A stretch of DNA of 62,843 nt, the filler included, from Collodictyon triciliatum (taxonomy: Eukaryota): assembly GCA_043381765.1 (NCBI GenBank). It is 6 parts of 6 records of this genome, joined end to end, with 100 filler letters (N's around TTAATTAATTAA, not from the genome) between each part and the next. Parts side by side here need not be neighbours in the genome. Positions count along the whole stretch, not along the records: positions 45,370 to 56,593 come from JBHJMP010002454.1; 5 more parts are not named here. One strand, given 5' to 3'. Positions 1-62,843 of this stretch are shown in pieces. The translations under genes were made by a program, and so were the position numbers. Within the stretch, counting starts at the first letter, position 1; each line of letters starts with the position of its first letter. Under the pieces are notes generated by a model that saw only the letters and a program-made list of their open reading frames with translations, did no database searches and was not told the DNA's origin.

Positions 1-101
1 ATTCATTTTGTATTCATTTTGTATTCATTTTGTATTCATTTTGTATTCATTTTGTATTCATTTTGTATTCATTTTGTATTCATTTTGTATTCATTTTGTA
101 T
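1..101. repeat. 11-nt tandem repeat (ATTCATTTTGT)n, intronic
   Basis: About nine copies read directly; lies just upstream of the splice acceptor at 143. Confidence 0.95.
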
Positions 102-143
102 TTATGGTGTATTTATGTTGTATTTATGGGTTTATTTATCCAG

Positions 144-2645
144 GAAACATGCAGTTCAAAGGAGATGAAAGGGACATAACAGTAAGGATTGTTCATGACA
201 CCAAAAAGGCACTAAAAATTGAACAAATGAGAGAAAAAAGAGTGGTACATCATTGTGTCCTACGTGAGAAGAGTAGAGCACCAACGGTGATTCATATTCC
301 ACGAACATATTATAATCTACTAGGAATTTCTCGGACTTGCCTTGAATCAATTGAAAACTGACTTTGAAAGGGAACTCACATTAAGAGAACTATCAAAAGA
401 AAGTAATAGCGGATTGTGTTGTTTTTTCCCCTTTATTCGATTCAAAGTAATAGTGGATTGTGTTGTAGAACAAGCAAAACGATTTTCGCTACAATTCCTC
501 TACTTCGGCGACCATGATAGTTTAAGCTATGGTTTGTTTTTTGACAGATTTCGAAGGCCTGATTTTATCTGTAAGGATATGCGCAAGGGATCGCGTGGGA
601 AACGCCATGTTAAGAGAAGAAGAGGTTTTTTTTATTTATATACAAACCAACAAAATATTGGTGTTTCACTCAGCTTCATATAAACTCGAGTACAGGCATA
701 TACATTTCCATATAATTCTTGATTTCAAACTTGATTCCCTGAAGATGAATGTAATTTGAAAACAATTCAATACGGTAATTGAAAATAGAATGTACAATTC
801 ATTTGTCGTCTAGTCGGTCTCGGGTCTGGGACAAAGACATCCCTTTCGGATTCCGAAATAGAGTCCATTAAATGCCTTGTTAACCTCCTGATATGTGATG
901 ACATGGTGCGAATTATTGCCCACAGAATGCAACTCACCTCTGGTGCTATAAGCCTCATTATGGTAATGCCATCATATATTTTTTTTTCACAAAATACATT
1001 TATTTTACGTAAGAAAATAAGAGAATGATGGAAATTAACTCTTCAGGTTCGCTTGATTGAATTCTTACTTGAAAATTTGTTTGCCCAGGCCATGGGCGAC
1101 TCGCCTTACAAGTGGATTGTTGTCAGAATGGTTTTTGCTATTAGTGTCTACCCGAAAGCCAGAGAGTCATTGTTGACCGAACTATCCGCTATACCGCTAT
1201 GTATTCAGGTTCATTTTTTATAATGAGATACGCCCAAGAGATATGTACTTATTACAACATTCATATGAAAGTACTTTTCACCGGCATGATTCCAATCTGA
1301 TATTCTAAGACTTTAGCTACGGACGTATTCAGGTTAATTACTAGAAAAAAAAAAACGTGTGCTTTTTAAATAATATCATACAGGAACTAGAAAAATGCAG
1401 TCAAGATGGAAATTTCAGCGACCCTCTATCATCTGAAATTCTCAATCTTTTGTTTTCTCTTACACGCGATTACTTTGAACTTGAAACAACTTCGACCACT
1501 GACGCATCTTCTGTTTCTAAAAAGTACCGCGCTTTTTTAAATCAAAATGGAAACTTTTCATATGGCATTGATTATGATTATAATAGTAGTAGTAGTAATA
1601 TTAATAATAATAACTGGCCATCAGATTACTGTCTGTGTTGTCCACTCTACTTAGCTCCCCCCTGAATTCATGGAAGATGAAAAAGACATCGATTGAAATC
1701 ATGATGAACATCCCCATTAAAGAAATGTATCCCTTTATTATTGAGACTCCTCAGTTTACTCGTATTATTGTGGAATCTCTTGCACACACATTGGACCACG
1801 GTGACGAATAGTAATGAGATGAATATAAATATAACTGTTTTGGTATTTAAAATTTTCGGTGACATAACATATCGGCACAATTTAAAGCAATATTTTATTA
1901 GAAAATTCGCTGTATTATTATTGGTAATCGCCAAACCAAATACTTCACTTCTTTTTTAAAAAAAATATTAAAAAAAAAAACAGTGGACAAGACATGCTTG
2001 GAATAATGAGCGTTTTGAGAACCTGTTGCAAGGCATCCAGAGAATCGCTCTTGGTTATACGTCATGCTCTTCTCCCTGACTATGATGAAGATAAACCCAT
2101 CGCAATCAGGTCTCTACTTTTTCTTATTTTCTGGTATTATTCACCATAAATATATATTAGCAATTGTGAAATGAAAGTGTTTGAAGAAAAATTAATTCAT
2201 TTTTTCTATTGCAGTCCTCCGCCTTGCCCACCCGGCAGCCTAAAATCCAAAATACTTAAATATTTCAACTCTCCGTCTCCTGAAGTTCAACAGACAATTG
2301 GTCAGCTGTTTTTCGAAATATGCGAAGAAGATGGTTTGCATTGTTGATACATATTCTCCACATGACTTATATATGACAATGAAATATAGTAGGATTTCGT
2401 GTTTGTTTGTTTGATTGATTGATTGATTGATTTAATCAATTACTATTAGCACCTTAAACTAAACACATATTCAATACTGCGAGTTTTCCTCTTCTTTATT
2501 CTTCTTTCTAGCAAACAAGTTCAGTTCCGAGGTGGGTTTGGGCCATGGCGCTGGGCTACTTGCCAGTATTGGGCTAATCAACCCGGCACAGATGGCTAAT
2601 CCACTCAAAGCATCAGAAGCATCAGCCTCATCTTCAGCGGAATAG
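144..2645 (+). CDS. RIC8: Ric-8/synembryn G-alpha GEF and chaperone (multi-exon, 5' end outside window)
   Basis: Spliced exons give LILSVRICARDR, EIESIKCLVNLL and C-terminal SLKSKILKYFNSPSPEVQQTIGQLFFEICEEDANKFSSEVGLGHGAGLLASIGL, matching Ric-8 motifs (RILSRD, ESLKCLCN, AEFLFVLCxExxxRFIKYTGYGNAAGLLA). GT-AG introns; TAG stop at 2643-2645. Confidence 0.85.
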
Positions 2646-4188
2646 AATATCCTGATTATCAGATACCAAAAAAAAAATACTTTAATCATGGCTGCTCAAC
2701 TTTCCCTGCAGTGGGGCTAGCGGGCGAATAAAGCGAAGAAAAAAAACCGAAACCAGGCAACGAGTGTCATAACCCTAGCAAAGTGAAGATACTATATGCG
2801 GATATTATATTAAATTACGAAATGCCCAAAAACCCTCAACGTAATCAACTTGCTCGACAATTTTAAACAACACCAAGCGACTCAATAATACTATTAATCG
2901 CTGACCTAGTAAATCAAAGACACGCATACTTCTACTAATCTGTATTAGTAGTTCCTTGAATTGCCAGCGGTTTGTTTCTCGCTTTCGCCTTCAGAACACC
3001 ACGAATAAGACTAGTCCAAGCCATACTTTCCTTGCCGAGAAAAAACCCGTCCACGAACCCGCAGACTGATTCCGCGAAGCGCTTCTTTCCTTCCCTGCTT
3101 GGAGAGATCGAACCTTCTTCTTAACGCCGCGTCAGCTCTGCTGCGAGAGTCTCTGTGTCTCCCTTTCTCTTTGTTGCTCTCGGCCAGCTTCGAACCGGCT
3201 GCGGGCTTCGTTGGCGATCTTTTCGCGGAAAACAGGGCGGACTGCTTTTGGGAAAATAATTTCGCATTGGGTGGCTTGCGCAAGAATTCTGGGAAAACTA
3301 CCGAACTGGGTAGTCCACATTTGGGTTATTTAAGAGAAAGTCTCCCAAAGAACAGTTGCGCTCGCGGGCTTTAATAATATCACACCGACAGCATCGCTAT
3401 CAAATCCTGCAAAGCAGACGAGGCATTGGGCGATGGACAGAGGATGCCCGGAATGTGTCCGTATGCGCGTAGTATTCACTGAAAAGTCAGGGGCGTCCTA
3501 GTCATTCAAAAAAAGTGGATCAAACAAGCAAACTTGATCAAAGGATGAATCACGCTCAAAGCCGTTCACGATCCGAAGAACCGGGACGACCTGCTTGCAA
3601 GAGCATTGTTGGTCACTGTCTCTCTCCCTCTCAATCCCAAGCATTCTTCTCATGGGGAAGTATTTTCCATCCCCCAATAGCCTGGGAGAGATCACGTCAT
3701 TTCCCTTCTCTCTGGTGCTTTGCAAAATGCGAGACTGCACTCTGATTCTTTCTGGCCCTCTATTCTTTGTCTAATATTCGCACACATCACGCTACTTGGG
3801 AATGGTTTATTTTTGCGGGTGAACTTGTTTTAACATCTGGCAAGCACCCTACTCTACTTGCCGGTCATTTTTCACGCCTACGAAGGGTCAAAGTCTATTT
3901 TCCCTCAATTTTTTTCTGTGTCACGTGGCAGTTTTCCCTTAGCTTTCACACTCTTGTTCTATTCAAGCAACCTTCACTCTGTAAGGCGTTGGAAGTTTTC
4001 TCACTCTTCTGCAACAGATGTCCAACTGTCTAACTCAAACTCTAACTCACAACTTGCGAGCTTTTGATCGGCGAGGCACGTTTGTCAGATGATCAAAGTG
4101 GTTGAGTTCGTCTGTTCAACCTTGCCTTGTTTCTTGTTACTAATACTGGCTTCTGTTTTAAGCATCTCAGCCCCACACAGACTTGATC

Positions 4189-5641
4189 ATGGCCGCAGCC
4201 TACGACTACCTCATCAAACTCCTTCTCATCGGTGACTCTGGTTTGTCTCCCAAATAAAATATGCAACACTCTGAACATAATTTCTTTTCCTGCCTCAACT
4301 CCACTGCGCAGTAATATGTGATCTCGGCTTATACAACCATATATCCTTCTTCGCTGTCTATAAGTTGTCGTCCGGCTCTATATTGCTTATTTCCATACTG
4401 CGAAACGTGTTGGGGTTTTCTGTTATGGCACTGTCATTCAAAGCAAACCTTTGGAATCGGATTTTTAACCAAGACTATTAACTTATTCAGGTGTCGGCAA
4501 GAGTTGTCTGCTTCTTCGCTTTTCTGACGACACGTTCAGCCCTAGCTTTATCACCACCATCGGGTGCGCGCAACATTTTCAATTCTTTCTAGTCAAAGAC
4601 TGTCGTAGTCTGTCTGTTCTATTAGCTCGATTTGATCTCTTTTGTCATCTTACGTTTCTTGCATGTTTTGACTCTATATCTGCTAGGATTGACTTCAAGA
4701 TCCGCACGGTCGATCTCGAAGGAAAGCGCATCAAGCTCCAAATCTGGGACACTGCCGGACAAGAGCGCTTCCGCACAATCACAACTGGTTTGCTTTATTC
4801 ATACACTTATATTTTTCCCTTGTTGAGGCACCAATATACATATGGAGATATATGCTCTTCATTTCCTTACTCCACGCTCAAAACACAGCCTACTACCGCG
4901 GTGCCATGGGTATTCTTCTAGTCTATGACGTGACTGACGAGCGCTCCTTCAGCAGTAATTTTTTTTTTATATAAAACAAACTATTTTACGTCAATCCTAC
5001 CTGGTGAACTATGTATCCCAACGACAGGACATAAATATTTTTTTTCTAGACATAAAGAACTGGATCAGGAATATTGAGCAGCATGCGACTGAGTCGGTCA
5101 ACAAGATGCTCATTGGAAACAAATGCGACCTTGAAAACAGAGTAATTACAAAGGCCTTATCATATCTTGACTCTACTCTCTCTGTTCATTTTCTCCCCTC
5201 CCCTATCTGTACTGGGCCTTGTTTGCCCTCTTATCCACTCCCAGCTTTACCACACACTCCCTCTCCCTGGTTCCTCTCTCACCCACTACCCTCCCCATCA
5301 AAGGAAGTTACGAAAAGTTTAGTCGAAAAGCAGCAGATATTCGTAGCAGCCTCATCACTATGCCACATGGCAAACTCACCCAATATGCAAACAATTACCA
5401 GGCCGTCGACAAGTCTCGCGGACAGGCACTCGCAGACGAGTATAAGATTCAATTCCTGGAGACAAGCGCCAAGGGCAATATCAATGTGGAGGAGGCCTTC
5501 TTGACCATTGCAAAGGAAATCAAGAAGCGACTGATCGACCCCAGCGGATCCGGCCCAAACACCGGAGGCCAAGGCGGAGTTGTCAATCCTGGGACAGTCG
5601 ATCCCAAGGACGCCTCTCAAAAGAAGAAGGGCTGCTGCTAA
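4189..5641 (+). CDS. RAB8: Rab8/Sec4-family small GTPase
   Basis: Exons 4189-4240, 4491-4563, 4687-4787, 4889-4954, 5050-5141, 5402-5641 give [79 protein letters not shown] and a C-terminal CC prenylation motif. Confidence 0.96.
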
Positions 5642-6486
5642 GAACCGACGGTATATCTGCGCGTCCACCCCAAATCCCCGTTCTCTTTCCGCCCCGTTTC
5701 ACTCCAACGCTTTCTCTTGTCTTTTGCTCATCCTGTCCCTTCCCCTCACTCGTCTTTCTCTTTATTTACGCGCTCTCTGCTCCCCATCGGCAAGTAAGGA
5801 TATACAACTTCTCTTCACAATTAAGCACTTGCGCCCTAACCCGATGCCCTCGTCCCATACACATCGCTTTGCACCATCTCCTATTACCACGACGTTGATT
5901 TTTATCTTGCATTCACCATCCGCGTAATGAGAGGGTTTAACAATCTGATTATTATATCCAAAAACAACATCATCATCACTCAAAGAGTCCTTGCAATCCC
6001 AGACACGCGCACGAGCGACGCTGGAAGGAACCGTCGGTACCCAAGTGACAACTTTATGTTTGTCTTTTCTCTATCCACCTTCCTCTTTTTTTCCATTTAT
6101 CATTTGTGAGTAGGATGTGCTGCACATATCCACAATCACACATCGCCTGGTCTTGCGGTTGCAGACGGGTGAAAGCAAACCGTGTCAAACCCACCCAGCG
6201 AGGCAGATGAAACGGGCGACAATACAGCAGGAATTGCAGAGTTGAGAGAGAGAGAGAGAGAAAGAAAGAGAAGAAGTGGTGGATAGAATGCAAGAAATCA
6301 GAGCAGTATGCGAGCGAGAGAGAAGACCAAATAATCCAGGTAGCCAAAGTAGTGCGTATTGCAGCTTGGTAGCGTGACTAGGTGGAGACAATGACCTGCT
6401 AACACCAATATCATCATCATCATCATCATCAGGAGCAGCATGCTCAAAAGAAAGAGAACTCCTAAGCGGCCGTCTGGTGGGGCGAG

Positions 6487-9400
6487 TCACGAATGATGTG
6501 CATGTGGGCCAAGCTGTGGAGAGAGTGTCGGAGAGGCAGGGCGCTGATGTGCGGTTACAAAGCCCATGTGATGGATGGGTGCAAGAAGCGTGATGAAGCA
6601 CTCGTCGCATACGCGCTCGTCCATCCCGCCGACAGGGAACTTCTTTGTGGAGCAGTCTCCGCAGATAATCTCTCCGCATTTCCGGCAGTGGTGCTGCGTG
6701 GTTGGGATGAAAGATGAGAGAAGGACGAAGAGAATGGAGAAGAGGAAAAACAAACAAACAAACAAACAAACAAACAAACAAACAAACAAACAAACAAACA
6801 AACAAACAACGAACAACATAAACAACATGAGCAAAGAAAAGAAAAAGGGATTTAATTTCATATATCACTCGTCCAGTGTTTTCATATATTGGATATTTAC
6901 TCGTCTGTTAAGCAAGGTGAACTCAACATTGCATAAATTGCAAACTACGGCACTCGCATCTTGTTTCCATACTGGTGCGACATCTGGGTCCAAGAGCGCT
7001 TCTAATGGTATTGCTTGGTGTTTAAATACCCTGTACAAAAAGAAAGAAAGAAAAAGAAAGAAAAAGAAAGAAAAAGAAAGAAAAAGAAAGAAAAAGAAAG
7101 AAAAAGAAAGAAAAAGAAAGAAAAAGAAAGAAAAAGAAAGAAAAAGAGAAAAAAAGAGAAAAAAAGAGAGAAAAAAGAGAAAGAGAGAAAGAAAAGAGAG
7201 AAGATTCTCGGAGTATTCAGACCTCTCTTGGCTGCAAGTGTGGAGCGATAAATGGAAAGCTGCATATTAATAGATTTTATCCAGGATTCTTTATCAGCCA
7301 AGGTCTCTGCCTTCACAACAAATGATTTACGGGAACTACCAACGATGAACCCATAATATGCTGCGTATTTTGGTTATTATTATTATTCTGTCATTTCTGT
7401 ATTATGAAAGGTGAATCGCTGAAAAGGACTTTTTTTTTTTTAAAAAAAAATAATTAAAAAATCTTTCTAGCCGGAAGACCTTCAGCAAAAAATATATATA
7501 ATATAAAATAAAACAAAAAATAAAACAAAATAAAATAAAAAATAACAAAAGGTTAAAGGCACGAGATTAATTAGGGATTAACAGGCATAATTAATAAACA
7601 CAAATCAGTATATCAAACGTGCTCCAAACCTTCTGAGGGGTCGTTTGTGACGGCAAGTTCGTGCATCCCAATCTTTTGTGATAGTTTCATCGAACCATCA
7701 GAATTCGACTTTGCAGAGAGAAACAGATCGTTGAAAAGAATAAGATGTCTTTTTTGGTCATCTTTGCGACACAGTTTGATGACAGTTCCTTGCTTTATAA
7801 ACTTTCGGTGGGGCACAATTATCTAAAAGAAGTAGAAAAAAGAAGAAAAAAGAAGAAAAAAGAAGAAAAAAGAAGAAAAAAGAAGAAAAAAGAAGAAAAA
7901 AGAAGAAAAAAGAAGAAAAAAGAAGAAAAAAGAAGAAAAAAAGAAAAAAGAAAAAAGAAGAAAGAAGAAAAAAGAAGAAAAAGAATGGATGAGTGGGAAA
8001 TTTTACGAACAAAAGGGAATTTCCTGAAGATGATTTATTAAATTGATTACCATCGGTTTCATTTAACTTTTTTTTTTCACTTTACATTATCATGAATTCC
8101 AATTACCTGAAGCTGGCCAACAAATTTTTCATGAATCGAAACAAGAACGTGCCTATCCTCTTGTTCCTGGATAGCTTCATTTACTTTCAAAGCTACCTCA
8201 CGAACTTGTTCTAATGCCTACAAAATATTTTATTTAGTCCCTTGGGGCGATACTTACATGGATAAAATGCAAAGTACTCTTTCAAGTCCCTGAAAATCAG
8301 GATGGGCAGGGCTTGTATTCTTAATAATCTCCTAGAAATGTCAAGTATTAGATATGTAGTTCAGGAAGTATAAACTGCATTATAAAAAGGCAAATAACTG
8401 TACATATGAGATACCTGAAGCAACAGTTTGTATCGTGGTATTCTTTGGACAGGCATGATTAACAATGACCTCAAGTCCTGGCCATAAGCACCCTCTTTCT
8501 CTTTTTGCTCCTATTATATTTAGAAATAGTGCGATTCCAGATTAAGTCGTGTGCATAACCGAGATACGTATGCCATTTTCCAGTGGCAAAGTAGAACGGT
8601 AAACGCGGCCAGAAATATATCATCATTTATATATTAGTATCCAAATATAAATGACAACATAACAAGTTTAGGCACACACACAAGAAGATAAGAACAAGAG
8701 ACTAACAATTAAGAATTGAGAAAATTTCTGATTGTGAGTTTCATGGTCACTCATGCTCCTTAGAGCATTATCAAAGCTCGCAACATAGCTTGTATACATT
8801 TTAAGAAATGGTATCTATGGGTGAGACGAAGCGCAGTTAAGAACTGGTTTATAGATGTGTTTCATTTGTCATAAACATTGAACTGAATGCTATATCATCC
8901 GCCTATTCCTAATTCAAATCCAAGTGCACATTATCTTTTCATTTTATTTCTAATATGGGCATAGATTTAAGGGACAAACCAGATAATACATAACATCGGA
9001 TAGTGTACTCTCAGGAGACCAGTCTCTTATTTTCATGTATAACTCTCGGAGTAATGTTTCATTTACATTCAATATCTGCCTCATATGAGCGAATATGATT
9101 CCGATTTCTGGCGATATAATCAGCATCTCCATAGGCTTAACATACTCCTAGGAGAAAGATATTTGGTGAAATGATGGCCGTTAGTAGATGCAGTCTCATA
9201 AATCGCTATCTCATATATTATTGAAATGAATTGTATATACAAAAAATGAAAGAGTGATTCATTTTTATATCGACATTTCGTCGAAGACAAAAGGGGAGAG
9301 ATATCTTCTAAAAAAAAAGTTAAATAATTACAGAACATATGATATTTTGATATATACACGCCAAAGAACCAACCTTCATTACAAATCTCAAGCTGGAGAC

Positions 9401-10354
9401 ATATTTAACCTCTGTGGTAAACAGTTCCAAAGCAACCTTGTCTCGATGTTTTGGAAATTGAAGCTTTGGAGGAATATATGCCATAATTCCTCGGATTTGC
9501 TCTTCCCATGGTATGGCCGTCATGGATGGGTCTTTGTTGGGAATCTCAATGACAGACGGTTTTCGAGGGAAAGGTTGGTCCGCAGACTTTATTGGAGAGG
9601 CCTGAGTTTTTAACACGCTTGACTGCTGGTGGTCTATCATCTATAAGATTGTTATCATTAGTATTAATATTATTTGGAATAAAATCAAAAGGCATAAGAC
9701 CGAATTGGGGGCGGGGGAAGTGTTGCTCAAAAACAGTAAAGTAATATATTGTAATACATCATGACTGCATAATAAAATGTGAATATAGAGGCCCCATTCA
9801 CGTAAAGATGAAACAAACGAATGGCTGCAAACGAGCTCAAGCAACTCGCATAATTACTTACAGAGTCTGATGAACGAGATGCAATCAGTGTTTGCTGGGT
9901 CACAGAATCTCGCAAAGAATCGTTTGTTGTAGACGCCAAAGAGGCAGTGGACATGGCCAAAACAGTGCTTCCGTTGAGACTGTGTTTGGTCGATCCAAGA
10001 AACGATGCGTCCCGCGCAAAGTCTTGCACACGATAACGAGGAGGTGCTGGCCGAGAAACTTTGGGGCCATCTGAAGAAGTCCTAGAATCAATAGACGTGT
10101 GTCAAGAAAGAGTACAGATGAGAGAAATACTATGCGATGTTATAGTATACAGAATAAAAGAATGTAGCATGGGAAAGGCAAGGAGGAGAATATCAAATTA
10201 AGGCTGATAGTCTAATGATTCTTTTCTTTTCGTTTCGATCTAGTTTGCGGGGTCGAGCTGCAGAGTATATGAGCACGCATTTTAAACTCAACTAGAAAAC
10301 TTACGGGCGAGAGGACGGAGCAGAGGGACTTGTAGGGCGCTGAGGATCGTCCAT
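6487..10354 (-). CDS. FGD/frabin-like RhoGEF (DH-PH-FYVE); start codon uncertain
   Basis: Spliced: DH domain (RDKVALELFTTEVKYVSSL, PFLKMYTSY, LRSLLIMPVQRIPRYKLLL), PH domain (RKFIKQG, HLILFNDLFL, KESWIKSI), FYVE domain (PVWKQD, CNLC, FTLLNRRHHCRKCGEIICGDCS, RVCDEC). TGA at 6487-6489. The first exon could not be linked unambiguously. Confidence 0.92.
7037..7200. repeat. Purine microsatellite (AAAGAAAGAA)n-type, intronic
   Basis: Direct read; forms a pyrimidine tract on the coding (-) strand next to an acceptor. Similar tracts at 6748-6810 (AAAC)n and 7834-7985. Confidence 0.9.
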
Positions 10355-10985
10355 CGGGACAGCAGTTGGGGGGTTTGCTCTGCAAACGATGCAGCTACAA
10401 CATAGATCGCTTCAATTGCAAAAAACACACCCTTCCCCACGTCCTCAAGCATACAAAGTGCATCACAGAAAAAAAAAAGGAATTATTTTTTTCTATTTTC
10501 TTCAGTACTTAATTTCGCTTTTTTTTTTTTTTTGAATAATGCTTCGCACAAAAACTGAAATAATCGAGTAGTTTACTCCAAGGTGTATTCGAGAGACCAT
10601 CATATGTCACTTCTCTAAACTTATTTTTTTTTTCGTGCCTTTTTGCTTCTCTGTGCCCCATGAAACTCTGTGTGGGCTTTTTGTTAGGGTAGCCAATAAG
10701 AGATGTCTCTAGCCGCAGGTGCGATCCGAACACCCGAAGGAGAATGGCGGTTGCTGCAACTCAATCCGAAAAGCCTGCGACTCGGCTGACAGATCAATCA
10801 CCGACACTCAACTCATCATACCTAATATAGATAAAATATTTACTATAGATGGAATTCATATTATATTACAGTTATTATCACACCACGTCACGTAATTGGT
10901 ATAATATATAGCAATACAAAGAGAGTAGAAATTATTTCAGATATGCAGATTGCTAGGGAAGTGCTACGCTTTCCAACGTGGTGTG

Positions 10986-11033
10986 CTAAGCTACCGAGCT
11001 TTTAGCTATTATCATCCGCTGTAAAAGCGCCTG

Positions 11034-11065
<32 letters not shown>

Positions 11066-11164
11066 TTGACGCTCTTATCTTTCCGCGTATGAAAGATAGA
11101 AGCAAGTAGCATATGAATGCAGCCGAGGCTAAGATGGATATGCCCAACCACCACATCCCATCTT
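10986..11164 (-). CDS. Probable terminal exon of an unknown membrane protein cut by the contig end
   Basis: Acceptor tgtgcag then DGMWWLGISILASAAFICYLLLSFIRGK...SSVA-stop; one hydrophobic helix and a poly-Ser run. Confidence 0.45.
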
Positions 11165-11264
11165 CTGCACACATAATTCAACAGTTATTAAATTAAAGCA
11201 CGCTTTTGGAGCGCTTTGATTTGAAAAGAATAAATGAATGAGAAAAAAAAAAAAAAAAGAAAAA

Positions 11265-11364
11265 NNNNNNNNNNNNNNNNNNNNNNNNNNNNNNNNNNNN
11301 NNNNNNNNTTAATTAATTAANNNNNNNNNNNNNNNNNNNNNNNNNNNNNNNNNNNNNNNNNNNN
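11265..11364. other. Artificial contig linker
   Basis: N44-TTAATTAATTAA-N44 (stops in all six frames). Confidence 0.99.

Positions 11365-11458
<94 letters not shown>
11365..11458. repeat. (ACT)n microsatellite at contig start
   Basis: Direct read. Confidence 0.95.
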
Positions 11459-11459
<1 letters not shown>

Positions 11460-11564
11460 ATTATTACCGATTGTTCGATTCATACACAATTTTGATTGTT
11501 AATCTTTATTCTTATGTTGTTGTCCCCATTATATTGATCAAAATGATTACACTCTTTTATGTAG

Positions 11565-12239
11565 TTAAACACTCCACAATCATCTACACAGAAGCTTCAG
11601 CTCTCAAGAACGCCTGAGAAAGGTATATCCACCTCGAATTTTCTTCCCCATTTATTTTCTGAACTATCCACCAGAGTCACACACGCCAGATATAAAGGGC
11701 TCATCCACGATGTATTCAACCACCGTCTGTTTCCAGAGCCTGAAAGCGCTCGGGAGTCCCAGGCGAAGCACACTCCCCACCCATCTACGCACAACATCAA
11801 CAACCATGCCCCTACAAAGAACGCGACCAAAAATCAGACCAAGGAGGGCACAGGAAGCATGGGTACTTTGCCTCCCACCGTCCCTGCACCGGCCCACACG
11901 CCCGGGTCTTTGACCACAGCCTTGCCGCCCAGGCCCGTGCAGCAACATGACGATGGGGCAGACGCCTTGGACAAGCCGATAGTCCTGAGTCAAGTGAAGG
12001 TGAAGCCCGGCTTTGTGGGGACGGGCCTGTGGATTGTGCGGGACCGGGACTCGGGCCACCAGGAATACGTCATGTCTGCAGAGTCCCCCGTGGCCACCCG
12101 ACAGAGGACGCTCGACCTGCTCAACCAGTGCAGGACCATCCGCGCCAGAATCGCCGCCCGTCATCGTGACCGCGAAAGAAGCCGGAGTGCGAGTTTGTCC
12201 GCCGCGTCTGCTTCTGCGGCCTCATCGGGCTTGAAGTAG
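11565..12239 (+). CDS. 3' end of an unknown protein (two exons)
   Basis: Exon 11565-11622 (LNTPQSSTQKLQLSRTPEK) splices in frame to 11737-12239 (...KPGFVGTGLWIVRDRDSGHQEYVMSAESP...SSGLK-stop); GC-rich coding-like composition. Confidence 0.65.
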   Translation, partial: LNTPQSSTQKLQLSRTPEKGISTSNFLPHLFSELSTRVTHARYKGLIHDVFNHRLFPEPESARESQAKHTPHPSTHNINNHAPTKNATKNQTKEGTGSMGTLPPTVPAPAHTPGSLTTALPPRPVQQHDDGADALDKPIVLSQVKVKPGFVGTGLWIVRDRDSGHQEYVMSAESPVATRQRTLDLLNQCRTIRARIAARHRDRERSRSASLSAASASAASSGLK

Positions 12240-12674
12240 GAGGAGCCGTCCAATGTGCTGTCTCTGTCGCGTGCCTATGCAGAGGAAAGAAACCATGAAC
12301 TAAATTAATAGCCAACAAATACCCATCAGGTACCGAGCGAATGATCAACAGATAACAATCGAAGTCGAAAGAAGAAGAAAAAATATAAATGAGCAACTAC
12401 CAAAAGAAGTGGGAAGCAACGCAAAACCCTGTCTGTTGGGAGTGCCCGTAAACACCAATACAACCCGCTGGGAAAAATCACGCAACGCTCCAGTCTTGTC
12501 TGTTGTTATTTCTTTCTTCTTCTATCCTCCTGTTCCGAGCCATCCGTTTTCCTTTTGCTTTGCAGCGCAACAAGCCTCGCCGATGTACATCTAGATAGGA
12601 TAAAGCGAGAGGGCTTTCAAAAAGCTAACCATCGAGCGAAAAACAGGACATAAAAAAAAGTACAGGATTTATGA

Positions 12675-12790
12675 AAGGAAAGGAAGGAAAGGAAAGGAAA
12701 GGAAAGGAAAGGAAAGGAAAGGAAAGGAAAGGAAAGGAAAGGAAAGGAAAGGAAAGGAAAGGAAAGGAAAGGAAAGGAAAGGAAAGGAAG
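12675..12790. repeat. (GGAAA)n microsatellite
   Basis: Direct read; about 110 nt upstream of the lipase-fusion start codon. Confidence 0.95.
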
Positions 12791-12899
12791 GAAAGAAACG
12801 GGTGTGGGTAATTTTTAGACTATTGATTGTTCTTCACCTAGTCAAATCTAAAAAGTATAGTTCACGTTGGTTTTAGTTTTTCCGCAACCCGGAAAAGAG

Positions 12900-18947
<6,048 letters not shown>

Positions 18948-19318
18948 AAGGGATGCAGCAAGAGCAACTCATACTTTGACTCACATAACGCAGTAAATCA
19001 AAAGAAAACTATTCGTACCCGAAGCTTGAGGCGTTCACTTACACTTTTCTTTTCTTGTATTTTTTATTTTTATTTTTATTTTTTTAAAAAAAAAGACAGT
19101 TAAAATGCCTCCCAGATTGTCGAAGACATAACTGCCAATCGAATGCTTCAATGTTTCGAAGTTCACAGAATATGAAAGTCCATATAAAAAGTATTATATG
19201 TATGAAAAGGACAAAAAGGACAAAAAGGATAAAAAGGAAAAAACAAAGACAAAGACAAAGACAAAAGCAAAGACAAAAACAAAAACAAAAACAAAAACAA
19301 AAAAAGTAACGATGTAAA

Positions 19319-22027
19319 TCATTCAGTATTGGGTAAGTCGACCAAAGGGAGTTTGACAACGCGACGTTCATAACAAACACACCTGTGAGGATTTTTAGCC
19401 AGTGACCACGTCCTTCTTGACATGATAAAGAACAAATTGAACAGTGTGGCACGGATGACTGTCTTGGACGTCCAATCACCTATAATCAAACTGAATGTTC
19501 TGTTCACAGGCCCATAAATCAGGTCGGCGTCCAACTCTATCCATAAGAGTACCGCGATGATAACACCCGATACACTTATTTCTAGAGCACCAAGAGAAAA
19601 AAACCGAATCATTTTCCAGCGACTTGCCCAGCTGACCTTGTGTTGGTTGACACTGTCGAAAAATTGAGTTGACTGGTCCGTCTTTTGGGAGTTTTGAGCC
19701 ATGTAAGAGCTTCCGTGACTACTCAGCAAAGCCTCAGATAGCAGCTCCTTTCGTATGACATGCGCAAGCTGAGCGATAGTGTAAAGAATGAATGGATCAA
19801 ACTCATTGTTTGTGATGAATTCCCTGTGGAGTTGTTCCAAATTATAATTGAATCTCTTATAGTTAATGGGCCGGGTATCTAATAAACCAATCTTGATTGC
19901 TATGAGAAAAATAAACACACAACCAGGGTATCTCCACCAATAAATGCTGGGGGATATGTAGTCAGATAAAGCGATGAATAGAATCAGACAGTTGAATAGA
20001 TAATAAGCCGTCTCGAATGTCTTAACGGCCAAAAAAACAGCTTCTTTGGATAGGTTGAATACCTGTATGATGATCGAAACAATACCAGTGCAGTAGAGCA
20101 CGAAAAATAATAAAGACAGGTAGGAATGCTTGGGTTGACAAATATCGATCAAGAAAATGTAAGGGACTATGAAGTTGGAAAGCGAATGCCACTTGTAAGC
20201 CTTCTTATTCCAAAAACGCACCAAACTGGAGACCCTCTGCCCAAATATCCATAGGGTTAGAGTCTTGCTTAAATCTTGAAAGAAAAAGTATCGACCGGGC
20301 GTGAACAATATGACATGGCGATTGCTTCTGAGATTCATGTCATAGGGGCATAACACAGACATAATCCATTTATATAGTCTATCTGCGTAGCATTTCGAAA
20401 AAGAATTGGCCGGTTGCATTACATATTCTTTGTTTTCATTAGTAGAATTTTGTGGGCCGATTGGTGATTCTGACTGAGGAGTATTTCCTCCAGCGCATAC
20501 TTGTTGAATTTCTGGAATGTATCCTCTCTTTTGTAATTCAAGACACATTTTCGAAAATGTTTCGTCTGACACGAAGCTAGACCAAGCCGATACTAATGGT
20601 AGACGTATAATCTTTCTACTAAGACAATTCAATTTAATTGGATAAAAAAACATGATAACCATTCGGCGCATGAAATATAACAATGTGTTAAAAGCACATG
20701 TACGAAAAATAGAGACAGCAGTAATCTTGCTACGCAAAATTTTAAATTCGTATGCCTGATATATTTGAATAGAATCAGTATCTATGATTGCCAGGAGATA
20801 AACGGGAGCTACTATACCGAGCGTAATTACAATGAACGGACTATAACCCAGAACATGATTTATTCTCCATCGCCTTTTCATTCTTGAGTAGAAAGATGGC
20901 TCCTCATGTATGTATTTTTCAAAGTTTTTGTGATATGATTTGCATCTCTGAAAGATTTTCCAATCAGCATCAAAACTTGTACCGGAGCATTTACCACGAG
21001 ACTCTTCCAATTCTTGTTGCCAAGCGCTCTTGATTCGGGGGAGATATTCTTGCAAGGGAGATTGGTAAAAGCGAGGAGATAGATTGCTCTCTCCATCTTT
21101 GCTCTCTTCTGTGGAGCGATTTTGACCCCTAGTAAACAGGATAGCAAGTTTTTCTTGAATGAATGCATATCTCACAAAGCTGATTGGCCAGCTATCCACG
21201 AAAACCATTCCTGCATAAGTAGAAATGTAGAAAATTATAGCGTAGTGTGGGTAATATTGCCATCCGATACAGACTTCAAAGGCCAAAATTGCGGCGAATA
21301 TATTAGACATGAGGTAAAGCGTTTCAAAGTGACAGAGCCCCAGCATGAATGTATCTGGTTGCATGATGCAGATGAACAAGAAGGGATACGTAAGTGCGAG
21401 GATGAACATGGTGTGGTAGAGCCAAGGAATAAAGACCCAGCTTCTTAAGTAAATCCACAAAGCATATCCCAATGTAAGGACCAACAGCGTGAGAAAGAAC
21501 TTTCCCAGTCTGCGAAAGTAAATCCTCGATATGGCCATAGAAACCAGTGGGGGCCAGCGCGACCGAATGAAAAGAGTACTAAGGATGGTTTTGGAGTAGT
21601 CCAGCCGAACAAACAATTCTGTGTCGGCCAGAATCATAAACTTTTGATTGAAGAGAGGCTCAAGAGCGGCACGAGCTTCTTCTTCGCGGATGCCATGGCT
21701 TGCTGAATCATCAAAGTTATCCAACGACGAAAATGGCGCAGGGCGGGTCCCAATACCCGTGCCATGTTCATCGGGTGTGGGACATGAAGTTCCATGGTGT
21801 TGCTCCTTATTATTCCTTTGCTGGAACCGTGAGCTGGTCCATGTCTGCTCAGCTCTTTCGCTCAGCTCTGGGTTGTTGAGAGGGAAGCTGGCCGCCGAGT
21901 GCGGCTCCCCGGTGTAATCAGTCGACCTGTGTCCTTGTTCTTGTCCTTGTTCTTGTCCTTGTCCTTGTCCTTGTCCTTGTCCTTCTTCTTGATCGCTCAC
22001 CTTCGCTGTGCCTTCACAGTTGTCCAT
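19319..22027 (-). CDS. 902-aa intronless polytopic membrane protein with internal duplication (about 2 x 6 TM), function unknown
   Basis: Single long ORF. Two halves share DYSKT/DLSKT, FETLYL/FETAYY, VDSWPI/LDTRPI, FRTCAFN/IRATLFN, MRRM/SRRT and IRLPLV/VKLPLV. Low-complexity QG repeat at the N-terminus. Confidence 0.9.
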   Translation of the reverse strand: MDNCEGTAKVSDQEEGQGQGQGQGQEQGQEQGHRSTDYTGEPHSAASFPLNNPELSERAEQTWTSSRFQQRNNKEQHHGTSCPTPDEHGTGIGTRPAPFSSLDNFDDSASHGIREEEARAALEPLFNQKFMILADTELFVRLDYSKTILSTLFIRSRWPPLVSMAISRIYFRRLGKFFLTLLVLTLGYALWIYLRSWVFIPWLYHTMFILALTYPFLFICIMQPDTFMLGLCHFETLYLMSNIFAAILAFEVCIGWQYYPHYAIIFYISTYAGMVFVDSWPISFVRYAFIQEKLAILFTRGQNRSTEESKDGESNLSPRFYQSPLQEYLPRIKSAWQQELEESRGKCSGTSFDADWKIFQRCKSYHKNFEKYIHEEPSFYSRMKRRWRINHVLGYSPFIVITLGIVAPVYLLAIIDTDSIQIYQAYEFKILRSKITAVSIFRTCAFNTLLYFMRRMVIMFFYPIKLNCLSRKIIRLPLVSAWSSFVSDETFSKMCLELQKRGYIPEIQQVCAGGNTPQSESPIGPQNSTNENKEYVMQPANSFSKCYADRLYKWIMSVLCPYDMNLRSNRHVILFTPGRYFFFQDLSKTLTLWIFGQRVSSLVRFWNKKAYKWHSLSNFIVPYIFLIDICQPKHSYLSLLFFVLYCTGIVSIIIQVFNLSKEAVFLAVKTFETAYYLFNCLILFIALSDYISPSIYWWRYPGCVFIFLIAIKIGLLDTRPINYKRFNYNLEQLHREFITNNEFDPFILYTIAQLAHVIRKELLSEALLSSHGSSYMAQNSQKTDQSTQFFDSVNQHKVSWASRWKMIRFFSLGALEISVSGVIIAVLLWIELDADLIYGPVNRTFSLIIGDWTSKTVIRATLFNLFFIMSRRTWSLAKNPHRCVCYERRVVKLPLVDLPNTE

Positions 22028-22178
22028 TTTGCTTTTATTCGTTCTTATCCCTTCCTTTCTCTCTATTTACTGAGTCAGCTATATTATTTCCTTTGATTAG
22101 AGAGTATCAGTCATTCTCCTTCTCCGCCTTAACCAGCGCGTTTGGTTTTCGTGCTCATTTCCAAACTTCCCTGTCGCC

Positions 22179-22434
22179 ATGAACCCCGGCTGTATTTTGC
22201 TTGACTCAGACCCAACGGACTTGATGGAAGAGACACAGCCCGAGCCGCTTTTGTTTGATGTATGTGAGGAAAGCAAAGTCTCACAAGACAGTTCGGTCTG
22301 CAGCGTGCCAAAGAGCCAGGAAAAAGCAGAGCGTCGGAAAGAGTGGATTGCGCGAAGAAAAGAGGCCCGCAAAAGAGCCACAAAGGCCAAAGGCAAACCT
22401 AGGAGTCAAGGAGAGATCGTATTGGGGCATCCAG
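22179..22434 (+). CDS. First exon of an unknown gene cut by the contig end
   Basis: ATG in gccATG context, acidic then basic stretch (EKAERRKEWIARRKEARKRA), donor CAG/gttcac. Weakly reminiscent of Trm10-type N-termini but not assignable. Confidence 0.55.
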
Positions 22435-22605
22435 GTTCACGCACATCTTCCCAGTCGCTTTCTTCTGCCGCCGCCTTACTCTCTCTTTCTACCCCTTTTT
22501 TCCTTTTTCCTTTTTTCTTTTCTTTTCTTTTCTTTTCTTTTCTTTTCTTTTCTTTTCTTTTCTTTTCTTTTCTTTTCTTTTCTTTTCTTTTCTTTTCTTT
22601 TCTTT

Positions 22606-22705
22606 NNNNNNNNNNNNNNNNNNNNNNNNNNNNNNNNNNNNNNNNNNNNTTAATTAATTAANNNNNNNNNNNNNNNNNNNNNNNNNNNNNNNNNNNNNNN
22701 NNNNN
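22606..22705. other. Artificial contig linker
   Basis: N44-TTAATTAATTAA-N44. Confidence 0.99.
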
Positions 22706-23217
22706 TTTTTCTTTTTTCTTTTTTCTTTTTTCTTTTTTCTTTTTTCTTTTTTCTTTTTTCTTTTTTCTTTTTTCTTTTTTCTTTTTTCTTTTTCTTTTTT
22801 CTTTCTCCGTCCTATTTCCCTGCGCCTGGGAAGCTGCCCGATCCGAACGCGCGTTGCGGGTAGCCCTCGGGCGTCGTGGGTGAACGAAGCGTGTGCAGTG
22901 CGTTCTACACAGCGAAAGCTTCGAGAACGGTACTCGTCTGTGCTGAAGGAAGGAATGAAAATCACATATGTGGAATATGAAAGTGTATCTGTTGACATTC
23001 AACCGTCATTCGTGCTTTGATTAATTTTATCTTCCAGATGCATCATTCGGCATCGGAAAGCGGGGAGAGGGCGCAAGCACCTTGTGATGTGAGCCAACCC
23101 AGCAACCAACCTGCCGCCCACCACGGGGCACAACACAGGATGCCATCGCAAAGATATGATTATGTAATGGAAAGAGTGTTTCAAGCGACAGACTGAAAAC
23201 AATTCTATATCATGTAG

Positions 23218-23790
23218 TCATATTGTATTCTCCTTTTCCAAATTGACTTCTCGTTCTTTTTATTTAGGCTGGGGGCATTTGGATGAAGAGGTTTGTCAGT
23301 CTTTTTTTCTGGCACCCTGACTGAGTCAGATAATGGCAGAGTAACTGGGTCGCCCTTCCTGTGTGCCATTATTTCCTAAAGGACATATGTGCGTGTTTAG
23401 TTAATTTTATGGAGAAAATATAGCGTGTGTAAATGGATGGATGACAGAAAAGAGGATTGTCAGCCTGCATTAATATATCTTTGATAAATGATGGTAGTGA
23501 ACAGAACAAAGCAATCACAAGAGCAGAGTTTTTCTTCCTTTTTTATTTATTTTATTTTATTTTTTGGTAATGTGTGCAAGTTTTTATTTTCATTTATTTG
23601 ACTCGTAATACAGATAAAAATGAAAATGAAAAACAAGTTGAAAATGAAAAACCACGCTTATGCATATGAATGCAGTCACCATAGGCCCTTCTTGCTTGTC
23701 CCGGTCGACCCTTGAAACCTTTTTTTTCGGATCGCTCTCGGACTTTTTTCGCTTCCGAGAAGCCAACACGCTCGGTGTGTTCGAACTCAT
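23218..23790 (-). CDS. Possible small basic two-exon protein (about 90 aa) with NLS-like motif
   Basis: MSSNTPSVLASRKRKKSESDPKKKV...GPM splices (GT-AG) to EIMAHRKGDPV...ENTI-stop; no recognisable domain. Confidence 0.35.
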
Positions 23791-26559
23791 GTGTAACCTT
23801 CCAGTCGCAGACAATTCACCTCCTACCAAAAGGAAACCTTTCGTCAGTTCTTCTTGGTTACTAGCTATTCTCAGCATAAGAGCGTAAGGCAATAATAATA
23901 GTAATAGTAATAATAATAATAATAACTAGTGCAGCCAGCGGGGTTAGGGGTGACGAGATAGAGCGCGTTTTGTGAGCGGATTGTTTACTAACGAAACCCC
24001 CATAGTACATAAGTTGTACAAATATAGAGAATCTGAGGTAATTTTATTGATAAGTCTCATAAATACATGAATTATATTTTAATTTCCGCATATATTGTTG
24101 TTTATTAGAGGTATCATGTATAAAATATATTATCATTAAATTATAAATTAAATTCAAATTAGTTAAAATGTTATATTATTAAAATATATTGTACTATATG
24201 TAATATCCACATATGTAAACAGACACAGCACGTGTTGCGATGGTTTTTATGGTGAGCCTTGTGAGCTTCTCTCCATCCATCTATGGAATATGTGAGGTCG
24301 ATATGACGCCGATCGACGTGTCGCCAACTTCATTCGAATATTTTCGATGCATATGGAAATATATCTATACCGAAAAATTTCTTAAATAGCAATTTGAAGT
24401 TCAAAAGTGTTTCCAAATACGATGAACCAAATCAATTATGGTAGAGCCATCGCCACCACCATGTTTCCTTTATCAGACATATATGCCGAACCAGGCCGAA
24501 GGCACTTCTTGATTGGGCTTCATGTTCGAAAAGCAGCATCATCTGCGCAGATATGTGGGCGGGGTTCAACAGTTCTTGGCAGCTTTTCTCTCCCAGCAGC
24601 GGCGTGCTATTGGAGCGAAACTTGTTTATTCTGCCATTGGAACCAGCGCACAAAGGAATGGCAGCTGTTTTGATGATGGCTTCCCTCAACTAATTGAGTC
24701 CCTTTGATTGTCCGGCAGAGTTGGTTGATTGTGTGATTTATATTTGTTTGTTTGCTTACCGAATGGCCTGCTGACTGGTTGCGCGATTGTTTCAAAGCAA
24801 GGAGCAGAACCCGAGCAATTGAACAAAGCTCGCAAGCAAGCCTTTGTGGCCTGGGTGTCCATCGAGGCGTGCTGGATGCAGTTCAGGAGGGACTCCTATT
24901 CGGTATGATTCGGCCATTTGCGTCGACTTGCGCTGCACATGGAAACTTCGCCACAGAAAAAAGCAAGAAACCGGGCTCGTGCGCCGAAGAAAAGAGCCCA
25001 ATTGTATGAAAAGTGAAGCTAAAGGCAGACAAAGGCCAATGCTGCAGACATATAAATAGGAAAATGAATGCAAGGAAGGGTGAGGGGAATAAATGAGAGG
25101 GAATGGAAAAGAAAAAAAATTACTTCGCCAATGACTAATTCGCCAAAATGGATGTTGAGGGACACAATAGAAAGGACATCAAATAGAGTGGATTGTGTGA
25201 TTGTGTCTGGATGTGTTTGGCAAGTCCAATTTAAACTGCATAGGAAAAGAAGAGAAAAGAACATCGCTCCCATAATCGTCTTCCGACAACACAATTCAAA
25301 TGGCAATGACAAATCAAAAAGCGACTTCGCCATTGAAGATTTCGGCTGAGCGGTTGGCGCGAACGCTCACCCACTTTCATGCATCGACCCTTATTTTTTC
25401 TTATTTTTTTTAAAAAAAAGAAAATCTGACAAAAGAAAATAATAACATAAATAAATGCTTGTTTTCACATCATTGTATCGCCGACGTTGGGGAATTCATT
25501 CGTCCCTATTCAAACTAGTACATCGCCACATAGGAAAAGAAGCACACGCGATGCCAACTTCTCTTTGGGTTTTATTTGTTGCTCTCTTCTTGGCTGGCTC
25601 TCTTTCACATTCGAACATACACAGACACACAGCCAAACCACCTGTTCTCAAAGTCACTTTGCTGCTCGTAACACACGAGTATGATTCTGAGTGAAAGTGG
25701 GGATGCGAATAAAACCAAGCAGTAAAAAAACACACGATGTGTGGCCGTGTGTATGAGTGCATCCTTGTTCTCTTGTTGTCTTTGATAAGAAAGCCTTTGG
25801 CTCAAAAAGAAACCACCCTGTCTCTTAAAAAAACCTACTTACCCCATACTAGACACCACAACACATAACATTCATTTCTGTTGTGAATATGTGCACTTAG
25901 TTCGCACACCTTCATGTAAATCCCCTCTTACATCAGCTTTTATGTGCTCGGTATCAAGTTAGTATCGCCTATCTTGCGAGCAAGGTAGATTAGTCTGAGC
26001 TTTTTTACACTCTTCCATCTCACTTTTCTTTAAAAGAAAAAAAACCGGAGGGAAAGAAAAAATATTTCATTTTGATTGGTGACAAGCAAATCTTCGATGA
26101 GTCCCACCAAATACTTTTCGTTTATTAGTTCTTTGTGGTGGAAGCTAATCGTTCTGCGAAATAGAAAAAACTTTTTTTATCCATCTATTTCATCTTCTTT
26201 TCAACTCTCTTTGTATATTACCGATAGCCTCATTCGCATTATTTTTTTATACAATGTTCTTTAACGAGACAAAACTATATCCAAGAAAAATTAGAAAGAA
26301 ATAAGAAGAAAAAGGGAGAAAAAAAGCCATACCAGACTTATTAAAGCTAAGCGAAGATATTGTACTTTGTCTCATCTCGCCATAGAAAAAGAAAATATGG
26401 TCTCTGAAAGGCCACTCGCCTTTCGTCCGCTTTTTTTTAAAAAAAAAAACTAGACTCTTTTTGCAAGGGTGCAATAATTCTTTTTAGTTGGCATCCTTTT
26501 TCTGATAGTCACACCAATCGATTACATATTTTTCACTAACGCGTGTAACCTTTACGCAG

Positions 26560-29034
26560 TCAAGGGCACAATCATCTCCAACCCCGTCACAAAGACTGGA
26601 TTCGATTCATATAAATCCTTATTTATTCGTGGTATTTCCTTGCTCACTGTTTATTGAATTGCCTCGGTCTGCATGCACACCTTATATGTCTTCCCAGAAA
26701 AAAGGTTTTACTTCGTCGTTTCTTGAAAACATATAAAAAACAATGATCTGAACAATAAAACATTCCTTTCATTTACTTTCCGCCATTATGTGTATCTTAT
26801 TGGCGAAATAATCTTGCCAATGACACCTTGTTTATTTACTAATTTCGTGTCTTGTATTGTACATATGTGTATTGTAATATATAACACAGAACACGGCAAA
26901 GATGGGAATGACTCAAAGCGGTCAAGACTTTGCAGTGAAACTTCAGAAAGTGCAAAGCAGGATGCAATCTTACGATTCGATGAGACTCCTTCTGATGAGC
27001 ACGATTACATCATCATTCAAGGTCTCTCTGCATTGATAAACAGCATATCTGTAAAACTTCAGAACTAACCAGGAGATATGACTGAGCGTGACATCATTCT
27101 CTATGGCAGGAGATGATGAGAACACCGTCAGACGCACGAAGGGTACCACAAGTGGGTTAGGGGCACAAAAAGAGCTTCAAATACAACTAATTCCGTCTCA
27201 TGAAAAGCCGCCACCATCACCATACTACAATCCAAAGCTCCCGAATCCCCATGGCCTAAAGTCTTGCGCGCGATTGTGGGATTGGAAAGATTGCTCCTCA
27301 AAGTTCCAGTCTCCAACTCAGGAAATTAGCGAGGAGGTTGCTTTAATCCCAAAATAAATATAAAAAAAAAGAGGCATCAGCCGTGTACTTATATAAAATA
27401 TGAATGACTTCGCGATTTTGATGGGAAATCACTCCCTTATGATTCACCATCTCACCATAACTCGATATCTTTTATAGCAAACGCAGACTGCATTTATCAA
27501 CGAAATCATGAACATGACAGAGGAAGAGGAAGAAGGTCCCGCATGTAATGCAAGTGCCCTGACCGCTGCAAAGGCGGATGTGTCAAGCAGGCAAAAAAGA
27601 GGTACATGACACTTTTAATCTTATGCAACAAATGCATGCCTGATGAAAACGGCGCCACCAGTAACTTTTGCAAAGTTAACATCAAAAATGAGAGAAATTA
27701 CGCACACAAGAAAAAAGTATGAATAATAATACGATTGTTTCGCAACACTTTGACAACTGCATCTTCAGAGCTTTACATTATTATGTTAATGGCTTTTTAG
27801 AAGAAAAAAAAGAAGGTATTGGCTCATATTTGTCGTTGCAGTTAGAGTTTTCCATTTCTGTTTTTCCTGTTTGGTAGAAGTTTCCTTAATTAGTGGTTTA
27901 TGGTCTCCTCCTCCTTTCTTGCGCGAGCTCGCTTCCAGTCGACTTGTATATCTATTCACGCTTCGACTGCCGAATCTGCACGTAATTCCATACAGAGAAA
28001 AAAGCGCGGAAAAAAAGAGTAAAAAGTTGTGGTACTGAAGTTTTCAGCCACGAACGATCGATGGGGTTAACCCAAACCAAGTCATTGCTGATAGAAGGAA
28101 GAAAAAAATACATCCACTCTTCCATGATGAGATCAAAGGTTCTCAATCCTTTGGAAGGAAAATAAGAATGAGAAAGAAAAAGGAGAGAAAATACCCAAAT
28201 TGATGCGTTCAATCAGTCACGCAATCACAAGTTATGCACCGATATGATGAAAGGAGAGAAGGGGAGAGAAAAAAAAAAGGAAAATTGATGGAGTACAGTA
28301 GAAACATTCAAGTTAATTGGACAGAAGAAAAACAGAGCCTCTGTGCATTTGAATTGTTTTTTTTTCTCTCTCTCTCTCTCTCTTTTGTTTAGGAATATTG
28401 AATTATTAAGGAACCCTTCACCTCAAATACAGATGCACACATCGGCGACCCATCAGCTACACATCCAAGGACTGCCGCAGTATGTTTCATCCAATAGAGC
28501 GATTCTTTTGCGCTGTGTTGACAGCCTGAGCCTCCTGGTCGATTAGTCGATGGGTCATAGACTTTAACCGACCATCTCTGACTCTGTTTCCAACTCTGTA
28601 TGCAACACTAGGACCGTAGCAAAAGGAAGGAAGTCGCATACAAAGACGACCAAGGAGATGAGCCCGAGTCTACCACGGACGCAGCAAGTGCATCACTTGG
28701 CGAGTTCGCGCCTGAGAAGGCCCGCAAACGCACCCCGACGAAAATCAACTCGTTCATAGCATACCTATCTCTGACACGGCACGAGTTTCGCAAGCACGAC
28801 CCTTTTGTCTCGAGCCAGGTTTTGAGTTGTTTGATTCTGCCCTTGCCCTCTCTCTGGCTCTTGTGTTGGGCCATGACAATAATCCATGTCGACTGCCTCA
28901 TCACAGGAACTAACCAGGCGGATTTCCCACGCATGGAGGACAATGGACCCGGCCCAGAAGAAACAGTACGAGGTATGTGTATATCATTGGGGGGCAGAGC
29001 AGAGCATTCTTTTCTCCTTCTTTAGTCTGTGTAA
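26560..29034 (+). CDS. HMG-box protein (5' exons uncertain)
   Basis: Exons 28612-28818 and 28907-28972 give RTPTKINSFIAYLSLTRHEFRKHDPFVSSQELTRRISHAWRTMDPAQKKQYE, an HMG-box pattern; probable last exon SV-stop at 29026-29034. Upstream exons near 26560, 26890, 27110 and 27478 are plausible but not fully phased. Confidence 0.7.
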
Positions 29035-30386
29035 TAACATCAACAAGGTGATATTGTGGTGGCCTTTCATCAGTCCTTTCGAGTTGATGGAGGGCTCTCT
29101 AAGATTCGAGTGCCTTGTGTGCGATACAATATGCAGTGGATGAGCGCATAGTGCGTCATCTCTCACTCTCTGCCTCCTTGCAATAGTCTTTTGTTTTGTT
29201 TTGTCTTGTGTTGTTTTGTTTTGTGTTGTGTTGGGATGGGATGGGCGTTGGGCTTCGCTCTCCCGATTTCCCAGTTGCAAGTCGGCTGCCCCCCAAATGT
29301 TTGCCCACACCTGCTCCATCTTGTTCATTTTGCTTCCACCTCTCTGCATCAATGCTTCAATCCATATATACCCATCCTCTCGCTTGCTTGGGCGCCCACA
29401 TCTCCCATTCGGTTTGAGTTTGCTTTGGTGTTGTGTTGGATGTCTGTGTGGTCTTTCCCTTCCCTTCGTGCTTTCTTTTTGATACCTCTCCAATCAGCTG
29501 GTGCCACGTCCTCCGCCTCGCGCATCCGGTCGCAAAGCCATAACCCCCCTCCATTTGTATTGCCAGATGCACAACCACTGTTTTGTGTGAGGGAATCAGT
29601 AAGGAAAAAGGCTTTGTTTGTTTATTTCTTGTCTGCTCCCTTGCGCAATCACAAGACATCCATTCCCTCGCAGGATGACAACGGAAAAAGAGAAGGAAAA
29701 TCAATTGGAAAAAAACATTGTGAATACGAGAGAGGCATAATGACATTCTCACCCACACGCAATTCTCTGTGCCCCAGTTTGCCCCACAGCCCTCAATGCG
29801 GGATGCGGCTCTCCACCCTCATTCCGATTCTGGAGTGCCTATCCCTTTTTTGTACATTCACAAATGTTATTTTCCGCATTAGGACATAGCCCGGCAAATG
29901 AACGCCAGCCGCGAAGCAGGCCGCAGCGCAGACGAATCGCCTGTGAAGAAGCAAGCTGGCAGGAGGGGACGAAAGGACGAAGGCGCAGAGGACTGCTGAA
30001 CGCTAGTAGAATCTCAGTAAATTATCTGGCTCTCAGACAAAGGCATGGGTCTGCCAGGGAAGCTCGCGTCCCCAATTTTGAATCTAATAAAGTAAAAGAA
30101 GACTCGAGTCCGTAAAGAAGGATAGTGTAAAAGAGAGTTTAGGCAATACGGGCAGGCTTTTGTTGCCGGGGCACTAGGTTCGGGTTTGGTGGGTGGTTGT
30201 TTATTCATAACTAGAAGAGTGGGGGCTGACGAGCAGGGATGCAGCACGAGACTTACCTGGTGGAGGAAGATGGATTAAAACTAGGCAGAGGGGACGGTAG
30301 AGTGGTGGACAGTGCGTGTCAGTGTGGCGGCTCGCCGTGTCGCAGGGGTGGCACGAGGTCAGAACCTTCTGTTCACAGCATCGATT

Positions 30387-30476
30387 TTTGCTCAGACCGC
30401 CCGTCGAAGGTGTGTGTGTGTCATCTTACAAACAGCGTGCCACGCCCCCCAGACACGGAGCCTCTCATTCTGTCAA
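30387..30476 (-). ncRNA. Box C/D snoRNA, U43/snR70-type (SSU rRNA Cm1639-equivalent guide)
   Basis: CGACGGGCGGT directly before a CTGA D box is complementary to the conserved SSU motif ACCGCCCGUCG; the D+5 rule selects the C corresponding to yeast Cm1639. AAGATGA is a C/C'-like box; the upstream C box is degenerate. Confidence 0.8.
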
Positions 30477-30629
30477 AGTTGTTGAGTGCGTTACCTTGAT
30501 ATTGCAGGGCGGTGGTCTGAGCGTCGGCCTTGGTTAGCGCGTCCCTGATGGGCTGTGGGTAGAAGGAGGATGTTTGGGTGATTGTTGTAAGGGGAATTGA
30601 CTGAAGGGAGGTGCGAAAGTGGCTTTTGT

Positions 30630-30713
30630 TGTGGGTCGGTCAGAAGGCAAATTGTTTGTCATCGCTGTCATTCAGAACAGGTCTGTAATTTTCTGTCATC
30701 CTATAGTCCCACA
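30630..30713 (-). ncRNA. Box C/D snoRNA, U25/snR56-type (SSU rRNA Gm1428-equivalent guide)
   Basis: C box AGGATGA, guide ATTACAGACCTGTT plus D' CTGA (complementary to SSU AACAGGUCUGUGAU with one G-U), C' GCGATGA, D CTGA, terminal stem TGTGGG/CCCACA. Confidence 0.88.
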
Positions 30714-31674
30714 CATATACGTGCTCAGGAGGTAGGGTACAAGCGAAAGTCTCTTACCTTGATTCGACACTCTCGCTTTGTGCTGCAGAAGTGGTGCTCT
30801 TCACGCGGCCTTCCCTTGTCCTCAGCGCTGCTTCGTCACTCCGTTCTTCCGACTTCGCCGTCCACCCATGTTACGTTATGATTCTGTTAAACCACGCAAT
30901 GAACGCAAGTTTATATGGACTTGTAGGGGTTGGTCGGTAGACCACAATTTTTTGATTTGTGGTCAATTAATATAAAATATAATTATATATGATTACTATT
31001 TTATACATAAAAATTATTTAATAGCCCTGAAATGATCAGTTATAGAATTTACGATATATATTCCAAAATTATACTTTAGTTATGGATGTATAATATACAA
31101 TATCTGCTAATCATATGCTGTATAATTAAGAATTTATTTTATATAATAATAAATATATATTATTATTATCAATTTTTCCACATATATAAGTATTTTGATC
31201 ATTGTTTAGTTCTGCCTGTCTGTTTGATGAAATGTCGAACGGCGCCAGTTGATGATGCCGCTGTCAAAAGTGTTGTGATTGGGAAGGTGGTGGACATCAC
31301 AGCCGCGCTGCTCTTTTTGCTGTCGTTCGGTCTCTCAAGTAAGTCTTGGCGACCGTAACGCAGAAGGGTTCGGGATAATACTCTTTTTCTCTCCACAAAA
31401 AAGCCCTTACAAATTATAATTGATGCTCCTTCCAAAGCCCGAAATGTTATTTCTTTTTATTTTTTTTTTACTGTGGGCTCTAGAGCGTCTCTGTCTGAAA
31501 CGTAAGCACATCGCCACCACAATTTTATTTTCTTCGAAGCCTTTATAAAAGCTTCCTCACCCCGATCCTTGTTATTCGATTCAATCGAAAGGAGTTTTCT
31601 GCCCACCTCTTCAAATAACGTTGGCAGCTTTGCTCGTAGTATAGGTCGGCGCCTCTTTTTGTCCGCAAACCAAC

Positions 31675-32993
31675 ATGTCTTCCGAGCCTCTTAGCCCGAG
31701 AGCCCCTCATGAAAAGAAACTTGGTATGGTGCTATCTTCTCGACAACATTCTGATTCATTTATTGGTATTATTATTGGTATTATTACTACTTTTAATTTC
31801 TTGTTAAATTCCTTGAAAAACTCCCCTGCACTATTCTTTTGAATTGTATTGCATCATTCGATTAATAGACATTGACATTCTCACACCGACTTTTTACACG
31901 GCCTATTCCTCCCGAATATCACCTCATCTAATGCCGGGTGTATTCACGCTATTATTCGATCCAGTGTTGGAAAAGAAACTCCTTCGTCGCCTGCAAAAGG
32001 AGGATCTGCAGGAGCGGAACATCCTTCTTCGTACTCCCGTTTCTTCTCATATATATATATGTGTGTGTGTGTTATAATGGTGCTTTTCTTCACCTTCTTC
32101 TCTAAAGCCAGATTCTTGTCCCTTTCCTCATGACTGAGCCCAACCTTTCCTACACAGGTGACGACCTCGCACCATCCTTGCTTGCCCGAACTCACGAGCT
32201 GGAAAGGAAGCGTATTCATGACCGTCTGTCTCGATTTGTTGCCCAGAGACCGAGCCACGAAGATCTTGTCAACCGCTCCATTCTCAAGCGTTGGTTTCTC
32301 TATCTATACAAATACACATACAGATTCATCACTACCTTATTTTGCCTAGATGCAAACTTACTGCTATCGACATTAAGTCCATTCATGCATCTCTTGGCTC
32401 ATTATTTCTCCTCGTCCTCCTCCTACGCTATTGGGGCTCTCTTTCTTCTAGACCCTGGTGTTGCCCCAGGATTGCAAGCCCGCCAGGACGCCTTGGAGAA
32501 AGCACAGCTGGTTGATCGTTTGGAGCATAGGCTAGAAAGAAGACCAGATCGTGAAGCCCTTGTTCAGGTCAACATCTTAAAGGTATGTTCAAGGACATAA
32601 ACCATATTGGATAAATAGATACTCACATCTGTGAATTTATCTCCAGCTCTCTCGTTTTCTTTTCTTTTTAAGGAGAACAAGACAACTTATATTATAGAAT
32701 GAATTTGTAACTAGACAACAGATACGTCGGCGACGCTCCAGGCCAATATGTTATCTCTACAGCGTGCCCTGATATCTTCACAGCTGGAGTCGAAACTGGA
32801 GCACAGGCCACCCCGTGATTTTTTTATTGGCTCCAAGCTCACATCTATTGCCGAAACCATTGAAGAAGAGGAAGAGCAAGAGCAAGAGAAGGTGGGCAAG
32901 GAGCAATACTCAAAGTCAGGTGTGTCTCAACCAGACAAAAGTCCTGAATTCACTTCTGGTTGTTTGGATATTCAAGAGTCTCTGGGCCAGTGA
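31675..32993 (+). CDS. RPEL-repeat (G-actin-binding) protein
   Basis: Five phased exons: LEKKLLRRLQKEDLQERNIL, LSRFVAQRPSHEDLVNRSILK, LEHRLERRPDREALVQVNILK, LESKLEHRPPR, with APSL/APGL spacers. Confidence 0.9.
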
Positions 32994-33938
32994 CGATATT
33001 GCGTTGCACCCGCCATCCAAATGACAAACAAAGAGATGAAAAGACAAAGAAAAAGGCAAGAGAGAAGTAGAAGAGTAAGGAGAAACCAAACGATTGAGTG
33101 AAGCACTACACACGGTTTCTGGCAAGAAAAGGTAGTGCCAATGACCCTATTTTCTTCTTCATCGGAGCTATCTTGTTTGGCATTCTTGTTTGCGTTCGTG
33201 GTGATGGATTCTTTCTTGGTTAATCTGTGTTTTGTCTTCCAGCAATAAGTTCCATACTTTGCTTGCCCTATGGTCTTTCCCTCCTCTCCTCTTTTTTCTT
33301 TCTTCCTTCCTTCTTCCCTTCGGTCTGTTGTCCTCATGCCAGTGGGTTGCTCTCTTCGCTTCATGCCTCCACTGACACTGATTCCCCTCACCCAATGAAT
33401 CCAAACACCTGTGCTCGGCTGATAAAGTTGCAATTCATCGCCTGCATTCTCTCTTTGTATGACGGACTGGGGATTTTGACGGTCAGACTAATGAGAAAAC
33501 TAACAGGAAGGATATCATACCGTCGATTTTCCCACAACAAGCTAAGCGAGAAGTGGGGAGCCAATAAACACTTTATAACATAGGCGAAGGAGGCAGATAT
33601 TCGGAGGGTCAATGTCTGCATGTGCCGAAGGTGTGGGAGCGGTTGGGTGTATATCTATCGGTGTGAAAGTAATCTGCAGGAGCGGGCGGGCATTTGGTGG
33701 GCCCAAAGACAAAGGCGGGTGGCTAGAATGGATGGGCAGAAATCGAAAGGACGGAGGGCGGACATGTGAGTCAGTAAACGAAGAGAAAGACAGTTGCACG
33801 GGTGGCAACGGAAGCGAATGAGAGAGACAAAGAGAGAGAGAGACGGAGGAAAGTTGCAAAAAAAAAAAAAAAAAAAAAGGGGGGGGGGGGGGGGGGAGGC
33901 GGGGGCGGAGAAACGGGAGGAGATGAAATACCCTCCGG

Positions 33939-34038
33939 NNNNNNNNNNNNNNNNNNNNNNNNNNNNNNNNNNNNNNNNNNNNTTAATTAATTAANNNNNN
34001 NNNNNNNNNNNNNNNNNNNNNNNNNNNNNNNNNNNNNN
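33939..34038. other. Artificial contig linker
   Basis: N44-TTAATTAATTAA-N44. Confidence 0.99.
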
Positions 34039-36016
34039 TTTTTTGTTTTTGTTTTGTTTTTTGTTTTGTTTTTTTGTTTTTTTGTTCGGTTTGGCCTATA
34101 AATTGTTCATAGGTGTATCATTAATCGATTGCTGTTGCGATGGGGAGTAGAAGGGAGGGGTTGGGCATGGGGGTTGGGAAGGGCGATTCATGCGAAGGGA
34201 ATGTAAGGTTCTGCTTCTCTGTGCAGTGTCTCATGTTTTCTTTCTTTTACTTTAAGCTCTCCCGCGTCGCGACTCGAGAATTATACTGAATGTTGATCGG
34301 TTGGGATAAGATGAGTGGTTGGCATTGGTTTTGATTTTGATTTTGCTGGTGGGTTGGATGTTTTGGGTTTTTGACAGAGAAATTTGTTATGGAAATATTA
34401 CCCGCGGTGATGGTACGTTTCTTCTAATTATGGATTTAATATATAAATATATATAATATTATATTTAATAGTATTTTTAATATTCTAATAAATTTTTTTA
34501 TTATAAAAATCAACTATACTTTATGCATACAAATTATTTTCTTCCCAAATTCAGAATTCAACCCAAAAATGGCAAGCCCATTATGGAAAATCGATGCAAA
34601 TTTTGCTGAGGGAATGACAAAAATTCTCACCGAGAACCTGATTAGAGCAAAATATGAACCGGATACTTCCTTTTCCGTCCCTTATAACGACACACTTTGT
34701 CACTTGTGCGACTCGTAGCGCTCTAAATATAAATTCTGTATTGAGGAAAAGATATGACGCATGATGACGACAATTCGCATATAATTTACATATCTGGAAA
34801 TTACTATATTGATTGATTTTTTAATTGAATCGTTTATTTATTCATAGATATACATAATTCTTTACACTATTATATAGCACAAACTAATATGTGTTCGCCA
34901 TGCTAGAGCTCACGGAGCTATGCAAAACTCACAATCAAACACATGGTTGCTGGGTGCAAAGGGTGAAGTTTTCATGGGCTCTGTGGTACCTTGGGTGGGT
35001 GTGAGGAATATTTTGGGTCACTTCTTCCCCTTTATTCGATTCAAATCTCTAGAGGGTAGAGCCAAACAAAGGGAGGAATACGCGCGCATGGTATAGAGCA
35101 GACGCAAGTAGATGACGGAGCGTGACGATGCTACCATGAAGAGAAATCAGTGATAGCGAGTTGAAATAATTCGGGTAATAGAAATGCTGGTAGAAAATAA
35201 ATTAGCCCGTACGAGGATGCTTACACGTAGGACCCGCCATTTCAGCTTTTCTCTCGTTGCATTATCCCTTCTTTGATCCATGGAATACCTCACAATACTC
35301 CCTACCTTTTACACTTTACCATGTGAATCTTTGGGCGAGTTTTCAATCGTCCAAATCAATAGAAAGCGATACATTACATGGAAAAATTGCCATAGCCATG
35401 GATGTTTTTTTCCCTTGTCCTTTTATTTTCTATAGCTCTCCCTCTTCTTATTTATGAGGGTATATATTTGAATCGAATAAAGGAAAAAAATCTATGAGGT
35501 TTTATATTTGCATCAAAATGAAACAAAATGTTGTTTAAATTAATTACAGATAACTCCAGATAAAAAACCAACACGGAAGGCAAGAGAGGGAAAGTTGGTA
35601 TAATTTGACCATTTAAATTATCGGAACTTGGAACGTTTTTTATTTCATTCCTGCAGTGGATTCCATATATCATCTGGGTTCAAAAGACTGTAATACCAAA
35701 TCCACTAAAATAATCGGTATTCAATTTGCTCTAGTGCAGAGTACTTCTACTATTGTCATAAGGATTAAATTCATGTTGAAAATAGTTGTGGAAGGGTAGG
35801 TAATTAGATGGTTATTTTTTTTACAAAATTTTTGCAGAAAAAAGCTATGCTATAATTGCACATTTCATACGGAATGAGTCTGTGAGGCAAAGGTATCATA
35901 TAGCACCTATCTAAATAATTCTATAGTATTTCTTTGCATCATTCCAATGACGAAAGGAAGGCGTTATTGAGGAAAATCGTTCTGCACACTAAAATAATAT
36001 TGAAAGTGGCATGTTC

Positions 36017-39000
36017 TCATTTTTTTCGAGCCTTTTGTGATGGGTTTAAAGAAACAATCATAACACTTATATTATCAGTGCTTCCGTTACAGTAAGCTAC
36101 ATTCCGAAGGTTTTGAGCAGCAAGGTCTGGATTCTCCCAATAATTACAATATCTTACGACGTTGACAGCCTCCAAGTCAGTAAGCACATCCCACATGCCA
36201 TCACAAGCGATTATGATAAACTCATCAAAAATGTCTCCTTTTGGGTCATAAATGTCTTCATCTTGAGATAAAATGTTGATAAGTTCAGTTTTTGAAATGT
36301 ACGGTTCTGCAATCAATTGGGGCCATTGGAAGCTGTCTCCAAGAGCTCTTGACACTAATTCACAATATTAAATATGTTGGCGTAGGAAATGAATTTCATT
36401 GTGTATATTATCTTGCTATATAGTCTAATGCTTTGTTGTTGTTTTTTTTTTTTTTTTTTTTTTTTGGTTCTGTTTTTTTTTTATTTCTTTATGTATATTC
36501 TTTATTTTTTTTTTTTTTTTTTTTTTTTTTTTGGTGCAGCTGATGAAAAAATACCCAGAGGATAACCTTAAATAAACAATTAAAAGATAATTAGAGTGAT
36601 GACAATCTTATTGAAGTATACATCCTAGAGATCCATTCAATCGGCCATCTTCTATGTAACCGCCACTGTCGATTATTCTCTTTTTTTCATCAGAAGAGTA
36701 GGGTTTGTGATCTCTTGTCAGACGAAGCGGCTCACCTTGATTTTTTTTTAATACCGTAACATTTCAGTATATACTCTCTTACATGTTCTAAATTTCAAAA
36801 TTTAAGGTTCCATTCTATTCATTTCATCAATAACTTGATTTTTCTTGTTAGAAGCTAAAATAACCTCCTCTACTTAGCACTATACGAGAATCGCCGACGT
36901 TAACTGCGTAGAGTTGATTTTCAAGCACGATAGCCATAGCCAGCGTTGTACCAGTAAACAGGTATCCTTTCATGCGGCCGTGGATTTCGGCTATGGACTA
37001 ATATGAAGGTTACAGACATTATAAAAAGAGTGGCTTATTTTCTTTCGAAGAAAATGGACAAAACGATAGTTTGGTTCCATCCATTTATCAATTTAACTGT
37101 ATCTTGTCTTCTCTATCCATTTTTTTACCATTATGTAAATGATATAATCACGAAGAGAAGGGGATATGAGTCACTTTTAGTTTCTCTGGTTTTTTATCGG
37201 AATTCATGCATATAGTCTTTGGAAAAGCTCTATTTATCCATAGAACGAGGAATCAAAGAAAATTTATTTACATGTTGAATCACAGCCATAGGGTCTAGCA
37301 CAGGGTCATTCTTTTCAAAAAATGCGCCAAGAACCGAAAGGATATTTTCAGATGCAAAATTTGCGGCATCACAACCTCCATGTCCATCAAACAAAGCAAG
37401 GACATAGTCACCTTCTCTGTTTCTGAAATTTTCGCAGAATACCTACACGTGCAAGTAGTATGTAAAGGCGCCAACATAAACATGACATTATGATTGGAAA
37501 GAGGATATACAAAGCCACTGAGTCGAAAAAAAAATCGAACTAAAAAGTACCATGACATCTTCCATTGTGGGTCTCTTTCCAATGGTATCTGAGCAACCAA
37601 TATTGAACCTTCCTTGGAGTTTCCATGTTTTATTACCTTCTAAGCGATTCATAGTAACTATGGTATCAGGTGATGCGGCTAACTCCTTTAAGCTCCTATT
37701 CTCTTTCTAAAATATTGGTAGGCATATTAGAGCAGTATAAATTGAGTTGGATAATTCTTTGATGGGAATTAAATATGCATAACTGAGTGTGATATTGAAA
37801 TACATATTTGTAGTCTCATCCTCTAAATAATCATGCATTGACATATGGAATGTGGCGAGGAGGTGTTTTAAAAAAAAACCATTAGTTCGGTAACAGTAAG
37901 GGTCTTCTCTAAAGTGGCAGGTTTCTTTTGGATAGGAGTCAAAACTTCAATAGTTTTTAACAGTCTCTGGGGTATAGAATCAAAAGAGTGCCAGAGAGCT
38001 GGGTGCCACGGAGTTGGGCAATAGTCCTCGTGACACGACCACGAATGTGCTTTAAAAGATAATTTTAACTCATTGTTTCTTGCCAGTAAGTCGTCAATTT
38101 TACGTTGAAATCTTTGCTCAAAGCCTATACAGCCCCTCAAATCTAAAGCGGAGAGAGTAAAATTGGCTTTTAAGGAAGATACGATAGACGAAATAGATGT
38201 CCTCTGGAACTGGTTACCACCCAATCGAATTACTTTCATCGTTTTGTTATTTTGGATCATGTGGCATATATCTCGCACGCAATTGTCCGAAGCAGATACA
38301 AAAGACAAGTCTAGTCTGTGCAGTGTTGCATTATGAGTCAAAGTTTTTACTAACTCCGATATTCCTTCGTTACAAATAGGATTGCAACTAAGGTCCAACG
38401 CGATTAAGTTTGAAGAATATCCAATGTACTGCACCAGTGGAGGTATGAACGATGATGTAAGGAAGTTATTGCAAAAGCAAAGTGCACCGGGCCCATCACC
38501 TATTTCTCTATCAAGAAGGACTTGAATCAGATAATCAGCTACCTAAATAAATCGACAAATTATATTAGAGATACAAAAGAAAATAGAGATAAGGAAGATT
38601 GAGTGGGTGGATCATAGAATATGAATCATGGTATTCATGTTGTATGCAAATTTTATCTTCTTTTTTTAGCAAAAATTGTTTCTTTTTTTCTTTTTCTTTT
38701 TTTTTTTTTTTTGGTGTACAGAAAAATTAGGGGTTTATGTCAAGCATATCATCGGTTTATACTGGTCGACTTAAATCCAGTACGAAATAGAATAAGATTG
38801 TTACCCGCACTCCAAAGCGCCCGTTGCACAGAGATAAAACCATATACTTTGACCGGACCAAGGGGACTTCAAAGATAGGTTTGAGACGAGATTGAACTGT
38901 TGCCACCCAATGTGGCGGGGTGCATTTTTCCAGCATGGCAAACAACTGAGCTCCTATAGACATAGAGACTAAAGAGAGGGAATTGCGGACACTAATAGTG

Positions 39001-39803
39001 GAACGCAAGGAATTGTGAGCTGGTATTGATGAGTCCAAGGATATTGTGATGGGTATAGCAGAATCTATTCCATCACCCGGGCCTTTTGGCCCCCCTGGCC
39101 CTCCATAGACAGAACTTGACGCGGCTGAGTCTCCATCAAATTCAGATCCCAATTCTCCTTCACGGACAGCAAGCAGGTGGACAGATTTATCCCACCGCAC
39201 ATGAAATGATTTGACCGATGGTTGCGTGTGTGTAGTTTGAGAAAGTCCCGGTGATTCATCAGAAGAGACCGAGACAGACACATCCTTGGGTTGTACATGA
39301 ATGGCTATCATCTTTGCTGGGGTACTAGTAGGTGTTGTAGAGGTAGATGTGCTTACCGTTGTAAATGTTGAGACAGGAGTAGAAGAAAATAGAGGTGGGG
39401 CGGTTGTCGGTGGTGAGAAAGAAGCCTTTGGACTCATTGGAATTAAACTGGGGGATGGGTTCGGAGTTACTTTCTCAGATGCAGATATGGCTTTTGTGGG
39501 CAAGGTTGGAAAGGAGTCTGAAATGTACGAAGTTGACGGATTCACAAAGTGCGTTGAGGTGCTTTGTGTCACGAGGAGCCGGGGAGGAGAAACAGTCATG
39601 ATTGGTGTAGACTCTACAGTGGGAATAGACGTATGCGTAGATGCACTTAGGGTTGGAGACGGAGTTGGAATGTGGATGCGATGGACAGGCTCTTGGTCCA
39701 TGGCATCTGCTTTTGGGCTACCCAGAGCCTTTGGATATGTCTTGAGAGGTGCCTTGTGCCTCTCTGCATACGTTCCTGATGTTCTGACCAGGGCACTGCC
39801 CAT
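36017..39803 (-). CDS. PP2C/PPM phosphatase with Ser/Thr/Pro-rich N-terminus and RI-like LRRs
   Basis: Start MGSALV (possible myristoylation); LRRs (LIALDLSCNPICNEG, LHRLDLS, IRLGGNQF); PP2C motifs GKRPTMED, LFDGHGG, GTT, NVGDSR, DHKP, SRALGD, IACDGMWDV, GSTDNISV. Confidence 0.92.
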
Positions 39804-40054
39804 GCTATTACCTAGCAAGGACAAAGAAAATCTCTTTTGTTGTGATTAGGTCGCCGGTACTTGATATCGTATCTGATTGGGCTGCGCGCGAAAGAATATT
39901 TAAGAGAAGGATATTCCTTGAGCTTTTTGGCTAATGCGATGGGTGTGTGATACACATGAGCTAGATTAGGGTCATATAACATGAGGGGTTCAAATCAGAA
40001 ACTGCATGGACACTCATTACTAAGATAATGAAGGATTAGAATAAAATTATAAGC

Positions 40055-40086
<32 letters not shown>

Positions 40087-41374
40087 AAACAAAAAAAACA
40101 AAAAAAACAAAAAAAACAAAAACAAATAACAAATAACAAATAACAAATAACAAATCAAAACAAAACAAAAGATTAGAAGATAGAAGATATCTTAGTATAA
40201 AGGCCTCATATGTGCCCACAAGAGGGGTACATCTGTGTGAAAGGTGGATTAGGGCTGGTGCGATGTGTTGGTAACATGACTAATTTTTTGAAGAGAAAGA
40301 AGTAGAGCAAAAGGAGAGAGTGAGGAAAAAAAGGGCATGGATAGACTTGAAGGGCGAATACGACGCCAGAGAAGTGATAAGAAAAGCACTGGGTTAGCAC
40401 ACACGGCACGGCACAGCATCACGTTGTCTACAGTTTTGCATGCAAGAAAGTATAACCGCATGTATTTATCATCATTGGTCTCATTTAAAAAAAAAAAGTG
40501 ATTGAGACCTGGCGGTGGGGAAAAGAAAGGCTGCGCCAGGCGAAAGGAGTTGACTATTTGATTGTTTGGTTCCTCTTTGTGATTGATCAGAAACCTAAAG
40601 GAAAACCGAATTCCAGAATTAGATAATGATTGCTGCACCGTGGTTTATCTATACAAATGTGGAGCATATTACACGACCGTTAGGGTGCAAATACTCAAAA
40701 GATAATCCAACACGGCCATGCTCTATAAGGAAGGAGATTACATTTCATACTTCTGGAAAATAATTATGATAAATTATAAACTATATTTTTATGTATAACC
40801 ACGTCTATAAGATTAATATTATGAATATAAAATATTTTATATATCATATTATTAAACCCAATAGCTATAGCGAATGAAGCGATTGATAGCTCCCGAGCGT
40901 CAAACAAAGGATGGCCATATTTCATTCGACATAATTTCCACATTAAAACTATCTAGAAGCTTCTCAGGTCATTCCAAATCATCCCCGGTTGAAGTTGTCC
41001 CGAGTCTCGGACAGCCCACGGCTTGGCCAGTATTTAGAACAAAAAAACAAGCCAGCGCTCCGTGAGGTAAGTTTCTACAACGATCGATCAGCCTTGCAAG
41101 GAGACGAGGCCAAAGCTGTTCAAGACACTTGGTGAGGTCATGATAGGATCACTGTCCAATATGTATGCACGCACATTCTTCAATTTAAACCACACATGTT
41201 CCGCCTCTGTGCTTCTCATCACAACTGCCTGGGCTCCCCAAATCTAAAACCTAAATCCAAAACAAAAAACAAAGCTTGGGCCTTCTCTTTCTCTTCACTA
41301 ACCAACTCTCCTTTGATAAACCAGATCCTTCAAGCGCGCCAGAGACAACGAGTTATTAAAAACAAGAAAAGAAA

Positions 41375-41936
41375 ATGTCGTACCTCCTACCTCACCTCAA
41401 TAGTGGCTGGGAAGTTGATCAAGCGATCCAACATGAGCAAGACCGTGTTGTAATCATCCGTTTCGGCCACGACTGGAATCGCGACTGCATGATCATGGAC
41501 GAGGTAACCAGATATTCATACAATGTAATGCTACAAACGATGAAAACAAATATATTTGGGGTGTTTTGGATTTAAGATTTGTGACCGCCACGTTGCCATC
41601 GGCCCTTGACTCATATTCCTCTATTCCCAACTATAGACACTCAAAGGAGTTGCCACCCTGATTGCAAACATGGCGATAGTATATCTTGTTGATATCACCC
41701 AAGTCCCTGATTTCAACAAAATGTATGAGCTGTATGATGAGTGCACCATCATGTTTTTCTTTCGAAATAAACACATTATGATCGATCTGGGAACCGGAAA
41801 CAACAACAAGATCAACTGGCCCATGGGCAACAAGCAGGACTTTATCGACATAGTCGAAACTGTCTATCGTGGAGCGCGCAAGGGTAAAGGTCTCGTCATC
41901 TCTCCGAAAGACTACTCAACGAAATATAAATACTGA
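41375..41936 (+). CDS. TXNL4A: Dim1/TXNL4A U5 snRNP protein
   Basis: Two exons (41375-41503, 41637-41936): MSYLLPHLNSGWEVDQAI...IRFGHDW...VPDFNKMYELYD...RNKHIMIDLGTGNNNKINW...SPKDYSTKYKY. Confidence 0.98.
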
Positions 41937-42049
41937 AAAGGGAGTACCTCAAATGCCACAATAAAACACCTGAAACTAAGCGTCATTTTTTTTTTCGTTC
42001 TCTATCTCCCCTTGCATCTTGTTTTCATTTCATGGGGCCTTCCACATGG

Positions 42050-43330
42050 TACTAATCGCTCGTTTTTTTCCTAGAGTTACATATCCAAAATATCTTTTAT
42101 TTTGAGTTAAAGCAAGTTCTGGTATTCCATCATCTGCTTCTATGCGCAAAACCGCATGTATTCCTACAGAAATGAGTATGAAAAACAAAGATACGTAATG
42201 CGGGTGTGTATCATAGCCAAGGTTTGACAGAGAGATGAGTAATAAAAGTAACAAGATTCACCAATCACCATCCACTCCCAGCGAAAGGCCCCCGATGACA
42301 TCATACAAATCTCTTTCCTCGGTGGCTTCCTTCGCTACCTCCACATTCCTAATCACTCAGACCACGTAAGAAGAGGGATGTAAGCAGAATCTGAGGAAGA
42401 GACTAAACCTCGTCATACCCCGCTCATGTAGGCTCAAGGCTCAGGGCACAGATCAAACTAAAAGATGCAATTCCTCACGGTTGTCTATTCTCCAGTCACG
42501 CAGCCACCAAGTAGTTTTGATGCATACGAAGGCTGGCGAACCAAAGCCCAACCCTCTACCATCACAGACAAAATAAGGGGGAGAACAACCAAAAAAAAAA
42601 CTTTTTGTCAGAGTTGCGAATAACGCGGGCGTGTTTCAGCAAGATGATCAGGAAACTGTACCACACAAGCCCAGAAAGCCGGGACAGGTTAATTTCTCGT
42701 ACGGATGAAGTGCTAGAGTCATAAATTTCACACACGCCGTGCGTGAATCATAGTTAAAGCCCCTTGGGACTGTCCAAGATATTCTAGAGTCGTAGGTCAT
42801 TTGGTATTATGGGTCAAACAAGATGTCGGACGCGCTGAGTCGGTTGGGGGCATAGTCAACATCGGACAATCCAATAAGTGTGGATTCTGTTACTTTTTTT
42901 GAGCTAATAAATCAAGGCGGGCAGGAGCCAAAAATACACTTACGTCAGGAACCATTTAGGAACATCACAAGCCCGACCTATTTGTCTCGCACAACAGAAC
43001 TGCGCATGGCGTTGATTTTATGCCAAGTCCTCCGTATAGCAAACATTGTAAGAGATAAGACAGGAACAAAGACTTTTGTCCCATCATACTATATTTTCCA
43101 CAATTGTAAACACTTTAGGTCTTTCGAAGAAAAGCCCACCAACTTTTGAACATTCAACCAACCCATAGAAATCCCCTTCTTTTATACTTTTCCTGGAAAC
43201 ATACCTAGTTTAACAATTTTATTTGAATTCCAAATTAATTCCCAACAAGGACAAGACTCAAGACAAGAAATTCTCAATCCCCTTTTTTTTCTTGGGACAC
43301 CCGCTAATTAATCAGTCAGGGCGAAGCCAT
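42050..43330 (-). ncRNA. Putative non-coding spliced host transcript 2 with structured intronic RNAs (ends approximate)
   Basis: Donor TAG/gtatgt (43204), 34-nt exon 42977-42944, donor gtaagt (42943), acceptor tttctgtag (42164). The spliced product has only tiny ORFs. The 780-nt intron has many stems whose G-U pairs favour the minus strand. Confidence 0.5.
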
Positions 43331-44522
43331 TTTTCCCAAGATTTTTTTTTCACACCTTGAAACAGAAAAAATGGCCTTGTGGTCTCTGTGGCTCCTACCC
43401 ACTTTAGGCCGACCGTGGTGCACTAATATGCCCGCACATATACTATTTTTCAAAAAAACTTAGAGTCGAACCAGCCTGTATATAAACAGATGAAGTGAAG
43501 GAAATCATCCACCACTCCAACACGCAAGAACTTTCGAGTGCGATCGGGACTTGGCGTGAGGCCGACCGTGGGCCCGGGGGATACCGGCGCACTGGAGAGG
43601 ATCCTTGGCAAGCCTATCGGATAACGTAGGCGGGTGTCAATAGGGCAGGCGCCCCGGCCTTTTCTCTTCCTTGGCGAACAGCCGGGCCATAGGGGTTCGT
43701 CCCTGGCTGGACGCAGCTGTGTCGGCCAAGCCTTTTGCTTGTTGCTTCCCGCCCGCCCTCCCTGCCCAGTTTTCGTGGTGGGGGAGAGTTGTTTGTGCCC
43801 ATAGTCCAGCGCAAGAGTGGCTCTTATGTCACGCTACACTCTCCCAGGGATATGAAAGGCCTTTCTTTCCTTTTCCTTTTCCTTTTCCTTTTCCTTTTCC
43901 TTTTCCTTTTCCTTTTCCTTTTCCTTTTCCTTTTCCTTTTCTTTTTTTCTTTTTCTTTTTCTTGTCTGCTAGTTCCCTCTTTTCTGAAAGTACCCACCTG
44001 GGCGGCCAGTTTCTTTCAGGATCAACCTAGGCCTGTCTCTCGATCACTTGTTGCCAAGCCTGCGTAGTTTGTCTTGAGCCTCGCAGCTCTGCCCATAGCG
44101 GCCGCCTGTTCTCGTTCTCCTTCTCTCCCTCCCTTCCTTCCTATTCCCCCCTCTGAACGCAGCCGATCCTATTCTCTCCCACCAAACTCTCAGCCATAGG
44201 CGATTTTTCCGCCTAACCTGTACCCCTGCTACTTTTCCCTTCCCCTTTCCCTTTCCCTTTCCCTTTCCCTTTTCCTATTTCAAGACTGGGCACCTATCGA
44301 TCACAACCCTGCCACTTTTCACACACCCTACTCTCCTCGTGAGATAATTCCTATGTGCAGGCTTTTCTCTCCTTCTTTCGAAACCAAGCCCCTCCTTCGG
44401 AATTCTCAGAGTTGCTTACTCACTGGAAGGCGACCACTGCTAGCTTTGTCATAACTCAAAACTTACCTGCGTTTTCTTTCCCCGTCTTTTTCTTTGTTAC
44501 CCTCTTCTCTTGCAGCCAACCG

Positions 44523-45269
44523 ATGAACAAGACTCGGCGTAGCGTGCTTGCCTTTGGGCTTGTAGCCATGGTCGCTTTTGTCTGCGTCCAGTTCGCCTCT
44601 GCCGATGCCAACGAAGGCCCAGCCCACACCCAAAACATGTTTGGAGACGTGCCCGAAGGCCCTGGGCAGACACAGATCATCTTCAAAGACGCTGCCAAGC
44701 GCAACCACCACAGAGACAACCATCAGGACTACGAAGACGACGACCACTCACCCAGTCGCTCCGAGTCTGAGTCCGAATCCGAGTCCGAGTCTGCTTCCCA
44801 GCCCCTCGAGACCCCTAGCCCCTCAGACCCGGCCCCAGCAACCCCAACAAGAAAACCTGCGAAGCCTACCGAGTCGGACAAGCCAGCGGGGCCAACTGAG
44901 TCAGACAAGCCAGTAGAGCCAACTGAGTCGGACGAGCCAGAGGAGCCCACAGCGACAAACCAGCCTGGACAGCAAACTGCGACAAACCAGCCTGGACAGC
45001 AAACCGCAACAAACCGGCCCGGACAGCAAACCGCAACAAACCGGCCCGGACAACCAACCAGGACACAGAAACCAGCAACCCAGTCCAACAGCCCATATCT
45101 GCCCTCCGACGGACGCAACACGCCGTCGGCCACAGTCTCGCAGGACCCGCAGAACATCCGCCGCGATGCCGTCTCGATCCTCGTGGGCGTGGGCATCCAC
45201 ACCTCGGCCTACGGCAGCGTCAACATCACGTGCGCACGCAGCGGCTGCACCGACGGCGAGGCGGAGGTC
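44523..45269 (+). CDS. Secreted or surface Pro/Thr/Ser-rich (mucin-like) protein, 3' truncated
   Basis: Signal peptide MNKTRRSVLAFGLVAMVAFVCVQFASA, (SE)n, PTESD(K/E)P x3, TATN(Q/R)PGQ x4, then the start of a folded domain at the contig end. Confidence 0.85.
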
Positions 45270-45369
45270 NNNNNNNNNNNNNNNNNNNNNNNNNNNNNNN
45301 NNNNNNNNNNNNNTTAATTAATTAANNNNNNNNNNNNNNNNNNNNNNNNNNNNNNNNNNNNNNNNNNNN
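45270..45369. other. Artificial contig linker
   Basis: N44-TTAATTAATTAA-N44. Confidence 0.99.
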
Positions 45370-45522
<153 letters not shown>

Positions 45523-45562
45523 TAATAATAATAATAATAATAATGCAGCTTGGATACAAGCG

Positions 45563-47293
45563 ATGAAGTTTCGTCCGTGCATCGACCTGCACGCTGGGAA
45601 AGTGAAGCAGATTGTTGGCTCCTCCTTGTCCGACAACCCTGGGAGCGCCACACTCCAAACTAACTTTGAGACAGAGAAGTCTGCAGCCGAGTTTGCTGCG
45701 CTCTACAGGGTATTTTTATTTTCCTCTTTTTTTATATATTTTATTTGTTTAGATGATTCGAGTTGTCGTTACCTTTTATTTCTCTTCAATATACCCCATT
45801 CGATTGCGCATGTGTTGGATGCGAAAAGCAAAATAAATAATTTTTCCTATGCTTCTTGGCTTGGGCGGAAAGTAAACAGTGAGTATTAAACCACGAAATT
45901 GTAAAATTTTATCGGCAGAAACATAATCTACTGGGAGGACATGTCATAATGCTGGGGCCGGGAAATGATGAGCAAGTACCCCACCAATACGCGCCACATG
46001 AGCCATGATTCTAAACATTTCTGTCCAGTTTCCCCCAAGCAAATATCCAGACTTGCTAATATTTGATACATTTCGTACATTTTATCATGATTTGTGTGAA
46101 ATATATATATTAAAGATATATCTCACATTTGTATTACAGTTGACTCAAACATGCTAATTTGTCATATATTCCTATACTTATTTTCGTATTCGCCTCTTTC
46201 TCTCTTTCTTTTTTTAATATAAAAGGCTTTACTCGCGTTGAGAGAATATCCTGGTGGTCTACAGATTGGTGGCGGAATCAATTCGGATAATGCAGCTTCA
46301 TATTTACAAGCTGGTGCTAGTCATGTGATTGTGACATCGTATGTTTTCAGAAATGGGAATATTGATTTCGAGAGATTGGAGAGCTTGGTTTCCAAAGTCT
46401 CAAAAAATAAGCTAGTTTTGGATTTGAGGTATTAAACCCCTGATTAGAGTAATCTTGAGAAAATGATCAAGAACACCAAATAAGGCCGATGTACCCAAGT
46501 TGGCACTTTATTTTTTTTATTACATTTTTGAGTTGTACAGTCGATTGCTTTATTAATCCATTCCAATCAATTCATCATTGGTTCTTTTCACTGACGTTGG
46601 GACCTATTATAGTTGTCGTTCGAGAGATGGTGTGTATTATGTGGTCACAGATAGATGGCAAACGTTCACAGACTTTGAAGTCAGCGAAGTTTGTGCCCGC
46701 TCCTCTCTTTCTCCGATTTGATATTACACGCTGACCTTCACGTTTTTAGACAGTTTCAATCAATTTTTGAAAGTAGATCTAATTTTAGGAAAATCTTAAG
46801 AAATTGGCTGGATACTGTGATGAGTTCCTTGTCCATGGGGTAGATGTGGAGGGAATGAGGTGTGGAATTATGGAAGACCTTGTGGAAAAGGTACAGTTTA
46901 TTCTCGTCATTATCCTCGCCTTTTAAACGCGATTTGCATAGTAAGACATTTAGGGTTCATGATAAAATTTTAAACTCAAGAATTTTATTATCTTGCGTGA
47001 CACATTTTTCTTTCTTTCAAAAAATCGTGATTTATATCACGACACATAAAATAGTAATTAAAAAATCAGAAATCAAACAACCTTTTATCTAGCTTGGAAA
47101 ATGGAGTCCCATCCCAGTGACCTATGCTGGAGGTGCAAGATCTCTGGGCGATTTGGATCTGGTGGAGCGCCTTGGCCAAGGTCGTGTCGATTTGACGATT
47201 GGGAGTGCCTTGGACATTTTCGGGGGTGCCGAACTCGCCCTGGAAGAGGTCGTCGCATGGCACCTCAAGAGGAATCCCGTCTCTATTCATTAG
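45563..47293 (+). CDS. HIS6: ProFAR isomerase, eukaryotic HisA (histidine biosynthesis)
   Basis: Six exons: [96 protein letters not shown]. Confidence 0.97.
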
Positions 47294-47839
47294 TAAAATT
47301 TTGGACTCTTTTTTTCTTATTTTGCAGTCGATATGCATACCATAAACTCGATGGCGAGTGAAGTTGCGCTACTAGCGTTTCGTTTCGGGCCGCTCGTCAG
47401 GAAAACCAGACAACGAGCCATCGAAAGCTCAAATCTATGTGTTTTGAACATTACACACTCGTCCCTCGATTCTAATTCCAGAATTAGATAGTAACGACCA
47501 GCGGTTTTTTTTTGTGTGATCATGTCTGATCGTCTTTGATCACAGCACGAAGCGAAGGATTTTTTCTCTGGGAAATAACCGTTCAGGATATGGTCGAAGA
47601 GTACTCGAAGGCAGAGAAGACGTGACCAAGGATTTGAGCGAAACTGCAAAGTGTCGTGTGCAGGCTACAAACAGATCACCCAAGGAAACGATTCATAGTT
47701 GCCCGTTGTGTGGTATGTGTGATTGCTTGTTGTACTTTTCCTAGGCCAAGCGAAGCAGAAGAGAGGAAGGACAAAAGAAAGGAAGCTACAAAGAAAAGAA
47801 CAGAGTATCGCAAGAAAAACAAAAAACAACCGAGGAAAA

Positions 47840-49753
47840 ATGGCCGATAAAAGTGGGGCGAAAGAGCAGTTCATCTCTTCGGCAACAAGCGAATCTGCCT
47901 TCCTTGATCTTGTTAAGTTCAAGGGCCTTGCAGGTGCTCGTCAGCTTCTCATCATTCCTTCTATGCATATCTACGACTTTGACTTTAACTTTGACTTTGA
48001 CTTTGAACTCAAAAAATTGTGTAGTTGTGGACGTGTACTCGAATTGGTGCGGCCCATGCAAGGCAATTGTTCCGACCTTCAAAAAACTTTCCTTCGACTA
48101 CAGCGAACGGCCTGTTCGATTCCTCACGGTAAATCAAGACTATTTTGTGATTTTCTTTTTTCCGCGCATGTTGCTGGTGTTATTTTACGTCGAAGAGTTG
48201 TTTACGGAAATCAATGCTGTAACGTCGAAAGAGATAAAAATTGAATTAATTGGTGTGTGTATGTATGTATGTATGTATGTATGTATGTATGTATGTATGT
48301 ATGTATGTATGTATGTATGTATGTATGTATGTATGTATGTATGTATGTATGTATGTATGATGTTTGTGATTCTTTATTTCCTCATACATTTCTCTTGTTA
48401 TTCCGAGTACCTCTTGTTTCTTGATGTAAAATCCCTACAATTTTTTCCTTTTTCAGGCAGAAGCAGATAGTATTCCTTGTTTGTCCCAGCACGCCAAAAA
48501 GTCTCAGCCAGTAATTCAAGTTTATAAAGTAAACAATCATTCAACTATTTAGGGATGTATCTGAAAATGTGATTAGAATACGCACTGCCAAACAAAATGG
48601 ATTATGCTTACCCGTCTATTCTTGCAAAGAACTACTTATTCTCTTTTCTTTTTCTTTTAGAACGTCAACAGGTTCTTTGGCTTTATAATTATTTTTCTAT
48701 TTGGCAATTTCGCTTGTAGGACGGCGACCTCGTGGAAACCATTCAGGGAGTCAACGCACCTCGCCTTCTTACAGTTGTTGCTCAGAATCTTCCAGACGGA
48801 GATTCAAAAGATGATGTTATTGAAGAGGTATATATAGAATAAAGGTTTATCACACGAGTATATTTTAGGTCCTAAAATCATCTACCTAATTAATATGGTA
48901 ACATATTAACTACACAGCAAAATGAGCAAGAGAAGAAGGACTTGGCGGAAGAGGAGGCATTGTTTACATCAAAGCCTTTGGGTGATGGTATGTCTTTGAC
49001 TTCCTTTTTTTTTTTCCCCCCTTTTTTTTGTCTAGTAATGTATACTTCGTGAGTGAATTATCACTTGCTGTTATTTGAAATTCAAATAACATAATATTTC
49101 CTTGAAGTGAAGAAAAGGGAGAAAATCTCATTCTTATTGAGCTAATCAAGAAATCACTACTATCATTTTAATACAACTTCATAAATTGCACCCTCAGAGC
49201 AATCTAACGAGGTTGAGTGTAAGTCATTCATGTAGCTTAACATACCCAATGAAGTAAGATAAAAACAGTCGATGAATGAAACGAATTATTAAAAGTTTCC
49301 TTTTTCTTCTTCTTAATTTACCATATCTTATCATTTGTGACCATAGTTCTTCCCCAAGACAAGATGGTTGTCACTGCAAGTATGGTTCCAACAAGAAACG
49401 AGCCTGCCAACGAACATGGTTCTGTAGGACATTTGGATTCCCAAACACAAGGTTTAACTTATTATCCCATACAACAAGTCCTCTCGTTAATACTCATCCC
49501 AGTTCCGAATGTGAATATGTAATACGTCAATAATAAATAACTTTCAACGATGCCGAACAGAGGAAGGGAATGGAAAGGTTTGACTATGTATCGATTGAAC
49601 ATTTATTCCCACAGAAAATTGCCAATATTTTTATTTTAAAAACAAAAAATGCAGGATGATGAAGGGTCAGAAGGAAACGAAGGGCAGACTGACGGCGAAG
49701 AAAACGCAGGCCCCGTTTCCCCAGGGAGAGATGAGCCTCGTCCATCCACCTAA
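47840..49753 (+). CDS. Thioredoxin-domain protein of NME8/NME9 (outer-arm dynein thioredoxin) type with acidic tail; 3' exons uncertain
   Basis: [26 protein letters not shown]...FLTAEADSIPCL...QPVIQVYKDGDLVETIQGVNAPRL resembles the TRX_NDPK subfamily; no NDPK domain seen. Confidence 0.8.
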
Positions 49754-50371
49754 TTGGGTCTCACAGGGGAACGATAGCTATTGGTTCATTCTGTTTGTTT
49801 TATTTCAAACGCTGCGGCACTCCCCATGGACACAGGACGGCTCAATAAAATCTTATTTTTTTGGATACGCATCACTTTCTTGATAAATATGTATATATCT
49901 GTATGTCTGTCTTTTGTTTTGTTTCTGTTGTTACGTCATATTTTGTTTTGATTGGTTTATTTGGTTTATGCACCTGCTTGTGTGCCTGGATACAGCTAAC
50001 CCAGTCTCTTTTTTGTGCGCAATGGTAATATCGTGTACTCAACCCCTTACCAACACTTTCAACCCAACTCCATTCGCAGCGACTGAATTATGTAGAGTAA
50101 ATTGCTCCCTTTTTCTTTTTTCTTTTTTTCTCCCTCCCAGCTTTCTCTCTCGTTTTCTATTATCTTTCTTTCACACACTAATGAATCAGCGATCAGTGTT
50201 CACCAACTCCTTGTGTTTGATCCATCCTTGCCTCGGTTGTCCTCTATCAGAAGGGTGAAGCTTGCCATGTTTGCCGGCTGTTGTCATCGAACTCAAAGTG
50301 TCAATATCGGCAGGAAGGTTGAGTCGATCGTAAGGGTGAAAGAAAAGCAACTTTGCAGGAGCTGCCTTGCA

Positions 50372-50691
50372 ATGATGGAATGTTGGAGACTGCCTCTCGC
50401 GAGACCTGTTATGGTCGCGTTATTGCACTCGGTTGTTTTTGCGCTGAGCTTTTTTTTCATGGCACAGAGTCCAGCAAGAGCCAACGCCCTTATACGCACA
50501 CCAAGGCAAGTCTTAGTTAACCAAATACGATCTATCGTACTTGTTCCATTCTGATCAATGATATACTTGCAGAACACTTATAGATGGGAGCTTGTTCCTT
50601 TTTTCTTTTTTTACCCCACGCTCTCGTCTTTCCTGACTTTCTCCCTTTCTTCCATCCCTCGATATCATCCATCTCCATTTTTGTCTATTGA

Positions 50692-50788
<97 letters not shown>

Positions 50789-53700
50789 TCTCTGCACAGC
50801 ATTGGACCAATTTATGATCAGAATCTAGAATCAGGACATTACTCGACGTGTCGCTACTCTCGCCATGAATTATTATCGATGGATAGATCAGAAGCTTTTG
50901 ATATTCTCTTAGGACTACATCAAGATATATGTGAGGTTAACCTAGGTGATGACATGCCACATGATAGCCCAGTTGTATGTCCATTTTCAGAATCGCACCA
51001 TGAAGCCACTAATTCAGATATCGAGGAATGGAATGACGGTCAAACAGAAAATAAAATCTCACAAATCATCCCAGAAGCAAAGAGCAGGCATACTGACCTT
51101 AAAAGTTATGAGGAAGTATCCACAAAATCTATGAATAAGCATCCAGAATCAATTGCATCACATCTGCCGAGTCTTTTTCCCATAGGAGGGGATAAAGACC
51201 AAAAAAATGATACACAAATGGAGGATTACTTATTCCCTTTTAATATAGATGGAAAGGCCTCTTTCATATCTGATATAGATGAAGGTTGCATAGAATCATT
51301 CAAGTACAATAATTTTACTTTCATGGGCACCACGTACAATAGCATGTTTGTCTGCGTCAATGGATTGGTTTCCTTTGATGGCTCGGACCCTGGTAGAATT
51401 CCAAAGATGATATTAATGCAAAAGCATCCCATCATTGCACCCTTTTGGGCAGATGCAAGTCTGAAAAGCGTCAAAGATGGATACAATCCTGGTAAAATAT
51501 ATTATGAAATTGTGCCAGCGTCGGCAGGATATATAGACCGATACAATATCCTCATCAAATCAATGGTTTCAGGAGAAGAAAATTTTGAAGCAACGCGCAT
51601 ATACCTTGTAACATGGCACCGGATAAGAGCTTGTTGTGGTTATGCAAATCAGCATAATACTTTCCAACTTGCTATCATTTCAGATGAAACAAGCTATTTC
51701 GCCCTTATTCACCATGTGCCTTTAGGGATCCAGTGGACGTCGCCGTCATATGCTACTCATAGTCCGATTGTGGGGATTGCATTTGGGAATGATGGACACA
51801 GCTTTAGTAATATTATATTCGATGGGCTACAAATGACGAAAGAAAAAGGAGCAGACTACATCCGCAACCATAGAACATTTTTATTTAAAATACACGTGAA
51901 TGACATTCCTGGTTATGTCGTCACTGAAGACATTAATGCAAAGGCCTCCAGGGCTTATGCAATTGCGGACCAAGTTGATGAGCTCATGAATTTTTTCAAT
52001 TCTACTCATGGCAATAATTGGCACAAATCCTTTAACTGGGGGACCAGTAGTCCTGTCTGTGGATGGTTTGGGATTGTTTGTTCATATACTTGCAGCTCGC
52101 TCGATTTTAAGAGGAACACATGTCCTGTCATCGCCATTACCCTTCAATCAAACAACCTAGTTGGAACGATGCCGGATTTGAATCTCCCCCAATTACAATA
52201 CTTATTCCTAAGCAATAACAAACTATATGGCAAGTTTTTTTTATAAAAGAAAGTGATATCTATTTCATGAGGTTGACTCCAGATAAGAAAACATATTATA
52301 TTCAAAATAAATATTGAATTCACAAATGGCTTTAGGTCAGCTACCGCAACTAGAGTTAACAGTCCTGCAAACAATAGCACTTAACGATAATCAATTTAAC
52401 GGTAGAGTTTTTTATTTTTATTTTGGTTTTTAATTTTGGTTTTTAATTTTGGTTTTTAATTTTGGTTTTTGGTTTTTGGTTTTTGGTTTTTGGTTTTTGG
52501 TTTTTGGTTTTTGGTTTTTGGTTTTTGGTTTTTGGTTTTTGGTTTTTGGTTTTTGGTTTTTACCTCGCCCATTTGAAGTTAAAATTAAGTAGAGCTATTC
52601 TTGCCCCATAGGAACGATTCCAAATTACCGGTTACCTTTTCTTCAGCAACTATATTTGGACAACAATCAACTTTCAGGTTTTTTGCATATAGTTTTAACT
52701 CTCTAGTATATCTAGCATCTCTATTATCCCTCTTCTCCCACTCGCCACCTCCCCTAGCAATATAATCGATTTAATTCTTCTAATTATTATTGTATTCTAT
52801 GTTGTAGGAGGACTTCCCGATTTGCAGCTTCCATTACTTCAGAAGTTGGTGTTATCAAACAATTTTTTAACTGGTATTGCATGTGTTTTAAAAAATTATG
52901 CATAAGAAGCTTTCTCAAATTTTCTGTTTTGAACAATATTCCTTTCACCAGTTCAAATCTTTATGCTTCTGCTTTATTCTACAGGAGCTCTTCCATCTGT
53001 AGATCTGCCATCACTGGCTTTTTTTCAAGTCAATAACAACTTTTTTACTAGTAAGAAGCCACATTTTAATATATTATTTTATAATCGCGTCATCAAAACG
53101 ATTTATAATTCATACTATGATTTCGAAAGCTAACGCTATGAATAATTCCTTTGGAATAGGTACGATGCCTTCATTCTTTACACCCTACATCCAAGTAATT
53201 CACCTGAAGAAAAATTATCTGAATGGTAACCATCATGTAGAATAAAGCTTTTTCACATATTCATATTTAGTCCAAATAGCATATCCCATTTTATTGTGTT
53301 CCCTTATAATTCTATATTCAGGCACTGTCCCTAGCATGGACTTATCAAATCTACAGGAACTTTGGGTCAACATGAATAAATTTGTTGGTATAGTTTGAAG
53401 TATTTGGAATAGGATATCACGCATCACCTACTTCACTTTAACTTCATCTTTTTTGGAACTCTAATTTTCGTGAATTCTCCAATATATGTGTCAATATACG
53501 AATTTAATAGGAGATGTGCCAAACTTCAATTTACCACAAATTCAAATATTGGACATGGATACCAACAAATTAGATGGTTTTTTTATATTAGATTAACCCT
53601 AAAACAATAATATACACGATGCACGCTTGTCATAAGCCTTTGATGACTTAGTATGTAATTTAGTTTTGAAATCTAGGGACCATATCCAACATAGAATTGC

Positions 53701-54057
53701 CCTCTCTTCGCTCACTGGGATTATATAAGAACCAATTAAAAGGTAAATCATGAAATATCGCTCTCTCTAATGAAGTGCTTGATATCATCTTTATTTCAAA
53801 ATAGGGTCAATACCTGGTTTGTCTGCGCCAAATATTGTCGATTTATGGCTGAATAACAACATGCTGGATGGTAACAAGAAAATCAAATATAACGAGAATT
53901 ACATCTTAATAAACTTGCATAGTATTTGTAAAAATTAAATACCAACATTACGGTATTATGGTATAAATAAAAGGACCAATACCAAATTTTGACTTACCCG
54001 AGCTGCAAAAGTTGATATTGAGCTATAACAATTTAAATGGTTAGTCCACTATGTTCG

Positions 54058-54156
<99 letters not shown>

Positions 54157-56394
54157 TCATATTTTCATATTTTCATATTTTCATATTTTCATATTTTCAT
54201 ATTTTCATATTTTCATATTTTCATATTTTCAAAATGTGAATGATCTCCCACGAAATCAAAGTCGTAGCTAATATGGACATTATACTTATTATATTAAGAA
54301 GTTAGATTAGAGAGATATACAAAAGGATTTGTATGTGCAGATGATTTTATTAAATTTGTCAAGAGGGATTGACAAAAAAAAAAAAATACGTTTTAAAAAC
54401 TAACGCATAGGAACAATACCTGACTTTAGTCTTCCTAACCTCCAGCAACTTTCGCTTGACAATAATAAATTGACTGGTATAATATATTCGTATTATTAAA
54501 AGAAATCAGAGAGGTAACCTTTCATAATTAATAGGAACTGTCCCCAACTTTCAATCCGTCCAAAATCTGATCATTCTGTTCATCGATAGAAATCGATTTT
54601 CAGGTGAGGTATTTCACCAACCTAGAGCCATCTAAGTCATTTATACTGGTGTTATGACATTTAGATATATATGAAAGCAACCATATAACCTAGTTGAAAC
54701 TGAAAGAGCTCAACCAACAAAAAAAAAAAAAATTGCATCATTAAAGTTAACCATTAGGCACCCTTCCAAATTTCGAAAAATGCAAGAATGTACTGATGAT
54801 ATCGGGATATGATAATAGTTTCACCTCATGTTTGCGATTTTAATAAGCACTATGCAATAATTAGTCGATATGCTGAAAATGTTAGATTAAACTATTAGTT
54901 TTATGTCACTTTTAATCAATTTTTTTTATAAAAAAATACAGTTTCCATGATGTCAAATCTATGGTATCTGCAAACTTTGTCCTTATCTCATAATAATATA
55001 ACTGGTCAGCATTTTTTCCCCTTAATTTGATTCCAATCCTGGTCGGCATTTATAGAACAGAAATGCGCACTAGATTTGTTTTTTATTTGTATTTTTTTTT
55101 AAAAAAAAAAAATCTGTAGAATTATTCTCAATACACATCCTTACGGGGTTTTAATTAAAAAATATACTCATGGTAGGAAACCTTCCTGATTTGGACAATT
55201 CGTTGCTTACTGACCTTGATTTGTCGCTTAATAATCTCAATGAACACCTTCCCTCATGGCAATTACTCAGTAATATAAAAAGACTAGATTTGTATGGAAA
55301 CCAAAATCTCCCTGGCGCTTTACCCAAAGGCATGAACAATTATAAGGACTTGGTGACACTCTCTATTCTCAGTACGCTAATGGAAATAGCAGATGTAAAG
55401 CCATCTTCTAGGTTACTTCCTAAGGTACTAGAGTTCTCTGATTCATTTCAAATTCAAGATTCTGATGACGATTTCCAATGTCCTGTCGTCTACAATCCTA
55501 ATGTAGACCATTCGATGATTGAATTTAACTCTACTTACTACAAGAATATCGCATGTAAATGTTTACCGGGATATTTTGGTTTCGGTAAAAATTGCATGAA
55601 ATGTCCTGATGGATGCGAGTGTGATGGAGATACATTAAAAAATTGTTTTTTCACTCCGATCAACATTTCATCGATTAAAGATATAATCGTATGTTCAAAT
55701 CCAGATGTATGTGAATTTTCCCTTCCATATGATTCTGAAGGGAGGATTCTCGTGTACAATAACGGGCTCAGAACTGAATGTCCCGATGGTTACGAAGGCC
55801 GAGGCTGTTCCAAATGTGAAGAAGGTTATTCATTGGATGGAAGTAGTTGCAACAAATGCGATTTACATTTTACAATCACAACAACTATATCCTTCTTAAT
55901 CATCTTTGTCGGAGGTTTTATTCTATCTCTTGCTGTTGACTGGTTTGATGTTTTGGAATCTACAAATGGATCAGGTTATTTTAAAATAACAGCTTTCTTT
56001 TTCAATTTAAGTAATTGTCGTAATTCCTCATTCTTTTCTTTGAATTTTTTGGGTAACCAAAATAAACTATATGGAAGATACATCAGAGTTTATATTTATA
56101 TATGAATATTAATTCACCAATTATTGAAAAAATATAGATGTACTTTCCATATTCCTGTTTCATTCCCAAGCCATCCAAATTGTGTCATCAGTATTTAAAG
56201 TGTCATTTTCTGTCCGGTTCATTCAGTCCATATCATCTCTTCTTTCTTTCCAACTTCCTGGGTTGGAATGCTTTATTGGTAACAAACCTGCTATCATAAA
56301 CGCACTGAATCTAATCCGGGTCCCTGGCATCATGTTTGGAGGGTTTCTCCTTTATTTATGGTTCAGAAAATACAGGCCAGAGAATAGGGACAAA
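50372..56394 (+). CDS. Large receptor-like protein: signal peptide, NIDO-like domain, LRR N-cap, LRR array, Cys-rich region, multi-TM domain (3' truncated)
   Basis: NIDO-like (FMGTTYNSMFVCVNGLVSF, IIAPFWAD, YLVTW, NTFQLAIISD, IQWT); cap NWGTSSPVCGWFGIVC; LxLxxNxLxGxxP repeats; CKCLPGYFG...CPDGYEGRGCSKCEEGY; hydrophobic helices to the contig end. Confidence 0.9.
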
Positions 56395-56490
56395 GTATTT
56401 TATTCATTAATATACCCTATTTTGAATTGTGAGTATGTGGAAGAATATTATTGTTATTAGTGTTTGTTTATTTTCCCTTATTCGAAATTA

Positions 56491-56591
<101 letters not shown>

Positions 56592-56593
56592 TT

Positions 56594-56693
56594 NNNNNNN
56601 NNNNNNNNNNNNNNNNNNNNNNNNNNNNNNNNNNNNNTTAATTAATTAANNNNNNNNNNNNNNNNNNNNNNNNNNNNNNNNNNNNNNNNNNNN
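56594..56693. other. Artificial contig linker
   Basis: N44-TTAATTAATTAA-N44. Confidence 0.99.
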
Positions 56694-56824
56694 TTTCTTT
56701 TCTTTCTTTTCTTTCTTTTCTTTCTTTTCTTTCTTTTCTTTCTTTTCTTTCTTTTCCTGTCCTCTAAATAAGAGCGTGCGACTCATCATTCGCTCTACCT
56801 TGTCGGAATGTATGTGCTGCATAG

Positions 56825-57941
56825 GCATGGAGCGCAAGGACCTCCTTGAGCAGAACGGAGCCATCTTCACCACTCAAGGAAAGGTAGGCCACAGTCACAC
56901 AAATACAGAAGATTCCTCCACAATTCGAATATCCCCTACTTCTCTCTCTTCTGTCATATCCGCAGTGGTTCATTTTCGTACAAACATAGAAAGCAAGATG
57001 AGAAACAAAATATTCAAGGGATTATACATTGAAGCATCCCTTGCACTCATACATTTATTTCTCTTGGGTTACTCCTGAACGATTTCCCTCATTAACGAGC
57101 CATTTCTGTTGAGATTTTTTTTAATTACAACCTGCCCACCAACGACCCGATTTCCACTTCTCTCTCTCCTTCTCTCCCCACCAAGGCGCTCAACGCCGTC
57201 GCCAAGAAGAACTGCAAAATCCTGGTTGTCGGAAACCCGGCCAACACCAACGCCCTCATCGCCCAAAAGAACGCCCCGAACATCCCCGCCGAGAACTTCA
57301 CCGCCATGACCCGCCTGGACCACAACCGCGCTGTCTCTCAGGTCTGCTGTCGAATCACACCACCCATCCAATCACACCACATCACCCAACCACACCACAT
57401 CACCCAATCAGACATCATCACCCAATCACACATCATCATCAAATCACACCGCCCCCATCAGGTCGCACTCAAGACGGGCGCACACGTGTCGGAGGTGGAG
57501 AAGATCGTGGTGTGGGGCAATCACAGCAGCACGCAGTACCCGGACCTGTCGTACGCGACGGTGAAGGGCGTTTCAGCGAAGCAGGTGATCGGAGACGAGG
57601 AGTGGGTGCAGAAGACGTTCATCCCGGACGTGCAGCAGCGCGGGGCGGCAGTCATCAAGGCGCGCGGAGCCTCCTCGGCCGCATCGGCCGCCAACGCCGC
57701 CATCGAGCACATGCGCGACTGGGCGCTGGGCACGCAGGGCAAGTGGGTGTCCATGGCCATCCCCAGCGACGGCTCCTACGGCATCCCCGCCGGCCTCATC
57801 TACTCCTACCCCGTCACCTGCGCAAACGGCCGCTACGAGCGCGTCAGGGACCTGCCTGTCGACGCCTTCAGCCGCCAGCGCCTCGACGCCACCCGCGACG
57901 AGCTGGCCTCCGAGCGCGACTCTGTCCGCCACCTGCTCTAA
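56825..57941 (+). CDS. MDH1: Cytosolic-type malate dehydrogenase (5' truncated)
   Basis: Three exons: [71 protein letters not shown]. Confidence 0.96.
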
Positions 57942-58246
57942 CGCGCCACCCGTCACTGCCACCCATCACTATCATCCACAGGCGAAATGAAGCAACAACT
58001 TCCTTCCCGCCCGCCCGCCCGTACATGTTGCTTTCGTCGAGGTTTATTCTGGCCGCAGGATTGTGTGCGGGTGATTAGTCGGACGCCTGTCGTTGCTCCT
58101 CGGTTGCCGTTGTTGTAGTGTTTGCTCTTCTATGCGCGGGCAGAAGAATTGGGTGAGGGAAAGAAAGGAAAAGAAAAGGACGGGAGGCGGAGCAGAAGAG
58201 ACAGGCGCGGCTGCCTTGGCGCTCTCACTCAGTCACTCTCCTTTCT

Positions 58247-61200
58247 CTAGCGGCGGAGATGGATGACGTAGGTCAGGCAGTAGAACGTGCCCACGAGAAA
58301 GGCGCCGTAGAAGGCAAACATGGTGAAGAAGAGCCCCCACTTGTCGTTGTCGTCTGTGGGCATGTCGAACTGCTCGAGCAGGTCTGCGCCGTTGTTGATG
58401 GGGCACTCGCAGGTCAGCCCGGGCAGAGGCTGCGCGCACGTAAAGTCGAGGTCGCTGACCTCGTTGATGGTGAGGGCGGCCAGCGGGTAGCGGATGAAGG
58501 ACAGGTAGTACATCCAGATCCACGGGTCCGGGATGCTGTTCTTTGGCAGCAGGAAGCCCGAGAAGAGCGCCATGGCCGTCATTCCGATGGGCGCCACGCC
58601 GTTGGCCACCTCTGCGCTGGGCGACGACGCCGCGACAAACTGGCAGAACGAGATGGCTAGGATGTTGACCATAAAGTACGTCACGATAAAGAACCCGAAG
58701 CGGCTGCCTCCGTCCCCGTAGTTGAAGTCCACCATAAAGTACATCAGCAGCACGAAAATCATCATGCTCACAAACGCAAACGGAATCTCCACAATCACAC
58801 TCGCCAGAAAGTATGCCACGGGGCGGTAGTACCCGGCTGCTCGCTCGCGGTAGTAGACGTTGCGGTCGCTGATCAGCAGCGAGATCGACGAGATGGAGCC
58901 CAGGATGGCAAACAGCATGCAAAAGAACATCAGGCTCACGCGGTTGCGCGCCCCGCTCTGGTCGCCCGACAGGTCAAAGAACATCGACCCAATCACAAGG
59001 CCCATCATGATCGAGCGGAAGTTGCGTGCGCGGCGCACAAGCGGCCGTCGTGCGTAGCTCTTGAAGGCCCGGCGCAGATTCTCGGCAATCTGCCGCCCCA
59101 AAGGCTGCGCAAAGACCGTGCGGTAGGTCGGCGGAGTCACACCGGCCGGAGTCACGCCTGCACCGAGCGTATCGTCCAAATCTCGCAGGAACTGTGACTC
59201 CTGGAACGACTTGACAGCGTCGATGTGCGAGTACTCACGATGGTCAATGCCTGCACCCGTGGCCTCCAGGATAAAGTCGGCCGGGTTCTTGAATGGCGGA
59301 CACTTGGCTCCAAGCTTCTCAAAGTAGCCCAGCACCGTCGAGCAGTTCTCTCCCATCGGCCCAAAGTACACTTGCTGTCCGCGCCCGTTCAGAAGCAGCA
59401 GCCAGTCAAAGAGCTGAACAATCTCCACGCCAGGTTGATGAATCGTGCACATCACTGACCGTCCTCGATTTGCTACGGCGCGCACAAGACGCATGATGTT
59501 CTCGGCAGCCCCAGAATCCAGTCCAGACGTCGGCTCGTCCAGGAACAGCAGAATCGGGTTGCTCACAAGCTCCACTGCAATGTTGAGCTTCTTGCGCAGC
59601 TCAGGACTCAGCCCACTTCCAGGCACACCCACGACCTTGTCCTCAAACTCACGCAACCCAACCTCATCAATGATATCCTCCACCTGACGCATCTTTTGGT
59701 CCACAGACATCTCAGCAGGCAGTCTCAGCATGGCACTGAAGATGACCGCCTCACGAACCGTCTGTGTCTCTAGATGGATATCTTGCTGCTCTACATAACC
59801 GCTCATGCGTGGGAAGTACTCATTACGTGGCTGTCCATTAATCAGAAGATTCCCATCAATAATGCCGCCCGTCTTTCGGTTTGCAAGGATATCCAGCAGT
59901 GTGCTCTTGCCGGCTCCGGAAGGCCCCATCAAAGAGACAAGCATACCCGGCTTCACGTATCCGCTCACTCCCTTGAGAATGACCTTGCGCTCTACTGGTA
60001 CCTTCTTCATAAAGTATTTACCACCTGGGCAGTAGTCTCTGGGCTTCGGGTCGTCCAGCTTGATGTCCACAGCATAGCGGATATTTTGGAATGACATGTA
60101 TGCGCCGCGTGCGGTCGAGGTGGACCCGTACTTTTGCTCACGCCCAAGCAGACTCTTCTTTGTAGAAGTTTCCTCAGAGATGTTTTGAGCATCAGCAGAG
60201 AACTTGTCTCCTCCATCTTGATTACCACGAGCAGAAAAGCTGATCGGCACTCCGACCTCCGTCTGGGTCAAACTGTCGGCACGTTGACGTCCAACAGAGT
60301 TGGGATTCTTTTTCTTGCGGAAAAGAAGTTTCGCATCGTTCTCGCTGGTTCCGCTGCTCGGTCGAAGATACTGCAGAGCAAAGTATGTCGCCAAGGAAAA
60401 GATTCCAAAAAACAAAAACACCATGACCAGGCAAAAGTACTTTTGATTCTCGTTTTCTGTCTCCATGTCATACTTTTCAAGCATATCCTTTCCTTCAGTA
60501 ATCGGACAAATCAATGGAACATTGTCACAAATAATCTTTTCACTTTCCAGACACGAAATGTCTTTCAACTGGAAGAATTCATTCATGGCGAGTCCCTGTA
60601 AGCAAGAGCAAGATATTAGGCTTGTTGTCCAGTTGCAAAAAAAAATAAAAAAAAAAAGTAAAAAAATAAAAATAAAAATGCAACATAGGGTCTAAATCGA
60701 TGAAAAGCAGATTTATACGTCAAAGTTAACATACCTCCAAGCCGTAGCGGAACATAGAGATATGATACATCCAGATCCAGTAATCTGGAATGTCATCCCT
60801 CGGCAAGAGATATCCAGTCATCAAAAACATCAGCGCCAGTCCAGTGGGGGCAAGGGCGTTGGCAACCAGCAGAGATGGAGAGACGGCAGAAACCATACGG
60901 CAGAAGGCATTCGACGCAAGCTTTACAGAAAACATTTGGGCTGTAAAGAACATAAACGCACTTCCAGAGTCTCTGAGTCCGACAAGATAGTAGACTATCA
61001 CGGCAAACAAGAGAATCTCAATAAATGCGATAGGTATTTCAAATGTCAACGTCGAAAAGAAGTAAGCCTTGGTGCGGAAGTAGTACGTGCTTCTCTGGTG
61101 GTAAAAGACTTCTCTTTCTTCCAGCAGTGGAGGGATGGCTTGGAGAGCACCCATTCCTGAGAAGGCCAGACAAAAGAAGATCAAACCGAAGCGATTTTCA

Positions 61201-62720
61201 GTGTCCGCCTGATTCTTTCCCAGGTTCCAAAAAAGGGTTCCCATGAGCAACCCAAGAATCATACTGCGGACAAGACGAGTACGAACAACTTTGGCATCGC
61301 GAGACATGACAGTGCGAGTACGCTTGCAGATTTCGATGAATTGCATCCAGGTCGGGATGGCATACTTTGACCCGTAATCAACAACCATGTCAACGACTTC
61401 CTCCGGCGCAATACCCTTCCACAGAAGCTTTCCGACTTCTTCGTAGTAGGGCGAGTTCTTGTAGGCGCGGACAAGGTCCTTGGGGCCGTTTAACTTCGGA
61501 CGCTCACCATAGCCAGCAGGCTCCAGGTATTTTAGAGGAGTATCCGTGATTTCCTCTGCATAATGAAATGAAAGCGTATTTGTAATCACAGAAAATGCGG
61601 AGAGGAGTAATGTATAAACCCCTTTAAATTACTGGCCAGGGTCTGCAACTGCAAATATTTTCATATCCCTTTTCTATCGGGTAAATCATGGACTTACGAA
61701 AAAACTCGGCAGGATTCTTGATGGTTGGGCATCGCAACCCAAGACCAGCAAAGTAGTTGAGGGCGTCCTTGCTGGGGCCAAAGTAGGTGACTTCTCCGTG
61801 GCTCAGCAGCAGTAGTGTGTCAAACAGCCCAAAGAGCTCTACACCTGCTTGAAGCAGAGAACAAATGACACCAACACCAGAGTCGGCAAGATTCCTGGTG
61901 GCTTTGATCACCTATTATCATGCAATTAATTTTTCCAGTCCATAAACACTCAATTCAAACCTCCCGAATATATGAAAAGATATGGTGGCTGCTATTACAT
62001 CAAAGGCAGCAGCAGAGTCCAGCCCGGTCGATGGCTCGTCCAAGAAGAGGATTTGGCGGTTCAGCACGGCCTCAACACCGATGGTCACACGCTTCTTTTC
62101 ACCTCCAGAGACACCACGGAGCATCGTGTTTCCGACGATATTGTCTGCGACATGGCTCAGCCCAACCATCTTCAGAGTTTGAGTGACCTGCACAAACGAC
62201 GGCGTGTGTCAGTTGTTTGTCATTCAAGTTCGACGCGTGAAATTGGACAGAAATAATACAAAGAGATGAACAAAGGTAAATATGTTGCGATGGTTCGGAA
62301 GTGGCTTTCGTACGCGTCGGTCCTTCTCAGCGTCGCTAATCGAGGCGCGCAGACGCACAGCAGCACTGAAGCGGAAAGTCTCTCGGACAGTCAATGTTGC
62401 TACATAAAAGATGTTCATACAGAAATCAATACTGGTTGGAAGGGAAGAGTATGTGTTGTCGAAGAAATGCTACACTTCATGTTGTGCAACTATTCGATGC
62501 TAGCCTGGTTATATGAAAGGGAAGCAAGCAGAAACTCACGGATGTGGATATCCCGTTGGGAGACATAGCCAGCAATGCGGGTAAAGAAGCGGTCGCGAGG
62601 CTTGCCGTTGACGAGAAGCTCACCAGTAAAGTCACCCTTCTTGCGTGTTCCAGCCAGAATGTCAAAGAGCGTGGTCTTTCCCGAGCCAGGATGGCCAACA
62701 ATCATAATCATCATGCCGGG
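58247..62720 (-). CDS. Full-size ABCG/PDR-type transporter (NBD-TMD-NBD-TMD), 5' end beyond window
   Basis: NBD1 GHPGSGKTT, VSGGEKKRV, LDEPSTGLD, CSLLQ; TMD1; NBD2 GPSGAGKST, GYVEQQD, LSPELRKKL, LDEPTSGLD, CTIHQP; TMD2. Confidence 0.97.
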
Positions 62721-62757
62721 CTGTAGAATACAAAATAAGTAAATGACGAACAAAGAG

Positions 62758-62806
<49 letters not shown>

Positions 62807-62843
62807 AAAAAAAAAAAAAACACAACTTAGAGGAGGGAATGAT

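What the first reader, a model, noticed from the sequence alone, without database searches (positions are those of the whole stretch)
52230..55176. One-LRR-per-exon cassette array in a NIDO-LRR-TM receptor
Seen: eleven consecutive exons of exactly 66 nt (52336-52401, 52612-52677, 52808-52873, 52985-53050, 53160-53225, 53322-53387, 53511-53576, 53677-53742, 53805-53870, 53974-54039, 54411-54476), then 69, 72 and 63 nt (54535-54603, 54758-54829, 54942-55004). All introns are phase 1, nearly all splitting the Gly codon of the GxxP motif. Scaffold residues are conserved while the xxLxLxx face differs in every exon (QTIALND, QQLYLDN, QKLVLSN, AFFQVNN, QELWVNM, RSLGLYK, VDLWLNN). Inference: any exon can be skipped, duplicated or swapped without a frameshift, giving a combinatorial ligand-binding surface like the exon-shuffled LRRs of brown-algal ROCO genes. 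Here it is on an extracellular receptor, a candidate prey or pathogen recognition system. None of it is visible in the ORF track.
Basis: partly seen in the sequence, partly recalled or inferred. Interest (0 to 1): 0.8.

Follow-up and report, generated by a model that had tools for sequence, protein, structure and literature searches.

The report
One-repeat-per-exon LRR surface protein gene
A protist gene for a large cell-surface protein builds its leucine-rich-repeat domain from 14 tiny exons, one repeat each; the layout is real but is a known pattern, and nothing tested shows the exons being mixed to make variant receptors.

Summary
Fourteen exons of 66 (x11), 69, 72 and 63 nt lie at the stated coordinates. 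All have AG/GT borders and all introns are phase 1. Each exon encodes one 21-24-residue LRR. Spliced into an 18-exon model, the gene gives 1194 codons without a stop. The product aligns colinearly (38% over 754 columns, E 9e-134) with transcript-derived proteins of Diphylleia rotans.

The protein has a signal peptide, a NIDO domain, an LRRNT cap, about 18 LRRs, a Cys-rich stalk and a multi-pass membrane domain. It is not single-pass. It belongs to a large family with no Pfam model or solved fold for its stalk and membrane module.

The exon register (G of GxxP to NxLx, split Gly codon) matches the published brown-algal "type I LRR exon".

The hallmarks of active shuffling are absent at this locus:
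- The exons are only 32-61% identical.
- The introns share no similarity.
- No relic LRR exons lie in the introns on either strand.

In 53 isoform comparisons from the relative's transcriptome, none skips a whole LRR. One swaps a single LRR unit.

RNA contigs show that the gene is transcribed and spliced at its 3' end, but they do not cover the array.

Verdict: an old tandem exon duplication, most likely spliced constitutively. Combinatorial use is untested.

The parts
50372..50505 (+). Exon 1: start codon and hydrophobic signal-peptide-like N-terminus (model residues 7-25)
   Evidence: ORF reading. Hydropathy. The frame joins exon 2 only through the GC donor.
50506..50799 (+). Intron 1, phase 2, GC-AG (donor GCAAGT), holds an (AAT)32 microsatellite
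50800..52229 (+). Exon 2: acidic linker, NIDO domain (about 51338-51748), LRRNT_2-like cap (about 51965-52084), first two LRRs
   Evidence: Pfam NIDO 1.8e-21, 77.4 bits against cut-off 25. LRRNT_2 20.3 bits against cut-off 20.7. LRR_4 8.2e-4 on 52100-52228.
52230..55176 (+). The LRR mini-exon array with its 15 phase-1 introns (58-371 nt, median 111)
52336..52401 (+). LRR exon 1 of 14, 66 nt (preceded by a GC-AG intron)
52612..52677 (+). LRR exon 2, 66 nt
52808..52873 (+). LRR exon 3, 66 nt
52985..53050 (+). LRR exon 4, 66 nt (ends in A, so the next unit starts with Ser)
53160..53225 (+). LRR exon 5, 66 nt
53322..53387 (+). LRR exon 6, 66 nt
53511..53576 (+). LRR exon 7, 66 nt
53677..53742 (+). 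LRR exon 8, 66 nt
53805..53870 (+). LRR exon 9, 66 nt
53974..54039 (+). LRR exon 10, 66 nt
54411..54476 (+). LRR exon 11, 66 nt
54535..54603 (+). LRR exon 12, 69 nt, atypical unit
   Evidence: Aligns to equally atypical units of P0155, P0154 and P0007.
54758..54829 (+). LRR exon 13, 72 nt, atypical unit with a Cys conserved in homologues
54942..55004 (+). LRR exon 14, 63 nt, starts with Phe instead of Gly
55177..55974 (+). Exon 17: two more LRRs, C-terminal cap, Cys-rich stalk (15 Cys), first TM helix
   Evidence: One search found 165 relatives. One search shows the invariant Cys pattern. The exon's 3' end is fixed by a spliced RNA contig.
55975..56137 (+). Intron, 163 nt, phase 1, GT..AG, removed in an RNA contig of run X1
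   Evidence: table 5 (1 contig, depth 4.12)
56138..56394 (+). Exon 18: further TM helices. It ends at 56394 by RNA contig 4. A sequence-only model would run to 56428 (GTGAGT). The rest of the gene lies beyond the contig end at 56593.
   Evidence: tables 7 and 8

Best explanation
This is an intact, transcribed gene of a microbial eukaryote. It encodes a large surface glycoprotein with a signal peptide, one NIDO domain, an LRRNT-type cap and a solenoid of about 18 plant-type LRRs of 22 residues. The repeat consensus is GxIPxxxLPxLQxLxLxxNxLx. A Cys-rich stalk and a multi-pass membrane domain follow. The LRR domain was built long ago by tandem duplication of a frame-neutral (phase 1-1) 66-nt exon that holds exactly one repeat. 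The intron sits inside the G|G of the Gly codon. The copies have since diverged into position-specific units, and the array is most likely spliced constitutively into one long ectodomain. Shown: the exon structure, the domain content, family membership, and transcription with splicing at the 3' end. Inferred: the extracellular topology, ligand binding by the LRR concave face coupled to the membrane domain, and constitutive splicing of the array.
For: Exon anatomy and open spliced frame. Old divergence: the 55 pairs of 66-nt exons are 32-61% identical (mean 48%), and adjacent pairs are no closer (49%). No intron-to-intron similarity beyond microsatellites and low-complexity runs. No relic or antisense LRR exons in the introns; the best minus-strand hit has E 4.5. 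Exons 12-14 are atypical in length, in a Cys and in a non-Gly start. They align with at most 1-residue gaps to equally atypical units at the same place in three homologues, so at least these are fixed, non-interchangeable positions. Introns are short (58-371 nt, median 111); from general knowledge of splicing, this goes with intron definition, where exon skipping is rare. Domains: NIDO at 77.4 bits. Family: 165 hits with E<=1e-3, 19 with E<=1e-30. Invariant Cys pattern in the stalk. Homologues carry 3-9 predicted TM segments. A spliced RNA contig joins 55974 to 56138. 0 of 53 isoform comparisons in 24 multi-member Diphylleia clusters lack a whole LRR.
Against: No RNA covers the mini-exons of this gene, so constitutive splicing is not shown. 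LRR number differs widely among homologues: the LRRNT-to-stalk distance is 288-890 aa in 27 proteins, so units have been gained and lost in the family. One Diphylleia gene has transcripts that differ by exactly one LRR unit. The isoform evidence comes from short-read Trinity proteins of another organism, and such assemblies resolve repeats poorly. Paralogues in the window's own genome could not be examined because no genome is held.
Confidence: 0.6

Rival explanations
1. DNA-level cassette turnover. LRR exons are still being duplicated, deleted or exchanged between paralogues or alleles of this family by recombination or gene conversion, as in Ectocarpus ROCO genes. This locus would be one snapshot of a diversifying receptor repertoire.
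For: The exon register and symmetric phase match the shuffled brown-algal type I LRR exons. LRR array length varies about three-fold among homologues. P0169 versus P0015/P0168 are 99.3-99.9% identical apart from one replaced LRR unit, and P0015's only mismatches (about 2 of 1735 aligned residues) lie just downstream of that unit. Mosaic diverged blocks occur in otherwise about 99% identical proteins, P0156/P0007 and P0152/P0002. The 26 representatives looked up are 26 separate 50%-identity clusters in one transcriptome.
Against: At this locus none of the published hallmarks is present: no intronic relics on either strand, no similar introns, and no exon pair above 61% identity. No donor unit for the swapped Diphylleia LRR was found among the fetched proteins; the best match is 11 of 23-24 residues. 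Trinity can build chimeras between paralogues.
Confidence: 0.2
2. Combinatorial alternative splicing. Individual LRR exons are skipped or chosen in different combinations to give many ectodomain isoforms from one gene.
For: Every array exon is frame-neutral. Brown-algal ROCO genes with the same exon type are reported to have up to nine splice variants with different LRR content (PMC11378527, passages). One Diphylleia isoform lacks 12 residues starting exactly at the Gly of a GxIP motif, as an alternative acceptor would give. The one-unit swap in P0169/P0015 could also be a pair of mutually exclusive exons.
Against: 0 of 53 isoform comparisons skip a whole LRR. The swapped-unit transcripts also differ at two nearby residues, which fits alleles or paralogues better than one pre-mRNA. 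Short introns favour intron definition (general knowledge). No conserved intronic elements that could act as selector sites were found. The terminal units are position-specific.
Confidence: 0.12
3. The array is a decaying or mis-assembled locus (pseudogene or assembly artefact) with no functional product.
For: The gene is cut by the contig end in a microsatellite. The RNA contig and the sequence-only model disagree on the end of exon 18.
Against: 1194 codons are open across 18 exons. All splice sites are canonical or GC-AG. An RNA contig is spliced at a predicted intron. The Cys pattern of the stalk is fully kept.
Confidence: 0.03

Closest known systems
Brown-algal 'type I LRR exons' of Ectocarpus and Saccharina (ROCO genes and other LRR loci; PMC3341825, PMC11378527)
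   Same: One LRR per exon. The exon runs from the G of GxxP to NxLx. The first two bases complete a split codon and the last base opens the next. Lengths are multiples of 3, so the exons are frame-neutral. PMC3341825 section 15 says 46 of 164 non-ROCO, non-kinase LRR loci also have them.
   Different: 66 nt and 22 residues here against 72 nt and 24 there. The protein here is extracellular with NIDO and a multi-pass membrane domain, not a cytosolic LRR-ROC-COR GTPase. No intronic relic exons, antisense exons or recombined near-identical exons were found here. The relatives are from a very distant lineage (CRuMs). Which of the 46 loci are membrane proteins would be in the paper's supplementary table, which I could not open.
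Vertebrate glycoprotein-hormone receptor LRR exons (LH receptor, as cited in PMC11378527; otherwise recalled)
   Same: LRR ectodomain made of same-phase single-repeat exons in front of a multi-pass membrane domain. It is the classic example of LRR growth by exon duplication (passage).
   Different: Those receptors have a rhodopsin-type 7TM domain. No 7TM Pfam family matched the homologues scanned at E<=0.1 or at E<=0.01, and GPCR rows in the fold search had TM-scores of only 0.08-0.16.
Unnamed head-LRR-stalk-multi-TM family in the Diphylleia rotans transcriptome (EukProt proteins such as P0155, P0154, P0156, P0163, P0173)
   Same: Same 22-residue LRR register, LRRNT cap, stalk with invariant Cys pattern and following TM helices. 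Colinear at 31-38% identity over 700-870 columns. Some members also have NIDO heads: P0156 has three, P0163 has one.
   Different: The best identity is only 38-47%, so this exact gene is not in that set. Other members carry FG-GAP_2 heads instead (4 of 12 scanned). Their gene structures are unknown.
Plant LRR receptor ectodomains (LRRNT_2 + GxIP-type LRRs)
   Same: LRRNT_2-type cap and GxIP-type repeats. The LRR part of the family model aligns to plant LRR ectodomains (GSO1, ERL1, BIR2, SERK2) at Z 4.2-5.1.
   Different: Repeats are 22 residues, not 24. There is no kinase. The membrane part is multi-pass. The Z values are in the noise range that the tool itself states.
Fungal and protist PF06011 'TRP' membrane proteins; polycystin-1 as an analogy (recalled)
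   Same: PF06011 matches below threshold at the same profile region (about 228-407) in 3 of 10 homologues. Atlas neighbours include clusters in which 12-13% of members carry PF06011. Polycystin-1 likewise joins an LRR-capped ectodomain to a channel-like multi-pass domain (recalled, not tested).
   Different: All scores (16.5-23.1 bits) are under the 28.5-bit cut-off. No TRP or PKD channel appeared in either fold search. The window's own copy of this domain is mostly missing.

Membership tests
Exon-shuffled type I LRR exon arrays (Ectocarpus ROCO type, PMC3341825) | Each LRR on its own exon of constant length divisible by 3, with symmetric phase | tested here: met
   14 of 14 exons; 66 nt x11, then 69, 72 and 63; all phase 1-1
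Exon-shuffled type I LRR exon arrays (Ectocarpus ROCO type, PMC3341825) | Exon register GxxP...LxxLxLxxNxLx | tested here: met
   In the 11 units of 22 residues: G at position 1 in 10 of 11, P at position 4 in 10 of 11, N at position 19 in 11 of 11.
Exon-shuffled type I LRR exon arrays (Ectocarpus ROCO type, PMC3341825) | Noncoding or relic LRR exons inside the introns, often on the opposite strand | tested here: not met
   Six-frame profile scan: no intronic hit better than E 1.3 on the plus strand or 4.5 on the minus strand
Exon-shuffled type I LRR exon arrays (Ectocarpus ROCO type, PMC3341825) | Signs of recent recombination or duplication (near-identical exons, homologous introns) | tested here: not met
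   Highest exon pair identity 61%, mean 48%. Only microsatellite and low-complexity repeats in the introns.
Exon-shuffled type I LRR exon arrays (Ectocarpus ROCO type, PMC3341825) | Alternative transcripts with different LRR exon content | tested here: inconclusive
   Run X1 has no contig over the four mini-exons that were laid, 54411-55004; exons 1-10 were outside the laid stretch. In the relative's transcriptome, 0 of 53 comparisons skip a unit and 2 of 53, both in one cluster, swap one.
ROCO proteins | ROC-COR GTPase tandem after the LRRs | tested here: not met
   No such Pfam hit in the window's exons or in 21 different homologues scanned. A stalk and TM helices follow the LRRs instead.
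NIDO domain (PF06119) | Score above the Pfam gathering cut-off | tested here: met
   77.4 bits against 25, E 1.8e-21, profile positions 1-131 of 186
LRRNT_2-capped plant-type LRR domain | LRRNT_2 (PF08263) cap before the repeats | tested here: inconclusive
   20.3 bits against a cut-off of 20.7 in the window. Above the cut-off in homologues P0008, P0014 and P0015.
Head-LRR-stalk-multi-TM family seen in Diphylleia rotans transcripts | Stalk with the conserved Cys pattern, followed by TM helices, colinear with family members | tested here: met
   24 invariant columns, 16 of them Cys, in A1. E 5.6e-66 to P0002. Spliced model E 9e-134 to P0155.
PF06011 TRP-like membrane domain | Score above the Pfam gathering cut-off over the membrane domain | tested here: inconclusive
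   The window's 96-residue TM exon gives no hit. Homologues score 16.5-23.1 bits against 28.5 in 3 of 10. Fold searches list no TRP channel.
LGR / glycoprotein-hormone receptor type (LRR exons + rhodopsin 7TM) | Rhodopsin-family 7TM domain | tested here: inconclusive
   No 7TM Pfam family at E<=0.1 in 10 homologues. GPCR rows in Foldseek have TMq 0.08-0.16 and E>=0.047.

The most novel reading that the evidence does not exclude
A deep-branching predatory protist lineage (relatives of Diphylleia, CRuMs) may have evolved its own diversified surface-recognition repertoire. It would be a large family of NIDO- or FG-GAP-headed LRR proteins on a membrane domain of unknown fold. In this reading the single-repeat, frame-neutral LRR exons are swapped between alleles or paralogues, or chosen alternatively, to vary the binding face. 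The one-unit LRR swap between otherwise near-identical Diphylleia transcripts would be the first trace of it.
Probability: 0.1. Interest if true: 0.8.

Novelty: new member of a known kind. Interest (0 to 1): 0.4.

Why it matters
The layout itself (one LRR per symmetric exon) is textbook evidence that LRR domains grow by exon duplication. It is already described for brown algae and vertebrate hormone receptors, so this gene adds a lineage, not a principle. Two things are worth keeping. First, the same exon register turns up in a lineage far from brown algae. That points either to a very old exon type or to repeated intron placement in the G|G of the GxxP glycine. Second, the gene belongs to a large family with no Pfam model or solved fold for its stalk and membrane module, and no paper found on LRR proteins in Diphylleia. 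The family has NIDO or FG-GAP heads, an LRR solenoid, a Cys-rich stalk and a confidently folding membrane domain. It is expanded in a predatory protist group of interest for the origin of animal-type extracellular domains. If cassette exchange were shown, it would be an independent invention of a diversifying LRR receptor system.

Tried and rejected
- Own genome: none is held, so paralogues of the same genome could not be collected.
- Sequencing runs: no RNA holder is listed as such. The single run X1 (share 0.05, kind guessed) was laid on 54232-56480. It covers only 55507-56406 in part (10 of 30 bins).
- N-terminal exon searched against longer proteins: 1 hit among 1654 candidates, a fish SNED1 through its NIDO domain only.
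- Two metagenome scans: 40 and 39 pattern matches, none confirmed.
- Unit-by-unit positional orthology between this array and homologues: variable-position score matrix (z<=1.2; the script stopped on the fifth homologue) and register-shift alignment (best register z 1.2-2.2). Both were inconclusive, and the unit parser missed atypical units.
- Search for a donor of the swapped Diphylleia LRR unit: none found.
- Fold of the stalk + membrane module (P0013 with alignment A2; pLDDT 88.9, pTM 0.84). Foldseek against the PDB gave 0 matches with E<=0.001. VIA-wide gave best Z 6.5 to Hrd1 (rmsd 6.6, 179 aligned) and none with Z>=8. This is below the tool's own noise level for helical bundles, and the model is over 400 residues, so nothing can be concluded about the fold.
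- Housekeeping exon (HisA-like) searched to see how near named organisms are: best identity 78%, to bacterial HisA. No near-identical protein was found, so the organism stays unplaced apart from the LRR family's relatives.
- Earlier findings of the scan: nothing on this genome or sequence.
- Rfam and tRNA scans of the contig: nothing, so no intronic snoRNA explains the introns.
- Literature: 0 papers for 'Diphylleia rotans' + 'leucine-rich repeat', for 'each LRR' + 'single exon' + 'intron phase', and for 'NIDO domain' + 'protist'. One irrelevant paper for NIDO + LRR + diatom.
It was compared only inside scripts.

Full report
**What is in the sequence.** Eleven are 66 nt, followed by 69, 72 and 63 nt. 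All fourteen are preceded by AG and followed by GT.

Each of the 15 introns from 52230 to 55176 lies after the first base of a codon. Thirteen of them split a Gly codon. The other two give Ser (exon at 53160) and Phe (exon at 54942). The first of these introns, 52230-52335, has a GC donor (GCAAGT). So has the intron after exon 1.

Every exon encodes one leucine-rich repeat of 21-24 residues. From the column counts the consensus of the 22-residue units is GxIPxxxLPxLQxLxLxxNxLx. The Asn is kept in 11 of 11 units, and the Gly and Pro in 10 of 11.

If any of the 15 introns were retained, an in-frame stop would follow within 1-27 codons. The 18-exon spliced model is open for 1194 codons.

**The window is not one piece of genome.** Five 100-nt linkers start at 11265, 22606, 33939, 45270 and 56594. 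Each is 44 N, a 12-nt all-frame stop spacer, then 44 N. They separate pieces of 11264, 11241, 11233, 11231 and 11224 nt, plus a cut last piece. These look like contigs of a draft assembly chained in order of size.

The gene's contig is therefore 45370-56593. It ends in an (ATT)35 microsatellite, so the gene is truncated at its 3' end. The GC-rich malate dehydrogenase and ABCG genes after 56694 are not neighbours.

**The gene.**
- Exon 1 (50372-50505) gives a hydrophobic, signal-peptide-like N-terminus.
- Exon 2 (50800-52229) holds a NIDO domain (PF06119, 77.4 bits against a cut-off of 25). It also holds an LRRNT_2-like cap just under threshold (20.3 against 20.7 bits) and the first two LRRs.
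- The 14 mini-exons follow.
- Exon 17 (55177-55974) has two more LRRs, a cap, a stalk with 15 Cys and the first TM helix.
- Exon 18 (from 56138) has further TM helices.

The protein is multi-pass, not the single-pass receptor the title suggests.

**Transcription.** Only one public run, X1, held words of the gene (share 0.05). Laid on 54232-56480, it gave three near-identical contigs and a fourth with only a 42-letter partial match. One of them joins 55974 to 56138 and skips 163 nt with GT..AG ends. So the gene is transcribed and spliced, and the intron I had chosen by homology is right.

Another contig leaves the genome at 56394, directly before a GT, and runs on for 241 letters. Exon 18 therefore probably ends there, not at the GTGAGT at 56429. 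The next exon is not on this contig.

**Relatives.** A full HMMER search with exon 17 found 165 proteins at E<=1e-3 and 19 at E<=1e-30. Of the 30 representatives I looked up:
- 26 are Trinity-derived proteins of the Diphylleia rotans transcriptome in EukProt;
- one each comes from Rigifila ramosa and Rhodelphis marinus;
- two come from unnamed JGI and ENA records.

The spliced model aligns colinearly with these proteins. The best match is P0155, at 38% over 754 columns, model residues 491-1193, E 9e-134. This is independent support for the exon joins.

The family shares the 22-residue LRR register, the LRRNT cap, the stalk (16 invariant Cys in alignment A1) and 3-9 predicted TM segments. The heads differ. 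Of 12 proteins scanned, four have FG-GAP_2 repeats, two have NIDO (P0156 with three, P0163 with one), three show only LRRs and three are N-terminally cut.

The membrane module folds confidently (pLDDT 88.9). It has no clear match in the PDB: Foldseek gave none at E<=0.001, and the VIA-wide best was Z 6.5. PF06011 (TRP) matches lie below threshold in 3 of 10 homologues. Atlas neighbours give only a lead.

**Comparison with the known case.** Section 15 of PMC3341825 (read in full) defines the 'type I LRR exon' as a 72-nt exon reading GxxPxxLxxxxxLxxLxLxxNxLx. Passages of PMC11378527 say that nucleotides 3-71 of each exon encode the repeat. That is the same codon split as here.

The register and phase are thus identical; only the unit is 66 nt instead of 72. 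The same section says that 46 of 164 non-ROCO, non-kinase LRR loci of Ectocarpus also have such exons. It adds that LRR-kinase genes with them show no sign of shuffling. The exon type alone is therefore not evidence of shuffling, even in brown algae.

The published evidence for shuffling is of three kinds: relic or intact LRR exons inside introns, often on the opposite strand; recombined LRR domains between recent duplicates; and alternative transcripts.

**Testing those hallmarks here.**
- A profile of the eleven 22-residue units, run on the six-frame translation of the whole window, finds only the known exons and the unit at 52163-52225. Nothing in the introns scores better than E 1.3 on the + strand or 4.5 on the - strand.
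- The 55 exon pairs are 32-61% identical (mean 48%). Neighbours are no closer than others.
- The introns share nothing but microsatellites and A/T runs.
- Exons 12-14 are individualised in length, in a Cys and in a non-Gly start. They align to equally atypical units at the same place in P0155, P0154 and P0007, so these positions are fixed across family members.
- For the eleven regular units, two tests of positional correspondence were inconclusive.

**Isoforms in the relative.** No RNA covers this gene's array, so I compared the Trinity isoform proteins that share a 90% cluster in Diphylleia. This gave 53 comparisons in 24 multi-member clusters. I left out one 55-residue JGI member.

None differs by deletion of a whole LRR. 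Most differ only by truncated ends. One cluster (2 of the 53 comparisons) shows exact replacement of one LRR unit, 22 against 21 residues, between proteins that are otherwise 99.3-99.9% identical. The closer pair's only other differences are two changes just downstream. No donor unit was found.

One isoform lacks 12 residues starting at the Gly of a GxIP, as an alternative acceptor at an exon start would give. Array length varies widely among homologues: the LRRNT-to-stalk distance is 288-890 residues in 27 proteins, against 493 in the model. Units have clearly been gained and lost over evolutionary time.

**Reading.** The best-supported account (confidence 0.6) is an old tandem duplication of a frame-neutral one-repeat exon, now diverged and most likely spliced constitutively into one ectodomain of a surface protein.

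Ongoing DNA-level cassette exchange in the family (0.2) is kept alive by the single-unit swap, the mosaic blocks in near-identical Diphylleia proteins and the variable array length. Combinatorial splicing (0.12) is possible by arithmetic, but no datum supports it. A dead or artefactual locus (0.03) is contradicted by the open frame and the spliced RNA contig.

The function is inferred: ligand or particle binding by the NIDO-LRR ectodomain, coupled to a membrane domain of unknown activity. A role in prey or pathogen recognition is a guess.

**Novelty.** One LRR per symmetric exon is a known kind, described in brown algae and in the LH receptor as cited in PMC11378527. This is a new member in a distant lineage and on a different protein.

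The protein family itself appears undescribed in the library searched. There were 0 papers for Diphylleia rotans + leucine-rich repeat and 0 for NIDO domain + protist. That is the more interesting by-product.

Supplementary tables of the two brown-algal papers were closed. They may list membrane-anchored type I LRR loci, which would narrow the difference further.

Noticed in passing
window 11265-11364, 22606-22705, 33939-34038, 45270-45369, 56594-56693: The window is a chain of contigs joined by 100-nt linkers (44 N, a 12-nt all-frame stop spacer, 44 N). The pieces fall in size from 11264 to 11224 nt. Genes on either side of a linker are not neighbours in the genome.
   Followed up: yes
window 50506-50799 and 52230-52335: Two GC-AG introns with the donor GCAAGT in one gene. 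The reading frame requires both. Neither is confirmed by RNA.
   Followed up: partly
window 50692-50788, 52421-52561, 54059-54231, 56487-56590: Long perfect microsatellites sit inside the gene's introns: (AAT)32, (TTTTGGT)20, (TTA)32 followed by (TTTCATAT)9.6, and (ATT)35. The last one ends the contig and probably broke the assembly.
   Followed up: no
window 45485-47293 (+): A spliced HisA/His6-like gene lies upstream on the same contig. The exon at 46226-46429 is 72-78% identical to HisA of Paenibacillus and Clostridia, and 69-70% identical to the eukaryotic transcriptome hits listed.
   Followed up: partly
window about 47990-48170 (+): A thioredoxin-like ORF piece with a WCGPC motif, seen by eye in the ORF list. 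It is followed by a (TGTA/TATG)-type repeat that gives long low-complexity ORFs.
   Followed up: no
window 56694-62843: This is a separate contig with much higher GC (up to 0.58). It carries malate dehydrogenase exons on the + strand and an 814-residue intronless ABCG-type transporter ORF on the - strand (58250-60691).
   Followed up: partly
proteins P0169 vs P0015/P0168 (residues about 707-730); P0180 vs P0182 (549-560): In Diphylleia rotans transcript proteins, one whole LRR unit is replaced between near-identical forms. Another form lacks 12 residues starting at the Gly of a GxIP motif. Both breakpoints fit introns at the same Gly position as in the window's gene.
   Followed up: partly
proteins P0156 vs P0007 (1491-1546), P0152 vs P0002 (about 1553-1621): Diverged blocks of 20-56 residues sit inside proteins that are otherwise about 99% identical. 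The cause could be gene conversion between paralogues, alleles, or Trinity chimeras.
   Followed up: no
model of P0013 (stalk + membrane module), residues 200-545: About nine long helices with a conserved Cys-containing beta hairpin loop fold at pLDDT about 90. The best PDB match is only Z 6.5, so this may be a membrane fold without a solved relative.
   Followed up: partly
window 56394/56395 and 56428/56429: The RNA contig leaves the genome at 56394|GT, whereas the sequence alone suggested the GTGAGT donor at 56429. Both continuations resemble homologues. This may be two alternative 5' splice sites or a paralogous transcript.
   Followed up: partly
window 55554-55595 (run X1, record 1): A 458-nt RNA contig matches only 42 nt of the stalk exon, with 4 mismatches, and runs on unlike the window on both sides. 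It is probably an expressed paralogue of the same family in the same organism.
   Followed up: no
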